Origin: an uncultured Chloroflexia bacterium
Lineage (GTDB): Bacteria > Chloroflexota > Limnocylindria > Limnocylindrales > CSP1-4
NCBI GenBank assembly: GCA_963726055.1
Contig: CAVSAP010000006.1
Location: forward strand, 1,184,884-1,248,883
DNA: 64,000 bases
Reading direction: 5' to 3'
How positions within the stretch are numbered: position 1 is the stretch's first letter; every line of letters begins with the position of its first letter. Below are positions 1 through 64,000 of the stretch, one piece after another. The notes under the pieces were generated by a model, which was given only the letters and a program-made list of their open reading frames with translations, made no database searches and had not been told where the DNA came from. The position numbers and the translations under genes are program-made.

Positions 1-136
1 CGATGAGCGTGAACAGCAGCGCGGCGGTGGCCGTGAAGGCGACGACCTGCGGGTAGCCGGCCTGGATCATCGACCAGGACGTCAGGATGTTCAGCGTCCA
101 GAGGACGACCCCGACGATGATCAGCGGGATGTTCAT
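1..136 (-). CDS. Partial membrane protein (runs off window start)
   Basis: Manual translation MNIPLIIVGVVLWTLNILTSWSMIQAGYPQVVAFTATAALLFTLI...; hydrophobic, GC3-rich codons; alternative in-frame ATG at 175. Confidence 0.6.
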   Translation of the reverse strand, partial: MNIPLIIVGVVLWTLNILTSWSMIQAGYPQVVAFTATAALLFTLI

Positions 137-270
137 GAGGGAAGTGTCCGCGACAACCGCGCCGCCGTAACGCATCTGAGAGTCCCCGACCGGCGGGTAC
201 ATGAGTACCACCAGACCGCCCTCAGCCGCACACGAAGCGTTGATGGCACGCTGCGGGGTGCTTCCTCCGA

Positions 271-2563
271 TCAGGCCCCGGCTGGGATCGCCTCGGGCTC
301 GTCGGTCTCGCCCTCGATCGTGACGCGCGGCAGCCAGCCGAGCCAGCCGGGCAGCCACCAGTTCCAGTCGCCGAGCAGACGCATCGTGGCCGGCAGCAGG
401 ACGCTGCGGACGATCGTCGCGTCCAGGAAGACGGCGACCGCGAGCCCGAGGCCGAGCTGCTTGATGATCGTCAACTCGAGCGTCACGAAGACCGAGAAGA
501 CGACGACCATGATCGCTGCCGCGCTCGTGACGGTGCCGGAGGTGATCGAGATTCCTCGGGCGACCGCCTCGTTCGACGACAGCCCGCGATCCCGCGCCTC
601 CTTGATCCTCGTGAGGATGAAGACGTGGTAGTCCATCGACAGCCCGAACAGGATCGTGAAGATGAAGACCGGGATGAACCCCTCGATCGGCCCGGGCTTG
701 AAGCCGAGGAGACCGGCGAGGTTGCCGTCCTGGAAGACCCAGACGATGACGCCGTACGCGGCGCCGGTCGATAGGAGGTTCAGGATGATCGCCTTGATCG
801 GGATGACGATCGAGCGGAAGGCGACGAGCAGCAGCAGGAACGAGAGCGTCAGGACGAACGCCATGACGATCGGCATGCCCTCGGCATAGAACTCGACGAT
901 GTCGAGCGTGTACGCGGCGTCGCCGGTGACGAGCGCGTCGACGCCCGCCAATCCGCTGAACGCCGCCGGAACGGCGGTCGACCGGACCTCGCGGACGATG
1001 TCCCGGTTCCGAAGGTCGTTGCTGCCCCCCGCCATCAAGTAGGACACGAGAGCGACGTGGCCGTCCGACGAGATGTCCGTCCGGACCGGCTCGCTGATCC
1101 CGTCGATCGCGAGGACCGCCTCCGACAGCCGCTCGATGGCCGCCTTCGTCGGTTCCTCGTCGGCGCGGGTGACGACGACCTGGAGCTCGAGGGTCGATCC
1201 GGCCGGCCACTTCTCGTTCAGGACGTTCACGGCCTGTACGCCGTCGAGGCTGTCCGGGAACGCGGTGAAGTCCGCCTGGCCCATGTGGAGCCGGAGCACC
1301 GGCGATGCGAGCGCCAGCAGGAACAACGAACTTGCGGTCGCGGCGATGACCGGCCGGCGCATGACCGCCTTGACGACTACCGCCCAGAGCCCGCTCCCCT
1401 CCTCTCGGTCGCGACCGATGAACGGGAGCCGCAGCCGATTCACGCCGTCTCCGAGGATCGCCAGCGTCGCCGGCATGAACGTCAGCGAGCCGATCACCGC
1501 GACCAGGACGACCGAGATCGTGCCGATCGCCATCGACCGGAAGAGCGGGTCGTCGAGCAGGAACAGCCCGCCGATCGAGATCATGACGGCGAGGCCGGAG
1601 AAGAACACCGCGCGTCCGGCGGTGTTGCTCGCCACATGGATCGCGGCCAGCTTTTCCCGTCCATGCCGGCGTTCCGTCCGGAAGCGGGTGAGCATGAACA
1701 GCGAGTAGTCGACGGCGACCGCAAGCCCGATGAGGATCACCAGCTGACTCGCGTAGGGGCTCACCGGAGCCACGATCTGGCTGTAGAGGGCGAGAATGCC
1801 GAACGCGGCGAGGAGCGCCGTGATCGCCAGCACGAGGGGGATGACGGCGGCCACGACCGCCCCGAATGCGATGTAGCAGGATCAGGAACGTGAGCGGGAT
1901 CGTCAGCCGCAACGAATCGTCGAGGCCGCCGTTGATGAGCTCGCTGATCTCGTCGTTCGCGAGCGTGTTGTTGAGGGCGTGGATCCGGTAGGCCGAGTGG
2001 GCCGCCTTGACGTCTGCCACGAGCGCCGGCACCGGTTCCAACCGCGCGACCAGCGTCTCGCCATCGCCCGGGACGCGGGCAACGATCCTGACTGTCGTGC
2101 GGTCCGGCGAGACCAGCCCGGCCGAGGCCGGCACGGTCGTGGGATCCACGAGCTGCTCGAAGACCGGGCCCGTCGTTCCATCGACCGTCGACTGGATGGC
2201 GGCCATCCGCGCGACGATGTCCGAAATGGCGGCTGCGAATGCCGGATCGTCGACGGTCCCGTCGGGGTTCGAGACGACGAACAGGAATTGCTGGGACGCA
2301 TCCTCGGCGCCCTCGGTGTTGGCGGCGTTGTAGACGACGTAGGCCTCGCCGGCCTCGTACTTCGAGCGCTCGTCGTTCGAGACCGCTTCGGCGGCATTCG
2401 TGCCGCCGACGAGCAGGCTGGCCACGAAGACTCCGATCGTCGCGACGAACCAGACGACGAATACGGGCCAGCGATGGCGGGCGCTCCAGTCGGCCACGCG
2501 GACCGTCCAGGGCACGCTGACCGGTCGATGGACAGTCTCGGAAGTCGGGTCGGACGGGGTCAT
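271..2563 (-). CDS. MMPL/RND family transporter (one +1 frameshift near 1874)
   Basis: ATG 2563 with GGAG RBS gives MTPSDPT...WSARHRWPVFVVW; joins the 271..1854 ORF with GLAVAVDYSLF and FGLSMDYHVF MMPL motifs. Confidence 0.9.
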
Positions 2564-2699
2564 CGACTGAGCTCCAGGCGTGACGGGGGCGGTGACGGCC
2601 GGCCCCGCCGGAAGGAAGCGGCGAGCGAGGGCTAGGGTAGCCGAGGCGCGTCAACACGGATGTCGCAGGACCGGCCGGTCACCGGCTGCCCGACGTCGA

Positions 2700-3485
2700 T
2701 CAGCCGACCTTGCGCGCCTTCCAGACCTCCTCGCTCGGCCACTGGCGCGCCCACTCGTTCGTGACGTACGGGAAGTCGTTCGCCGCGGCCCCTTCCGCGG
2801 GATAGAGCTCGACCAGGTCCTCCACCTCGAAGGCGTTCGCTCGCAGCAGGCGGATCCAGTCGCCGTAGCCGAGGTGGAAGTTCACCGATTCGTCGCTCGT
2901 CCACTCGAGGCGGTGGAGCCCGCGATACGGCCGGACCATCGCGTTCGTGGCCGGCCTCCTCCGCGTCCGGCATGCAGAGCATGAGAATCGTCGCGTTGAC
3001 GAGGAAGATCAGGCTTCCACCCGGCCGAAGCAGGCGTGACGCCTCCGGGACCCAGGCGATACGGGATCGGCCCAGATCGAGGCGCCGTACTCGGAGATCG
3101 CGAGGTCGAAACTGGCGTCCGGATACGGCACCGTCTCCGCGTTGCCGTGCAGCAGCGGGAAGTCAAGCCCGTGCTGTTCCTGGAGGCGGCGAGCGGTCGC
3201 GAGCTGCTGTTCGGAATTGTCGATCCCGACCGGCCGCGCGCCACGTCGGGCCAGCCACGCCGACACGTAGCCCGTTCCGCAGCCGAGCTCGATCGTGTCC
3301 TTTCCGGCGAGATCGGCGGGCAGCAATCCGACCTCGGCCTCGGGGATGGCCCAGACACCCCACGTCTCCTCGCCAGGCTGAAGGGCCCAGCTCCGCTCGC
3401 CGCTCGCGACGAATTCGGGTGCCCATTCGTCCCAGGCACTTCGGTTGCGCCGGACGTGGTCGGGCAATGGCTCGGGTGTCGTCAC
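2700..3485 (-). CDS. Class I SAM-dependent methyltransferase (three +1 frameshifts near 3063, 3055, 2950)
   Basis: IELGCGTG SAM motif, FDLAISEYGASIW, then EASRLLRPGG and WARQWPSEEVW in successive frames. Confidence 0.85.
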
Positions 3486-3832
3486 TCTGCCGTCTCCAGC
3501 GACGCCGTCAATCGCTTTGGGGCGGTCTGGCGCCAGGCCTCGCGGATGAGCCCGTCGAGCTCCGCGAGGTCGATCCGGGTCAGATCGACGTCCAGCCAGC
3601 CGAATCGCCCGACGTAGGCGGCCGGCCGGAACGTCTCGGGATCCCGATCGACGAGGAATTCCTGGACCATCGGCGTCGACTTGATCGAGGCCCGGTCGCG
3701 CCCGTCGCCGCCCATCGCGAAGATCTTCTTGCGCACCCGGAACGTGACGTCGATTTCCCAGGTGAGGACCTCCTCGGCTTCCGGGAGCGACAGCGCGATC
3801 CGGCGGACGTCATCGAACGTGGGCACGATCAA
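3482..3832 (-). CDS. MmcQ/YjbR family protein
   Basis: TFRVRKKIFA...PAAYVGRFGW...AWRQTAPK pattern; 4-nt overlaps with both neighbours. Confidence 0.85.
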   Translation of the reverse strand: MIVPTFDDVRRIALSLPEAEEVLTWEIDVTFRVRKKIFAMGGDGRDRASIKSTPMVQEFLVDRDPETFRPAAYVGRFGWLDVDLTRIDLAELDGLIREAWRQTAPKRLTASLETAE

Positions 3833-4302
3833 CCGATGGCTTTCCGCAGGAACAGCCCGCTGACCCGGTAGCCGAGCCGCTCGTAGAACCGTTGCGCATC
3901 CGTGTTGCGAGCCGACATGTCGAGGATGACCACGCGGATGCCGCGCTCGAGCGCCCAGTTCTCGGCCGCTGCCATCAGGACGGTCCCGACCCCGGCATCG
4001 CGGGCGTCGTCGAGCACGCCGATGCCCACCTCGGCGGTCGGTACGGCGGCCACCATCGAACCGTCCGATGGAGGCGGGAGAAGGGCGATCGACACCGACC
4101 CAACCACCCGCCCGTCAACAGCGGCCGCGAGGTAGCCGGACGACCGACCGTCGTCTTCGATGATTCGGCGCAAACGCGCGGCCGCGGCGGCCGGGTCCGG
4201 CACCCGATAGTTGTCGGGATCGAGAGCGACGTGGAACCGAGCGCTCGACAGGTAGATCTCGAGGAGCGCATCGATGTCCTCGAGCGCCGCCTTCCGGATC
4301 AT
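3829..4302 (-). CDS. GNAT family N-acetyltransferase
   Basis: RDAGVGTVLM acetyl-CoA motif, N..AQRFYERLGY. Confidence 0.88.
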   Translation of the reverse strand: MIRKAALEDIDALLEIYLSSARFHVALDPDNYRVPDPAAAAARLRRIIEDDGRSSGYLAAAVDGRVVGSVSIALLPPPSDGSMVAAVPTAEVGIGVLDDARDAGVGTVLMAAAENWALERGIRVVILDMSARNTDAQRFYERLGYRVSGLFLRKAIG

Positions 4303-4310
4303 GGACCCCG

Positions 4311-5837
4311 TTACTGGTTGTCAATTTGGGCGCGTTGCAGCCGTCCGCTGAAATCGACGTAGATCGACTTCCACTCGGTGTAGGTGTCGAGGGCCGCGTG
4401 GCCGGCTTCGCGGTGGCCGTTGCCGGTCTCCTTCCAGCCACCGAACGGCAGGTGCGTTTCGGCGCCGGTGGTGCCCGCGTTGACGTAGACGATGCCCGTC
4501 TCGAAGTCGCGCATCGCCCGGAAGGCCGTGTTCGCGTCGCGCGTGAAGATCGATGACGAGAGGCCAAATCGAGTCTGGTTGATGGCGAGCACCGCCTCAC
4601 CGTATCCATCGACCGGGATGACCGACAGGACGGGCCCGAAAATCTCCTCCTGCGCGATCCGGTCCATCGGCCGCACGCCGGAGAACACCGTCGGCGTGAA
4701 GAAGTGGCCATGCACCAGGTCGCCATCGGTCGCCCGCTCGCCGCCGGTGACGAGCTCACCCTCTGCCCGGCCGATCTCGATGTACGACGCGACCTTGTCG
4801 ACCGCCCCGGCGTTGATGAGCGGACCGACGTCGGTCGCAGGGTCCGCACCCGGTCCGAGGCGGAGCGAACGAGCCTTCGATTCGAGGCGGCCGAGCAGTT
4901 GGTCGAGGACCGGGCGTTCGACAACGACGCGGCTCGCGGCGGTGCAGCGCTGGCCGGTCGTCCCGAAGGCAGACCAGAGGATCCCGTCGGTCGCGAGGTC
5001 GAGGTCGGCGTCGGCCATGACGACGATCCCGTTCTTGCCGCCGAGCTCGAGGCTGACGCGCTTCAGGCGGCGGGCCGCCCGCTCGGCGATCCGTCTGCCG
5101 GTCGTCGACGAGCCCGTGAACGAGATGACCGGCACGTCCGGTGAATCGACGATCGCGTCGCCGACGTCAGCTCCTGCGCCGGTCACGAGATTCACCGTAC
5201 CGGGCGGGAAGCCCGCCTCGGCCATCAGCTCGACGACGAGGGTCGCGCAGTGCGGGGTGTCGCTCGACGGCTTGAAGACGACGGTGTTGCCCGTGACCAG
5301 GGCCGGCATCGTCTTCCAGCACGGAATCGCGATCGGGAAGTTCCAGGGCGTGATGATCCCGGCCACGCCGATCGGCTGGCGGATGCTCATCGCCCATTTG
5401 TCGGGGAGCTCGGACGGGACGGTCTCGCCGAACATCCGCCGACCCTCGCCGGCCATCAGGAAGGCGATGTCGATCCCCTCCTGGACATCGCCCCGGGCCT
5501 CGGCGATGACCTTGCCCATCTCGCGACTCATCGCCTGCGAGAGCCGCTCCTTGTGCTCCGCCATCAGGGCGCCGAACCGGTACAGGATCTCGCCGCGCTT
5601 CGGGGCGGGCGTCCTCGCCCACATCGGAAATGCCGTCTCGGCCGCCTTCGTCGCCATGGCGACGTCGGCCGCCGTCCCCTGCTGGAACCGACCGATGACG
5701 TCGCGGGTGTCGGCCGGATTGCGGCTCTCGAACGTCTCGCCGCTCGTGGATTCGCACCACGTTCCAGCGATGAAGTGGCGGAAGGTGGGCGCGGCCGTGT
5801 CGCTCGTCGGTCGCTGTGGTGTCGCGGTCTCGGTCAT
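4311..5837 (-). CDS. Aldehyde dehydrogenase
   Basis: ITPWNFP, FTGS, LELGGKN, GQRCTA, EEIFGPV; ATG 5837 overlaps the thiolase stop (ATGA). Confidence 0.95.
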   Translation of the reverse strand: MTETATPQRPTSDTAAPTFRHFIAGTWCESTSGETFESRNPADTRDVIGRFQQGTAADVAMATKAAETAFPMWARTPAPKRGEILYRFGALMAEHKERLSQAMSREMGKVIAEARGDVQEGIDIAFLMAGEGRRMFGETVPSELPDKWAMSIRQPIGVAGIITPWNFPIAIPCWKTMPALVTGNTVVFKPSSDTPHCATLVVELMAEAGFPPGTVNLVTGAGADVGDAIVDSPDVPVISFTGSSTTGRRIAERAARRLKRVSLELGGKNGIVVMADADLDLATDGILWSAFGTTGQRCTAASRVVVERPVLDQLLGRLESKARSLRLGPGADPATDVGPLINAGAVDKVASYIEIGRAEGELVTGGERATDGDLVHGHFFTPTVFSGVRPMDRIAQEEIFGPVLSVIPVDGYGEAVLAINQTRFGLSSSIFTRDANTAFRAMRDFETGIVYVNAGTTGAETHLPFGGWKETGNGHREAGHAALDTYTEWKSIYVDFSGRLQRAQIDNQ

Positions 5838-7078
5838 GGCTGCACCCGCTCGAACGCTGCCGCGACGGAGCCGCCGCCGCCGAGGCAGAGCGTCGCGAGA
5901 CCGTATTGGCCCTCGCGCCGGTTGAGCTCGTGGAGAAGCGTCGCGACGACCCGTGCGCCGCTGGCCCCGATCGGGTGGCCGAGGGCAATCGCCCCGCCGT
6001 TCACGTTGACCTTGTCCCAGTCGAAGCCGAGCTCGCGGCCGTCGGCCAGGACCTGGGCCGCGAACGCCTCGTTGATCTCGACGAGATCGAACGCCTCGAT
6101 CGGCAGCTCGATCCGGTCGAGGAGGCGGCGGACGCCCTGGATCGGAGCGAGGAACAGCCACTTCGGCTCGACCTCCGCCTGGGCATAGCCGACGATCCGG
6201 GCGAGGGGCTTGAGGCCGAGGCGCTCGACGGCGCGCTCGCTGGCGACGATCGTCGCGGCGGCCCCGTCGGTGATGCCCGGGGCGTTGCCGGCGGTGACGG
6301 TGCCGGTTGTCGCGTCGCCGCGGTCCGGCCCGTCCGGCAGGGCGAATGCCGGCTTGAGTCGGGCGAGGGCCTCGGCGGTGGAGTCGCGGCGCGGGCCTTC
6401 GTCGACGGATACCTCCGTTTCGCGGCCCTTCGCGTCGCGAACGGTGACCGGCACCAGCTCGTCGTCGAAGCGGCCGGCGTCGATGGCGGCAACGGCTCGT
6501 TGATGTGAGGCGAGGGCGAAGGCGTCCTGGTCCTCGCGGCTGACGTGACTGCCGATCGCGACGCGCTCCGCGTGCGTGCCCATGTGGCAGTCCTCGACCG
6601 TGCACCACAGGCCATCGGCCACGGTCGAATCGACGAGCTCACCGCTGCCCAGGCGGTAGCCGAACCGCGCGTTGCGCAGCAGGAACGGAGCCTGGTTCAT
6701 CGATTCCATGCCGCCGGCGACGACGACCTCCGCGTCGCCCGCCCGGATCTCGGCGGCGGCGAGCATGATCGCCTTGAGCCCCGAGCCGCAGACGCGGTTG
6801 ATCGTCGTCGCGCTCGTTCCGTCCGGCAGCCCGGCCCGCAGCGCTGCCTGGCGCGCCGGTGCCTGGCCGACCCCTGCCTGGAGGACCTGGCCCATCAGGA
6901 CCTCGTCGATCGGGGTCCCGTCGGGCAGGCCAGCCCGCTCGACCGCTGCCCGGATGGCGACGCCGCCCAACTCGACCGCCGGGGTCGTGGCCAGTGCCCC
7001 TCCGAACTTCCCGATTGGTGTCCGGGCGGCGCTGACGATGTAGACATGCCCGTTGCGGCCATTGAATTGATCGGTCAT
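5834..7078 (-). CDS. Acetyl-CoA C-acyltransferase (thiolase)
   Basis: INRVCGSG, NEAF, GHPIGASG, CLGGG motifs; TAAATT 6 nt before ATG. Confidence 0.95.
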   Translation of the reverse strand: MTDQFNGRNGHVYIVSAARTPIGKFGGALATTPAVELGGVAIRAAVERAGLPDGTPIDEVLMGQVLQAGVGQAPARQAALRAGLPDGTSATTINRVCGSGLKAIMLAAAEIRAGDAEVVVAGGMESMNQAPFLLRNARFGYRLGSGELVDSTVADGLWCTVEDCHMGTHAERVAIGSHVSREDQDAFALASHQRAVAAIDAGRFDDELVPVTVRDAKGRETEVSVDEGPRRDSTAEALARLKPAFALPDGPDRGDATTGTVTAGNAPGITDGAAATIVASERAVERLGLKPLARIVGYAQAEVEPKWLFLAPIQGVRRLLDRIELPIEAFDLVEINEAFAAQVLADGRELGFDWDKVNVNGGAIALGHPIGASGARVVATLLHELNRREGQYGLATLCLGGGGSVAAAFERVQP

Positions 7079-7135
7079 GGATCAAATTTACACCTGGTAA
7101 GCCTCGGATAAGGCCGACGGGCCAGACTGCCCGGA

Positions 7136-7921
7136 ATGGACGATCAGCGGCTCGGCTCTCGCTGTCAGGGCGCTCCGGCATTCGCCGTCGGCTGACGCCA
7201 GGTGGACGTCGCGACGCGCCGCCGGGGATCTCGCCGGCGTCGTGGTGCGGATCGAAGCCGGTCGACTCGACGAGGTCTCGTTCGGCGACGTGCGGCGCTC
7301 GCCCGCGCTCGACGCTCGCTTCGAGGGCTCGTCGCTGGCGGGCGCCGACCTGGATCGCCTGTCAATCGAGGCCAGCCACTCGGCGATGACGAGACGCTCG
7401 TCCGGCGGCTCGAGCCTGATCGGCGGATGGGTCGTCCAGCCCGAGGTCTCGTTTGCTCGATCTACGGTGAGCGAGGCGTGATCGACATCGTCGCGTGGCA
7501 TCCCGGCCGTCGCGCACGTTGCTCGTGATCGAGCTGAAGACAGGATCGTCGACGTCAGCGAGCTGATGGCGACGTGGATCGTACCGTCGCCGGGTCGCCT
7601 GCAAGATCGCCGCGGATCACGGCTGGGATCGCCGTCGCGGTCGCGGTCTGGGTCGTGGTCGCGCCGACCGCACGAACCGCGCGAGTCGCTCTCCGATCAG
7701 CGCGACGCGTCCTACGAGCGAAGTTCCCGGCCGACGGCCGCTCGATGCGACGGTGGCTGGCGAGGCCGATCGGCGACCTCGCTGGCCTGAGTTTCCTGCC
7801 GAAGTCCTCGCGTGAGGCGAGACCTTGGGCGCCGATCCGACGACGACCGCGCCACGCCGAATGCCCGTCGCCGAGCCGGATCGATCATGCCTGCCGAATT
7901 CGCGTCGGTCGACGGGCATGA
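7136..7921 (+). pseudogene. Heavily frameshifted HTH-XRE plus PD-(D/E)XK-like nuclease-domain gene
   Basis: Fragments across frames: MDDQRLG..VRALRIRRRLTQVDVATRAGIS..VRIEAG (XRE HTH); PEVSF.IYGERGVIDIVAWHP..LLVIELKT; FPADGRSMRRWL. Confidence 0.65.
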
Positions 7922-7982
7922 AACGTCGAACCGGGGTCACGATTCTGGCGCCGAGGATCTGCGCCACGGCGACTTGTGGCGC
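7861..7982. repeat. Inverted repeats at the 3' end of the HTH-nuclease gene
   Basis: ATGCCCGTCG (7861-7870) / CGACGGGCAT (7910-7919); GCGCCAC-N8-GTGGCGC (7961-7982). Confidence 0.55.
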
Positions 7983-8028
7983 GAAAGCCGCCGCCGCGCG
8001 GCGGCCGCGGCGCGGCGCCACTCCCCTC

Positions 8029-9181
8029 TCAGCCCGGGGCCGCCCGCTTGAACACCTCGTCGGCGACGATCATGCGGTGGATCTGGTTCGTGCCCTCGTA
8101 GATCTGGGCGCCCTTCGCGTCGCGCATCAGCCGTTCGATCCCCGTCTCGCGCGAATAGCCCGAGGCGCCGAAGAGCTGGACCGCATCTGTCGCGACGCGC
8201 ATCGCGGTGTCGGAGGCCGTCCACTTCGCGAGCGATGACGCCTCGCCGATCGGCTCGCCGCGGTCCTTCGCCGCCGCTGCCTGCCGCGTCAGCGCCCGTG
8301 CCGCCTCGACGTCCCGTGCCATCTCCGCGACCATGAACCGCAGCCCCTGCTGCTCCGCCAGTACTCCCCCGAACGCTCGCCGCTCAGCCAGGTACCGCGC
8401 CGCCTGCTCGAGCGCCGATCGTGCCAGGCCCACGCACGCGGCCGCGATCGAGATCCGCCCCTCGGCCAGGGCGGACAGGGCGATGCGATACCCGTCCCCC
8501 TCCTCGCCGAGTCGGTTCGCAAGCCGGGACCACCGCCCCATCGAAGACGAGCTCCGCCGCCGGACACGACCGGATGCCCATCTTCCGCTCGTGCGCCCCG
8601 AACCCGAAGCCGGGCATTCCCTTCTCCACGAGGAAGGCCGTGATCGCCGACGGTCCGGCGGCGGGGTCCAACGAGGCGAAGACCAGGTATCGGTCGGCTT
8701 CCGGCGCATTCGAGATCCAGATCTTCGTCCCGGTCAGCCGATACGAGTCGCCGTCGCGCTCGGCGCGGGTCCGGATCGCGCCGGCATCGGACCCGGCGTG
8801 GGGCTCCGTCAGGGCGAACGCCCCGAGCGCCTCGCCGGTGATCATCGGGCCGAGCCAGCCGGCGTGCTGCTCGGCAGTTCCCCACGTCACGACGGGGTAC
8901 TGCGACAGGATGTGGACCGACAGGGTCACGGCCGACGCCATGTCGGCTGCCCCCAGCTCCTCCATCACGAGCGTCCAGCCGAGATAGCTGAAGCCCGCCC
9001 CACCGACCGACTCGGGCAGCGGCGCGCCGGTCAACCCGAGATCGCCCATCCGCTCGAAGATCGACCGGTCGAAGCGCTCGTTCTCGTCGCGATCCCCGGC
9101 GCCGGGCGCGACCTCGCGGGTCGCGAATTCACGGGCGGTGTCGCGGAGGAGGCGCTCCTCCTCGGTCAGCGGCCAGCTCAG
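8029..9181 (-). CDS. Acyl-CoA dehydrogenase (one +1 frameshift near 8522; apparent CTG start)
   Basis: FALTEPHAGSD, GTKIWISN, KMGIR, AVQLFGASGY, QIYEGTNQI; GGAGG 7 nt before CTG at 9181. Confidence 0.9.
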
Positions 9182-9264
9182 GGCATCTCCTCCGGTCGCG
9201 TCCTGTCGGGGTTCACCGGCGCGCCGGGCGGTAGCCGCCCCGGCGTGGAGCGTAGGATACCCGC

Positions 9265-12255
9265 GTGCCGGAGCGCGATACGCAATCATTGCCCCCGCCG
9301 ACCCAGGTGCCGCGCCGTCGGACGGAAGGCACCTCCGACGTCGTCTTCGAGCAAGCCTCAGACGCGATCGTCGTCACCGATGCCGACGTGGTCGTCACCG
9401 GCTGGAATCCGGCGGCCGAGCAGATCTACGGCATCACGGCCACCCTGGCGACGGGCCGGCTCCTCGACAGCCTCCTGGATGCGCGAACGATGGATGGCGC
9501 GAACGTCGCCGATACCCTGACGAACGCCATCCGCCGAAACGGTCGTTGGCGAGGACGGATCGTCCAGCGTCCCCTCGTTGGGACGTGTCTCGGCGACGAG
9601 ATCATCGCGGAGACCGTGATCTCCGCCCTGCGCGCCCCGGACGGACGCTACGACGGCGCGATCAGCTTCAACCGCGACGTGACCGCGACCGCATTGCTCG
9701 AGGCCGAGCTCACGACCCTGGGCTCACTGGCGGTCACGACCGGCCGGGCGCGATCACGCGCCGAGATCGCGGATGCGGCGCTCGCGGTCCTGGGTCGAAC
9801 GACCCGAGCCGATGCCGGACTGATCCTGTCGCTCGACGAGATGTACGAGGTCACCGGGCACCGGGGGCTGTCCGAGACAACCATCGATCGCATTCGCGGC
9901 TACGGCGAGATCGGCGAACGGCTGAAGCGGGCCCTCGAGCCGCTCGATGCCTCGTTCTCGATGCCGCTCGAGAACACGCCGATCAGGAAAGCCCTCCAGA
10001 CCGCTCTTCGCGCTGAGGGTCTGACCCACGTGGCGTTCGCCGGGATGCGGGCCAGTGGCCGGCTGGTCGGGCTGCTCGGGCTCGGCTGGCGCACCGAGAG
10101 GCTCACCAACCCGTCGGATGCGGGGCTTCTCCAGGCCGCGACCCTCGTCGCGAGCGCCCTCGAGAACGCACGGCTGCTCACGCGGGTCGAGCGCGGCCTC
10201 GACCTCGAGCGGAGCCTCACGGTCCGCCTCCAGACACTCGTCGAGCTGACCCGCCTGTCGGTCGACGCCTGGGACCAGTCCACAGTCGCCCGGGATCTCC
10301 TCGAGCGGATCGTGTCGGACCTCGGAGCCGCGGCTGGGTCGGTGGTCCAGATCGAGGACGACCGGCTGCGCACCCTCGCAACGCTCGACATGGACCCTGG
10401 ACTCGAACCGTCCGACGAGGATCAAACGGCTCCCGAATGGGGCTTCTATCGGCGGTTCCATGACGGCGCGCCAGCCTACGTCGAGCCCGTCGCGGAGGGC
10501 GCAGTCCCGTCGGCCGTGCTCGAAGTCGCCCGGGCAGCCGGCTACCACGCCTACGCCGCTTTCCCGATCCGCGATGGCGAGCGGCTTGTGGCCGTCGTTC
10601 TCGCCGTCTTTCGCCAGAACGTCGACGAGCTCCCGATTGACGAGCGAACGCTCGAGGCGATCGGCCGCGTCCTGGACATCTCGTTCGCCAATCAGCGCCT
10701 GCGCGGCACCGCGCTCGCCTCCGAAGATCGATATCGAACCGTGTTCGAGCACGCCCCCGATGCGCTCCTCGTCGAGACATTCGACCACGTGGTCGTCGAC
10801 GCAAATCCGGCGGCGTACGAGCTGTTCGGCGAAGAGCTCGCCGGTGTCCACCTCGCGCGGCTCGCCGACATCGGCGAAGCGGAGCTCGCCGAGCAGAGCC
10901 GGCTCGTTGCGGCCGAAGGGACGGCGACCTGGGCCGGTGTCGGCCGGCGGCTCAACGGGTCGACGTTCCTGGTGGAGCTCGAGGCCACCCGGATCCAGAT
11001 CGAGGGCGAGGATCGGATTCTCGCCCTCGTCCGCGACACGACCGAGCGCGACCAGTTCCAGCAGGAGCTGCTCCAGGCCCAGAAGATGGAGGCGATCGGC
11101 CTCCTCGTCGCGGGCGTTGCCCACGAACTCAACAACCCGCTCGCTTCGATCGTCGCGTTCAGCCAGCTCATCCGGACCGATCCGCAATTGCCGGAGGAGC
11201 TCCACCACCAGGCCGACCTGCTCATCCAGGAGGCCAATCGGACTCGCCGGATCGTCCAGAATCTCCTGGACTTCGCGCGCCAGCGACCGCCGGAACGCGT
11301 GCCGACGTCGATCCGGGAACTCGTCGAGGGCGTCCTCGCTCTCCAGTCGTACACGTTCGGCCCGAGCCGGATCGAGGCGACGCTCGAGATCCCCGCGGAC
11401 CTGCCCGACGTCTCGATCGATCGGGCCCAGATCCAGCAGGTCCTCATCAACCTGACCCTCAACGCGGCGCAGGCGATCCAGAAGGGCGGCGCGCGGGGAT
11501 CGATCGTGATCCGGACCGAGCGCGTTGTTCGCGCGGACGGCGAACCGGTTGTCCGCCTGTCGGTGACCGACGACGGCCCGGGCATCCCGGAGGGCCTGCG
11601 CTCGCGCCTGTTCGTCCCGTTCTTCACGACAAAGGCGCCCGGCCAGGGGACGGGCCTCGGGCTGTCCGTCTCCTTCGGAATCGTGGCCGGCCATGGCGGG
11701 ACCCTTCGCTATGCCCCCGGTCCTGGCGGCGTCGGTTCGTCGTTCATCCTGGAGCTGCCGATCGAGCCGAACACGGTCCCCCCCGAGAGCGCCGCCTCCG
11801 CACCGCAGGCCTCCGTCGGCAAGGGTCGAACAAACGGGCGGCGAGATCGCCGCGCGGATGCTGCAGCGGAGCCGGTGCGGACCGGGCCCTGGCGAGTCCT
11901 CGTCCTCGACGACGAGCCCGCCATCCGCGAATTCCTGTCAAGGATCCTTCGGCGCGGCGGCCACGAGCCGGTCCTCGCATCGGATGGTCGAACGGCCCTC
12001 GAGATCGTCAAGAACGATCCACCGGACGCGATCCTGTGCGACCACCGGATGGCCGGCATGAGCGGCACAGACTTCCACGTCGCCGTGGCCGCCATCAATC
12101 CGCAGCTCGCCCGCCGCTTCGTGTTCATGAGCGGGGACGTGCTCAACCCGGAGTTGAGCGACTTCGCGGTCGCGCGCGGCATCACGCTGCTTGCGAAGCC
12201 GTTCGACATCGAGAGCGTTGATCGCACCGTCGCCCGGATCCTGACCCGAGCCTGA
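9265..12255 (+). CDS. Hybrid sensor histidine kinase (PAS-GAF-GAF-PAS-HisKA-HATPase-REC)
   Basis: AGVAHELNNPL H-box, NAAQA, DDGPG, FFTTK, GTGLGL; C-terminal VLVLDDE..CDHRM..KPF receiver. Confidence 0.92.
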   Translation: MPERDTQSLPPPTQVPRRRTEGTSDVVFEQASDAIVVTDADVVVTGWNPAAEQIYGITATLATGRLLDSLLDARTMDGANVADTLTNAIRRNGRWRGRIVQRPLVGTCLGDEIIAETVISALRAPDGRYDGAISFNRDVTATALLEAELTTLGSLAVTTGRARSRAEIADAALAVLGRTTRADAGLILSLDEMYEVTGHRGLSETTIDRIRGYGEIGERLKRALEPLDASFSMPLENTPIRKALQTALRAEGLTHVAFAGMRASGRLVGLLGLGWRTERLTNPSDAGLLQAATLVASALENARLLTRVERGLDLERSLTVRLQTLVELTRLSVDAWDQSTVARDLLERIVSDLGAAAGSVVQIEDDRLRTLATLDMDPGLEPSDEDQTAPEWGFYRRFHDGAPAYVEPVAEGAVPSAVLEVARAAGYHAYAAFPIRDGERLVAVVLAVFRQNVDELPIDERTLEAIGRVLDISFANQRLRGTALASEDRYRTVFEHAPDALLVETFDHVVVDANPAAYELFGEELAGVHLARLADIGEAELAEQSRLVAAEGTATWAGVGRRLNGSTFLVELEATRIQIEGEDRILALVRDTTERDQFQQELLQAQKMEAIGLLVAGVAHELNNPLASIVAFSQLIRTDPQLPEELHHQADLLIQEANRTRRIVQNLLDFARQRPPERVPTSIRELVEGVLALQSYTFGPSRIEATLEIPADLPDVSIDRAQIQQVLINLTLNAAQAIQKGGARGSIVIRTERVVRADGEPVVRLSVTDDGPGIPEGLRSRLFVPFFTTKAPGQGTGLGLSVSFGIVAGHGGTLRYAPGPGGVGSSFILELPIEPNTVPPESAASAPQASVGKGRTNGRRDRRADAAAEPVRTGPWRVLVLDDEPAIREFLSRILRRGGHEPVLASDGRTALEIVKNDPPDAILCDHRMAGMSGTDFHVAVAAINPQLARRFVFMSGDVLNPELSDFAVARGITLLAKPFDIESVDRTVARILTRA

Positions 12256-12276
12256 GTCACGCGGAGAGGCCGCCGG

Positions 12277-13149
12277 CTACGAGCGCCCGGCGCTTCCGTA
12301 GAGGTGGAACCCACGGCCCGTCTTCTGGCCGAGATGACCCGCCTCGACCAGGTCGATGAGGATCTGCGGCGGCCGGAACTGCTCGCCGCCGAGGCCGTCA
12401 TGGAGGACCTCCATGATCCCCTTGCAGACGTCGAGCCCGATGAAGTCGGCGAGTGCGAGCGGACCCATCGGATGGTTCAGACCGATCTTCGCGCCCGCAT
12501 CGATGTCCGCGGCGCTGGCGATGCCTTCCTCGAGGGCCCGCATCGCCTCGGCCAGGAACGGCACGAGCATCCGGTTCACGATGAAACCCGGCCGATCGGC
12601 CGACACGATGACCTCCTTGCCGAGGTCCGCCGACAGGGCGCGGATCGTCTCCGCCGTCTCGTCGGATGTGGCCACTCCGCGGACGAGCTCGACGAGGGGC
12701 ATGACCGGAACCGGGCTGAAGAAGTGCATCCCGACGAACGCCGCCCGCCGGTCCGGGCTCACCGCCGCGGCCAGCTTGTCGATCGAGATCGAACTGGTGT
12801 TGGACGCAAAGATCGCGCCGGCCGGGGCCAGCTCGTCGATCTGACCCCAGAGCCGCTGCTTGATGGCCAGGTCCTCGAAGATCGCCTCGATCACGAGGTC
12901 GGCGCCGGCGGCCAGGCTCGCGTCGTCTGTTGCCTCGATCCTGGCGAGCGTCGCATCGCGGTCCTCGGCCGCGAGCTTCCCCTTCCCGACCGCCCGGTCC
13001 AGGTTGCCGGCGATCCGCTCGCGACCGGCGACCGCGCGGGCCAGGTCCGGCTCATAGAGGACCACGCGCTTGCCGATTGCGGCGTGGACCTGGGCGATCC
13101 CGTGGCCCATGAGCCCGGCACCAGCAACGAAGACAGCGTCGATCGACAT
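12277..13149 (-). CDS. hbd: 3-hydroxybutyryl-CoA / 3-hydroxyacyl-CoA dehydrogenase
   Basis: GAGLMGHGIA, ASNTSSI, GMHFFSP, GFIVNR, HPMGPL. Confidence 0.9.
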   Translation of the reverse strand: MSIDAVFVAGAGLMGHGIAQVHAAIGKRVVLYEPDLARAVAGRERIAGNLDRAVGKGKLAAEDRDATLARIEATDDASLAAGADLVIEAIFEDLAIKQRLWGQIDELAPAGAIFASNTSSISIDKLAAAVSPDRRAAFVGMHFFSPVPVMPLVELVRGVATSDETAETIRALSADLGKEVIVSADRPGFIVNRMLVPFLAEAMRALEEGIASAADIDAGAKIGLNHPMGPLALADFIGLDVCKGIMEVLHDGLGGEQFRPPQILIDLVEAGHLGQKTGRGFHLYGSAGRS

Positions 13150-13160
13150 CGCGGGAGAGA

Positions 13161-14378
13161 CTACCCGCTCGGGGCCGGCAGCGGGCGCTCGAGACTCTCG
13201 CGCCGGACAAAGAGGAGGACGGCGGCGACTACGGCCAGGACGGACGAGACGAGGAACGTCGCGCCGTAGCCGCTTGCCTCCGCGACGAATCCGAGGGCGA
13301 CCGGAGCGAACCCGAAGACGACGTCAAGGAAGACCGTCGCCGTTCCGACCACGGTGCCACGCTCGGTCGGCGGGACGCGGGAAACGGCGAGGGACAGGAG
13401 GGCCGGCATGATGAAGGCAACGCCGGTCGCGAAGATGATCGTGCCCGCGAGCAGCCCGGCCGGCGTGGCGACCAGGCCGATGACGGCCAGGCCGACCGCC
13501 GACACCGCAAGCGCGGCGCCGGACAGGCGAGCCGCGCCGAACCGATCCGGCCAGGTTGCGCCGATGATTCGCAGACCCACCACGACGAGCGCGTAGGCCG
13601 TCAGCGGCAGCCCGGCGCCCGCCATCCCGACACTCGGCGTGTACAGCGGCAGGTACGTCAGGAACCCGGCCATCCCCCACAGCCCGAACAGGATGACGAC
13701 CCCCGGGAAGATCCCCGCCGGGTGGATCAGGCGGCCACGAGGTTGACGTTCCAATCCTGCCCGCGCGGCCGCCACCGACGGGGCCGACTCCGGGATGAGC
13801 ATCGATAGGACGACGGCGACGCCCGTCACGCCGGCCGCCGCAAGCCAGACCGCGTTGTACGAACTGGCCGCAAAGAGGAGTTCGCCGATCGGCGGCCCGA
13901 TCGCGACCCCGAGGTAGAGAGACAGCGACAGGAAGCTGATCGCCTCGCCCCGGCGCGCCTCAGGGGCGATGTCGCTCGCTGCCGCCAGGGCCGCGACGAA
14001 GAAGAAGCCCTCGCCTGCGCCGAGCAGGCAGCGAGCCGCAATGAACACGCCGAGATCAGTTGCCAGCAGGTGGAGTGCCAGCGCCGCGACGGTGATGAGC
14101 GAGCCGCCGATCAGGAGCGGCCGCCGTCCAAATCTGTCGCTCGACCATCCCACGATCGGGCGGAGCAGGAGCGACGCCACGCTGAACGATCCGATCGCGA
14201 TTCCGAACCCCAGGGCGTCGGCGCCGAGCGCCAGCTTCGCGAACCGCGGCGCGATCGGCAGGACGAGTCCCGCCCCGATGAAGAACGCGAGCGCCGCCGC
14301 AGCGAGGGCGACGAATGCGGGCGTGACGAGCCGCGGAGTGACGGCCGCGGAGTCGGCCGCCCCGCGATCGACGGTCAT
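13161..14378 (-). CDS. MFS transporter
   Basis: GWSSDRFGRR motif A, about 12 TM segments; ATG 14378 overlaps the meaB stop. Confidence 0.9.
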   Translation of the reverse strand: MTVDRGAADSAAVTPRLVTPAFVALAAAALAFFIGAGLVLPIAPRFAKLALGADALGFGIAIGSFSVASLLLRPIVGWSSDRFGRRPLLIGGSLITVAALALHLLATDLGVFIAARCLLGAGEGFFFVAALAAASDIAPEARRGEAISFLSLSLYLGVAIGPPIGELLFAASSYNAVWLAAAGVTGVAVVLSMLIPESAPSVAAARAGLERQPRGRLIHPAGIFPGVVILFGLWGMAGFLTYLPLYTPSVGMAGAGLPLTAYALVVVGLRIIGATWPDRFGAARLSGAALAVSAVGLAVIGLVATPAGLLAGTIIFATGVAFIMPALLSLAVSRVPPTERGTVVGTATVFLDVVFGFAPVALGFVAEASGYGATFLVSSVLAVVAAVLLFVRRESLERPLPAPSG

Positions 14379-15380
14379 GCGCCGCGGAGCAGCGGGTCGA
14401 GGAGCCTGTCCGCGGCCGCGTACGGATCGAGTCGATGGTCGGCGACAGCGTCGAGGACCGCCCGCGTCTCGTCTGCGCGAGCGGGCACCCGCAGCGCATC
14501 CCCGAGCCGGTCGGCGAGGATCGCCCATACCTGCGCCTCGGCGCGTGCCAGACGGGCTGCATCCGACACGCCCTCGCGGCCTGCCGCCCGATGGCGATCG
14601 AGCGCGGCGAGGAGCTCCGGCACGCCGTCTCCGGTCGCCGCCGTCGTGATCAGGACTTCGGGCCGCTTCGGCCGCGGCCGGTCCGGATCGACCTCGCCCC
14701 GACGCGGTCCGGGCGCCGCCGCGACGAGCATTGCCCGCAGCTGGGACGCGGTGCGCTGGGCACCCGGCTTGTCGCCCTTGTTGACGACGACGAGATCCGC
14801 AACCTCGAGGAGTCCCGGCCTTGATCGCCTGGATCTCGTCGCCCATCTCCGGGGCCTCGAGGACGACCGTCGTGTCGGCTGAGGCCGCCACCTCGACTTC
14901 ACTCTGGCCGGTGCCGACCGTCTCGACGAGCACCAGGTCGAAGCCCGCCGCGTCGAGGACTGCGGCGGCGGCCACGCTCGTCGAGGCGAGGCCGCCGGCG
15001 TGGCCGCGCGACGCCATCGAGCGGATGAACACGTCGTCGTCGCTCGCGTAGGCCTGCATCCGGACCCGGTCTCCGAGCAGCGCACCACCGGTGATCGGCG
15101 ACGACGGGTCAACCGCGATGACGGCCACGGACCGCCCGGCCCGGCGGACCTCGCCGATGAGCGCCGCCACCAGCGTCGACTTCCCGGACCCCGGTGCCCC
15201 GGTGATCCCGACGAGATGGGCTCGCCCGGCCAGCGGGTAGAGCCGGCGCATCGCGGACTCGGCGATCGGCGTCCGGTTCTCGACCGCCGTCAACAACCGG
15301 GCGAGGGCTCGCCGGTCCCCGGCGAGCGCCGCATCTGACAGCGCCTCCGCCGAGGAATCCGCCTCTGGCCGCTCCCCCAC
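14375..15380 (-). CDS. meaB: Acyl-CoA mutase-associated GTPase MeaB (one +1 frameshift near 14815)
   Basis: GITGAPGSGKST, VDPSSP.TGGALLGDRVRM, ETVGTGQSE, NKGD. Confidence 0.92.
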
Positions 15381-15381
15381 C

Positions 15382-15786
15382 CTAGTCGTGGCTGCGGGCG
15401 TTCGCCCGGAGATACTGGGCAACCTCGGCGATCGTCGTCCCGGGCCCGAAGACGCGTGCCACGCCCGCCTTCCGGAGCGCCTCGATGTCGACGTCCGGGA
15501 TGATTCCGCCCGCCGTCACGAGGACGTCGTCGAGGCCCCGCTCGCGCATCAGGCTGGTGATTCGCGGGACGAGGGTCATATGCGCACCCGACAGGATCGA
15601 CAGGCCGACGACGTCGGCGTCCTCCTGGAGCGCCGCACTGACGACCATCTCCGGTGTCTGGCGAAGCCCCGTGTAGACGACCTCGAAGCCCTCGTCGCGG
15701 AGGCCGCGGGCGAGGACCTTCGCACCGCGGTCGTGCCCGTCGAGGCCCGGCTTGGCGATGAGCACCTTGATCGGTCGGTCGGTCAT
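15382..15786 (-). CDS. Cobalamin-binding small subunit of acyl-CoA mutase (IcmB/McmB type)
   Basis: [11 protein letters not shown]12 motif, [14 protein letters not shown]. Confidence 0.93.
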
Positions 15787-15853
15787 GCCGCCGATTGTAG
15801 GCTCGGTCGGTGGCGCGGGCGGCCGAAACGTGCTCTGCTGGAATCGCCAATTC

Positions 15854-15930
15854 CGAGATAGTTCCGACCAGACGAAACAATTCCGCCTGACTGGAACTAT
15901 CTCGAAAGCGGCCTGGAGGAACGTTCCTCC
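15854..15930. repeat. Intergenic palindromes
   Basis: Perfect 12-bp IR CGAGATAGTTCC (15854-15865) / GGAACTATCTCG (15893-15904); perfect palindrome GGAGGAACGTTCCTCC (15915-15930). Confidence 0.7.
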
Positions 15931-15941
15931 GCTCAGGTTCC

Positions 15942-16700
15942 CTAGGCGTTTGCGCGGCTGAACGCACGCGACGCGATCCAGACCGCGAGGATCGCCCCGA
16001 TCGTCGTGATCGACCCACCGATCAGGATCTCGGGATTGCCCCAGTCGCCGTTGAACAGCGCTCTCGCGGCGTCGACCGCGTGGGTCAGCGGGTTGATCGA
16101 GGCGAGGAACTGCAGCCAGTCAGGAGCAAGAGCCATCGGCAGGAGGACTCCGGACAGGAGCAGAAGTGGAAGGGCGATCATCTGAACGAGTGGGGCCAGC
16201 GCGTCCTCGCTCTTCAGGATCAGGCCGGCCGTGTACGACAGCGGCGCCAGCAGCAGACCGAGCATCGCGAGCAGGCCCAGCATCACAGCGACGCCGACGG
16301 GGTCGATCGACAGGCCGAATGGGATCGCGATGAGCATCATCAACGTCGCCTGGCACACCAGGATGACGACGTCACGGAGCGATCGGCCGAGGAGCATCGC
16401 GAACCGGCTCATCGGCGTCACCCGCATTCGTTCGACGACGCCCGCGCGGAGTTCGGCGATCAAGCCGAAGCCGGCAAACGCGCTGGCGAAGATCGCGGTC
16501 TGGATGAGGAGGCCGGGGATGAACCAGTTGAAGGCGCTCGTGCCCGTCCCGGCTGCCGTAGTCGACGCCTCGAGCAGTGGGCCGAGCAGCACGAGATAGA
16601 GGATCGGTTGGATCATCCCCATGATGAGCCAGGCCGGTGATCGAAACGTCAGGCGCATCGAGCGCTGGAAGATCAGCCAGGTGTCGCGGAAGACGGTCAT
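15942..16700 (-). CDS. ABC-2 transporter permease (DrrB-like)
   Basis: [21 protein letters not shown]; six TM segments. Confidence 0.9.
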
Positions 16701-16746
16701 CGGAATCGATCCTTTCGTCGAGTTCAGGGTTTCGGGAGCGTGCCGC

Positions 16747-17730
16747 TCAGGCGGCCGGCTCCTCACGCAGCGAGCGCCCGGTCTGGCGAAGGAAAACATC
16801 GTCGAGGCTTGGCTTGTTGAGCGTGATCGAGGTCGGCGCGAGGCCGGCGCCGTCGAGCATGCGCAGGAGCTGGGGCACGGCCAGCTCGCCGCGATCGACA
16901 TACAACCGGACGACGTCATCGGTCTCGTCGTGCGACGCCTCGCGGACGAACGACACATTCTCCAGGAGCCCGAGGACCCGCGCGCCACCGCCGTCGACGG
17001 CGATCGTCACGACGTCGCCGGCGACTCTCTGCTTCAGCTCGTCGGCCGTGCCCGCCGCCACGATCTCGCCGTGGTCGATGATGGCGAGCCGGTCGGCGAG
17101 GGCATCCGCCTCCTCGAGGTAGTGCGTCGTCATGAACACGGTCGTCCCGTCTGCGCGCAGCCTCCGGATCTCGTCCCACAGCCGGGCCCGCGCCTGCGGG
17201 TCGAGGCCGGTGGTCGGCTCGTCGAGGAACAGGACCTGCGGGCGATGGACGATGCCCAGCCCGACGTCGAGGCGCCGCTTCATACCGCCCGAGTACGTGC
17301 CCGTCCCGCGATCCGCGGAGGCCGTCAGGTCGAGCATCTCGAGCACCTCGGCCGCCCGCGTCACCGCGTCCGACTTCGACATCCCGTAGAGGCGGCCCTG
17401 GATGACGAGCTCGCCGCGGCCCGTCTCGCCGGGATCCGCCGAACCCCCCTGTGGGACGTAGCCGATCCGGCGGCGGACCTCCTGGGGCTGCTTGCGGAGA
17501 TCGACACCGGCGATGGTGGCCTCGCCCGATGTCGGCACCAGGAGCGTCGCCAGCATGCGAAGGGTCGTGGTCTTGCCGGCGCCGTTCGGGCCGAGGAAGC
17601 CGAAGATCTCGCCCCGGCCCACACGAAGGTCGACGCCGTTGACCGCATCCACGGTCCCGCCCCGGGTCTTGAACGTGCGACGCAAGTCGTGCGTCTCGAT
17701 CATGGTGCCGATCGGTGTGGGCGCTGTCAT
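16747..17730 (-). CDS. ABC transporter ATP-binding protein (DrrA-like)
   Basis: GPNGAGKTT, YSGGM, LDEPT, PSLDDVFL. Confidence 0.93.
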   Translation of the reverse strand: MTAPTPIGTMIETHDLRRTFKTRGGTVDAVNGVDLRVGRGEIFGFLGPNGAGKTTTLRMLATLLVPTSGEATIAGVDLRKQPQEVRRRIGYVPQGGSADPGETGRGELVIQGRLYGMSKSDAVTRAAEVLEMLDLTASADRGTGTYSGGMKRRLDVGLGIVHRPQVLFLDEPTTGLDPQARARLWDEIRRLRADGTTVFMTTHYLEEADALADRLAIIDHGEIVAAGTADELKQRVAGDVVTIAVDGGGARVLGLLENVSFVREASHDETDDVVRLYVDRGELAVPQLLRMLDGAGLAPTSITLNKPSLDDVFLRQTGRSLREEPAA

Positions 17731-17801
17731 CGATCTTCTCCTTTGTCGGTTGCCCTATGCTGTCGAGAGCGCTCCTTGCACTGTTCAACAACATCGGTCA
17801 T

Positions 17802-17820
17802 TATCTGACCCGTGCAGATA
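17802..17820. promoter_or_regulatory. Candidate MarR operator
   Basis: TATCTG-N7-CAGATA between divergent ABC and MarR genes. Confidence 0.6.
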
Positions 17821-17849
17821 TTCACCCAGACAGGGAGCAGTTGTCAACG

Positions 17850-18932
17850 ATGACCCGCGACAAGATCGATTCCGTTATCCGGTCGCTTCGCCGCGTCAAC
17901 CTCCAGGGATCGTTCTACGGCGCGACCGTGGCGATTCGCTTCGGGCTGTCGGAATCCGATATCGAGACGCTCGAGGCGCTCATCGACAGGGGTGCCACGA
18001 CCGCCGGCCACCTCTCGGAGCTCACGGGGCTGACAAGCGGCGCCGTCACCCGCGTTATCGACCGGCTCGAGCAGGCCGGGTACGTGCGCCGTGTCCCCGA
18101 CCCCGCCGACCGGCGGCGCGTCATCGTCGAGGTCGTCACCGACAAGATCGCGGCCGTCCAGGAGACCCTCAACCGCATCAGCACGGCGAGCGCCGAGGAG
18201 ATCGGTCGCTACTCGGAGGCGCAGCTCGAGCTCATCGACGACTTCCTGACGAAGATGGAGCAGATCACGAAGGAGGAGGCGGCGTCCCTGCGCGAGGATC
18301 CGACCTCGGCGGCCGGCGCCGGGGCGACCTCGGAACACTCCGCACCGCTCGGCGGCCTGACGAGCGCCAGGCTCTTCATCCGATCCGGGCTGTCGACTGT
18401 CCGAATCCAGGCCGGCCGCCAGGAAGCGGAGCTCTACCGGGCCGCGTTCGAAGGGGCCACGCCCCAGGTTCGACTCCGCGACGGTCGGGTCATCGTCCAG
18501 TACCGCGGCCTGCCGTTCGACTGGCGCCAGCGGAAGGCTACGTTCGGGCTCAACACGTCGATCCCGTGGACGATCGCGATCGTCGGCGGCGTGCAGCGGG
18601 TCGAAGCCGACCTCCGGGAGCTCGACACCAGGCGGTTCGAGCTGACCGGCACAACCGAGCGGATCCACCTCGAGTTAGGGACGCCACGCGGCCAGGTCGA
18701 GGTGCGGATTGTCGGGGGCGCCAGCACGATCCGGATCGAGCGTCCGGCGCGAGTTCCCTTGCGCCTGGCAGTGGTCGGCGGGTCCGGCCAGGTCGTGGTC
18801 GACGGGACCAAGTTCGGGGAGAAGGATGGCAGGGCGACTGGCGAAACACGCGGCTGGGGCGGCGCGAAGGATCGCTACGACATCGAGATCGTCGGAGCCT
18901 CGAAGATGATCGAAATCGTCGGTCGCCGCTGA
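17850..18932 (+). CDS. MarR regulator fused to a C-terminal beta-rich (LiaG/toast-rack-like) domain
   Basis: LSELTGLTSGAVTRVIDRLE..GYVRR..D..DRR wHTH, then about 200 aa of repeated GG(A/S) beta motifs; alternative TTG at 17841. Confidence 0.8.
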   Translation: MTRDKIDSVIRSLRRVNLQGSFYGATVAIRFGLSESDIETLEALIDRGATTAGHLSELTGLTSGAVTRVIDRLEQAGYVRRVPDPADRRRVIVEVVTDKIAAVQETLNRISTASAEEIGRYSEAQLELIDDFLTKMEQITKEEAASLREDPTSAAGAGATSEHSAPLGGLTSARLFIRSGLSTVRIQAGRQEAELYRAAFEGATPQVRLRDGRVIVQYRGLPFDWRQRKATFGLNTSIPWTIAIVGGVQRVEADLRELDTRRFELTGTTERIHLELGTPRGQVEVRIVGGASTIRIERPARVPLRLAVVGGSGQVVVDGTKFGEKDGRATGETRGWGGAKDRYDIEIVGASKMIEIVGRR

Positions 18933-18938
18933 CGGGCG

Positions 18939-19643
18939 CTACGCGCCCGGCGATGCGCGGTCGAGGTGGGCGAAGAACTCCGCTCGGGTCCGGTCGCGGG
19001 ACCGGAAGAGCCCCAGGACGGACGACGTCGTCATGATCGTCCCGGGCTTCCGGATGCCCCGCATGACCGCGCAGAGGTGAGTCGCCTCCATCACCACCCC
19101 GACCCCCTGGGGATCGAGGTGCGACTGGAGGAAGTCTGCGATCTGCTGGGTCAGCCGCTCCTGGACCTGGAGCCGCCGGGCATACATCTCGACGATCCGC
19201 GGGATCTTCGACAGGCCGATCACGCGTCCGCGAGGGATATACGCAACCGCCGCGGTCCCGAAGAACGGCAGCAGGTGATGCTCGCAGAGCGAGTAGAACG
19301 GGATGTCCTTCACAACGACCATCTCGCTGTAGCCGACCTCGAAGACCGCGCCGTTGATGAGACGGTCCGGATCGACGTGGTAGCCGGCGGTCAGCTCCGT
19401 GTACATCCGATGGACGCGCTCGGGCGTTCCGACGAGACCCTGGCGATCCGGATCGTCGCCGATCTCGACGAGGATCTCCCGAACCGCCGCCTCGACCCTG
19501 CCGTTGCCGGTTCCTCCATCGCGGGAAACCTCGCCCGCGATGTCGTCCGCTGCGAGATCCGTTTCGCCGATCTCGTTCTCGATCTCGTCGACGAGGCGGC
19601 GGACGCCAGCGGGAAGGTCGGTCGGGTTCGGCACGTGGGTCAC
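18939..19643 (-). CDS. folE: GTP cyclohydrolase I
   Basis: [37 protein letters not shown]; GGAG before GTG 19643. Confidence 0.95.
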
Positions 19644-19716
19644 GATCTCCAGTACGAGCCGCGATGGTACGCCGGTTTGCCGGGAAGACGCGCCGCCGGC
19701 AGGGCCCGGTCGACGG

Positions 19717-20787
<1,071 letters not shown>

Positions 20788-20817
20788 GGACTCCTCCTCG
20801 CCGCCAAGCCTACCCGG

Positions 20818-21639
20818 CTATTCGCCGAGGATTGCGGCCGTTACCTCGTCGGGGCGATAGCGCATCAGGTTGTGGCCCGTCGCCTCCAGCATCCTGACAT
20901 CGATCGACGGCAGGTCCGCACCCGGCGGCGGGGACGTCGCGGCGAGGGCGACGATCGGAGCCTGGACTTGGCGGAGGGTGGCGGCCGGCCGGTAGGCGAA
21001 CATCGCCTCGACGCAGGCGGCGACGACATGTGGCCTCGTCGCCGACACGAGGCGGCCGGCCGCAGTCTCGACGACGGCCGCCCGAGCCGCCGCCTCCTGG
21101 TCCGCGTCCCAGGTCGCCGGGTCGAAACCCGCTCGATCGGCCAGGTAGGCCCTCATCGACCGCAGGACCTCGGGCGGCTCATCGAGGCCGCGGAGGAACT
21201 CATCGGGTTCCATCCCGGTCGATGCCGCGATGTCCTCCCAGCCGCCGTCCACGAGCACCAGCCGCCGGCAGCGGTCCCCGAGGGCCGCCGCCGCGCTGGC
21301 CGCGACGATGCCACCGAACCCATGTCCGGCGAGGACGACGCCCGCGGCCTCGAGCGCACCTGACCCTTCGGCCACGGCGATCACGTCGGCGCCGAGAATC
21401 TCCGGCTCGTAACGCTCGGTCGGCGAATCGGAGAGGCCGTGACCCCGCAGGTCCATCGCGATCGTCCGGCGGGCCTCCGCGACGCGGCGGGCGACCGGAG
21501 TCCAGGACCAAGCCGTGCTCGAGAGGCCGTGGACCAGGACGACTCCTGGCATTCCCGACCCGTCCCAATCGAGAAAATGAATGCGATCACCCGTGTCGGA
21601 GACGACGACGAATCCGGCCGGCTCGCTGGTCGCATCCAC
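20818..21639 (-). CDS. Alpha/beta hydrolase fold protein
   Basis: VLVHGL, DLRGHG.SD, GHGFGG (Gly at the usual nucleophile Ser), GH; leaderless GTG 21639. Confidence 0.8.
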   Translation of the reverse strand: MDATSEPAGFVVVSDTGDRIHFLDWDGSGMPGVVLVHGLSSTAWSWTPVARRVAEARRTIAMDLRGHGLSDSPTERYEPEILGADVIAVAEGSGALEAAGVVLAGHGFGGIVAASAAAALGDRCRRLVLVDGGWEDIAASTGMEPDEFLRGLDEPPEVLRSMRAYLADRAGFDPATWDADQEAAARAAVVETAAGRLVSATRPHVVAACVEAMFAYRPAATLRQVQAPIVALAATSPPPGADLPSIDVRMLEATGHNLMRYRPDEVTAAILGE

Positions 21640-21658
21640 GCGGCTAGGATAGAAGGCC

Positions 21659-22066
21659 ATGCCGAAGCGCCGTCGCGGATCCCGTTCTCGTTCGACGCGC
21701 GGTCAGCATGTCGGCTTCGAACGGCTGGTCGAGCGTGCCCTCGCCGGGATCCCATCGCCCTTCCGCGAATGCCTCGCCGAAGTCGCAATCGTGATCGACG
21801 ACGAGCCGACGAGGGACCAGCTCGTCCACAACGAGCTCGATCCGAACGACACCCTGTACGGCCTGTACGAAGGTGTGCCGCGGACCGAGTACGGCGCCGA
21901 CTGGCTCGCCGCCCCGAACCGAATCACGCTGTTTCGGCTCCCGCTCGAGGAGGATTTTCCCGATCCGGACGACCTCGCGGAGGAAGTCCGGATCACCGTC
22001 ATCCACGAACTGGCCCATCACCTCGGGATCGACGATGACCGCCTCGGCGAGCTGGGTATCGACTGA
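21659..22066 (+). CDS. Zincin-like metallopeptidase (minimal zincin/DUF1025 type)
   Basis: GLYEGVP, ITLFR.P, TVIHELAHHLG. Confidence 0.88.
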   Translation: MPKRRRGSRSRSTRGQHVGFERLVERALAGIPSPFRECLAEVAIVIDDEPTRDQLVHNELDPNDTLYGLYEGVPRTEYGADWLAAPNRITLFRLPLEEDFPDPDDLAEEVRITVIHELAHHLGIDDDRLGELGID

Positions 22067-22096
22067 GGGAGGCTCCCGTGGTTCCTGCCGTCGACC

Positions 22097-23209
22097 TCAG
22101 CCGAGCGCGAGAATTGCGAGGACTCCGGCCAGGACGCCGACAAAGATCCCGATCTCCATCGGGATGCTGACCCAACGCTCCGACCGCTTGCCGTCGGACG
22201 GCCCTCGTGATCGATCGAGCCCGGCTCCGTAGCCGGTGATCCCGAGGAAGGCCACGACCTGGGGGGCACCGCGCAGCGCGGCGAGCGTGAACGTCAGGGA
22301 CCCAAGCGCGAGGACCCCGGCGAGGACGAGGACCGTGAGGGCGAGGGTGCCTGCCGTCGAATCGAAGCCGAGGTGCAGCGTGCTTCCGAACCGCGAGAGC
22401 AGGTCGACCGCGACGCCCGTCGCGAAGAGCTCGATGTAGCTGATCGCCGCGCCGATGGCCGAGACCACGATCGCCAACCGCCAGCTCGCACGAGCGAGCA
22501 CGGTTGACCGCCGTACGGCCTCGCTCGCGCCCACGTCGCCCAGGACGATCCCGCTGACGATGTAGATGAACGGCGCGCCGATCACGGCGCCGACGGCGGT
22601 GACGATCACGGTCGGGGCCTCGGAGGTTGCGCCGAACACCGATTGCAGCCAGAAATTCAGGATGACGGTCGGGACGAGCAGGATCAGGAAGACAAGGATC
22701 GATGCGCGAACGACCCGCCAGAACACCTGGCGCGAGCGGCGAAGGGCCTCGCGCATCGTCATCGGCCGGCCGAGGGCTCGTCCGCCCAGGATGGCGGCGG
22801 CCATGATCTGGCTCTCGACGGTCACGACCATCAGGCCCAGCACCGCCACGATGCCGCTGACCGACAGGAACGACCAGAAGCTGTCCGGAACCGCGATGAT
22901 CGAAGGCGACAGGCCGCTCAACGCCTCAGGAATCCAGTCGAAGCCGCCCTGAACGGCGCCGAACGCAAGGACGGTGACCACGAACGGCCCGACGAGCAGG
23001 AGCGTCAGCAAGCCGATGTACAGCGATGCACGTCGAAGCTCGCCGCTGGCCAGGAGGCTCAGGTCGAGACCGCCGCTGACTGTTGCCCTGGCGCGGGGCA
23101 TCGGCCTGATCGTCGGCGGAGCTTCCGCCGCTGGTTCGATGACCGGCGACGCGGGAACGCCGGCCGCGGCTGGGCTCAGGGCCGGCTCGATCCCGTCCTC
23201 GTTCATCAC
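22097..23209 (-). CDS. Multi-pass membrane protein
   Basis: About 7 TM segments, repeated EALRRS/EAVRRS; overlaps the upstream stop. Confidence 0.75.
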   Translation of the reverse strand: MMNEDGIEPALSPAAAGVPASPVIEPAAEAPPTIRPMPRARATVSGGLDLSLLASGELRRASLYIGLLTLLLVGPFVVTVLAFGAVQGGFDWIPEALSGLSPSIIAVPDSFWSFLSVSGIVAVLGLMVVTVESQIMAAAILGGRALGRPMTMREALRRSRQVFWRVVRASILVFLILLVPTVILNFWLQSVFGATSEAPTVIVTAVGAVIGAPFIYIVSGIVLGDVGASEAVRRSTVLARASWRLAIVVSAIGAAISYIELFATGVAVDLLSRFGSTLHLGFDSTAGTLALTVLVLAGVLALGSLTFTLAALRGAPQVVAFLGITGYGAGLDRSRGPSDGKRSERWVSIPMEIGIFVGVLAGVLAILALG

Positions 23210-24246
23210 GATGGCCCACCACCCGACGACTCGGCCGGAAAGGGCGCGGCGGCCGCGAGCAGCTCGCCCAGGCGCGACACCTCGACGTTGCCCCCGGAGG
23301 CGACGACACAGACCCGCTCCCCGTCGCGGATCGGGACACGGTTGTACAGCACGGCGGCGAGGGCGGCCGCACCGGCCGGCTCGAGCACCTGCTTCATCCG
23401 TTCGGCCGCGAAGCGCAGCCCGCCGAGGATCGTCGGGTCATCGAGGAGGACGATCCCGTCGAGGTAGCGCCGGCACATCGCGAGCGTCCAGACCCCCGCA
23501 AACGGCGCACCGAGCCCGTCGGCAACGCTCTTCGGCCGGATCTGGACGACCTCGCCGGCCGCGATCGCGAGCTGGACGGCGTTCGACTCCACCGGCTCCA
23601 CACCGAAGACACGGGTGGCCGGGCGGGATTCCTTGATCGCCGCGGCGATGCCGGAGATCAGTCCGCCGCCGCCGACCCCGACGACGACGACGTCGACATC
23701 GGGCAGGTCCTCGAGGATCTCCAGCCCGATGGGACCGTGGCCGGCGATCACCTCTGGATCGTCGAAGGGGTGGACGAACGTCAGGCCCCGCTGATCGCGG
23801 ACTCGCCCCATCTCGGCAAACGTCTCGCCGACGTCGGCGCCGTGGAGGATGACCTCGGCGCCGTAGTCGAGGCACGCCTCGACCTTCGATCGGACCGAGG
23901 CCGCGGGCATCACGACGGTGACGGCGACACCGGCGGCCCGCCCCGCCCAGGCGTAGGCCTGTGCCGCATTGCCTGCCGAGAGCGTGATGACGCCGCGCCG
24001 CCGCTGGTCGTCGGTCAGGGTCAGGATCCGGTTCGTGAGACCGCGGGCCTTGAACGAACCCGTCTTCTGGAGGTGCTCGGCCTTCATGTAGAGCCGGCCG
24101 TCGGCGAGCGCGCCGCCCCCGGCCGCGCGGACGAATCGCGGCGCGGTCGAAGACGAGAGCATCGCGGTTCGATGGACGCGGTCGCCGATGCGGGCGCGCG
24201 CGGCCGCGATTTCGGCCAGGCCGACACTTCGCTCGGTGGTCTCCAT
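23206..24246 (-). CDS. PLP-dependent threonine/serine dehydratase
   Basis: KAEHLQKTGSFKARG, SAGN, HPFDD, GGGGL, EPAGA, SGGN. Confidence 0.92.
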   Translation of the reverse strand: METTERSVGLAEIAAARARIGDRVHRTAMLSSSTAPRFVRAAGGGALADGRLYMKAEHLQKTGSFKARGLTNRILTLTDDQRRRGVITLSAGNAAQAYAWAGRAAGVAVTVVMPAASVRSKVEACLDYGAEVILHGADVGETFAEMGRVRDQRGLTFVHPFDDPEVIAGHGPIGLEILEDLPDVDVVVVGVGGGGLISGIAAAIKESRPATRVFGVEPVESNAVQLAIAAGEVVQIRPKSVADGLGAPFAGVWTLAMCRRYLDGIVLLDDPTILGGLRFAAERMKQVLEPAGAAALAAVLYNRVPIRDGERVCVVASGGNVEVSRLGELLAAAAPFPAESSGGGPS

Positions 24247-24302
24247 CGACCCGAGTATGTCAGAGGGCGTCGGGGAACTGCCCTTGCCCAGGAGTCAGCG
24301 GG

Positions 24303-25538
24303 TCAACGGTACTCAGCGACCACTGCCCAGATGTCCCCGGAGCCGAGGTCGGTCACGTACAGCGTGCCGTCCTGGCCCTCGCCGAACGAGCTGATCGAAA
24401 GATTCGTGTCGGCCATGAGGACAGGCGCCTGCGAGGCTGGCCCGTGGGCCTTGAGCGCCCAGATACGACCGGAACAGAAGTCGCCGAACAGGTAGCCGCC
24501 GACGAGACCCCGGTACGCGAGCCCGCGATAGACGTAGCCGCCCGTCACGGAGCAGCCGAGGCTGTGGCTGTAGACCGCGATCGGCGGGGTCTTGCCGGAC
24601 GTGCTGCAGCCGCTCGACGGGTTGAAGCAGCTATTGCCTTCGAGCACGCGCCAGCCGTAGTTGACCGCTCGGCCGGCGTCCGGCGCCGTCGAGCGGTTGA
24701 TCTCCTCGTACCGGTTCTGGCCGACGTCGCCGATCCACAGATCGCCGGTCCGGCGATCGAACGAGAACCGCCACGGGTTGCGGACGCCGAACGACCAGAT
24801 CTCGTCGAGGCCGGCTGTCGCGCCCGCATATGGGTTCCCGGCCGGGATCGCGTACTGCTTTCCGGCAGCCGTGTTGTCGATATCGATCCTGAGGATCTTG
24901 CCGAGCAGGTACGTGAGTTGCTGGGCGCGGTTGCCCGGATCGCCGCTGCTCCCACCGTCTCCCATCCCGATGTAGAGGTAGCGATCGGGCCCGAACGCGA
25001 GCATGCCGCCGTTGTGATTCGAGTACGGCTGGTCGATCGTCAGCAGGATCCGGCCCGTCGTGTTGGCGACGTTGGGGTTCGACGTGCGGGTGTACTCGGC
25101 CACGACCGTGTCGCCCGAGGTGTTCGTGTAGTTCACGTAGAACTTGCGGTTCGTTGCGTAGTCCGGGTGGAATGCGAGCCCGAGGAGCCCGCGCTCCGAG
25201 CCCTTCGATACCTTGGCCGTCAGGTTGAGGAACGGCGTCGAGAGGACGGTGCCGTTCAACAGGATCTTGATGCGCCCGTCCTGCTCGACGATGAACAGGC
25301 GGCCGTTGTTGTCGCCCGAATGCGTGATGAAGACCGGCTTCGACAGGTTGCGGGCGACTCGAGAGAACGAGATCCGGATCTTCGTCGCGTCGAAGTCGAG
25401 CCCGGATGGCGGCCGTCCGCTCACGATCACGTCGCGGGGCGGACCGCCGGCCAGCGTCAGCTGGACGCCGATGACCGGCACGAGAACGAGCGCGAGGAGG
25501 GTGGCCCGAGCGGCAGAGGGCGTTCGAACGGGCGGCAC
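24303..25538 (-). CDS. Secreted PQQ-dependent glucose/sorbosone dehydrogenase family protein
   Basis: ERGLLGLAFHP, NHNGG, GDGG, GVRNPWRFSFD, DVGQ..YEEIN; AAGGAG before GTG 25538. Confidence 0.9.
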   Translation of the reverse strand: MPPVRTPSAARATLLALVLVPVIGVQLTLAGGPPRDVIVSGRPPSGLDFDATKIRISFSRVARNLSKPVFITHSGDNNGRLFIVEQDGRIKILLNGTVLSTPFLNLTAKVSKGSERGLLGLAFHPDYATNRKFYVNYTNTSGDTVVAEYTRTSNPNVANTTGRILLTIDQPYSNHNGGMLAFGPDRYLYIGMGDGGSSGDPGNRAQQLTYLLGKILRIDIDNTAAGKQYAIPAGNPYAGATAGLDEIWSFGVRNPWRFSFDRRTGDLWIGDVGQNRYEEINRSTAPDAGRAVNYGWRVLEGNSCFNPSSGCSTSGKTPPIAVYSHSLGCSVTGGYVYRGLAYRGLVGGYLFGDFCSGRIWALKAHGPASQAPVLMADTNLSISSFGEGQDGTLYVTDLGSGDIWAVVAEYR

Positions 25539-25735
25539 GGCTTCTCCTTCGGTCTGACCCAGTCGAGTCGACCCCAGGAAAAGAGGCGCTGCATGGGACG
25601 GTAGAGGGTCTACCATACAGCCACGCCCGGCCGGCTCGAGACCAAGTTGACCCCGGTCCGGCCGGCGACGCGCCACAGGCCAGAGCTACCTCGCGACTTT
25701 GCGGGCCGGCACCGGGCCCGCTGTCGGAGGTCGCC

Positions 25736-26689
25736 ATGACCATCCATCGCCACACGACCCGCCGCACGGCCAGGATGGGCCTCGCCGCGGGCGCGGTTGC
25801 GCTCGCGGCGCTTGTCTGCCTGCTCGCCGTCGGCGCTGCGGTCGCCCGGGCCGCCCCGGCCGAACTCCTGCCGGACCTGTCGATGACGCGACCAAGCAGC
25901 CTCCGGATCCAGACGTCAGGATCGTCGCGACTGCTCCGGATGTCGACGACGATCGTCAACATCGGCCGCGGGCCGTTCGAGACACGCGCCTCGCGGCGGT
26001 CGACATCGGTTCCGACGATGCACGTCAGCCAGCGGATCTACGACACGGCCGGCGGGACGCGCGTCAACGAGACGACGGAGATCGCGAAGTACGCCGGCGA
26101 CGGCCACAATCACTGGCACGTCCAGCATGTCGCCGTTTACGAGCTCTACGCGGCGACGGGCGGCGGGTCGGTCCTGCGGCGCGACAGCAAGGTCGGCTAC
26201 TGCTTCTTCGACACGAACGCCTACCGGCTCTCGCTGCCGGGGGCACCACGGAGCAAGCAGTACGCCTCGAGCGGCTGCGGGACGCAGTCGTCGCTCTTCA
26301 TCAAGAACGGCATCTCCGTGGGCTGGTCCGACGTATACCCGTGGAATATCGGATTGCAATGGATCAACGTCACCGGGATCCCGGCCGGCGAGTACCTGCT
26401 CAAGCTCACCGCCAATCCGAACGGACAGTTCGAGGAGCTGAGCACGAAGAACAACTGCAACTGGACGCGCATCAGGATTCCGAAGAGTGGTTCCACCGTC
26501 AGCGTCCTCGACCATGGCTCGGGCTGCGTGCTGCCCGGCAGCACCCCGCCCGCCCCAACCCCGATCCCGACCGGCAAGGTCATCATCCCGCCGCGGCCGC
26601 CGGCCGACACATTCGCCGCCGATGAAATCGCCGTTGTCAATGCTGGTAACGGGTTCCTCTGCCGGCTGCCCATCGCGAGCGAGGCCTGA
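25736..26689 (+). CDS. Secreted lysyl oxidase family protein
   Basis: Signal peptide; LPDL, GHNHWH, SKVGYCFFD, GISVGWSDVY, QWINVT, NPNGQFEE...NN match the LOX catalytic pattern. Confidence 0.8.
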   Translation: MTIHRHTTRRTARMGLAAGAVALAALVCLLAVGAAVARAAPAELLPDLSMTRPSSLRIQTSGSSRLLRMSTTIVNIGRGPFETRASRRSTSVPTMHVSQRIYDTAGGTRVNETTEIAKYAGDGHNHWHVQHVAVYELYAATGGGSVLRRDSKVGYCFFDTNAYRLSLPGAPRSKQYASSGCGTQSSLFIKNGISVGWSDVYPWNIGLQWINVTGIPAGEYLLKLTANPNGQFEELSTKNNCNWTRIRIPKSGSTVSVLDHGSGCVLPGSTPPAPTPIPTGKVIIPPRPPADTFAADEIAVVNAGNGFLCRLPIASEA

Positions 26690-26724
26690 CCAAGGACGAT
26701 TCAGGACCAGCTGGACCTGGTAAC

Positions 26725-26744
26725 ACTTGCGTGCTTGCGCAAGT
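26725..26744. promoter_or_regulatory. Candidate ArsR operator over the promoter
   Basis: ACTTGCG-N6-CGCAAGT overlapping TTGCGT-N17-CATGAT, 6 nt before the arsR-like GTG. Confidence 0.65.
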
Positions 26745-26761
26745 AGTGACATGATTGACGA

Positions 26762-27070
26762 GTGTTGGAAACCGCGATCCAGCCCTCGAGTGAGTACGAC
26801 AGGCAGCGATACGCCGCCGTTGGTCGGGCGTTGGCAGATCCCAAGCGCCTGTGCGTGCTCGAGACACTGGCCGCGGGCGAGCTCTCGGTGAGCGACCTCT
26901 CGGCAACGGTCGGTTGCCAGGTTCCCAACATGAGCCAGCACCTCGCGGTGCTACGGAGTGCCGGACTCGTCCAGAGCCGGCGCGAAGGCAGCTCTGTCTA
27001 TTACCGCCTCGCGGACGTTCGGGTTCTCGAGGCCTATCGGCTCATCCAGGGACTCGCCCTGAAGGGTTGA
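26762..27070 (+). CDS. ArsR/SmtB family regulator
   Basis: ALADPKRL, SVSDL, MSQHLAVLR..GLV...REG..VYY. Confidence 0.9.
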   Translation: MLETAIQPSSEYDRQRYAAVGRALADPKRLCVLETLAAGELSVSDLSATVGCQVPNMSQHLAVLRSAGLVQSRREGSSVYYRLADVRVLEAYRLIQGLALKG

Positions 27071-27104
27071 ACCGCGTCGAAACGCGGGAAAGGAACATCG
27101 TCCA

Positions 27105-27473
27105 ATGGTGGAAATCAAGCACGCGACCGATTCGACGTTCGAGGAGCTCGTCCTGAAGAGTGAGCGGCCCGTCGTCGTCGACTTCTGGGCGACCTGGTGC
27201 GGGCCCTGCAAGATGGTCGCGCCGGAGCTCGAGAAGCTCGCCGAGAAGTACGAGGGCTCGGTCGATGTCGTCAAGGTCGACGTCGATGCCAACCCCGGCC
27301 TCTCCCAGGCCTTCAACATCCTCAGCATCCCGACGATCGCCTTCTTCCAGCCCGGCAAGCAGCCGATGGGGGTCGCCGGCTTCAAGCCGCTCGAGCAGCT
27401 CGAGGTCCATTTCGGACTCGCCCAGTACGCGACTGAGCCGAGCGTTGCCGAGGTGACTACGACGGAGAACTGA
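27105..27473 (+). CDS. trxA: Thioredoxin
   Basis: VDFWATWCGPCK, SIPT. Confidence 0.93.
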   Translation: MVEIKHATDSTFEELVLKSERPVVVDFWATWCGPCKMVAPELEKLAEKYEGSVDVVKVDVDANPGLSQAFNILSIPTIAFFQPGKQPMGVAGFKPLEQLEVHFGLAQYATEPSVAEVTTTEN

Positions 27474-27487
27474 TCCCTTGTAGCGGA

Positions 27488-27811
27488 TCAGCTCTCATCG
27501 CGGGCGCGGCGCCAGGCGCTCGCCAACCAGGCCTCGGCCCGGTCGATCGCGTGGCCGTCGAGCTCGTCCGGCGCGAAGGCCACCCAATCCGGGCCCCGCG
27601 CTGATCTCTCTGTCCCCGGTGTCCGAAGGGCAGCGTCGACGACCGGGCGAGCGAGACGGTACTCCGCCCGATCTCCGCTGACGGCGGCGAAGACAGTCCC
27701 GTGAATCGACCACTCGAGCGCCGGGCCGCGCTCGTGACGGTCGACGCCGCTCAGGTCTGCGGTCGCCATCTCCATCAGCGCTCCAAGGCCGCCGGCCGCG
27801 CCGTCCGTCAT
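27488..27811 (-). CDS. Hypothetical protein (YjbR/TfoX-like fold possible)
   Basis: 107-aa ORF from ATG 27811 with TACCAT 6 nt upstream; FAAV..AEYRL..W...AW pattern. Confidence 0.65.
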   Translation of the reverse strand: MTDGAAGGLGALMEMATADLSGVDRHERGPALEWSIHGTVFAAVSGDRAEYRLARPVVDAALRTPGTERSARGPDWVAFAPDELDGHAIDRAEAWLASAWRRARDES

Positions 27812-27893
27812 GGCGGCATGGTAGACGCGAACCGCGGCCAACACGGTCGACCGACGGATTCTCGGCGCGCCAGGGTCGGCATAATGGCCCGCA

Positions 27894-30215
27894 ATGAGAG
27901 CCACGAAGACGTCGGCCCAGCTGTCGTTCCTCGAGAATGCCGTCCGCTCCGTCGAGCGCGGACAGACCCCCGAGGACGCCACCGCACTGGATCCCAACAA
28001 GACGGGCGTGGTGTTCGTTCACGGAATCGGCTCACAGGTGCCGGGCGAGACGCTGCTTCAGTGGTCGGCGCCGATCATCCAGTCCCTGACGGCCTGGCGC
28101 GTCAATACCGGCGCGACGGACGCGCCGATCGACCCCGTGGCACGCGCGGAGGTGAATTTCGGCGACGGACTGTCCGCGATCGAGCTGCGGATCCCGCCGG
28201 CGGCCGGCAGCACCGAGCACCGCCACTGGGTCCTGACGGAGGCGTGGTGGGGGTCGTCCGTTGCGCCGCCCAGCCTCGGGACGATGACCACGTGGCTGGG
28301 TCCGCAGGGTGCTTCCGGCCGGATCGTCGCCGGGGTCCTCGGCAACCCGGAACCTGGGGGTCCGGTCACCGGCGGCATGATCAAGTTGGCCCAGATCCTC
28401 CTCGTGCCGTTCGTGTCCGTACTCGCGGCGCTGGTCCTGACGATGTTCGCGCTCCTGCGCGGCATCTCGAGGATCATCCCGATCAAGGCGGTCAAGGAAT
28501 CCGCGATTCTCACGTCATTCGACACCTTCCTGACGGGCTGGTTCGGGGACATCAGGGTCCTTCTCTACGATCCGGCCCAATCGGCAAACATCCGCGGCGG
28601 GCTCGCCCGGGCGATCCGCGCGCTGCGGGCGCAGGGTTGCGGGCGGATGGTCATCGTCGCCCACTCCGGCGGTGTCATGGTCAGTTTCCTGACGCTGACC
28701 GACCCGGCCCTGTCCGACGTCCAGGTCGACAAGCTGATCACGTTCGGTGAGGGCTGGAATCTCGCCCTGCGACTGTCGCCTCGCGACCCTCCCGACGGCT
28801 CGGGGATGGCGGATCGGCTTCGTGAGGACATCACGCGGACCCAGGGCCGTCTTCGCTGGCGCGACTTCTGGGGGACCAACGACCCGGCCCCCGACGGTCC
28901 GCTCCTGCTCGACGAAATCGGCCAGCTGGCGCGGCCCGACGCCATCCGGAGCGGCAAGGTCTGGAACCGCCGCAGCCTCCTGGACGACCATGGAACGTAC
29001 TGGACGAACGACGAAGAGTTCGTCATTCCGGTCCTGCGCGAGATCGATGTCCCGGACGGCTGGGGCGAGAACTCGATCTTCTACCCGCCCGACCAGGATT
29101 CCGAGGAAGCGCGGGCGGCCGCATGGGCGGCAGACGCAGCCGCTGCGCCGCCCGCCGCATGGCCACCGGCCGGAGGCGTCGAGCCCGGCCCTCGAGCCGT
29201 CCGCCACCGCCAGCGCGTGGCGACCCTCGCGATGTGGCGGCAGACGGCGATCGCCGTGGGCGTCGCGGTCATCGCCATCGCCCTTGCCAACTTCCCGAAT
29301 CGGCTGATCGAGATCGGGCACGAGGCCGCGGCCATCATCGGAAGGATCCCGGGCGTATCGCTCCTGTTTGGATTGATCGATTGGCTGAACGCGCTCGATA
29401 CCCACACGATCATGATCGAGGTGGGTCCCATCAGCTTCAACCTGATCCAGACCATGGAGTACGTGGGGATTGGCGTCCTCCAGGCCGTCGTGATCATCTC
29501 GATCATCCAGTTGATGTCGTCCTGGGTTCGCGGCTTCTCGGCCTGGCCGAATACTGCTCCGACATACTTCGCGGCGTTCGTGCTCGAGGCGTTGCTCTTC
29601 GCCCTGCTCTTCTTCGGCCTGAGCCAGGTGCTCACCGGAGAGGACACCGGACAACTGCTCGGCAAAGGCCTGCCTGCTTGGCAGCCGGGCCTGATCGTGA
29701 CGGCGGCCGTCGGCATCCTCGCCGTCGGAGGGTCGCAGCTCGCTCGTCAGATCGGCAGTCCCGCGGCGACACGCGCCTTCGGAATCGTGGGCGCCGTGGT
29801 ATTCATCGTCGCGATGGCCTGTGCGGTGGTCGGGATCTTCGGGCCGGTTGGACTGCCGGACGCGGAAGTCGCCTATGTCGTGATCTGGGTCGTGTTCGCC
29901 GTGATGTACAAGCTGGGCATGTCGCGGTGGAAGCACTGGGACAGCCTCGAGCGGCAGATCGCGTGCGAGGCGGTCGCCGCCAGGCCGGTGAATCGATGGC
30001 CCGCCTACCTGACCAGCCTCGCGCTGCTGCTCACGACCGGCGCGGTTTCCATCGCGATCCTCGGTTGGCCGGATTGGTCGAACTTCGTGGTCGCCCTGCT
30101 CGTACTCGCGATCGGCGTTGCCTCGGCCGCCTACATCGTTGGCACGGCGACGTCACGTGGTCGACGCGACGCGAATGCCTCTCCGGATCCGATCGAGACC
30201 GCGACGCGAGCCTGA
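27894..30215 (+). CDS. N-terminal alpha/beta-hydrolase-like domain plus multi-TM C-terminus
   Basis: VFVHGIG, VAHSGG, DPAP, DHGTYW, then about 9 hydrophobic segments. Confidence 0.75.
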   Translation: MRATKTSAQLSFLENAVRSVERGQTPEDATALDPNKTGVVFVHGIGSQVPGETLLQWSAPIIQSLTAWRVNTGATDAPIDPVARAEVNFGDGLSAIELRIPPAAGSTEHRHWVLTEAWWGSSVAPPSLGTMTTWLGPQGASGRIVAGVLGNPEPGGPVTGGMIKLAQILLVPFVSVLAALVLTMFALLRGISRIIPIKAVKESAILTSFDTFLTGWFGDIRVLLYDPAQSANIRGGLARAIRALRAQGCGRMVIVAHSGGVMVSFLTLTDPALSDVQVDKLITFGEGWNLALRLSPRDPPDGSGMADRLREDITRTQGRLRWRDFWGTNDPAPDGPLLLDEIGQLARPDAIRSGKVWNRRSLLDDHGTYWTNDEEFVIPVLREIDVPDGWGENSIFYPPDQDSEEARAAAWAADAAAAPPAAWPPAGGVEPGPRAVRHRQRVATLAMWRQTAIAVGVAVIAIALANFPNRLIEIGHEAAAIIGRIPGVSLLFGLIDWLNALDTHTIMIEVGPISFNLIQTMEYVGIGVLQAVVIISIIQLMSSWVRGFSAWPNTAPTYFAAFVLEALLFALLFFGLSQVLTGEDTGQLLGKGLPAWQPGLIVTAAVGILAVGGSQLARQIGSPAATRAFGIVGAVVFIVAMACAVVGIFGPVGLPDAEVAYVVIWVVFAVMYKLGMSRWKHWDSLERQIACEAVAARPVNRWPAYLTSLALLLTTGAVSIAILGWPDWSNFVVALLVLAIGVASAAYIVGTATSRGRRDANASPDPIETATRA

Positions 30216-30230
30216 CGGCGCGGGCGATTC

Positions 30231-31997
<1,767 letters not shown>

Positions 31998-32063
31998 GGC
32001 GGCGACTCTAGCATGAGCACGAGGCAGCTTCGGGAACCCGGCTTCAGGGTTCGCGGGCCGGGC

Positions 32064-32237
32064 TCAATCCGGGTCGGGGCGGTCGGGCGAACCCGGCGAG
32101 TCGGTAGGCTCGGTTGGTTGCTGCCTCCGCCCGACCAGGGCACGGACGAGCAGGAACACCTCGAGCGCCGTCAGGACCGGCAGAAGCCGGCGCGGCAGGA
32201 ATCGAAAGAGTGCGGCACGGGCAACCCAGAGGATCAT
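32064..32237 (-). CDS. Small 57-aa protein absent from the ORF track
   Basis: MILWVARAALFRFLPRRLLPVLTALEVFLLVRALVGRRQQPTEPTDSPGSPDRPDPD*; TAAGCT 6 nt before ATG. Confidence 0.6.
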   Translation of the reverse strand: MILWVARAALFRFLPRRLLPVLTALEVFLLVRALVGRRQQPTEPTDSPGSPDRPDPD

Positions 32238-32333
32238 TCGCGCAGCTTAGACCCGCCGCGGGCAGCCCAGAGGTTTCCGGGCGCCGCAGGACGTGTCGGG
32301 AGCCTTGCGGTACCAGCCCGAATGGTCCCCGCC

Positions 32334-32955
32334 TCAACGGGCCATCGCCGCTGCGAGCGCCTCGTCGACGATCGCGTCGTGCGCCTCCCGCGTCTCGACC
32401 GCGCGGATGAAGCTGGCGACCAGCGCGACCCGGACACGGTCGCCGTCGGGCCAGACGATGACGCTCTGGTACGACTCGCCGTTGAGCGCATCGATCCGTG
32501 AGCCCGAGCTTCCGTCGGGGATTGCGACGCTCCCGACCTCGACCGATTCCGTCCGCCTCGCGGCTCGCGCGCCGACCTCGTAGAACTCGGCGACCCACGC
32601 GGCTTCCAGGCGTGGCGCTTCGAAGACCGCGAGCGTCACGCCGCTGTTTGATCCGAGATCCCAGTTCGCGCCGGCGAATCGCACCTCGCGTGACGCCATG
32701 GGTGAAGAGCGTCGCCAGCGCCTTCGGGGTGCAGTTCCGTCCGGAGTCGAGCCGATCCGGGGCACGACCTCGAAACGTGGTCGGGACGATCGCCTCGAGG
32801 TCCGGGTAGGCACCCGGCACGCGTCCATCCGCAGTGCACGGTCCCGAGGGATCGAAGCCTGCCCCGGCGCAGCCGACCAGGCCCGCGAGCAGCGCGGCGA
32901 TGACGACCAGTCCGGGGGCGCGCGCACGGACGAGCGCTGCGAATCGAGGGGGCAC
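32334..32955 (-). CDS. Putative lipoprotein (one +1 frameshift near 32688)
   Basis: Lipobox LAGLVGC; continues EVRFAGANWDLG in the next frame; TATCAT 6 nt before GTG. Confidence 0.7.
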
Positions 32956-33114
32956 CCGGTGATGATACGGCGGCCGGCGGGGTGGCTCTGAAGTGCCGTG
33001 GTGCGTCGGTGCACCTGGTACGAGCGTCCCGGATCGGTGCACCAGTGCGCCCGACCATCGCCGTGCGCCTTTAGGGACGGAGGAGCCATTGAGGTGCGTT
33101 AGACCCAGTCCTAC

Positions 33115-33297
33115 TGTGACACCTGCACCGTAACGCGACGTCGGGAACTACCTGGGGCGTCGGTCACGGATCAACGGTCGGCCTTCGGTTCACCTGATGA
33201 CGGTTCAGATGCCGCGGATCCCGACCCAGATCACGAGCCGAGTAACCACGGATCGTTCGGCCAGCAGGCCCGTCTCGCGTTACGGCAAGAGCTCATC
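33115..33297 (-). ncRNA. ssrS: Probable 6S RNA
   Basis: About 180-nt rod: CCGUAACGCGA/UCGCGUUACGG closing stem, asymmetric central bubble, GGUUAC/GUGACC, GGUCGG/CCGACC, terminal CAUCUGA-ACCGUCA-UCAGGUG with UGAACC. Confidence 0.7.
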
Positions 33298-33397
33298 GCT
33301 CGAATCATTTCGCGCGCATCGGTCGCCTCCCGGGTCTGCGGGGGGCGACCGCCACGTCCGGGCCGTTCGCCCGCCGGCGCGACCGCGGTGAGGCCGA

Positions 33398-34159
33398 TCA
33401 GGCGGAGCGGCCCGGTCTCGAACCAGGAAGGTCACGCGCCGTCGCGTGCTCCCGCCGCGGGATCCCACGGTCGTCGAGATCGGTCTGCAGGACCCTGGCG
33501 GCCGCGACGAGCTCCGGATCGCGGGTGATGGTCTTGGCCAGCCAGTCGATGTACGACGGCTCGAAGGCGGCCACCTCACCGAGCGTGTGCCCGCGAAACT
33601 TCCCGAACTCGAGCTCGAGAACAGCGGCGTCCTTGAGCGCGGGCGGCGGCGGCCGGCGAAAGTCGCGGATCCGGGCCCGCTCGAGTGGGCCGGTCGGGTC
33701 GCTTGCCCGCGGTGGCTCGCGATGATGCTTCGCGAACCGGAGCGGCGGATGGCCAGTCAGGACAGTCGCCCTGGCGGAATCCCCATCGGCGTGCGGGCGA
33801 ATCGGCGCGTTCCGCGGGCGAACGGTGTCCGACATGTCCAGGCGCCCCGTGACCGGCCGGGTCGGCTTCGGCCGGGGTGGGCCGCCGCGCCGCGGCGGTG
33901 CCGCGCCCTGATCGAACGATGCGCCTCCGCCGGCGCTGCCGCGCTCGCCACGCGTGGCCGTAGCGCCGCCGCGAGAAATCGCCGCGTAGGCCTCGTTGAT
34001 TTCGGCCATCTTCCGGGTCGCCACCCGTGACGCCTCGGGGTCGTCGCCGATGAGGTCCGGGTGATGCTGGCGCGCCAGCCGGCGCCACGCGGCCTTGATC
34101 GTGGTCGGCGGCGCGCCGGGCTCGACGCCGAGAACGAGGTAGGGATCGCGTTTCACCAC
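33398..34159 (-). CDS. J-domain protein with C-terminal FGKF-type (DUF3820/ExoX C-terminal-like) domain
   Basis: DPYLVLGV..IKAAWRRLARQHHPD..INEAY; LEFGKFRGHTLGEV...SYIDWL. Confidence 0.82.
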   Translation of the reverse strand: MVKRDPYLVLGVEPGAPPTTIKAAWRRLARQHHPDLIGDDPEASRVATRKMAEINEAYAAISRGGATATRGERGSAGGGASFDQGAAPPRRGGPPRPKPTRPVTGRLDMSDTVRPRNAPIRPHADGDSARATVLTGHPPLRFAKHHREPPRASDPTGPLERARIRDFRRPPPPALKDAAVLELEFGKFRGHTLGEVAAFEPSYIDWLAKTITRDPELVAAARVLQTDLDDRGIPRREHATARDLPGSRPGRSA

Positions 34160-34223
34160 ATCGAGAGTGTAGCCGTGCCGGCCCGCTCAGCCGCCGACCG
34201 GAGCGGGAGCGGCCCGGCCGCGC

Positions 34224-35360
34224 TTGACAGCTCGGCCGGTCGTGCCGTCCCCTGTATGGGTGCCAACGCTCCGTCGGGCCGGCGTCGTAGCTGCGATCGC
34301 CGCTGCCCCACTCGCCCTTGCTTACCGCTTCGCGCTGATCTATCGCGGCCGGGCCGGGTATCCACGTCGCCACGCACCCCTGGTCACGCCCGCGGGCCTC
34401 GGACTTCCGTTCGAGGAGCTCACGGTCCCCGCTCCGGGCACGGACGGTCTCCCCGCGTGGTTCATGCCCGCCCGCGGCGGCGCTCCCGGGCCCGGCGTCG
34501 CACTCGTCCATGGCTGGGAGTCCGCTCGGGACCGAACGCTGCCCATGGCTCAGTTCCTGACTGCCGCCGGGTTCCATTGCCTGACCGTTGACGTCCGGGG
34601 CCATGGCGCCAACCCGGCGGAGACGATGCCGGTGAGTGCGGGCGAGTTCGGGGCGGACGCCCTCGCCGCATTCGAGGCCCTGATCGCCCGACCGGAGGTC
34701 ACGATCGGGGCGATCTCCGGCCACTCGATGGGTGCGATCGGGGCGATCCTCGCCGGCGCAGCGGACGAGCGTGTGGCGGCAGTGGTTGCCACGTCCTCGC
34801 CGGCCGATCCGTATCGGCTGACCCGTCAGACATTCCGCCTGGCCCATCTCCCGATCCCGGACCCGATCGCCTACCCGCTCGCCTGGCTCACAACCCGCGT
34901 CTACCTCAGGCCGCGGGGCCACCGGGTCGCCACGGTGAACGCGTCGACTGCCCTGACCGCCCACGACCGGCCGATCCTGCTCGTCCACGGCGATGCGGAC
35001 GACGTCGTGCCGGTCGTCCACCTCGAACGGCTCCTCCGTACGGCGGCGAAGTCGGGACGATACGTCGAGTCCCTTGTCATCGCCGGCGGGCAACACAGCT
35101 GGCTGTATGAATTCGAGGAGTATCGCCGTGCCGTGGCCGGCTTCCTCGCCAAGGCGCTCGGCGGGCCCTATTCGCCCGCCGAGGCGGCGGACCGTGCCGC
35201 GGCCGTTCCCGCCGAGCGGATCCAGGCCGGGGAACTGCCCTTCGATGCGGTCGAGGCAGAGCCCGGCGGCTTCCGGACGCTGGCCGGAGTGGCACTCCCC
35301 CGCCGCCGACGTCCGGCCGGAGCGGGCGACCCCGATCTCCCGGCGGAGGCGGCCTCGTGA
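34224..35360 (+). CDS. Alpha/beta hydrolase
   Basis: LVHGWES, DVRGHG, GHSMG, VHGDADDVVP, GGQH; start uncertain. Confidence 0.85.
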   Translation: MTARPVVPSPVWVPTLRRAGVVAAIAAAPLALAYRFALIYRGRAGYPRRHAPLVTPAGLGLPFEELTVPAPGTDGLPAWFMPARGGAPGPGVALVHGWESARDRTLPMAQFLTAAGFHCLTVDVRGHGANPAETMPVSAGEFGADALAAFEALIARPEVTIGAISGHSMGAIGAILAGAADERVAAVVATSSPADPYRLTRQTFRLAHLPIPDPIAYPLAWLTTRVYLRPRGHRVATVNASTALTAHDRPILLVHGDADDVVPVVHLERLLRTAAKSGRYVESLVIAGGQHSWLYEFEEYRRAVAGFLAKALGGPYSPAEAADRAAAVPAERIQAGELPFDAVEAEPGGFRTLAGVALPRRRRPAGAGDPDLPAEAAS

Positions 35361-35893
35361 CCGAGCCGACGATGTCCGTCTGGCAGGCAATCTCGACGAA
35401 GCGCGCGGTTCGGGAGTTCGCCGACACTCCGATCGAGCCCGAGCATCTCGATCGGATCCTGCAGGCCGGCCGGCGATCGGGCAGCTCGAAGAACCTCCAG
35501 CGCTGGGACTTCATCGTCTGCCGCGACCGGGATCACCTTCGCGAGCTCGCGTCTGTCGGGCCGTGGGCCGGCCATCTCGCCGGCGCCGCTGTCGGGATCG
35601 CGCTCGTGACGCCCCAGTCGAAAGCCGCCGATGACCCGCTGTCGGTCATGTTCGACCTGGGCCAGGCCGCCGCCTACATGATGCTCACAGCCTGGGAGCT
35701 GGGCATCGGCAGCGTGCCCGCGACGGTCTATGAGCATGATCTCGCCCAGCGGCTGCTCGGCTACCCGGAGACGCATCACTGCGAGTACATCCTCTCGTTC
35801 GGCTACCCGGCCGATCCGGCCGAGCTGACCGCCCCGAACCGCCCCGGCCGCCGCCGGCCCCTCGCAGAGATCGTCCACGAGGAGCGCTGGTAG
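35357..35893 (+). CDS. Nitroreductase family protein
   Basis: KRAVREF, SSKNLQRW, FDLGQAA..MML.A..LGIGS, FGYP. Confidence 0.9.
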   Translation: MTEPTMSVWQAISTKRAVREFADTPIEPEHLDRILQAGRRSGSSKNLQRWDFIVCRDRDHLRELASVGPWAGHLAGAAVGIALVTPQSKAADDPLSVMFDLGQAAAYMMLTAWELGIGSVPATVYEHDLAQRLLGYPETHHCEYILSFGYPADPAELTAPNRPGRRRPLAEIVHEERW

Positions 35894-35952
35894 CGACTGC
35901 CGCGCGGGCGGCGCGGGGCTCGGCGCATGGCGCCCGGTCCGGCAGCGGCTTC

Positions 35953-36118
35953 TGGTCCGGCTGGCGGACCAACGGGCGAAGGACGGATCCGAGCATGGCC
36001 GAGAATCGGCCGCTCCTCTGCCGCCTGGTCCGGTTGTCGGACCAACTAGCGGTCGGCGACCTCCGATCGTAGCCGAATCCGGGGTCTCCCTTCGTCGGTT
36101 GGTCCGGCTGTCGGACCA
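35953..36118. repeat. Three 19-bp palindromes TGGTCCG-N5-CGGACCA (REP-like cluster)
   Basis: Copies at 35953, 36026 and 36100 (period 73/74 bp) between convergent genes. Confidence 0.8.
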
Positions 36119-36134
36119 GGACCGCGGCGACCGC

Positions 36135-37217
36135 CTATTGCCAGCGGAAGTACCGGGCGGCGATGCCGAAACATACGACGAGCCAGCCGACGAGCACCAC
36201 AAAGCAGACCCAGAGTGGCGCGAACGGAATCCCACCGACCATCACCTGTCGGAGCGCGTCGGCGAGATACGTCAGTGGCATCGTCTTGGCGACCGTCTGC
36301 AGCGCGTCCGGCATCGCGAAGATCGGGAAGAACACCCCGGACAGGAACATCAGCGGGAACTGGACAACGCTCGTCATTCCGTTCGCCGACTCCTCGGTCT
36401 TGGCAAACGAGGCGATCACGTAGCCGAGCGCGATGAACGTCACCGACCCGAGCAGGACGAACACCCCGATGAGGAGCCAGCTCCCCGAGACCTGGACGTC
36501 GAAGAACGCGCTTCCGACTCCGATGATGATCGCCGTCTGGCCGACCGCGATGAGGAGCCGCATGAGGATGTTGCTGCCGACGAGCTGCCAGCGTCGGAGC
36601 GGCGTCGCCTGGAGGCGCTTGAGAATGAGCTTCTCCCGGTCCGCGACAAGCGGGATCGCAGCGAACACGCCGAGCTGCATGAGCGACATCCCGAGGATCG
36701 ACGGCACGAGGTAGGAGATGAACGACAGATCGTTCGTCTGGACCGGCTGGAAGTCCGGGGCCACGGCCGGCGGCTGGCCGCTTGCCACCTGGTTCACCTG
36801 GGACAGCACGAATCCAACGAGTTGCCTGGTCGCGCCATCGGCCGCGGACTGCGTCGGATCCGTGTAGACGACGACCATCGCCGGGGCCCCCTTGGCGGCG
36901 ATGCTGTCGGCATAGCCGCTCGGAACGACGATCACGGCCGAAATGTCGCCGTCGCGCATCCTGGCCAGCAGGTTCTCCTCGGTGTCCGCGACGATGTCGA
37001 CGTTTGGTGCCGCCGTGAACGCCTCATTGAGCTGCGCCGACGCGGGCGTGCCATCGAGATCGGCCAGGCCGATGGTCCGCGAATCATCGCCACCCGAGAA
37101 GATCGAGCCGAACAGGAAGACGAAGATCAGCGGGAAGGCAAGCGTCCAGAAGAGCGCCGCTCGGTCTCGGTAGAAGCTCTTGATGTTGGCAACGGTCAGA
37201 AGCAGGAGAGGTCGCAT
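36135..37217 (-). CDS. ABC-2 transporter permease
   Basis: REKLILKRLQATP, FLSGVFFP, PLTYLADALR. Confidence 0.9.
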   Translation of the reverse strand: MRPLLLLTVANIKSFYRDRAALFWTLAFPLIFVFLFGSIFSGGDDSRTIGLADLDGTPASAQLNEAFTAAPNVDIVADTEENLLARMRDGDISAVIVVPSGYADSIAAKGAPAMVVVYTDPTQSAADGATRQLVGFVLSQVNQVASGQPPAVAPDFQPVQTNDLSFISYLVPSILGMSLMQLGVFAAIPLVADREKLILKRLQATPLRRWQLVGSNILMRLLIAVGQTAIIIGVGSAFFDVQVSGSWLLIGVFVLLGSVTFIALGYVIASFAKTEESANGMTSVVQFPLMFLSGVFFPIFAMPDALQTVAKTMPLTYLADALRQVMVGGIPFAPLWVCFVVLVGWLVVCFGIAARYFRWQ

Positions 37218-37229
37218 GAAATCGGGCCC

Positions 37230-38162
37230 TCAGTCGCGCAGCGCCCGGCCGGTCAGGTCGAGGAACACGTCCTCGAGGGTCGCTCGGCGGACCGCCAGAT
37301 TTGCGGGATCGATGCCGAGCCGCTCGGTCGCGGTGAGGACGGCGCCGATCGTCGCCGGCACGTCACGGGTGAAGAGCAGCACCGCACCGCCTTCGTGCTT
37401 GACCGACGTCACACCGGGGAACGCCGCCATCTGCTCGTCGGTCAGGCCCTCGACAGAATCAAACCTGACGGCTCGTTCGTGGAACCGGCGGCTGACGAGC
37501 TCGTCGACCGTCCCCGACTCGAGAATACGGCCATGATCCATGATCGCCAGGCGATCGCACAGCACCTCGGCCTCCTCCATGTAGTGCGTCGTGAGGAGGA
37601 TCGAACGGCCGCGCTGCTTGAGTCCGAGCACGACATCCCAGAGCGCCCGCCGAGCGGCCGGGTCCATGCCCGTCGTCGGCTCGTCGAGGAAGATCATCTC
37701 GGGGTCGTTGACAAGGGCCAGCGCCACCGACAAGCGCTGGCGTTGGCCGCCTGACAGGTCCTGGGTCCGTGTATTTCGCTTCTCGCCGAGATCCATCAGC
37801 TCGACGAGCTCCTCGACCGGCAGTCCATTCGTGTAGAAGCCACGGAACAGCTCGAGCACCTCGACGACGTTGAGCTTCGGGTAGAGGGCGGCCGTCTGGA
37901 GCGAGACGCCGATTCGCGACCTGAGGTCGTCCGGTCGGCGGATGGCGTCCACCCCCAGCACCGTGACCTCGCCCGAATCGGGCTTCCGCAAGCCCTCGAG
38001 GACTTCGACGGTCGTTGTCTTCCCGGCACCGTTCGGGCCGAGCAGCCCGAAGACCTCGCCCGATCGCACCTCGAAGCTGACACCGTCGACGGCGACGAGT
38101 TCGCCGTAGGTCTTGCGAAGGGCGTCGACGCGGATGACGGCGTTGGTTGCCGACGTGGTCAT
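37230..38162 (-). CDS. ABC transporter ATP-binding protein
   Basis: GPNGAGKTT, LSGGQRQR, LDEPT, TLEDVFL; ATG 38162. Confidence 0.93.
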   Translation of the reverse strand: MTTSATNAVIRVDALRKTYGELVAVDGVSFEVRSGEVFGLLGPNGAGKTTTVEVLEGLRKPDSGEVTVLGVDAIRRPDDLRSRIGVSLQTAALYPKLNVVEVLELFRGFYTNGLPVEELVELMDLGEKRNTRTQDLSGGQRQRLSVALALVNDPEMIFLDEPTTGMDPAARRALWDVVLGLKQRGRSILLTTHYMEEAEVLCDRLAIMDHGRILESGTVDELVSRRFHERAVRFDSVEGLTDEQMAAFPGVTSVKHEGGAVLLFTRDVPATIGAVLTATERLGIDPANLAVRRATLEDVFLDLTGRALRD

Positions 38163-38211
38163 GGGTCCGATGGTGACACGAAATCTGTTACGAAGTTGGC
38201 CGGCCGGCAGT

Positions 38212-39477
38212 TCATTGCGCGAGCCGGTCCGCGGCGGCAATCCGCTCGAGGTCGAGCGCAACCGATGGATCCCTGTCAGTTGCCGAGGTCTCCGGGGCGG
38301 GTGCGCCGAGATAGATGTACGCCTCCGTGGCGAGGTCGAGCCCCACGTCGAACCCGGCCGCCTCCGACAGATACCACTTCTGCTCGAGGACGTCGCAGTA
38401 GGCCTGGACGAGGTCACGGCCCGGCCCGACCGTCTCGGAAATCCGTGCCAGCGTCGGCCGGTAGACCTCGCGCAGCCAGCGCTCGGCGGCTGCCTCCGGG
38501 TCGATCGACTGCCCCGCCTGCCATTCGAGCCACGCGTGGTACTCGTTGAGATCGTTGAGGAGCAGTCGGGCCTGGCCCTCGAGCGCCCTGATCCTCGTTC
38601 TGCGCTCGATCTCGCGGGCATGGAACCGGCGAGTCGTCACGTGCATCCGCAACCGAACGAGGCCGTCGCCTGTTGTCGGGTCGAGGGCCAGGTCGACCGA
38701 GTAGCCGAGATCATTCAGCCGCCGGACCCGGGCCCGAATGGCCTGCCGATCACCCGCGTGGAGGACCGGCTCGTCGTGCAGCTCGGCCCAGACGGCGCGG
38801 TAGCGTTCGCGGACGCGCTCTGCGGCCTCGATCGCCTCGTCCGGGTCGGCCGCCTCCTGCATCGCCGCGAGATCCGCCAGGCCGAAGGCGACGTTCTCGA
38901 CGAGGATCTCGACGTCGTACTCGCGCTGACCGTCGGACAGCTGAGCGTGGACCTCGCTCGTCTCGGCGTCGACGAGATACGCCTGGATCCGGTCGCCGTC
39001 CCGTCTGAACAACGTGTTCGCGAGCGAGCAGTCGCCCCAGAAGACGCCGTTGCGATGAAGGTCGACAAGCAGGAATGCCATCGCATCGAGGAGGCGGTCG
39101 CGATGGCGGCTCGGACCCGGTGCGAGCCGCATCAGCAGGCGGCGGTACTGGAGGGACTGGGCGAGGTACTCGGTCGCGAGGATCGCGCTCCCCCGGTCCG
39201 GGGACTCGGCGATGGCGACGGGGCTGACCGCATGGAGGCCCGCCGACTCGAGATGCAGGAGCACGTCGTACTCTCGCCGACCGACGCCGAGCGGCAGCTC
39301 CTTCAGGGCGTAGAGGGTTCCGTCCGCGGCGAGGAACCGGACGAGGTGGCGCGACGGCCCGATCGGAAGCTCGCGGAAGGTGAGGTCTGCCGGCCAATCG
39401 GCGAGAGGTGCCTCCCAGGGCAGCTCGACGAGCGAGATCGCCGGGTCACGGAGACGAAGACGGGGAAAGGTCGACAC
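38212..39477 (-). CDS. DUF4032-domain, Kdo/WaaP-like kinase-fold protein
   Basis: LPW..PL..W, SRHLVRF, YALKE, FWGDCSLANTLFRRD, YLVDAET, VLEQKWYLSE. Confidence 0.82.
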   Translation of the reverse strand: MSTFPRLRLRDPAISLVELPWEAPLADWPADLTFRELPIGPSRHLVRFLAADGTLYALKELPLGVGRREYDVLLHLESAGLHAVSPVAIAESPDRGSAILATEYLAQSLQYRRLLMRLAPGPSRHRDRLLDAMAFLLVDLHRNGVFWGDCSLANTLFRRDGDRIQAYLVDAETSEVHAQLSDGQREYDVEILVENVAFGLADLAAMQEAADPDEAIEAAERVRERYRAVWAELHDEPVLHAGDRQAIRARVRRLNDLGYSVDLALDPTTGDGLVRLRMHVTTRRFHAREIERRTRIRALEGQARLLLNDLNEYHAWLEWQAGQSIDPEAAAERWLREVYRPTLARISETVGPGRDLVQAYCDVLEQKWYLSEAAGFDVGLDLATEAYIYLGAPAPETSATDRDPSVALDLERIAAADRLAQ

Positions 39478-39506
39478 GCTACGGCTGGCTGCCGGGTCGG
39501 AGCGGG

Positions 39507-39947
39507 CTACAGCCGCTTTCGGAGGTAGGCGGCGACCGAACCGTCATAGCCGAGGGCTTCGTACAGGTGCTGCGCGTCCGGGCGGTGGCGTCCCGCGGTC
39601 ACTTCGGCGAACGCCGCCCCCAGCTCGTGGCCGATCCGCTCCGCCTCCTCCATCAGGAGGTGTCCGACGCCTCGCTCACGGACGCCCGCGTCCACCACGA
39701 GCGCCATGACCCGGATGACCCGATCGGAGTGCTCGAACCGGGGCAGGGCGTGGAGCGCGATGAACCCCAGGATCTCGCCTTCGTAGTCGGCGACCACGAC
39801 CCGCGAATGGGGCGAGCCGAACCGTGCCAGACGCTCGACGATGTCGGATGGCCCGGCCGGGTAGCCCTCTTCGGTGAAGAGCGCGGCGATCCGGTCGGCA
39901 TCGGCATCGGTCGCCGTCCGGAGGACGATGCTCTGGCGTTCGATCAT
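39507..39947 (-). CDS. GNAT family N-acetyltransferase
   Basis: LVVD..VRERGVG..LM, LYEALGY. Confidence 0.88.
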   Translation of the reverse strand: MIERQSIVLRTATDADADRIAALFTEEGYPAGPSDIVERLARFGSPHSRVVVADYEGEILGFIALHALPRFEHSDRVIRVMALVVDAGVRERGVGHLLMEEAERIGHELGAAFAEVTAGRHRPDAQHLYEALGYDGSVAAYLRKRL

Positions 39948-40396
39948 CGCTCGATGGTACCCGCTGGGCGATCCACGAGGACGAGGTGAGGCCCGGCCGG
40001 CGCCCCGCCGAGCACGAGTACCGACCGCCCGAACGGTCCGTCCTCCTCGCGGCTCAGGGCGATGCCCGCAGCGTCGGCCCGAGCCCGGACGTTCGCGAAA
40101 CCGTCCATGGTGGCGACGTAGCGTCCGGCCGGCCCCTCCCCCGACTGGGCCAGCGTCGCGGCGATTCGTCCTTCGGTCCGCGGCTCGAGGAGCGCGATCG
40201 GCTCGGCGGCGGGCGGGCGGACGAGCCGGACGGTGGCGCCGAGCAGACGATCGTCGGGGACCTCGTCACCGGTGAGGCCGATCCCGGCAAGGACGCGCTC
40301 GATATCGACGGTCGCCCAGATGACGGCCAGCACCACGGGCTCGGTGCCAGACGGGAGCAGCAGCGTGAGGGCGTCGGTGGCGGGCGATCCGCTCAT
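39944..40396 (-). CDS. Hypothetical protein (VOC-like)
   Basis: WATVDIER, LLEP..EGRIAA.L...GEG; overlaps both neighbours. Confidence 0.65.
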   Translation of the reverse strand: MSGSPATDALTLLLPSGTEPVVLAVIWATVDIERVLAGIGLTGDEVPDDRLLGATVRLVRPPAAEPIALLEPRTEGRIAATLAQSGEGPAGRYVATMDGFANVRARADAAGIALSREEDGPFGRSVLVLGGAPAGPHLVLVDRPAGTIER

Positions 40397-41253
40397 CCGC
40401 GCAGCAGGAGGTCCGGCGCGGGCCCGCCGATCTGGACGAACCCCAGTCCCTCGTACATCCGCCGGGCGACATCGTTGTCCTCGAACACGCCGAGATACGT
40501 CCAGCGACTGCCCGCGTTGATGGCGTCACGAAGGACCGCCGCGCTGACGAGGCGACCCAACCCGAGCCCGCGGAACTGCGGCCGGGTCCCGATCGACGAC
40601 AGGTAGCTCGCCCCGGCGAACGTCGTCCGACGCGCAGCGGCAGCGGGTTCGCCGTCCACGCGGACGAGGCAGGCGTGGAACTCCTCCATCCCGAGCAGGA
40701 CCAGCGTCTCCTGTTCGATCGCGGCGATCCGGTCGGACTGAACACCAAATGCCTCGCCCAGGACGACCGAGATCGACCGGGCGGCCTCGTCGGCGGCCGG
40801 TCCCGCGGTCCGGTGAAGCCGCTCGATCCTCAGCCCATGCGCCGAGCCGATGGCCGTCGTCGGTCCCGTTGCCTTCGAAGCCGGATCGAATGCCATGAGA
40901 ATGCCCGCACCCACGTCCTCGAAGCCGTGCGAGAGGAGCCTGGGCGTCAGGTCCAGTGGCTCGTCGAAGCCTGGGAGCGGCCAGAAGTGCGGGATCCGGT
41001 CGAGCGAACCGAACAGGCTGATCATCTCGGCCAGACGGCGGTCGAACGCTCCCGTCTCAGCCGGCCAGGCGATCCCGGCGACACGATTCCAGAATGGCTC
41101 CCGATCGACCGGATCGTGGAGCATGACCGCGTCGCCGAGTTCGCGGACCTCCCGTCCGACGAGCCCGTGCGATTGCGCCTCGTGCCACGCCAACCAGCGA
41201 GCCTCGGCGGCATCGAGCGCAGCTGGTCGACCTGCAGGAAGGGGCACCATCAC
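40393..41253 (-). CDS. GNAT family N-acetyltransferase
   Basis: IGTRPQFRGLGLG, N..ARRMYEGLGF. Confidence 0.85.
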   Translation of the reverse strand: MMVPLPAGRPAALDAAEARWLAWHEAQSHGLVGREVRELGDAVMLHDPVDREPFWNRVAGIAWPAETGAFDRRLAEMISLFGSLDRIPHFWPLPGFDEPLDLTPRLLSHGFEDVGAGILMAFDPASKATGPTTAIGSAHGLRIERLHRTAGPAADEAARSISVVLGEAFGVQSDRIAAIEQETLVLLGMEEFHACLVRVDGEPAAAARRTTFAGASYLSSIGTRPQFRGLGLGRLVSAAVLRDAINAGSRWTYLGVFEDNDVARRMYEGLGFVQIGGPAPDLLLRG

Positions 41254-41354
41254 GCTCGCACGATACCCGGAGAACCGGTCCCGGCCGATGGGCGTATCGT
41301 TTCAGGTCTGCCGGCCGGCCGCCCAGCCCGGCCCGCGATTGGAGGGAACGCACG

Positions 41355-41778
41355 ATGCGACGTCTCAACCTGGCATCTCTCGCCGTCCTGGCCGTCCTGG
41401 CGCTCGCCGCCTGCGGCGGGGCGGGCACCACGAATGCGCCGGCATCGCAGCCGGCCGCGGCGTCGGAGCCGGCCGTATCGGCTGGCGCTGGTTTGCGCGA
41501 CGGCGCCGGTTCCCGCTGATGCCGACGTGACGGTCGAGATCAAGGACTTCGCGTTCACCCCGGCGCCGGTGACTGCGAAGGTCGGCGACGTGATCGCCTG
41601 GACCAACCAGGACAGCGCACCGCACACGGCCTCGCTCGCCGACGGGTCGTGCGGCACCGAACAGCTCGCGACCGGCTCGACGGGCGCCCTCGTCTTCAGC
41701 GCGGCGGGGACCTACACATACCAGTGCAACGTCCATCCGGGCCAGATGAAGGACTACAAGATCGAGATCACCGAGTAC
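41355..41778 (+). CDS. Cupredoxin (amicyanin/plastocyanin-like) lipoprotein; +1 frameshift near 41492, stop codon apparently corrupted at 41776
   Basis: GGAGG RBS, lipobox LALAAC, FAF.P, WTNQDSAPH, YQCNVHPGQM type-1 Cu ligands. Confidence 0.8.
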
Positions 41779-41814
41779 TCGGTAACTCGCGCGACCTCGA
41801 CCCGCCTCCAGGCG

Positions 41815-42831
41815 CTACCCGGCCGCTCGGTCGGCCACGAACAGCGTCGCCCCAGACGGCAGGTCGGCGACCGTCGGTGGCGGCACGGCGGCCTCCGCGA
41901 ACATCTTGTCGAAGCCGTCGTGGGTGTACATCCGCGTGCCCTGGAACAGCTCGTCGATCTGGATCCCCCAGAGCAGCTCGGCGTGGAGGTTCTGGGATTC
42001 CTCGAGCGTCGCGGGCAGGCACCACTCGAACACGACGAGGCGGCCGCCTGGTCGAACGGCCCTCCAGGCGGCCCGGAGCGAGGCGACAGGATCTGGCAGT
42101 TCGTGGAGGGCATCCTGCATGTAGACGAGGTCGAACTGCTCCGAGAACGGCATCGTCGGGATCTCGCGGGCCTCGATGCGGATGCGGCTCTCGAGCCCGG
42201 CGTCCGTCACGTGGCGCATCGCCCGGGCGACGGAGTCCGGCTCGAACTCGACACCAACGAGCTCGCTGGCCGGAAAGCGGGTGGCAACCGCGATCAGCCA
42301 CTTCCCGCCGCCGCAGGCGACATCGAGGACGCGGGCGCCCGACGCGAGGCGGGCCGCGAGGTCGGGCAGGACCGCGAGCCCCTCCTGGAAGAACACGGCG
42401 ATGTCCTGGACGGTGACGGCTTCGATCGCGCGGTGGAAGCGCGGCGGGCGCTCATGGATCGGCCGGCCGGTCTTGAAGAAGGCGGCCAGCTCCGCATAGT
42501 CCAGGCTCGAGACGACTGCGGCGACGAACTGTCCGCCGAGATACTCCGGGCGGGACTCGTCCAGCAGCACGGATGACGACGCCTCGTCCATCCGGACCCG
42601 GGTCCCGTCGTGCTCGATGAGCTCGCTGGCGTGGCTTGCCCGGACCCATGCGTCGACCGGTTCGGCGGCGCAGCCGGCGGCCGAAGCGAGTTCGGCCGGG
42701 GTGATGCCCGCGGCTCCGGCCGCGCGAATGAGCTCGAACAGGCCGAGCTGGAGGCCGAGGTAGATCACCCAGCTTCGATAGAAGCCACCGAGACTCTGGG
42801 CGAGATCGTCGAACCTGTCTTCGTGCGGCAT
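41815..42831 (-). CDS. SAM-dependent methyltransferase with N-terminal winged helix
   Basis: LGLF...T..ELA, VLDVACGGG, DALHEL.DP, RPGG. Confidence 0.88.
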   Translation of the reverse strand: MPHEDRFDDLAQSLGGFYRSWVIYLGLQLGLFELIRAAGAAGITPAELASAAGCAAEPVDAWVRASHASELIEHDGTRVRMDEASSSVLLDESRPEYLGGQFVAAVVSSLDYAELAAFFKTGRPIHERPPRFHRAIEAVTVQDIAVFFQEGLAVLPDLAARLASGARVLDVACGGGKWLIAVATRFPASELVGVEFEPDSVARAMRHVTDAGLESRIRIEAREIPTMPFSEQFDLVYMQDALHELPDPVASLRAAWRAVRPGGRLVVFEWCLPATLEESQNLHAELLWGIQIDELFQGTRMYTHDGFDKMFAEAAVPPPTVADLPSGATLFVADRAAG

Positions 42832-42970
42832 CGCCGGCCGATTGTCGCACGGCGTTGCCGGCGAACGCGGGTTCTGAACCTCGCCGGAAACCGAAGCGCC
42901 GCCCCTCTCGGGACGGCGCCTCGGCGGTCAGGGTTGGCGGACCGATCTGGGCGATCGGCACGCCGGGTGG

Positions 42971-43483
42971 TTACCGCGGGAAGTGTCGCCGCGCGGTCGG
43001 GCCGAGGTTTGTATCGTCGGTTCGCGGGGCGTAGCCGAGGTCGGCCTTGGTGCCGTTCTTGAGGGCAGCCATGACCTTTTCGATTTCGCCGCGCGAGCCG
43101 TGGTCGTTCCACGCGGCCGGGATGCCGAGCGATGATGCACCGGCGCCGATCTCGCCGCGCCCGCCGCGATCGAGGTAGGCCGCGGCCGGGACGCCGAGCG
43201 ATGATGCACCGGCGCCGATCTCGCCGCGCCCGCCGCGATCGAGGTAGGCCGCGGGCGCGACACCGAGCGATGATGCACCCGTGCCCATCTCGCCGCGCGA
43301 GCCGCGGTCGAGGAAAGCCGGAGCCGGGACGGGGGCGGCGGGGAAGTCGTTGGCCGGAGCCTCGTTCGTGGAACCGAAGGCGATCACGAGCGAGGCGATG
43401 AGGGCCACCGTCACGACGGCGAGCGCCGCCCAGAACTGGCCTGTGCCCAGGGACTGCTGAGCGGTGCGAGTTGATGCGGACAT
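42971..43483 (-). CDS. Membrane-anchored or secreted small protein with 23-aa tandem repeats
   Basis: AGGAG RBS, one TM helix, repeated DRGGRGEIGAGASSLGVPAAAYL. Confidence 0.7.
   Translation of the reverse strand: MSASTRTAQQSLGTGQFWAALAVVTVALIASLVIAFGSTNEAPANDFPAAPVPAPAFLDRGSRGEMGTGASSLGVAPAAYLDRGGRGEIGAGASSLGVPAAAYLDRGGRGEIGAGASSLGIPAAWNDHGSRGEIEKVMAALKNGTKADLGYAPRTDDTNLGPTARRHFPR
43081..43314. repeat. 69-bp coding tandem repeat (about 3.3 copies)
   Basis: GATGATGCAC recurs at 43131, 43200 and 43269. Confidence 0.9.
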
Positions 43484-43688
43484 CTGGTTCTCCTGTGTCC
43501 GGCCCGGGCCTGATTTGCCAGGTCCCTGTCGGCCGATCTCGATGTCCGCATCCTCGATTTCTGTGATCGCCTTGCCATCGGGCTTATGCCCGACGCGGTC
43601 AGGGCCGGCGCCTCAAAGTCATAAGGAGACGGGCCGACGACTCCTTACGCGCATCGCCCGCGAGCGGCACGGCGATCGGGCACGCGGA

Positions 43689-43717
43689 TGCAACCGAATT
43701 GCGACCGCGTGGTGTTT
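43689..43717 (+). promoter_or_regulatory. Candidate ECF-type promoter of the sigma-ogt operon
   Basis: TGCAACC-N16-GTGTT about 10 nt before the sigma ATG. Confidence 0.5.
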
Positions 43718-43726
43718 CATAGGTCG

Positions 43727-44305
43727 ATGGACGATGCGATCCGCACCGACGATGCCGCCCTTGCCGGCCGACTGGCCGACGATCTCGACGGTACGTTCGA
43801 GGCGCTCGTTCACGCCCATGCCGGCCGGCTCTTCTCGATCGCCCTCCGGGTGATCGGCGACCGGAGCGACGCCGAGGAGGTCGCACAGGACGCGCTCGTC
43901 CGCGCGTACCGGGCGCTCGCTGGCTATGACCCGCAACGGATCCGGGAGATCCGGCTGCGGCCGTGGTTGGCCACGATCGTCCTGAACCTCTGTCGCAATC
44001 GGACCCGTGTCAGGCGGGTGCGTACCGTCGAGCTCGCCTTCGAACCTGCCGCCGAGCCGGCCGTCGATCCGGTCGCCCGGCGGGACGAGAGGGCCGCCTG
44101 GGCATCGCTCCTTGCGACGTTGCCGCCGGCCCAGAGAACAGCCGTCGTGCTCCGTCACGTCGACGGCATGTCGTATGCCCAGATGGCCGAAGCGCTCGGC
44201 CGACCCGAGGGAACACTGAAAGCCCAGGTCCATCGCGGCCTGGGAGCCTTACGTGATGCGTTCGCCGCCGCCGAGCGACGCGAGCGGGAGGAGATGACCG
44301 CATGA
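43727..44305 (+). CDS. ECF sigma-70 factor
   Basis: DAEEVAQDA, WLATIVLN, LP..QR.AVVLRH..GMSY..MAE.L..PEGTLK..VHR. Confidence 0.92.
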   Translation: MDDAIRTDDAALAGRLADDLDGTFEALVHAHAGRLFSIALRVIGDRSDAEEVAQDALVRAYRALAGYDPQRIREIRLRPWLATIVLNLCRNRTRVRRVRTVELAFEPAAEPAVDPVARRDERAAWASLLATLPPAQRTAVVLRHVDGMSYAQMAEALGRPEGTLKAQVHRGLGALRDAFAAAERREREEMTA

Positions 44306-45111
44306 ACCGACCCACGCCGGACCTCGTCGCGATTGAGGCCGCGCTTGCCACACTCGCGGAGCCTGCGCCGCCGAGCCTCGCTCACGGTGCCCTCGTCGCC
44401 GTCGGGCTGGCCGATGACTACGCGCTGATCGAATCGCCGGTCGGGCCGCTCAGGGTTGCCTGGAACGGTCGCGGGGTGTCGGTTGTTGACAGCGATCCGG
44501 ACGACCACGCGTTCGAGGTCCGCTTCCTCGCCCGGACCGGTCGGCGAGCCGAACGGCAGGATGCTCTCCCTCGTGCCCTTGACCAGGCGATCTCGCGACG
44601 ACTCGCCGGTGATCGCCGGGCCCGGATCGAACTGGACCTCCGTGGCAGTTCGGAGTTCGAGCAGGCGGTCTGGCTGAAGGCACTCGAGATCCCCCGCGGC
44701 GAGGTTCGGCCGTACGGCTGGGTCGCGGCCGAGATCGGGCGGCCGAAGGCGGTGCGGGCCGTCGGGACGGCGCTCGGGCACAACCCGGTCCCGCTGATCG
44801 TGCCGTGTCACAGGGTCGTCCGGAGCGATGGAACGATCGGGCAGTATTCGCTCGGCGGGCCGGGCAACAAGCGGACGATCCTGTCCGCCGAAGGTCTCGA
44901 TCCGGACGAGCTCGAACGCCTGGCTCGCGCCCGGGTCCGCTACGTCGGCTCGGACACGACCCGGATCTATTGCCTGCCGACCTGTCACAACGCGAAGCGG
45001 ATCACCCCGGCCCACCGGGTTGAATTCCGCTCGACAGGCGCCTCGGAGTCGGCCGGCTACCGGGCCTGCCGGGAGTGCCGGCCGAGCGCCGCGGCCTACG
45101 TCGCGGCGTAG
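44302..45111 (+). CDS. ogt: Methylated-DNA-protein-cysteine methyltransferase with C-terminal Ada Zn-binding domain
   Basis: IPRGEV..Y, RAVG.A...NP, VPCHRV; C-terminal TT.IYCLPTC...GYRACRECRP. Confidence 0.9.
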   Translation: MNRPTPDLVAIEAALATLAEPAPPSLAHGALVAVGLADDYALIESPVGPLRVAWNGRGVSVVDSDPDDHAFEVRFLARTGRRAERQDALPRALDQAISRRLAGDRRARIELDLRGSSEFEQAVWLKALEIPRGEVRPYGWVAAEIGRPKAVRAVGTALGHNPVPLIVPCHRVVRSDGTIGQYSLGGPGNKRTILSAEGLDPDELERLARARVRYVGSDTTRIYCLPTCHNAKRITPAHRVEFRSTGASESAGYRACRECRPSAAAYVAA

Positions 45112-45118
45112 CACCCAG

Positions 45119-45333
45119 GCGCGGCGCGGCGCGGCGCGGCGCGGTCGGGCGACGTCGCGGCGACGGTGCCGCCAATTACGTGCCAGATACCACCCCGTGT
45201 AGTCATCGTCCGCGGATCGTGCCCGAGTTGTCGCCACCTGCCATCCCGGGTGGTAAACGGCAGCGAGTTGGCCGAAATTCGGACCGCCTGGCAGTCCCGA
45301 ACCGGACGCCTACCACACGGGGTAGTAATTGAC
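45119..45333. repeat. (GCGGC)n tract plus MITE/REP-like element with three 17-bp palindromes
   Basis: TRCCAY-N5-GTRGTM at 45188, 45239 and 45311; imperfect terminal IR CAATTAC..CACCCCGTGT / ACACGGGGTAGTAATTG. Confidence 0.65.
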
Positions 45334-45416
45334 AGGGTGTTGGAGCTCGACCGGCCCCCACCGCCCCGCGCCGCGGCCCCGGACGGACCACCGGAGGACT
45401 CTGTTACACTCGCCGC

Positions 45417-46427
45417 ATGTTGGACCATCCGACTATGCCAACGCGCGCGGTCATGCCGCCCACGAGCTTGATCTGGCTCGGGATCGCCATCCTGTACGTC
45501 GTCTGGGGCTCGACGTACCTGGGCATCCGGATCGCCGTCGAGACCATCCCGCCGTTCCTCCTCGCCGGGGCGAGATTCGGGCTGGCAGGCGTCGTCATCC
45601 TTCTCGTTGCGCTCGTCCGCCGGCGGGGACGGATCCCCTTCCCGACGCGGCGCGAGTTCCTCGACATGACGATCATCGGTGCCGCACTCATGGTCGGCGG
45701 CATGGGCCTCGTCGCCTTCGGCGAGCAGACCATTCCGTCCGGCATCGCGGCTCTCCTCATCGCGATGATGCCGCTGTGGGTCGCGGTCCTGGGCCGGGTC
45801 TTCTTCGGCGAGCGCCTGCCGCGCGTCGCGATCATCGGAGTCGCGATCGGGCTGCTGGGGGTCGGGATCCTCGTCGGGCCATCGGCCTCTCCCGCTGAGA
45901 CCTTCGACCCGGTCGGCATCCTCGCCCTGCTCCTGTCGCCGGTCAGCTGGGCGTGCGGGTCGCTCTACTCCGCTCACCGCGCCCGATTGCCGAAGGACCC
46001 TCTCGTCGCGACGGGCGGCCAGATGCTCGCGGGGGCGGCGATCCTTCTGGTCATGGCCGCGGTCAGTGGCGAGTACGCGGGGTTCAGCATTGAAGCGGTC
46101 TCACCGGAGTCGCTCGCCGCGTTCGTCTACCTGACCGTCGTCGGCAGCCTCATCGCGTTCACCGCCTACGTCTGGCTGCTGAAGGTGGCACCGCTTCCGC
46201 TCATCGCGACATACGCTTACGTCAACCCGATCGTTGCCGTCATCCTCGGCGCGATCATCCTCCAGGAGCCGATCACCCCGCGGACGCTCGTTGCCGGCGC
46301 AGTGATCATCTTCGCGGTGGCCCTGATCATCACGGCTCGTGGCCGGATGATGAGCTCCGCACGAGGGGCGACGTCTCGAGAGCAAGAGCACCGATTGGCA
46401 ATCCAGTCCCCAGACGTCGCCGCGTGA
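45417..46427 (+). CDS. EamA/DMT family transporter
   Basis: YVVWGSTY, PPF..AG.RF, YAYVNP; TACACT 6 nt before ATG. Confidence 0.92.
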   Translation: MLDHPTMPTRAVMPPTSLIWLGIAILYVVWGSTYLGIRIAVETIPPFLLAGARFGLAGVVILLVALVRRRGRIPFPTRREFLDMTIIGAALMVGGMGLVAFGEQTIPSGIAALLIAMMPLWVAVLGRVFFGERLPRVAIIGVAIGLLGVGILVGPSASPAETFDPVGILALLLSPVSWACGSLYSAHRARLPKDPLVATGGQMLAGAAILLVMAAVSGEYAGFSIEAVSPESLAAFVYLTVVGSLIAFTAYVWLLKVAPLPLIATYAYVNPIVAVILGAIILQEPITPRTLVAGAVIIFAVALIITARGRMMSSARGATSREQEHRLAIQSPDVAA

Positions 46428-46466
46428 TCGTCGCCCACCGGTGATCGCCGCTCGGAGGAGCTGGCC

Positions 46467-48496
46467 TCAGGACTCGGCCAGGATCGTCCGGCTCACCCGC
46501 CGGGCGAGGACCATGATCGTGATCATCGGGTTGAAGCCCAGCCCGGTCGGGAAGAGCGACCCGTCCGTCACGTAGAGGCCACCGACCAGCTGCTCGCCGA
46601 GCCCATCGCGCCTCACCCGCCCCCACGGATCGCATGGGTGCGTCCGAAGCTCCTCGCCCATCCGGACGGAGCCCATCTGGTGGGCGGAGAAGACGCTGCC
46701 ACGGTTCGGGCGCAGATCGAACGATGCAAGAGCAGCCTCGAATCGGGCGAACGCGGCCGCTTCCCCGCCCGCTGCGAAGCCGGAACGGCCATGCCAGACC
46801 GGCGGCGTCCCGACTGCAAGGATCTCGGACGCCCCCGCAGCCCGGGCCAGGCGGGCCATCGACACCAATCCGTGGCGGAGGGTCGCGATGCCGCTTGCGT
46901 CGAGTCGGTAGTCGACCCGGACGCGGCCGGACCGCGTGAGCGTGGTGCGTCCCTCGCCTCCGTCGCGAGTGACAGCGACGAACGGCCCGATCCGCCGCGA
47001 CCGGAGCATGACGTCGGCATGAGCATCGGTGCCTTCCCACGGCAGGGCGAGCGCCAGGAGGCCAGGATGTCCGGGGGCCGATTCGATGACGTAGCCGTTG
47101 TTGTCGGCGCCGGGTTCCGCGAACTCGACCGAATGGGCAGCCTGCATCGTGCCGCGCCACATGTCGATCGGCTGAGGGAAGAGCCCGGCGATGATCGGCG
47201 CGGGATGAAGCCGCAGGTGGTGGCCGATCGACGGGTGCTCGAGACCTGACCCCTGAAGGATAGCCGGCGTCCTGAGGGCGCCTGCGGCCAGGGCGACCAC
47301 CGGCGCGCGGACGATGAGGCGCCGCGTCCGGCCGTCTGCGCCAGGCTCGCCGGTCGCCGGATCGGTCCAGGTAGCGTCCCCTTCGACGCCGATCGCCTTT
47401 CCCTCCTCGATCATGACCCGGGCGACCCTGACGCGCGGGACGATCCGGGCCCCGGCGGTTTGGGCGAGCGAGAGGTGGGCGCGAATCCCGGAGCGCTTCG
47501 TTCCTCGCCGGCAGCCGAACGGGCAGCTGCCGCAATCACCGCATTTGGACGCGTTCCGGCGGCTGACCACCCCATGCCATCCGAGGGCGGCCGCGCCGTG
47601 GAGGATGGCCGCGTCCTTCGGCGGGACCACGGTCGCCTCGGCGACGCCAATCTCGCGCTCGATCGCACCGACGTCCCGATCCCAGGCGGCGTCGGTCAGG
47701 CCTTCGATCCCATGGTCGCGGCTCCATTCCTCGCGGACCCAGGCGGGAGCCGGCAGGCACGTCATCCAGTTGATGAGCGTGCCACCCCCGACCGCTGCCC
47801 CGGCAAGCATCGTCACGGAGCCATCCCAGGTGGCCAGGAGCCCGTGGTTCAGGTAGAGCCGGCCGAACGCGTCCAGCTCGTCGGTCGGCATCGACGCCTC
47901 GTCGACGAAGGGTCCCGCCTCGAGCACGACGACGGACCGACCGGCCCGGGCGAGCTCGGCGGCGACCACGCCGCCGCCTGCCCCGGAGCCGACGACGATC
48001 GCGTCCGCCTCGAGTCGCATCGGCTCGTCTGGCGGGCCCTCATCGAACGGCGGCCGAAGCGGTCGGACCAGCGTCCGCTTCCGCGCGACGTCGGGGTCGT
48101 CCGGCCGGTACCCGATCGCACTCAAGCGCGGGTTCGGCGACTCGGCACCCGGGTCCGCATAGGACGAGAAATGTCAGCAGCTTGCGGAGTCCCTGGAAGG
48201 CCGATCGGCGGAGCGCGAACCTGGATGTCGCCCAGGTCAGGAGATAGCGCTCGCGCGTGGCCGGCGACATCGTCCGGAACCGCTTGGGCCTGCCGACGAG
48301 CACGAGATTCGCGAGCGGCGACTGGATCAGCCGGAGGACGAGGCGGAACTGGTCGACCTGTGACGGGATCGGCCGCGCGCTCGAGCGCCTCGATCGTCAG
48401 CCTCGCCCGGCGCAGGGCATCGCCTCGGACGAACGTCTCGGCGACCTCCGCGAGCGTGGCGAGCTCAGCGTCGGTCCAGGGGCGCTGTGACGGCAT
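46467..48496 (-). CDS. GMC family oxidoreductase, long-chain alcohol oxidase-like (+1 frameshifts near 48366 and 48164)
   Basis: VGSGAGGG, VGGGTLINW, C..CG.C..GC, SAHQMGS.RMG, DGSLFPT..G.NP. Confidence 0.88.
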
Positions 48497-49776
48497 CGGG
48501 GGCGATCATAGGCGCCACCACGCGCGCGCGTCCGGTCCGGCCGGCGCCTCACCGGCGACGGCTCAGGCGGCGGCCGCTCCCAGCCCTGGGCCGGCCACGG
48601 CTCGCAGCGAAGCGGCCGGTCCTCGCGATAGCCGAGCGCGTAGTCGGCCTGGATCAGGGTGTGGAGCTGGCTCGTGCCCTCGTAGATGACCGCGGCCTTG
48701 GAGTTCCGCAGGTAACGCTCGACCGGGAACTCGCTTGAGTAGCCGTTCGCTCCGTGGACCTGGATCGCGTCGAGCGCGGCCTGCACGGCGTGCTCGGTCG
48801 CGTGCCACTTGGCGAGCGAGGTCTCGCGCGTGTTGCGGAGTCCCTGGTTCTTGAGCCAGGCAGCCCGCCAGACGAGAAGTCGACCCATCTCAGTCCCGGC
48901 CGCCATCTTCGCGATCATCTGCTTGACCAGCTGGTGATGGCCGATCTCCTCGCCGAACGTCTGGCGCTCGTGGGCGTATTTGACCGATGCGTCCAGGCAC
49001 GCCTGGGCGAGTCCGACCGCCCCCGCGGCGACCGTGAACCGACCCTGGTCGATCGCGCTCATCGCGACGAGAAACCCCTCGCCCTCTTCGCCGATCCGGT
49101 GCTCGACCGGGACGGGCACGTCATCGAGGTTGATCAGCCCGGTGTTGCCGGCCCGGATTCCGAGCTTGCCGTGGAGCGTCCCGGTCGTCAGCCCGGCCAT
49201 GCCACGCTCGAGCATGAAGGCCGTGACGCCCTTGTGCTTCTTCGATCGGTCGACCGACGCGAAGACGAGGAAGTGGTCGGCAACGTCGGCCAGGCTGATC
49301 CAGATCTTCTGGCCGTTGAGTCGGTAGCGTGCCCCGCCCGGCTCCGCGCGGGCCGTCGTGGCGAGGTTGGCGGCATCCGTCCCGACGCCGGGCTCGGTCA
49401 GCCCGAACGTTGCGAGCTTCTCGCCCTTCGCCTGGGGAACGAGCCAGCGCTGGCGCTGCTCCTCGGTGCCCCACTGGAGCAGGGCGAGGCTGTTCAGTCC
49501 GACGTGGACGCTCTGGACGACGCGGAACGCCGTGTCGGCCCGCTCCAGCTCCTCGCACAGGATCGCGAAGCTCACGTAATCCATCCCGGAGCCGCCGTAG
49601 GCCTCGGGGACGGGCGCCCCCAGGAAGCCGAGCTCGCCCATCCTCGAGAACAGCTCGCGCGGGAAGCCGCTGCCCTCGTCCCAGCCGCGGATGTGGGGCA
49701 GGATCTCCGCCTCGGCGAAGGCACGGGCACTCTGCTGGACCAGGCGGTTCTCGTCCGTCAGGGCGAAGTCGACCAT
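48397..49776 (-). CDS. Acyl-CoA dehydrogenase (true stop possibly TGA at 48563)
   Basis: FGLTEPGVGTD, NGQKIWIS, KLGIR, AIQVHGANGY, IYEGTSQ; the read-through tail overlaps the GMC start. Confidence 0.9.
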   Translation of the reverse strand: MVDFALTDENRLVQQSARAFAEAEILPHIRGWDEGSGFPRELFSRMGELGFLGAPVPEAYGGSGMDYVSFAILCEELERADTAFRVVQSVHVGLNSLALLQWGTEEQRQRWLVPQAKGEKLATFGLTEPGVGTDAANLATTARAEPGGARYRLNGQKIWISLADVADHFLVFASVDRSKKHKGVTAFMLERGMAGLTTGTLHGKLGIRAGNTGLINLDDVPVPVEHRIGEEGEGFLVAMSAIDQGRFTVAAGAVGLAQACLDASVKYAHERQTFGEEIGHHQLVKQMIAKMAAGTEMGRLLVWRAAWLKNQGLRNTRETSLAKWHATEHAVQAALDAIQVHGANGYSSEFPVERYLRNSKAAVIYEGTSQLHTLIQADYALGYREDRPLRCEPWPAQGWERPPPEPSPVRRRPDRTRARGGAYDRPRCRHSAPGPTLSSPRSRRSPRRSSEAMPCAGRG

Positions 49777-49825
49777 GCCCGGAATGCTAGCCTCTGAGCG
49801 CCTCCGGCGAACCTATACTCGGGCG

Positions 49826-51125
49826 ATGGAAGAACCGGTCACGGCCGTCGCCGACCTGGCGGCCGCCGCCACTCACCTCACGCCGGTCCTGGGACGCTAC
49901 TTCGAGCGCAGTTGGAGCCATGGCGTCGGTCATCGCCTGTTCGACACGGCCGGCCGCGCCTACCTCGACTTCGCGAACGGGATCGCGGTCACGGCTCTCG
50001 GCCATGCTCACCCGCGGGTGACCGCCGCCATCCACGCGCAGGCAGATCGGCTCATCGGCCCGACCGGCGCGATCGGCTATTCGGAGCCCGTGGTGACGCT
50101 CGCCCGGATGCTCGCCGAGACGCTGCCCGAACCGATCGACACGATCATGTTCCTGAACTCCGGATCGGAAGGCGATCGACGGGGCCCTCAAGCTGGCCCG
50201 GCGGGTGACCGGCCGGCCCGGCATCGTCGCGTTCCGTGGCGGCTTCCACGGTCGGACGTTTGGCGCGACGAGCGTGACGACCTCGAACATCAACTACCGG
50301 ACCGGCTACGAGCCCCTGCTCCCGGCCGTCTACTTCGCCCCGTTCCCGGCGGCCTATCGCGACTTCGATGGCGACGAGGAGCGGGCGACGATCGAGAGCC
50401 TGGAATCGCTCCGATCGTTGTTCACCTCCGTCGTCGCGCCGGCCAGCGTCGCGGCGATCCTGATCGAGCCCGTCCAGGGCGAGGGCGGCTACACGCCCGC
50501 CCCGGCCGCGTTCCTCCAGGGCCTGCGCGCGATCTGCGACGAGCACGGCATCCTGCTGATCGCCGACGAGGTCCAGACCGGCTACGCGAGGACGGGCATG
50601 ATGTGGGGGTTCGAGCACGCGGAAATCGTCCCGGACGTCGTCGTCGTCGCGAAGGCGATCGCCAATGGCCTGCCGCTCTCCGCGATCGCGACGCGGCGGG
50701 AGCTCCAGGAGCGCTGGGGCAAGAGCGCCCACGGGTCGACGTACGGCGGGAATCCCGTCGCCTGTGCAGCCGGCATCGCCGTCCTCGAGACGATCGGCGA
50801 CGAGGGCCTGGTCTTCAACGCCGGTCGGCGGGGCCAGGAGCTGACCCAGGGCCTGCTGCGCCTGATGGCGGAGGACGAGCGCATCGGCGACGTTCGCGGG
50901 CCCGGCCTCATGGTCGGCGTCGAGCTCGTTCGCGATCGGCAGACGAAGGTACCGGACGGCGATCTGGCGACAGACCTCGTGGCGCGCTGCGCGGAGCTCG
51001 GCCTGCTTGTCCTGTCCTGCGGATTGGCCCACCAGGTCGTCCGCTGGATCCCGCCGATCGATGCCACAGCGGCGGAGATCTCGGAGGGCGTCGAGATCTT
51101 CGGTGAGGCCCTACGTACCGTCTGA
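49826..51125 (+). CDS. Class III aminotransferase (4-aminobutyrate aminotransferase-like); +1 frameshift near 50170
   Basis: YLDFANGIAV..LGH, NSGSE, FHGRT, EPVQGEGG, DEVQTG, AKAIANG, TYGGNP. Confidence 0.9.
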
Positions 51126-51251
51126 TGCCGCCGCGAATCTGCGAGCGCTAGCCTCCGGCCGAGGTGCACGCGACGAAGCGCCCGCCAGGAGGGGGGCGGA
51201 CGCTCCGTGATCGAGTGTTCGTGTGAGGGCGCCCTACGCGGGCGCCGGATG

Positions 51252-51446
51252 TCATCGGTTCTGCGAGAGGAACTTCATCACGTCGTCAAGCCGGAAGCGG
51301 CGGTCGCCCCGCTTGCAGACGCGATAGAACGGCAGCTCGCCGCGGTCGCCGAGTCGCTTCACGGTGTTGACGTGGAGATGAAGCATCTCGGCCACTTCGG
51401 TGGCTGTGAGCATCGGTCCGAGTTCGTTGACGGCCATGGACCCCAT
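51252..51446 (-). CDS. Stand-alone MerR-like/excisionase HTH protein (BldC-like)
   Basis: LTATEVAEML.LH.NTVKR...GEL...R...GDRRF; alternative ATG at 51437. Confidence 0.85.
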   Translation of the reverse strand: MGSMAVNELGPMLTATEVAEMLHLHVNTVKRLGDRGELPFYRVCKRGDRRFRLDDVMKFLSQNR

Positions 51447-51682
51447 GTGGCGCTTGCCTCGCTTAGAGCACTTCGCGACGGGTCCGCACCTCTGGGGTGG
51501 CCAGGGGTAGGGTGCGGCTCGCTGATGGGCGGAGCGTAGGGGTCGGGTGCCGGGGTCGCCAAGCCGTACTTTGGGATGATCCTAGTACCAGATCGCCGGT
51601 CCTACGGCCATCTCCGGGTATCCTTCAAACCTGTGACGGCGTGCAGCGGCACGCGAGGGGCCGTCAGAGGAGGGACGCACGA

Positions 51683-52105
51683 ATGCCTGAAAGTGCTCGC
51701 GCTCTTCGCGAAGCATCGGACGAGCTGCTTCGCGATCTCGAGGCCCTCGGGGTCCTGGAGGACGAGAAGCGCCAGATCGCTCCGGGCGATCCACGGATCA
51801 TCGATCTCGCCACCCAGATCGAGCGGATCGCCGGCCGCGTGCTCGTCACGAGCGGCCGCCAGCGCGAGCTCACCGAGGAGATCCATGAGGCCGCTGAGGC
51901 TGGATCCTCGATCCCGGAGAGCTCGATCGACGACACCACCCGGCCAATCTCGACGATCCTGTCCGACTGGCGCGACGCCGAGCGCCGCCTGGAGTCGGCC
52001 CCGGAGGGCACGGCCGAGGCGCTCGAAGCGGAAGTCCTCGTTGAACGTCTCCGAGACGAGTACCGACTGGCACACGAAGCAGCCAGGCGGCAGAACCCAA
52101 CCTGA
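51683..52105 (+). CDS. Hypothetical helical protein
   Basis: GAGGAGG RBS, ATG 51683, good codon bias. Confidence 0.7.
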   Translation: MPESARALREASDELLRDLEALGVLEDEKRQIAPGDPRIIDLATQIERIAGRVLVTSGRQRELTEEIHEAAEAGSSIPESSIDDTTRPISTILSDWRDAERRLESAPEGTAEALEAEVLVERLRDEYRLAHEAARRQNPT

Positions 52106-52248
52106 ATCGGCGACCTCACGAGACACGGGACGCGCACGCGCCAAGCTGGAATTGAAGAAACGGAGCGCCGGTCTCCTCATTCGTTGCGAGTCGAATCCTC
52201 GGGCCGAAGGCTCGCGGCGTGTCGGACTTCTGTGGATCTGGAGATAGC

Positions 52249-52809
52249 GTGGTTCAGCGAGACCTCGTGGAGCGCGCGGCGCGCGGCGAGCAAGAGGCGT
52301 TCGAGGCGCTGGCGAAGATCGTCAGCGGGCGGCTGTTTGCGATCGCCTACCGGATCCTCCGCGATCAATACCTGGCCGAGGATGCTCTCCAGCAGACGCT
52401 GATCACGATCTGGAACGAGTTGCCGCGGCTGCGCGATCCGGATCGATTCGATGCCTGGAGCTACCGCCTCATCGTCCGGTCGAGCACGGCCGAGGCGCGC
52501 CGTGAACGTCGCGGCGGGGCGCCGATCCAGCTCCTTCCCGACGACGCGGACGCGTCCCCCGCGCCCGATCAATACCGGGCCGTCGCAGACCGCGACCAGC
52601 TCGAGCGCGGCTTCCGGCGCCTGACGCCCGAGCAGCGCGCAATCCTCGTCCTCCAGCACTACGGCGGCCAGTCCCTCTCGGAGATCGCCGACATTCTGGG
52701 CATCCCGGTCGGTACGGCGGGCTCCCGACTCCACTATGCGACCCGGGCCCTCCGGGCTGCCCTCGAAGCCGACGGCCGATCGGTCGCGGGGGAAGGACGG
52801 TTGGCATGA
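52249..52809 (+). CDS. ECF sigma-70 factor
   Basis: AEDALQ, LRDPDRFDAW, L.PEQRA..VL, EIADILGIPVGT..SRL. Confidence 0.92.
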   Translation: MVQRDLVERAARGEQEAFEALAKIVSGRLFAIAYRILRDQYLAEDALQQTLITIWNELPRLRDPDRFDAWSYRLIVRSSTAEARRERRGGAPIQLLPDDADASPAPDQYRAVADRDQLERGFRRLTPEQRAILVLQHYGGQSLSEIADILGIPVGTAGSRLHYATRALRAALEADGRSVAGEGRLA

Positions 52810-53477
52810 ACTCGATCAACGAATTCGACCGCGCTCTCGGCCAGTGGCTCGACGAGGGACCGAACCGGTCACCGGACCGACCGATCGAGCTCGCCGTCGA
52901 GCACGCCCGCTCTCACCCACGCCGGCGCGATCCCCTGGGCTTCCTGCGGCCCGACCCGATGGGGCGCCGGGCTCCGGGTCTGCCACTTCGGCCGGTGATG
53001 ATCCTGGCCGCCCTCGGGCTCCTGCTCGGGGCGATGTTTGCCCTGGGCGTTGGCGGCCGACCGCAGCCCGCGATCGTGGGCCCGACACCGTCGGAAAGCG
53101 CCGCACCATCCGTGCGGACCTTCGACGTGGAATTGACCGTGCCCGCAGGCCAGCCGCAGACCGTCGCGGTCATCGACGGCTCAGGGCTTGTCGTCGAAGC
53201 GCTGACTGGCACTCCGACCGGCGAGGCCGGCCAGAGCTTCCCGGACGACGCCGTGGACGTGTCGAATCTGGATGGGACGACGCTCCAGCTCGGCTGGGCG
53301 GGGTTCCCGTGCCAGACGGATCACACCCTCACGATCGAGGCGGACGGGCGGACCATGACCCTCAAGCGGCCCGCCTGCACCGGCGACACGGACGCGATCG
53401 GCGTCGACCGGATCCTCATCCTGAGATTCTCGGAGCCAGTCACGGCCGGAGACGTGACCGTCGCGCTCGTGCCCTGA
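52806..53477 (+). CDS. Probable single-pass anti-sigma factor
   Basis: ATGA-coupled to the sigma; short cytoplasmic N-terminus, one TM, extracellular domain with two Cys. Confidence 0.7.
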   Translation: MNSINEFDRALGQWLDEGPNRSPDRPIELAVEHARSHPRRRDPLGFLRPDPMGRRAPGLPLRPVMILAALGLLLGAMFALGVGGRPQPAIVGPTPSESAAPSVRTFDVELTVPAGQPQTVAVIDGSGLVVEALTGTPTGEAGQSFPDDAVDVSNLDGTTLQLGWAGFPCQTDHTLTIEADGRTMTLKRPACTGDTDAIGVDRILILRFSEPVTAGDVTVALVP

Positions 53478-53494
53478 AGACCGCCGGGACGAGA

Positions 53495-54310
53495 TCAGGC
53501 CGGCGGCGGGGCGTCGACTGGCGGGGCAGCGTCTCTCGGCGGCGGCGCATCGATGATCCGCGGCTTCTCTGTCGCGGCCTCGGGCGGCGCGTCGGACCCG
53601 AGCCAATGGCTGTCGTCGGGATTGGCCGGGTCGTATCGGATGCTGGCCACATCGCCAGGGGTCCAGCGATGCGCTTCCTCGTATTCGAGGTAGCCGCTGT
53701 CACCCGTGTGTGTCGAACCCTGCCCGTCGACGAACGAGTAGCGAACACGGAACTGCGGCCGCCGGTTGACGAAAACGTTGGTGGGTTCGACCGAGGTTAC
53801 GGTTGCGTCGGAGGGCACGCCGACGCGCAGGAGGCGGCGCGTCTTGCGGATGCCACGCACGGCACGGAAGACGAGGGCACCGCCAATGCCGGTCAGGATC
53901 ACCCCGGCGACCAGGAAGATGACCGCGCCGAAGAGGTCTGAGCCGAGCGTGAGGCGGTTCGTCGCCGGCTGGCCCTGCAGATAGCGGACAACGACGGGCC
54001 CACGCTCGGTCAGCGCCTCCCACGTCTCCACGCTGACCGCGTCGCTGCCTTCGACGACCTGCCCGTCGACGGACGTGAAGCGATAGGAGACGCGATATTC
54101 GGTGCTCGAGTCCGAATCGGCCGGGATGAACCGCTTCTCCAGCACGATCCCGGTTGCGACCGCGCCGTTCGACGCGAATTCCTGCTCACGAAGCGCGAAC
54201 ACGACACCGAACACGAGCATCGCGACGCCGGCCAGGAGCCAGATGGCGCCGAAAAACAGCCAGAACGATCGCCTGGCGAGGCCGAAGAACGATGGCGACG
54301 ACGCGGTCAT
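53495..54310 (-). CDS. Membrane protein with two DUF3592-like modules
   Basis: Twice TM-(G/A.V)-Y/F..Y.F...G...(V/I)RY..P. Confidence 0.75.
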   Translation of the reverse strand: MTASSPSFFGLARRSFWLFFGAIWLLAGVAMLVFGVVFALREQEFASNGAVATGIVLEKRFIPADSDSSTEYRVSYRFTSVDGQVVEGSDAVSVETWEALTERGPVVVRYLQGQPATNRLTLGSDLFGAVIFLVAGVILTGIGGALVFRAVRGIRKTRRLLRVGVPSDATVTSVEPTNVFVNRRPQFRVRYSFVDGQGSTHTGDSGYLEYEEAHRWTPGDVASIRYDPANPDDSHWLGSDAPPEAATEKPRIIDAPPPRDAAPPVDAPPPA

Positions 54311-54361
54311 GGCCCCTCTCCCTCCATGTCGATCGTAGCGGTTACATCGCGCCAGAAAGGT

Positions 54362-54437
54362 TGGCGCCCCCGGCAGGATTCGAACCTGCGACCTTCCGCT
54401 TAGAAGGCGGTTGCTCTGTCCACTGAGCTACGGGGAC
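54362..54437 (-). tRNA. tRNA-Arg(UCU)
   Basis: GTCCCCGTAGCTCAGTGGACAGAGCAACCGCCT-TCT-AAGCGGAAGGTCGCAGGTTCGAATCCTGCCGGGGGCGCCA; 76-nt cloverleaf with encoded CCA. Confidence 0.96.
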
Positions 54438-54563
54438 GCGGTACGGGTCAGTTCTCGCACAAACTACGCCGTTGACGCCGTGCTGGCTGGTCGCCAATCT
54501 TGCCATGCCGCTCCACACAGCCCATCGAAGCGGCAGTCGATTCCGTCCCGATAGGAGCACAGC

Positions 54564-54935
54564 ATGGAACTCGGCACGTTCTCGATCAGCCTGGCTGTCA
54601 AGGATCTCGAGGCTTCGCGGAAGTTCTACGAGAAGTTCGGGTTCAAGGCCTTCTTCGGGGAAGCTTCGCAGAACTGGCTGATCCTCAAGAACGGCGATCA
54701 CGTGATCGGACTCTTCCAGGGAATGTTCGAGAGGAACATTCTCACCTTCAACCCCGGCTGGGACAACAACGCGCAGAAGCTCGATTCCTTCACCGACGTG
54801 CGTGATCTCCAGCGCCAGCTGAAGGCAGAAGGGGTGGAGTTCCAGCAGGAGGCTGACGAGAGCTCGACGGGGCCGGCCAGCTTCATCGCGGTGGACCCCG
54901 ACGGAAACCCGATTCTCGTCGATCAACACGTGTGA
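54564..54935 (+). CDS. VOC/glyoxalase family protein
   Basis: SLAVKDL..S..FYEK.GF, GLFQGMF, DPDGN; AGGAG RBS. Confidence 0.9.
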
Positions 54936-55261
54936 ACAGGGTGCGGCCCGCCGCACCACCACAGAGGCGGCGCGGCGGGCGACGCATGAGCCCTGGTGGC
55001 CTCTTCGCCGGAACCGGTCCGGAACGGTGGGGACGGGCCCTCGCGAGCGTCGGAACGTCACGAAGGTGCCAGTGAAAGACGCCTCAGTGACCCTCGACGC
55101 TGCACGTGGTTCCGCACACAGCCTCGGGCTCGCGACTTAGCCTACTGCGACGTCGGGGCGCGGTCTACGGGCCACTTTTCGGTCGATTTGCACGTGCTAT
55201 GCTCCCCGACCGTTCGACGTTCGAGGACCTGCGCAACGATGACCCGGAACGCCCCCGCCCG

Positions 55262-56650
55262 ATGACCTCGCCCAGGACACGGATCGCGCAGCTCGACCTC
55301 GATCTCGCCCCGCAGCTGCCAGCCCTCTCGATCGCGCCCGAGTGGAAAGACCAGCAGCGGCTGTGGGGCCACTCGTTCCACCCGATGTGCTCATACCTCG
55401 CGAGCTTTCCGGCGGCCCTCACCCACGCGTTCATCGACCGCTACTCGCGGCGAGGCGACGTCGTCCTCGATCCGTTCTCCGGACGCGGGACAACGGCTCT
55501 TCAGGCCGGTGCCGAGGGCCGGATCGGCGTCGGCAACGACCTCAACCCGTTCGCCCATCTCCTGACCGCCGCGAAGGTCCAGCCGGCGACACCAGCCGAG
55601 GCCCGGACACGGCTCGCGGCGCTCCGTCTCGCCTGGGCCGCCGACTCCGCTGCGTGGCTGGCCCTCGCCGACGAGGTCGCGAACGGTCCAGACGACGCCG
55701 CGAGCCAAGTCCCCGCGGCTGGATCGGGCGCGGCTCCTTCGGCCGGCACCGAGCCCGTTCCCAGCGAGGTGGTCGTGGCGTTTCACCGCCGGACATTCGC
55801 CCAGCTGCTCCTCGTCCGGACGACGCTCGACCTCGGCCGCCCGACCGACCGGTTTCTGGCCGCCGCCCTGACCGGAATCCTCCATGGCAAGAGCGCCTCG
55901 TACCTGTCGGAGATCATGCCGAATACGTTCAGCATGGCCCCGCGCTACGTCCGTGACTTCGCCGCGCGGACGGCGTTCGCCTCGCCCGACCGTGACATCT
56001 TCGACTGCCTCGAGCGGAAGCTCTCACGTCTCTACCGGCAGGCGGCGCCACAGACGCCCGGTCTCGCCCTGCTCGGCGACGCCCGCGACGTCGGGCCGCG
56101 GGCGAGGGCTGCGCTGCGCGACCGGGGGCTTCCCGATCGGGCCCGACTCGTCGTGACGTCACCCCCGTATCTCCGCGTGGTCAAGTACGGCTACTACAAC
56201 TGGCTCCGGACGTGGCTGCTCGGCTTCGACGCCCGGGCAATCGACGCGACGCTTGATGACGCCCATCATCGCGAGCCGTACCTGGTCTTCCTCCGCGACG
56301 TCCTGTCGGGTCTCCGGACGATCCTGACCGACGATGCCGTGGTCGTCCTCGTCATCGGCGACGTCGAGTTCGACCGGGGCCGGCCGATCGCGGGTGCCGT
56401 CGGCCTCGCCGAGCGGGTCTGGGAGGCGGCCGCGGCTCCGGAGGGGTATCGGCTGGCCGGCGTTGCCCTGGACGATGTCGCCGCCAACCGGAAGATGACG
56501 AAGCTCTGGGGCGCCGAGGCCGGACGGGCGACGAAGACCGACCGGATCCTGGTCCTCGGCGCGACGGAGGCCGGCCGCCGGCGCGCGCTCGCCGGCGCCG
56601 CGACGCCTGTCGACTGGGATTGGCCGCAGCGAGGCCTTCGACCGCTCTGA
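55262..56650 (+). CDS. Orphan amino-DNA methyltransferase (probably m4C)
   Basis: VLDPFSGRGTT motif I before VTSPPY motif IV; start uncertain. Confidence 0.85.
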   Translation: MTSPRTRIAQLDLDLAPQLPALSIAPEWKDQQRLWGHSFHPMCSYLASFPAALTHAFIDRYSRRGDVVLDPFSGRGTTALQAGAEGRIGVGNDLNPFAHLLTAAKVQPATPAEARTRLAALRLAWAADSAAWLALADEVANGPDDAASQVPAAGSGAAPSAGTEPVPSEVVVAFHRRTFAQLLLVRTTLDLGRPTDRFLAAALTGILHGKSASYLSEIMPNTFSMAPRYVRDFAARTAFASPDRDIFDCLERKLSRLYRQAAPQTPGLALLGDARDVGPRARAALRDRGLPDRARLVVTSPPYLRVVKYGYYNWLRTWLLGFDARAIDATLDDAHHREPYLVFLRDVLSGLRTILTDDAVVVLVIGDVEFDRGRPIAGAVGLAERVWEAAAAPEGYRLAGVALDDVAANRKMTKLWGAEAGRATKTDRILVLGATEAGRRRALAGAATPVDWDWPQRGLRPL

Positions 56651-56690
56651 CCCGGGCCAGCCGGACGATCGACCGGTACGATGGCTGCCC

Positions 56691-58832
56691 GTGAGCACAC
56701 ATCGCCCGACCCTCCCTCGGCCCCGTCGCTTCCTCGCCACGACCCTCATCGCGGCATTCGTCTCGATTGCCGCCGGCGGGTCGGTCCTGGCGGCCGACAT
56801 CCCGCGTCTTACGGGCCCCGTGACGGACGAGGCCGGCGTCATCGGCGATGAGGCCGCGGTCGAGGCGGCGATCGACTCCCTTCTCGCCGACCACAACGTC
56901 CAGCTCTTCGTGCTCTTCGTGACGACGACGGACGACCTGTCCGCGCCCGATTTCGCGACCGAAACTGCGACGAGCAACTCGCTCGGCGCGAACGACGCAC
57001 TCCTCCTCGTTGCCACGGACGATCGAACCGACGCGATCTGGGTTGCCGACGGGCTCGACGAGATCTCGGACGACGAGATCGACACGATCATCGCCGACGT
57101 CCTGGAGCCGCGGCTGCGCGATGGCGACTTCGACGGGGCGGCCATCGACACGGCGGAGGCGCTCGGCACGGCGGCCGAGACGGCCAGCCCGACGGAGCCT
57201 CCATCCACCGAGACCGGCGCGCCGGTGACGCCACCCGCTCCCGGAACTGGCGGAACGTCCGACGGCGGCGGCTTCGGCATTCTCGGGGCGCTCCTGCTCG
57301 TCGGCGGCGTCGGCATTCTCCTCCTCGTCGGCGGTCGGTGGCTCACCGGTTTCCTCGCGGCTCGCCGCGAGGCGGAGGAACGTGACCGCCGCACAGGGCG
57401 GTTGGCGCGCGAGGCGAACGCGCTGCTCGTCCAGACGGACGAGCGCATCCGGACCGCCGGCCAGGAGGTCGGCTATGTCGAGGCCTCGTACGGGCTGGAG
57501 GAGACCGCACCACTGCGGAAGGCCGTTGGCGAGGCGCAGGTCGAGCTTCGAGCCGCCTTCGAAATCCGCCAGCGCCTCGACGACTCCGAACCCGAGGATC
57601 CGCCGACCCGCGAGGCCATGCTTACCGAGATCGTCGAGCACGCCCGCAGGGCGCAGGCCGCCCTCGACAGTGAAGCGGCCCGGATCGCGGAGCTTCGTGA
57701 CCTCGAACGCGACGCGCCGGGCGTCCTCGACGAGCTCACGCCGCGCATCGAGGCCGTCGAGGCGCGTCTCCCGGCCGCCGAATCCGCGATGGCCGAGCTC
57801 GCGACCTCCGCCCCGGCTGCCGCAGCGCCGGTCCGGGGCAACGTGACGGAAGCGCGGAAGGGGATCGAGGGGGCGCGCGCCGCGGTCGACGCCGCCCGCC
57901 AGGCGCTGGCCCGGAATGACCGGCGCGCCGCGGCGAAGGGAGCCCGGACGGCGATCGTCGGGGTCGACGGGGCAGTGGCGCTCGTTGATGCCGTCGAGAA
58001 GCAGGCCGCGGCCGTCCGCGAGGCTGCGACGCGACTCCCGGAGGAACTGGCGGCCGCCGAGGCCGGCCTCGCCGAGGCGCGGGCTGCGATGGAGAGCTCA
58101 GCCGGAGGCCTCACGGGGCCCGGCGCGGCGGTCCCGCGGCCCGGTGATCAGGCTCAGCTCGATGCCGCCGAGGACGCTGTTCGCTCGGCCCGCGCGGCGG
58201 CGGGTGCCGGCGATCCGCTCGCGGCGCTGCGAGCCGCGACCGAGGCCCATCGGTCGGCCGACGTCGCGGTCGCCGAGATCCGCCAGGCCGTCCTCGAGCA
58301 GAGCCGGCTGCTCGCCACCGCTGACGCCTCCCTGGCGACCGCCCAGGCCGACATCGATCGCGCGGCGGACTTCATCGCCACCCGCCGGACGGGCGTCGGT
58401 CGGGCCGCGCGGACCCGCCTGGCCGAGGCCGAGCGCCACTTCGAGGCGGCCTCCGTCCTTCGCGAGACGGACCCGCAAGGTGCGATTGCCAATGCACGTC
58501 GCGCGGAGCAGCTGGCCGAGCAGGCCTATGACCTCGCCGATCGCGACTTCACCAACTGGGACGGCGGAGGCCCCGGCGGAACCGGCGCGCCGGGCCGAAC
58601 GACGGGCTCGGACGTGATCGGCGGAGTCCTTGGTGGGATCCTCGGTGGGATCCTGTCGGGTGGTGGGCGGGGCGGCGGCTGGGGCGGATCGCCCTGGGGG
58701 TCGCAGGGTCCATTCGGCGGCGGGGGCGGCTGGGGCGGCGGGGGCGGCGGAGGCGGTTCCGGACCGTTCGGCGGCGGCGGCGGATTCGGCGGTGGCGGCG
58801 GCGGTGGCCGCTCGCGCGGTGGAAGATGGTGA
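56691..58832 (+). CDS. TPM-domain membrane protein with long coiled coil and Gly-rich tail
   Basis: Signal peptide, VTDEAGV..QLFVLFV..LLLVAT..R TPM, TM helix, Ala-rich coiled coil, GG(W/F)GG tail. Confidence 0.85.
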   Translation: MSTHRPTLPRPRRFLATTLIAAFVSIAAGGSVLAADIPRLTGPVTDEAGVIGDEAAVEAAIDSLLADHNVQLFVLFVTTTDDLSAPDFATETATSNSLGANDALLLVATDDRTDAIWVADGLDEISDDEIDTIIADVLEPRLRDGDFDGAAIDTAEALGTAAETASPTEPPSTETGAPVTPPAPGTGGTSDGGGFGILGALLLVGGVGILLLVGGRWLTGFLAARREAEERDRRTGRLAREANALLVQTDERIRTAGQEVGYVEASYGLEETAPLRKAVGEAQVELRAAFEIRQRLDDSEPEDPPTREAMLTEIVEHARRAQAALDSEAARIAELRDLERDAPGVLDELTPRIEAVEARLPAAESAMAELATSAPAAAAPVRGNVTEARKGIEGARAAVDAARQALARNDRRAAAKGARTAIVGVDGAVALVDAVEKQAAAVREAATRLPEELAAAEAGLAEARAAMESSAGGLTGPGAAVPRPGDQAQLDAAEDAVRSARAAAGAGDPLAALRAATEAHRSADVAVAEIRQAVLEQSRLLATADASLATAQADIDRAADFIATRRTGVGRAARTRLAEAERHFEAASVLRETDPQGAIANARRAEQLAEQAYDLADRDFTNWDGGGPGGTGAPGRTTGSDVIGGVLGGILGGILSGGGRGGGWGGSPWGSQGPFGGGGGWGGGGGGGGSGPFGGGGGFGGGGGGGRSRGGRW

Positions 58833-58918
58833 CCGCCGGACCTTTCCCGGACGCTGCTTGTTCCCTACCCTTCGTCAGAGACATCTGATTTACAGAGACA
58901 GAGAGAGGAGACCCATCG

Positions 58919-59632
58919 ATGGTGCAGAGTTCGATCCTCGGCCGAATTGGACAGCTCGTCCGGGCGAACATCAACGCGATCCTCGACGACGCAGAGGATC
59001 CGGAGAAGATGCTGGACCAGCTGGTCCGCGACTTCACCGACAACATTTCGGAGGCAGAGGAGGCGGTCGCCCAGACGATCGGCAATCTCCGGCTCGTGGA
59101 GGACGACGCTCGGGAAGCCCGAGAGGCCGTGGACGAATGGGGCAGCAAGGCGGCTGCCGCATCACGCCGTGCCGACGAGCTCCGATCCGAGGGCAACACC
59201 GCCGAGGCAGACCGATTCGACGAGCTGGCGAAGGTCGCCCTCCGTCGCCAGATCGGCTACGAGAGCCAGGCGAAGACACTCGAGACCCAGGCCAGCCAGC
59301 AGAGCGAGCTCGCCGAGAAGCTCAAGGACGGTCTCAACAAGCTGCGCGTCCGCCGCGAGGAGCTGGTCCAGAAGCGGGACGAACTCGTCAGCCGGGCGAA
59401 GATGGCCCAGGCCCAGAAGCAGGTCCAGACCTCGCTGAGAAGCGTTTCGGTCATGGATCCGGCAAGCGAGATCTCGCGCTACGAGGAACGCGTTCGCCGC
59501 GAGGAGGCCCAGGTCCGGGGAATGGAGGAGGTCGCCGCGTCGTCCATCGAGGAGCAGTTCGCCTCGCTCGACTCGGCGGACGATGAGCTGGAGGTCGATG
59601 CGCGGCTCGCCCAGCTCAAGGGTGGCGCGTAG
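58919..59632 (+). CDS. pspA: PspA/IM30 family protein
   Basis: ILGRI..LVRANINA.LD.AEDPEKMLDQ, coiled coil, F..L...D.E....LA.LK. Confidence 0.9.
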   Translation: MVQSSILGRIGQLVRANINAILDDAEDPEKMLDQLVRDFTDNISEAEEAVAQTIGNLRLVEDDAREAREAVDEWGSKAAAASRRADELRSEGNTAEADRFDELAKVALRRQIGYESQAKTLETQASQQSELAEKLKDGLNKLRVRREELVQKRDELVSRAKMAQAQKQVQTSLRSVSVMDPASEISRYEERVRREEAQVRGMEEVAASSIEEQFASLDSADDELEVDARLAQLKGGA

Positions 59633-59677
59633 CGGCTACCCGCCTGGGCACCGGCTCGCCCCGTACAATCTCCTTCG

Positions 59678-59905
59678 ATGAAGCAGATGTACCACCCGTC
59701 GGACCTCGCGACGATGGATCCGCTTGTCCTCATGAAGAACCTCGACCACGTCCGGATGACGAGCCGGCGGCTGTCGTATGTCCTCCAGCAGCAGGTCCAT
59801 CTCTACACGCCAGAGGCAAACCAGGTCCGCGAGCAGATCGACAGGTACGTCGAGGCCGAGCGCCAGATCGAAGGCGAGATGGCGCGCCGCCGAATTCGCG
59901 CCTGA
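59678..59905 (+). CDS. Small hypothetical protein (75 aa)
   Basis: TACAAT 8 nt before ATG, good codon bias, followed by a terminator. Confidence 0.75.
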   Translation: MKQMYHPSDLATMDPLVLMKNLDHVRMTSRRLSYVLQQQVHLYTPEANQVREQIDRYVEAERQIEGEMARRRIRA

Positions 59906-59925
59906 TTCGGCCTACCGAAACGGAA

Positions 59926-59953
59926 GGACCCCCGCCCTGACCGGCGGGGGTCC
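59926..59953. terminator. Hairpin terminator between convergent genes
   Basis: GGACCCCCGCC-N6-GGCGGGGGTCC. Confidence 0.75.
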
Positions 59954-60021
59954 TCCGTTGTCCGCCAATAGTGGCGGTAAGAGATCGGAAGCTTCTGGGG
60001 CCGCCGTCGGAGACAGCGTCG

Positions 60022-60462
60022 CTACATGGCGCCAGTGGGCACGGCGACCAGCATTGGGTGGCTCTCCTGCGAGTCAGCTGAGCCAACCTCCCTGACAACT
60101 GGCTCGGGCACGGCAGCCGTGGCCATCGCCGGCTCGGCGGGAGGCTCCGCGTCAACGGATCTGGGGCGAACCGCCTCGACGCTCAATCGGCGTCTCGCCT
60201 GGTCCTCTGCGACCACGCGCTGGACGATCGTTGCCAGGGTCGGCATCTCGTAGAGCGCGAACCCGATACCGATCCGGCTCAGGTCGTCGGCGCAGTACCC
60301 GTGGTACAGGCCACGGCCTGCTACGGCGCACATCTCGTCGTAGAGCTCGGGCCAGCCAACATGCCGCCGCCGGTAGCAGAAGCGGACGAAGTCGATGGCG
60401 TCGGGTTCAGCCGCGGTGCCTTCGGCCGATGGTGCACGATCCTGTGCGGTTCCTGGATCCAT
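60022..60462 (-). CDS. Hypothetical protein
   Basis: AGGAGG RBS; core IDFVRFCYRRR.VGWPELYDEMCAVA.RGLY. Confidence 0.75.
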   Translation of the reverse strand: MDPGTAQDRAPSAEGTAAEPDAIDFVRFCYRRRHVGWPELYDEMCAVAGRGLYHGYCADDLSRIGIGFALYEMPTLATIVQRVVAEDQARRRLSVEAVRPRSVDAEPPAEPAMATAAVPEPVVREVGSADSQESHPMLVAVPTGAM

Positions 60463-60641
60463 CGATGGCGTGCCCTCCTGTTCCGTGACATGGCAATTCC
60501 ATCCCGACGACCGGCGAAATGGACCGACCCTGGGCGCTCCCTGAAAGGGAGTTTCGGTTCCGGGCTTCGCTCCGTCCCTTGGGAAGCTCGCGGCGACCGA
60601 GGTGTCATCCTAGGCCCGCCGCCCCGGCCCCGGAAGAGGGT

Positions 60642-60688
60642 TTGTCCACTATCTCGTCCACCAACTTATCCACACGAACAGGTGTTCG
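60642..60688. promoter_or_regulatory. Three DnaA-like boxes plus a LexA (SOS) box
   Basis: TTGTCCACT 60642, TCGTCCACC 60654, TTATCCACA 60666; CGAACAGGTGTTCG 60675-60688. Confidence 0.7.
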
Positions 60689-60772
60689 GTGAACGCCTGT
60701 GCGGAACGTGCCGACGCAGGTCGCTCCGGGCAGTTCGCGACCTCGGGCAGCGCCGGTCGGCGATGTCCCGCG

Positions 60773-61825
60773 TTACGCGACGAGGCGCCGGCTCACCCCG
60801 AGGCCGGGGCGATTCGAACGCTGCCAGCGGCTGTCGGGGCCAAGCTCCAGGCCCTCGAACGGGTCGTCGTCGAGGAGCAGGTTCCCATCGAGATCGACCC
60901 AGTCTGCGAGCGAGGCCACAGCAGCGGATGCGGCGATCCCGACCGATGTCTCCTCCATGCAGCCGAGGAATGTCCGGAAACCGAGCTCTCGTGCCCGGCG
61001 CAGCATCCGCATCGCCGGACCCACCCCGCCGCACTTCGCAAGCTTCACGTTGACACCGGCGACGACGCCGACGAGGCCGTCAAGCGCCTCGATCGAGACG
61101 GCACTCTCGTCTGCGACGATCGGCAGCGCCGAGCGCTCCTGGAGCCAGCGGAGCTGATCGAGGCGGTGGGCGGGAAACGGTTGTTCGATCAGTTCCACGC
61201 CGAGCCGTTGAAGATGCGGCAAGAGCGCAAGCGCATCGTCCGGCAGCCAGCCGGTGTTGGCATCGACGCGGATCGGCCCGCTGAAGACGGCCCTCACCGC
61301 CTCGAGCGTGTCGAGGTCGGCGGGCCCCCCGACCTTGATCTTCAGCGCCGGAAAGTGAGCCGCCCGCGCCGCCCGCCGGGCAACAACCTCCGGCGTGTCG
61401 ATCCCGATCGTGAAGTCGGTCGGCGGGAGCTCAGCCGAGAGTCCGAGAAAGCTGTGAAGCGGCAGTCCGTCGACCTTGGCCGCCAGGTCATGGAGGGCGA
61501 TGTCGAGGGCACACTTCGCGGCCCCGTGATGGGCAATCGCCGCGTTCATCGCGTCCCCCGCGGCCGCCAGCCCGTCCACGGACAGGTCCGGCTCGCCGAC
61601 CGACTCGACGAGGAGCGGCAGGACGGCGGCCATCGTTTCGGGCGTCTCGCCGTAGTAGCGGTCGGGGTAGCCCTCCCCGATGCCGACGAGGGCCGGGTGC
61701 CGGTCGTCGCGCACCTCGACGACGACTGTCGTCACCATCCTGCCCGAGCCAGGTTCGGCGCGGGCGATGACGAACGGCTCGCGCAACGAGAGGCGGAGAA
61801 CCTCCTGGTCGAGGTGGAGCGCCAC
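60773..61825 (-). CDS. dgcA: Enolase-superfamily dipeptide epimerase / N-acetyl-D-Glu racemase-like
   Basis: LKIKVG, RVDANTGW, IEQP, ADES, NVKLAKCGG, GCM.E, DLDG. Confidence 0.8.
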   Translation of the reverse strand: MALHLDQEVLRLSLREPFVIARAEPGSGRMVTTVVVEVRDDRHPALVGIGEGYPDRYYGETPETMAAVLPLLVESVGEPDLSVDGLAAAGDAMNAAIAHHGAAKCALDIALHDLAAKVDGLPLHSFLGLSAELPPTDFTIGIDTPEVVARRAARAAHFPALKIKVGGPADLDTLEAVRAVFSGPIRVDANTGWLPDDALALLPHLQRLGVELIEQPFPAHRLDQLRWLQERSALPIVADESAVSIEALDGLVGVVAGVNVKLAKCGGVGPAMRMLRRARELGFRTFLGCMEETSVGIAASAAVASLADWVDLDGNLLLDDDPFEGLELGPDSRWQRSNRPGLGVSRRLVA

Positions 61826-61837
61826 GTCAGCCTCGCG

Positions 61838-62920
61838 TCAGACCCACGGCAGCGCCTCGACGCCGGCCTCGATCTCGCGCCATAGCCGGTCGGCGCCGAA
61901 GCGGACCGGATCGTCGCAGGGCAGGCCTGTCTCGGCTGCGACTCGCTCGATCTCGGCCCTGGCATCGCCATCACCGGGGATCAATGACGTGTTGACGGCG
62001 ATCGCCACGACCGCCGAGGGAGCGACGAGGCCCGCGACCTGCTCGTGGAGGGCGATGAACGGCCCGAGCGGTTGGATCGGGAACGACTGCCCTGGGAGAT
62101 GGTCGAAATCGTGATCGGCCAGACCCGGTTTGTGGACGAGGACCATTGCGTGTGGCGTCGTTCCGTGGATGAGCCCGAGGGTCACCGACGAGTAGGCCGG
62201 ATGGTCGAGGGATCCCTGGCCCTCGACGAGGATCCAGTCGCCGCGCGCCTCCGCTTCCTCCATCAGCCACTCGCACGTTCCCTGGACGAAGTCGCTGATC
62301 ACCCGATCGACGGCGACGCCCCAGCCCTCGATCATCATCCCGGTCTGTCCGGTGGGAACGAAGACCGCCGAACGACCGGCGGCCACCGCCGACTTCCGCA
62401 GCTCGAGCGCGACCGACATCTTGCCGATCGCGCAGTCGGTGCCGACCGTCAGGATGACGCGGCTGCCGGGGCGGTGGGGGCGCCCGACCGCCGTCTCCAT
62501 TCGATCGGGTGGTCGGCGGTAGTCGACGATCGCAGTGCCGGCCCGGCGAGCGGCGGCCGCGAACTCGGCGTCGTCACCGATGAAGGTGTGGAGTCCCGAC
62601 AGGACGTCGAGCCCGGCGTCGATCGCCTCGAGGATCGTCGCCCGCCAGGCCGGGGGCAGTCGGCCGCCGGTCGGCGCGATGCCGATCAGGAGCGCATCCG
62701 GCCGAGGCTCGATGGCAAGCGCCTCCGCCAGCGAGCCCACCGCCGGGATGTCGTGGCCCGGCAACCACTCGCCCACGTTGCGTCCCGCGATCGACGAGTC
62801 CAGGAGGGCCACGACCTGGTCGTTGCCATAGCGGATCACGCCCGTTGCGGTCTTGGCGTTGTGGACGTGCCACTGGCCTTCGGTGAGGATCACGAGACGG
62901 CGGATGGTGGGCGGGCTCAC
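61838..62920 (-). CDS. dgcN: DUF1611 protein (D-glutamate N-acetyltransferase-like)
   Basis: AKTA.GVIRY, GIAP.GG, SGLH, VGTDCAIGKM, TGQTG, VEGQGS. Confidence 0.8.
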   Translation of the reverse strand: MSPPTIRRLVILTEGQWHVHNAKTATGVIRYGNDQVVALLDSSIAGRNVGEWLPGHDIPAVGSLAEALAIEPRPDALLIGIAPTGGRLPPAWRATILEAIDAGLDVLSGLHTFIGDDAEFAAAARRAGTAIVDYRRPPDRMETAVGRPHRPGSRVILTVGTDCAIGKMSVALELRKSAVAAGRSAVFVPTGQTGMMIEGWGVAVDRVISDFVQGTCEWLMEEAEARGDWILVEGQGSLDHPAYSSVTLGLIHGTTPHAMVLVHKPGLADHDFDHLPGQSFPIQPLGPFIALHEQVAGLVAPSAVVAIAVNTSLIPGDGDARAEIERVAAETGLPCDDPVRFGADRLWREIEAGVEALPWV

Positions 62921-62962
62921 CGGTCGCAGTCTACGGAAACGGAGCGCCCGCGTGACGCCGGG

Positions 62963-64000
62963 TTACCTCGGCTTGACCGACACCTGGTACTTCCCGACCC
63001 CGGTTCGCCCGTAGTGGCGGACCTGGACGAAGTACGTTCCCGGGTCGAGCCGGCGCTGGATCTTCGCGTTGAGGCCGATGCCCGAGTCGTCGTCGAACGC
63101 GATGAGCGGTGTCTGGCTGCCAGGACCGTGGAGGCTCATGACGACGTCCGTTGTGCCGGAGGTGCGGATGATGTAGCTGCCGGCGTTGTCGACGACGAAC
63201 GTGTACCAGTCGACCTCGCCGGCGGTCCCGATGGCCGCGTCTGTCGGCGTTGCCCCGATCGCCAGCTCGGCGATTGGTTTTTCGTCGGCCGGATAGCGGC
63301 TGCGGATGAACGCCCTGTCCTGCTCGGACAGCTCGCGATTCCAGCCGACCTCGAAATCGCCGATCGTCAGGCGATTATCGACCGCGTAGAGCATGATCGA
63401 CTTCCGGTCGAACTCGGAGAACTGCATCCCCTCCGGGCTGTACGGGAGGAGGACGTTCTGGTCGGTGTCGTCCTTGGACCAGCCCTGGAGCGCGTAGTAC
63501 GCGTAGACCGCCGTTTCGTCCCATGGGATCGTCACGGCGGGGCTCTGGTGCTCGTGGACGGCGCCCAGCGCGTGGCCGAATTCGTGTAGGACGACCCGCG
63601 AGTACTCGTCGTCCTCCGAGTCGGGCGTCAGCCAGCCGAAGTTCATCGTCGGCTCGTTGGCGGGGATCTGGAGGGCGTCCTTGCCCAGGTACGACCACGA
63701 TCCTTCCTGCAGGAAGCTGATCCGGATCTCGGCATCGTCCCGGTCGTCGAACACGAACCGGACGCTCGCCTCGTCCTCCCAGCCGTGGGCGACCATCTCG
63801 ACCTTCTGCTTCACGAGCGTGTCGCCATCGAGGAACTTGACGTGGAGCGTGGATGCCGGCTTCCAGAGGGTGGCGATGATGATCGCCATTCGCGACCGGG
63901 TGGGCCCACCTCGCCCAATCCGCACGAGTCGCATGTTGTCCGGCCGTTCTTCGATCGCAGCCGCCTCCGCCGCCGGTACCTGGTCGCGCGGCAATCGCCG
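62963..64000 (-). CDS. Astacin-like (M12) metallopeptidase with C-terminal PPC domain, 5' end probably outside window
   Basis: GSWSYLG, TMNFGW, HEFGHALGAVHEHQ, SIMLY Met-turn; DWY.F...DDDSG...PGTY PPC. Confidence 0.87.
   Translation of the reverse strand, partial: RRLPRDQVPAAEAAAIEERPDNMRLVRIGRGGPTRSRMAIIIATLWKPASTLHVKFLDGDTLVKQKVEMVAHGWEDEASVRFVFDDRDDAEIRISFLQEGSWSYLGKDALQIPANEPTMNFGWLTPDSEDDEYSRVVLHEFGHALGAVHEHQSPAVTIPWDETAVYAYYALQGWSKDDTDQNVLLPYSPEGMQFSEFDRKSIMLYAVDNRLTIGDFEVGWNRELSEQDRAFIRSRYPADEKPIAELAIGATPTDAAIGTAGEVDWYTFVVDNAGSYIIRTSGTTDVVMSLHGPGSQTPLIAFDDDSGIGLNAKIQRRLDPGTYFVQVRHYGRTGVGKYQVSVKPR

Follow-up and report, generated by a model that had tools for sequence, protein, structure and literature searches.

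Two overlapping open reading frames occupy the forward strand at positions 43688-44305 (205 aa) and 44302-45111 (269 aa) of the window, the whole 64,000-nucleotide stretch of Chloroflexota DNA. They share the four bases of an ATGA stop/start overlap (44302-44305), a layout suited to translational coupling, and encode an ECF sigma factor followed by a protein with Ogt and Ada-type zinc domains, as the original prediction had described. The sigma factor matches Sigma70_r2 (residues 40-109, E 3.9e-14) and Sigma70_r4_2 (residues 138-187, E 6.2e-16) in Pfam as well as the NCBIfam superfamily model sigma70-ECF (TIGR02937, 75 bits against a cut-off of 42.9), and with regions 2 and 4 only in about 190 aa it belongs to the ECF (group 4) sigma-70 factors. 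Its frame is open from an ATG at 43688; the translation start is, however, most likely the conserved ATGGAC at 43727, giving a gene at 43727..44305 and a product of 192 aa, because the -35 word of the promoter overlaps the first ATG and an ATGGA start, 10 nt past the -10 word, is conserved across 77 related loci. The protein library also contains single reading frames that join sigma and Ogt; they were discounted as evidence of a fusion, because one wrong nucleotide in the ATGA overlap is enough to produce them.

Directly upstream lies an ECF-type promoter, read from the sequence as a -35 element TGCAACC (43689-43695) and, after a 16-nt spacer, a -10 element GTGTT (43712-43716), all on the forward strand. 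GTGTT ends up 10 nt upstream of the start at 43727, and the predicted transcript of the sigma operon has almost no leader. This promoter had been proposed from the letters of the locus, and comparison with related loci bears it out: a regular expression found (A/G)TGCAAC(C/G) ahead of the sigma gene in 76 of the 78 sequences compared (the 77 related loci and this one), and the remaining two have variant -10 words. The spacer measures 15 nt in 74 of the 76 matched sequences, compared with 16 nt here. The -35 pattern also stands upstream in the Nonomuraea and Streptomyces loci described below, and the promoter as such recurs in all three of the Actinomycetota loci compared. A scan for terminators and sigma-70 promoters between 43300 and 45600 found nothing.

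The second gene encodes a repair protein of three parts: an N-terminal extension of 36 residues (44302..44409), a two-domain O6-alkylguanine-DNA alkyltransferase (Ogt) fold (44410..44895) and a C-terminal Ada-type zinc domain (residues 214-261, 44941..45084), all on the forward strand. The Ogt part matches DNA_binding_1 (PF01035) at residues 118-198 (E 1.2e-30) and the NCBIfam model ogt (TIGR00589, 93.9 bits, cut-off 46.4), and in Foldseek it aligns over 160-170 columns, with probability 1.00, to E. coli Ada-C (1sfe) and M. tuberculosis OGT (4bhb). It combines the PCHRV acceptor motif, the helix-turn-helix C-domain and the N-domain fold of Ogt/MGMT proteins. The acceptor motif covers residues 168-172, with the codon of Cys169 at 44806-44808, and all of 63 sequences compared keep P168, C169, H170, R171 and V173 unchanged.

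The zinc domain matches Ada_Zn_binding (PF02805, E 2.3e-8, 34.3 bits, cut-off 23) over profile positions 18-64 of 65, and its Foldseek matches are the N-Ada structures 1u8b, 1wpk and 1zgw (probability 0.99-1.00, E 0.04-0.15). The zinc-ligand cysteines C224, C228, C256 and C259 (C-x3-C ... C-x2-C) are invariant in the same 63 sequences, as they are among 22 distant relatives; the first cysteine of the C-x3-C pair corresponds in the alignment to Cys224 (codon 44971-44973). By its four cysteines and its N-Ada fold the domain is of the Ada type, and its capacity to accept a methyl group is putative. The acceptor cysteines of both domains are invariant, distant relatives included. Pfam detects no AraC-family helix-turn-helix (HTH_18, HTH_AraC) in the 269-aa protein and places the zinc domain at the C-terminus, in agreement with the reversed domain order and missing helix-turn-helix noted at the outset.

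The extension, which had been estimated at about 35 residues, is modelled in the monomer as two helices, residues 8-17 and 24-33, with pLDDT 69-74. P23, G35 and L36 are invariant, and conservation reaches 90% or more at L18, A22, L26, L31, A37 and D38. The extension contains neither Cys nor His. A profile search returned no Pfam match, and the extension profile found no match in the PDB (best E 0.05, to an unrelated chain). With only two helices and no His/Cys motif, the extension is not a recognisable anti-sigma domain.

A complex of the sigma factor with Ogt-Ada is nevertheless predicted with a score of 0.83 (0.83, 0.82 and 0.83 in separate runs), the best of three controls reaching 0.01. 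This passes a mark attained by 116 of the 157 solved complexes and by 2 of the 215 mismatched pairs, rates that apply approximately here, where alignments of our own were used. At least 98% of the contacts are shared between the runs, with partner pLDDT of at least 88. The predicted interface involves residues 3-36 of Ogt-Ada only, which meet the sigma factor at its residues 21-62 (region 2) and 121-183 (region 4), and the contact list includes the conserved L18, A22, P23, L26, L31, G35 and L36. The model thus predicts that the extension binds the sigma factor between regions 2 and 4; a part in sigma binding is what had been proposed for it. Because the extension profile matches neither Pfam nor the PDB, the high score is not an echo of the sequence of a solved complex; solved sigma/anti-sigma complexes do exist, and at the level of the fold the pass could partly reflect memory of them.

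Distant relatives carry a known anti-sigma module at the same N-terminal position. In 7 of 35 longer library matches scanned, a zf-HC2 finger (PF13490) scores at or above the cut-off at the N-terminus and is followed by Ogt and Ada_Zn, and C4, H30, C34 and C37 are invariant in 13 Ogt-Ada relatives bearing this finger. The class I anti-sigma domain comprises some 80-90 aa in four helices, with an H-x3-C-x2-C motif in its ZAS subset; the extension here has 36 aa, and the zf-HC2 motif appears in the distant relatives. An hhalign comparison of the extension with the segment that follows the ZAS motif in these relatives gave a weak match (probability 26%, E 7e-4, 28 columns). Assignment of the extension to a known domain was accordingly rejected. 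The module occurs with at least three N-terminal forms: the short two-helix extension, the ZAS domain and a third form of about 70 aa.

The pairing of the two genes, whose conservation had been left to a co-occurrence check, holds in every informative Chloroflexota locus. A sigma gene lies directly upstream of Ogt-Ada in 77 of 80 loci, and in the other three the contig ends less than 135 nt upstream; the nearest of these loci belong to Chloroflexota/Limnocylindrales. Of the 77 related loci with a sigma gene, 71 show the 4-nt overlap, which also recurs in Streptomyces and Nonomuraea. These two genera together with Rubrobacter provide three Actinomycetota records of the pair, each in a different neighbourhood. 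The sigma factor is 43-45% identical to its counterparts in Nonomuraea and Streptomyces. The 80 genome loci all belong to a single class, so that part of their synteny is due to common descent.

A set of 80 metagenome loci, scored for a same-strand sigma gene within 300 nt upstream, offers a natural control. Such a gene is present in all 36 informative loci with Ada_Zn, in both of 2 more that are truncated by the end of the contig, and in 12 of 12 loci that have the extension or the ZAS motif and lack Ada_Zn. Ogt genes with an extension or Ada zinc domain thus follow a sigma gene in 50 of 50 informative loci, compared with 0 of 11 for plain Ogt, a contrast with a slight bias toward the first three classes, since the presence of a sigma gene was in itself enough to make a locus informative.

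The genes neighbouring the pair encode a methyltransferase, an EamA transporter and a GMC oxidoreductase. The EamA-family gene (Pfam EamA, 45417..46427, forward strand) begins 305 nt after the Ogt-Ada stop. Of 80 Chloroflexota loci, 76 have it in this downstream position and orientation, compared with 1 of 80 metagenome loci. The metagenome count led to its rejection as a core member of the module; only in this lineage may it be a third gene of the operon.

In the 3.73-Mb genome the exact promoter pattern occurs once, at its own site. The same scan of the reversed and the complement-only strands likewise gave one match, so this uniqueness is weak evidence, and the conservation of the words across loci is the stronger argument for a promoter. 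A whole-genome scan with a position weight matrix ranks the operon's own promoter first (25.7 bits); the next real match reaches 22.4 bits and the best null match 20.1. That second match (C3:101375, 72 nt before an EamA-like ORF) was set aside as a target, as it lies barely above the null. Neither the exact-pattern scan nor the matrix scan of the whole genome yielded a convincing target beyond the operon's own promoter. Autoregulation of the operon by its sigma factor would fit the conservation of the promoter before the sigma gene in Chloroflexota and Actinomycetota loci.

The original prediction had gone further, to an adaptive response run by an ECF sigma factor, and had looked to sites upstream of alkylation-repair genes. 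That proposal is weakened. The genome scan showed no promoter-like site near alkA-type genes, the AdaA-AlkA gene among them, and the only strong site is the operon's own. Elsewhere the genome encodes a canonical protein with Ada-Zn, an AraC helix-turn-helix and AlkA (a 738-aa ORF with HTH_18 and HTH_AraC) and a second Ogt, so that an adaptive response could be accounted for without the ECF module.

What the computations establish, namely the domain content, the intact acceptors, the gene coupling, the conservation of pair and promoter in two phyla and the predicted interface, would be accommodated by a module of two genes, one for a sigma factor and one for a suicide DNA-alkylation repair protein that also serves as its anti-sigma factor and gives up the sigma factor on alkylation. 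We consider this reading slightly better than an even bet. The idea of an alkylation-sensing switch had been part of the original prediction, and its anti-sigma half has gained from the predicted binding of the extension and from the zf-HC2 finger at the same position in relatives, in contrast to the wider adaptive response. That Ogt-Ada binds its cognate sigma factor is predicted by the complex model (0.83 against 0.01), and that it keeps the sigma factor from use by core RNA polymerase, as an anti-sigma factor does, is putative.

We infer that binding is inhibitory and that alkylation is the releasing signal. The two short helices of the 36-residue extension would sit between sigma regions 2 and 4 and keep the sigma factor inactive, while Ogt and the Ada-type Cys4 domain would each irreversibly accept an alkyl group from damaged DNA. 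The alkylated protein would then let go of the sigma factor, perhaps through the loss of stability and the breakdown that alkyltransferases undergo once alkylated, or through a higher affinity of the methylated zinc domain for DNA. Since the contacts are confined to the extension, the model does not show how alkylation of Cys169 or Cys224 would lead to this release. Freed sigma factor would transcribe its own nearly leaderless operon from TGCAACC-N16-GTGTT, producing new repair protein and new sigma factor at 1:1 through the ATGA coupling, and the build-up of unalkylated protein would close the loop. In a more ambitious form, to which we give somewhat less than even chances, the module would act as a lesion counter, would supply the regulator missing from the published groups ECF122 and ECF203, and would span at least Chloroflexota and Actinomycetota. 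With one anti-sigma factor consumed and one sigma factor freed for each alkyl group taken, transcription of the operon would track lesions repaired, not the concentration of a ligand.

The signal could be a different one. Zinc-containing anti-sigma factors of the RsrA type are hit by thiol-reactive electrophiles or oxidants, and Ogt-Ada may be an anti-sigma factor that answers to such compounds at its Cys4 zinc site or at Cys169, or that is simply turned over constitutively, repair then being its output. The relatives that join a ZAS zinc finger to the same Ogt-Ada body, the invariance of both metal/thiol sites and an interface predicted to avoid the catalytic domains all speak for this alternative. 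Against it, with neither Cys nor His in the extension, thiols could be sensed only in the repair domains, which are known for accepting alkyl groups from DNA, and the complete DNA-binding Ogt fold is retained. On balance we think this alternative unlikely.

The predicted binding in itself carries no information on sign, and the extension could also tether the repair enzyme to the sigma factor or RNA polymerase without inhibiting it. Ogt-Ada would then serve as a co-activator, its methylated zinc domain adding affinity for promoter DNA, or bring repair to transcribed DNA. There is precedent in E. coli Ada, which touches sigma70 and the alpha subunit when it activates transcription and whose methylated zinc domain gains affinity for DNA. 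In the complex model, however, a single 34-residue segment touches regions 2 and 4 together, and in solved anti-sigma complexes contact with both regions requires a compact sigma factor, not the extended form found on core polymerase. The zf-HC2 finger of the relatives, moreover, is a domain family known from inhibitors, and together these points leave such a tether quite improbable. That the repair gene is a mere co-transcribed target whose product never meets the sigma factor would accord with the published descriptions of ECF122 and ECF203, which report no anti-sigma factor, and with a TetR gene near the Streptomyces copy, but it seems very unlikely in the face of the complex prediction, the exact tracking of extension or ZAS with an upstream sigma gene (50/50 against 0/11) and the finding of no TetR gene among the neighbours here or next to the Rubrobacter copy.

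If the preferred reading, a repair protein acting as anti-sigma factor, is correct, the module would be a second, independent bacterial system that ties gene expression to a repair protein's irreversible alkylation of itself, working by relief of inhibition through a sigma factor, as opposed to activation in Ada. ECF122 and ECF203, listed without an anti-sigma factor, would gain a concrete and testable regulator in the co-encoded repair protein. Carriers that are in culture and not pathogenic exist (Streptomyces sp., Nonomuraea gerenzanensis, Rubrobacter radiotolerans), which makes testing practical, and the compact orthogonal set of sigma factor, anti-sigma factor and promoter could serve as a reporter of DNA alkylation.

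The module has the same two alkyl-acceptor parts as E. coli Ada, namely a zinc domain with four cysteines and a C-domain of the Ogt type that contains PCHRV, and shares with it the proposed coupling of irreversible self-alkylation to transcription of its own gene. It differs in its reversed domain order and in the absence of the AraC helix-turn-helix; a separate ECF sigma factor would provide the DNA specificity, and the logic would be relief of inhibition in place of activation.

Among anti-sigma factors, class I ZAS (zf-HC2) proteins such as RsrA, RslA and ChrR offer the closest parallels. Ogt-Ada is likewise cytoplasmic, encoded directly after an ECF sigma gene and predicted to contact regions 2 and 4, and its distant relatives carry zf-HC2 with the invariant C...H-x3-C-x2-C. 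Unlike ZAS factors, Ogt-Ada has an extension of two helices that lacks Cys and His and matches nothing in Pfam, and the putative sensor attached to this extension is a DNA-repair alkyltransferase. No anti-sigma factor with such a sensor was found in the literature searched, and ours, if confirmed, would be the first with a DNA-repair enzyme as sensor as far as that search shows. In class II (CnrY type) and class III (RsbN type) anti-sigma factors, a very short helical segment binds both sigma domains, as is predicted here. These are membrane proteins without an enzymatic domain, whereas Ogt-Ada carries repair domains, and a PDB profile search detected no sequence similarity of the extension to such short anti-sigma domains. 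RsbN is mentioned in the supplementary text of the ECF classification (PMC7826278).

An ECF sigma gene with an O6-methylguanine methyltransferase gene at +1 has been published for groups ECF122 and ECF203 (Casas-Pastor et al. 2021, PMC7826278), so that the pairing with Ogt, with or without Ada_Zn, is itself not new; the group descriptions do not call Ogt an anti-sigma factor. For ECF122 they give no anti-sigma factor, a promoter motif CTCAC / CGTCTAC and a mechanism described as unknown; for ECF203 they give no obvious regulator and no conserved promoter motif, a context with TetR and MFS genes and Ada_Zn_binding at 1.22 per ECF, and the suggestion that a TetR repressor may regulate it (PMC7826278). 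Judged by these descriptions, the present locus resembles both groups in its methyltransferase at +1 and ECF203 in the accompanying Ada_Zn_binding domain. The Streptomyces locus, with TetR, a sigma factor 43% identical to ours, an Ada_Zn protein and Ogt, also corresponds to the description of ECF203; across the Actinomycetota loci laid out in this way, identity to our sigma factor is 43-45%. Both groups are 100% actinobacterial in the published account (PMC7826278), whereas the present locus lies in Chloroflexota among neighbours other than the TetR and MFS genes of ECF203. Its promoter words, TGCAAC / GTGTT, differ from those given for ECF122, and in contrast to ECF203, for which no conserved motif is reported, the module has both a conserved promoter and a predicted sigma-binding extension. 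Added here to the published pairing are the conservation of the pair and of its promoter, the predicted sigma-binding extension, the relatives with zf-HC2 and the linkage of sigma gene and extension across metagenomes.

The ORF at 43688-44305 (+), whose product matches sigma regions 2 and 4 in Pfam and TIGR02937 in NCBIfam (75 bits, cut-off 42.9), is by sequence an ECF sigma factor. The first 13 codons of this long ORF overlap a promoter composed of TGCAACC (43689-43695, +), a 16-nt spacer, and the -10 word GTGTT (43712-43716, +), which we read from the window at the same positions as the original prediction. Across the window and 77 related loci, 76 of 78 sequences matched the regular expression (A/G)TGCAAC(C/G)-N15/16-G(T/G/C)GTT 5' of the sigma gene. 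The spacer measures 15 nt in 74 of these matches and 16 nt in the other 2, and in the two sequences without a match the -10 word reads TTGTT or CTGTT. Because an ATGGA start is conserved in this set 3' of the -10 word, mostly 7-11 nt on (10 nt in the window), the sigma gene most likely starts at 43727 and encodes 192 aa, and its transcript would be nearly leaderless.

The sigma ORF shares an ATGA overlap with the ORF of a 269-aa soluble protein, Ogt-Ada (44302-45111, +), which comprises an Ogt DNA-binding/acceptor domain (residues 118-198; PF01035, E 1.2e-30) and an Ada zinc domain (residues 214-261; PF02805, 34.3 bits, cut-off 23), preceded by a 36-residue N-terminal extension without a Pfam family match. 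In the AlphaFold model, built from an alignment of 63 homologues (mean pLDDT 91.6, pTM 0.83), the extension forms two helices (residues 8-17 and 24-33, pLDDT 69-74) ahead of a confidently modeled body. In Foldseek, this body resembles Escherichia coli Ada-C (1sfe), Mycobacterium tuberculosis OGT, and human AGT over 160-170 columns (probability 1.00), and the C-terminal part resembles methylated N-Ada (1u8b, 1wpk, and 1zgw; probability 0.99-1.00, E 0.04-0.15). PCHRV, with Cys169, and the zinc cysteines 224, 228, 256, and 259 are invariant in all 63 homologues.

The best-supported reading is that Ogt-Ada is a cytoplasmic anti-sigma factor with a suicide alkyltransferase body. A profile of Ogt-Ada was run against a representative library clustered at 50% identity, and among the 35 longer matches scanned with Pfam are seven, each ~300 aa long, that carry an N-terminal anti-sigma zinc finger (zf-HC2, at or above the cut-off) ahead of Ogt and Ada_Zn. 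Across 13 relatives of this type, C4, H30, C34, C37, PCHR, and the four Ada cysteines are invariant. The window's extension aligns with the segment directly after their zinc-finger motif, although weakly (hhalign probability 26%, E 7e-4). Alkylation inactivates and destabilizes alkyltransferases, and methylation raises the affinity of N-Ada for DNA; this chemistry, together with the strict conservation of the acceptor cysteines of both domains across all classes of relatives, suggests that alkylation of Ogt-Ada would release the sigma factor. The same cysteines could serve to sense thiol-reactive compounds instead of DNA alkylation, which we consider unlikely for a protein with this alkyltransferase fold.

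Binding of the sigma factor by the Ogt N-terminus, as originally proposed, is also what joint folding predicts. With a 63-row alignment for each protein and rows paired by locus, the complex of the 192-aa sigma and Ogt-Ada scored 0.83 (runs 0.83, 0.82, and 0.83) versus 0.01 for the best of three controls, with contact agreement among runs of at least 98% and partner pLDDT of at least 88. Among solved complexes 116/157 reached the pass mark, and among mismatched pairs 2/215; both counts are only rough because our own alignments served as input. All confident contacts on the repair protein fall within residues 3-36, and those on the sigma side within residues 21-62 (region 2) and 121-183 (region 4). 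In solved sigma/anti-sigma complexes, one short segment lying on both regions corresponds to an inhibited, compact sigma geometry. No PDB sequence matches the extension, and the score may in part reflect fold-level memory of solved sigma/anti-sigma pairs. That the extension is a mere tether, or Ogt-Ada a co-activator, appears quite improbable beside this predicted geometry.

The expected co-occurrence of sigma and Ogt held across genomes. A genome scan yielded 80 loci, titled nearly all as Chloroflexota/Limnocylindrales, of which 77 have a sigma homologue directly 5' on the same strand, the 4-nt overlap being retained in 71 of these 77; in the other three the contig ends <135 nt before the Ogt gene. 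The neighborhood is largely syntenic (EamA 3' in 76/80, a divergent methyltransferase in 64/80, and a GMC oxidoreductase in 39/80), so these loci cannot be treated as independent. Seeding a metagenome scan with the zf-HC2-type relatives gave another 80 loci, 19 of them uninformative. With same-strand sigma genes counted up to 300 nt upstream, and a locus also classed as informative if one was found, a sigma gene precedes 36/36 informative Ogt loci with Ada_Zn (18 short-extension, 6 ZAS, that is, zf-HC2-type, and 12 with a third, ~70-aa N-terminus), 2/2 Ogt loci cut by a contig end, and 12/12 extension or ZAS loci without Ada_Zn, versus 0/11 plain Ogt loci. Simple co-transcription of a repair gene with the sigma gene appears highly improbable beside these counts. 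EamA is linked in just 1 of the 80 metagenome loci, and the conserved core is therefore the two-gene pair of sigma and Ogt.

The third class (L111, L114-L116, L118, L119, L124-L126, L129, L132, and L138; sigma upstream in 12/12 informative loci) has an N-terminus of ~60-90 aa, L..YF.PEA....L.RR.L.., with an N-domain unaligned by the Ogt-Ada profile, and an upstream motif of its own (TTCCACCC ... CGTATA). Single-frame sigma+Ogt ORFs (library proteins P0180, P0214, P0234, P0266, and P0269; loci L018 and L048) could be genuine fusions or could result from a 1-nt error where the two genes overlap by ATGA; in P0200, Ogt and EamA are likewise joined.

Further promoter sites, sought following the suggestion of a wider alkylation response, did not emerge clearly: the 3.73-Mb genome contains the exact pattern a single time, and a PWM scan gave 25.7 bits for the operon's own site and 22.4 for the next match, versus 20.1 for the best null. 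The module may control little beyond itself. The second-best site (contig C3:101375, +; L085 ~1876-1915; ACGCAACC-N15-GTGTT) lies 72 nt 5' of an EamA-family ORF that is 32% identical to the EamA after Ogt-Ada and looks split (L085 1976-2920 and 2643-3005), like the second Ogt of this genome (C5 ~326.7 kb, -; L084 1439-2035 and 1477-1797). In the latter, the N-domain and the PCHRV C-domain are read from separate ORFs in two frames, through either a frameshift in the gene itself or an indel in the assembly. The genome also encodes Ada_Zn, an AraC HTH, and AlkA in one protein: the 738-aa ORF on C6 (~685 kb, +; L081 787-3003; Ada_Zn_binding 106.7 bits, AraC-type HTH, AlkA_N, and HhH-GPD), by its domains a canonical AdaA-AlkA fusion, in which the Ada domain begins at ORF residue 239.

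Upstream of the module lies the divergent SAM-dependent methyltransferase with an O-methyltransferase dimerization domain (41815-42831, -). Two words recur in the intergenic DNA of many loci (L010-L080): GGATTGTCGCAT, at the methyltransferase start codon, and GGTACCGTA, located between that gene and the promoter of sigma. The intervening 170-aa ORF (42971-43483, -) occurs in only 2/80 related loci and matches no Pfam family; its product combines an N-terminal hydrophobic helix with a ~25-aa unit (..YLDRGGRGEIGAGASSLG..) repeated three times in tandem. A GGCGC repeat run (45113-45145) directly follows the Ogt-Ada stop, from which the EamA gene (45417) is ~305 nt away, compared with mostly ~40-110 nt to the EamA match in relatives.

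Named cultured carriers came from a plasmid collection. In Streptomyces sp. NBC_00503, the order is TetR, SARP, sigma, "Ada metal-binding domain-containing protein" (overlapped by sigma by 4 nt), and a second Ogt; in Nonomuraea gerenzanensis, the repair protein has a short extension and an ATGA overlap. Their sigmas share 43-45% identity with that of the window, and both carry GCAACC-N15/16-GTGTT with the sigma start ~9 nt on (ATGGAC in Streptomyces, GTG in Nonomuraea). Sigma and methyltransferase genes also overlap in Rubrobacter radiotolerans, with the promoter-like words TGAAAC-N16-GTGTT. The anti-sigma reading is thus testable in cultured actinomycetes.

Two published ECF groups show this pairing. 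The entries in Casas-Pastor et al. (2021; PMC7826278) describe ECF122 as 100% Actinobacteria, with "no putative AS factors," the promoter CTCAC/CGTCTAC, and at +1 a 6-O-methylguanine DNA methyltransferase. ECF203, also from Actinobacteria, is described as having an O6-methylguanine methyltransferase at +1, 1.22 Ada_Zn_binding domains per ECF, and genes for TetR and MFS proteins; it has no conserved promoter and, according to the main text, "lacks any obvious regulator." A 2022 review (PMC8999054) places ECF122 in the category "unknown mechanism" and ECF203 among groups that TetR may control. Ogt was not named as an anti-sigma factor in the literature searched, which did not include the original ECF122 description (Huang et al. 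2015). The ECF/Ogt pairing itself is therefore already published, and a sigma-binding Ogt-Ada would supply a mechanism for this entry of the ECF classification.
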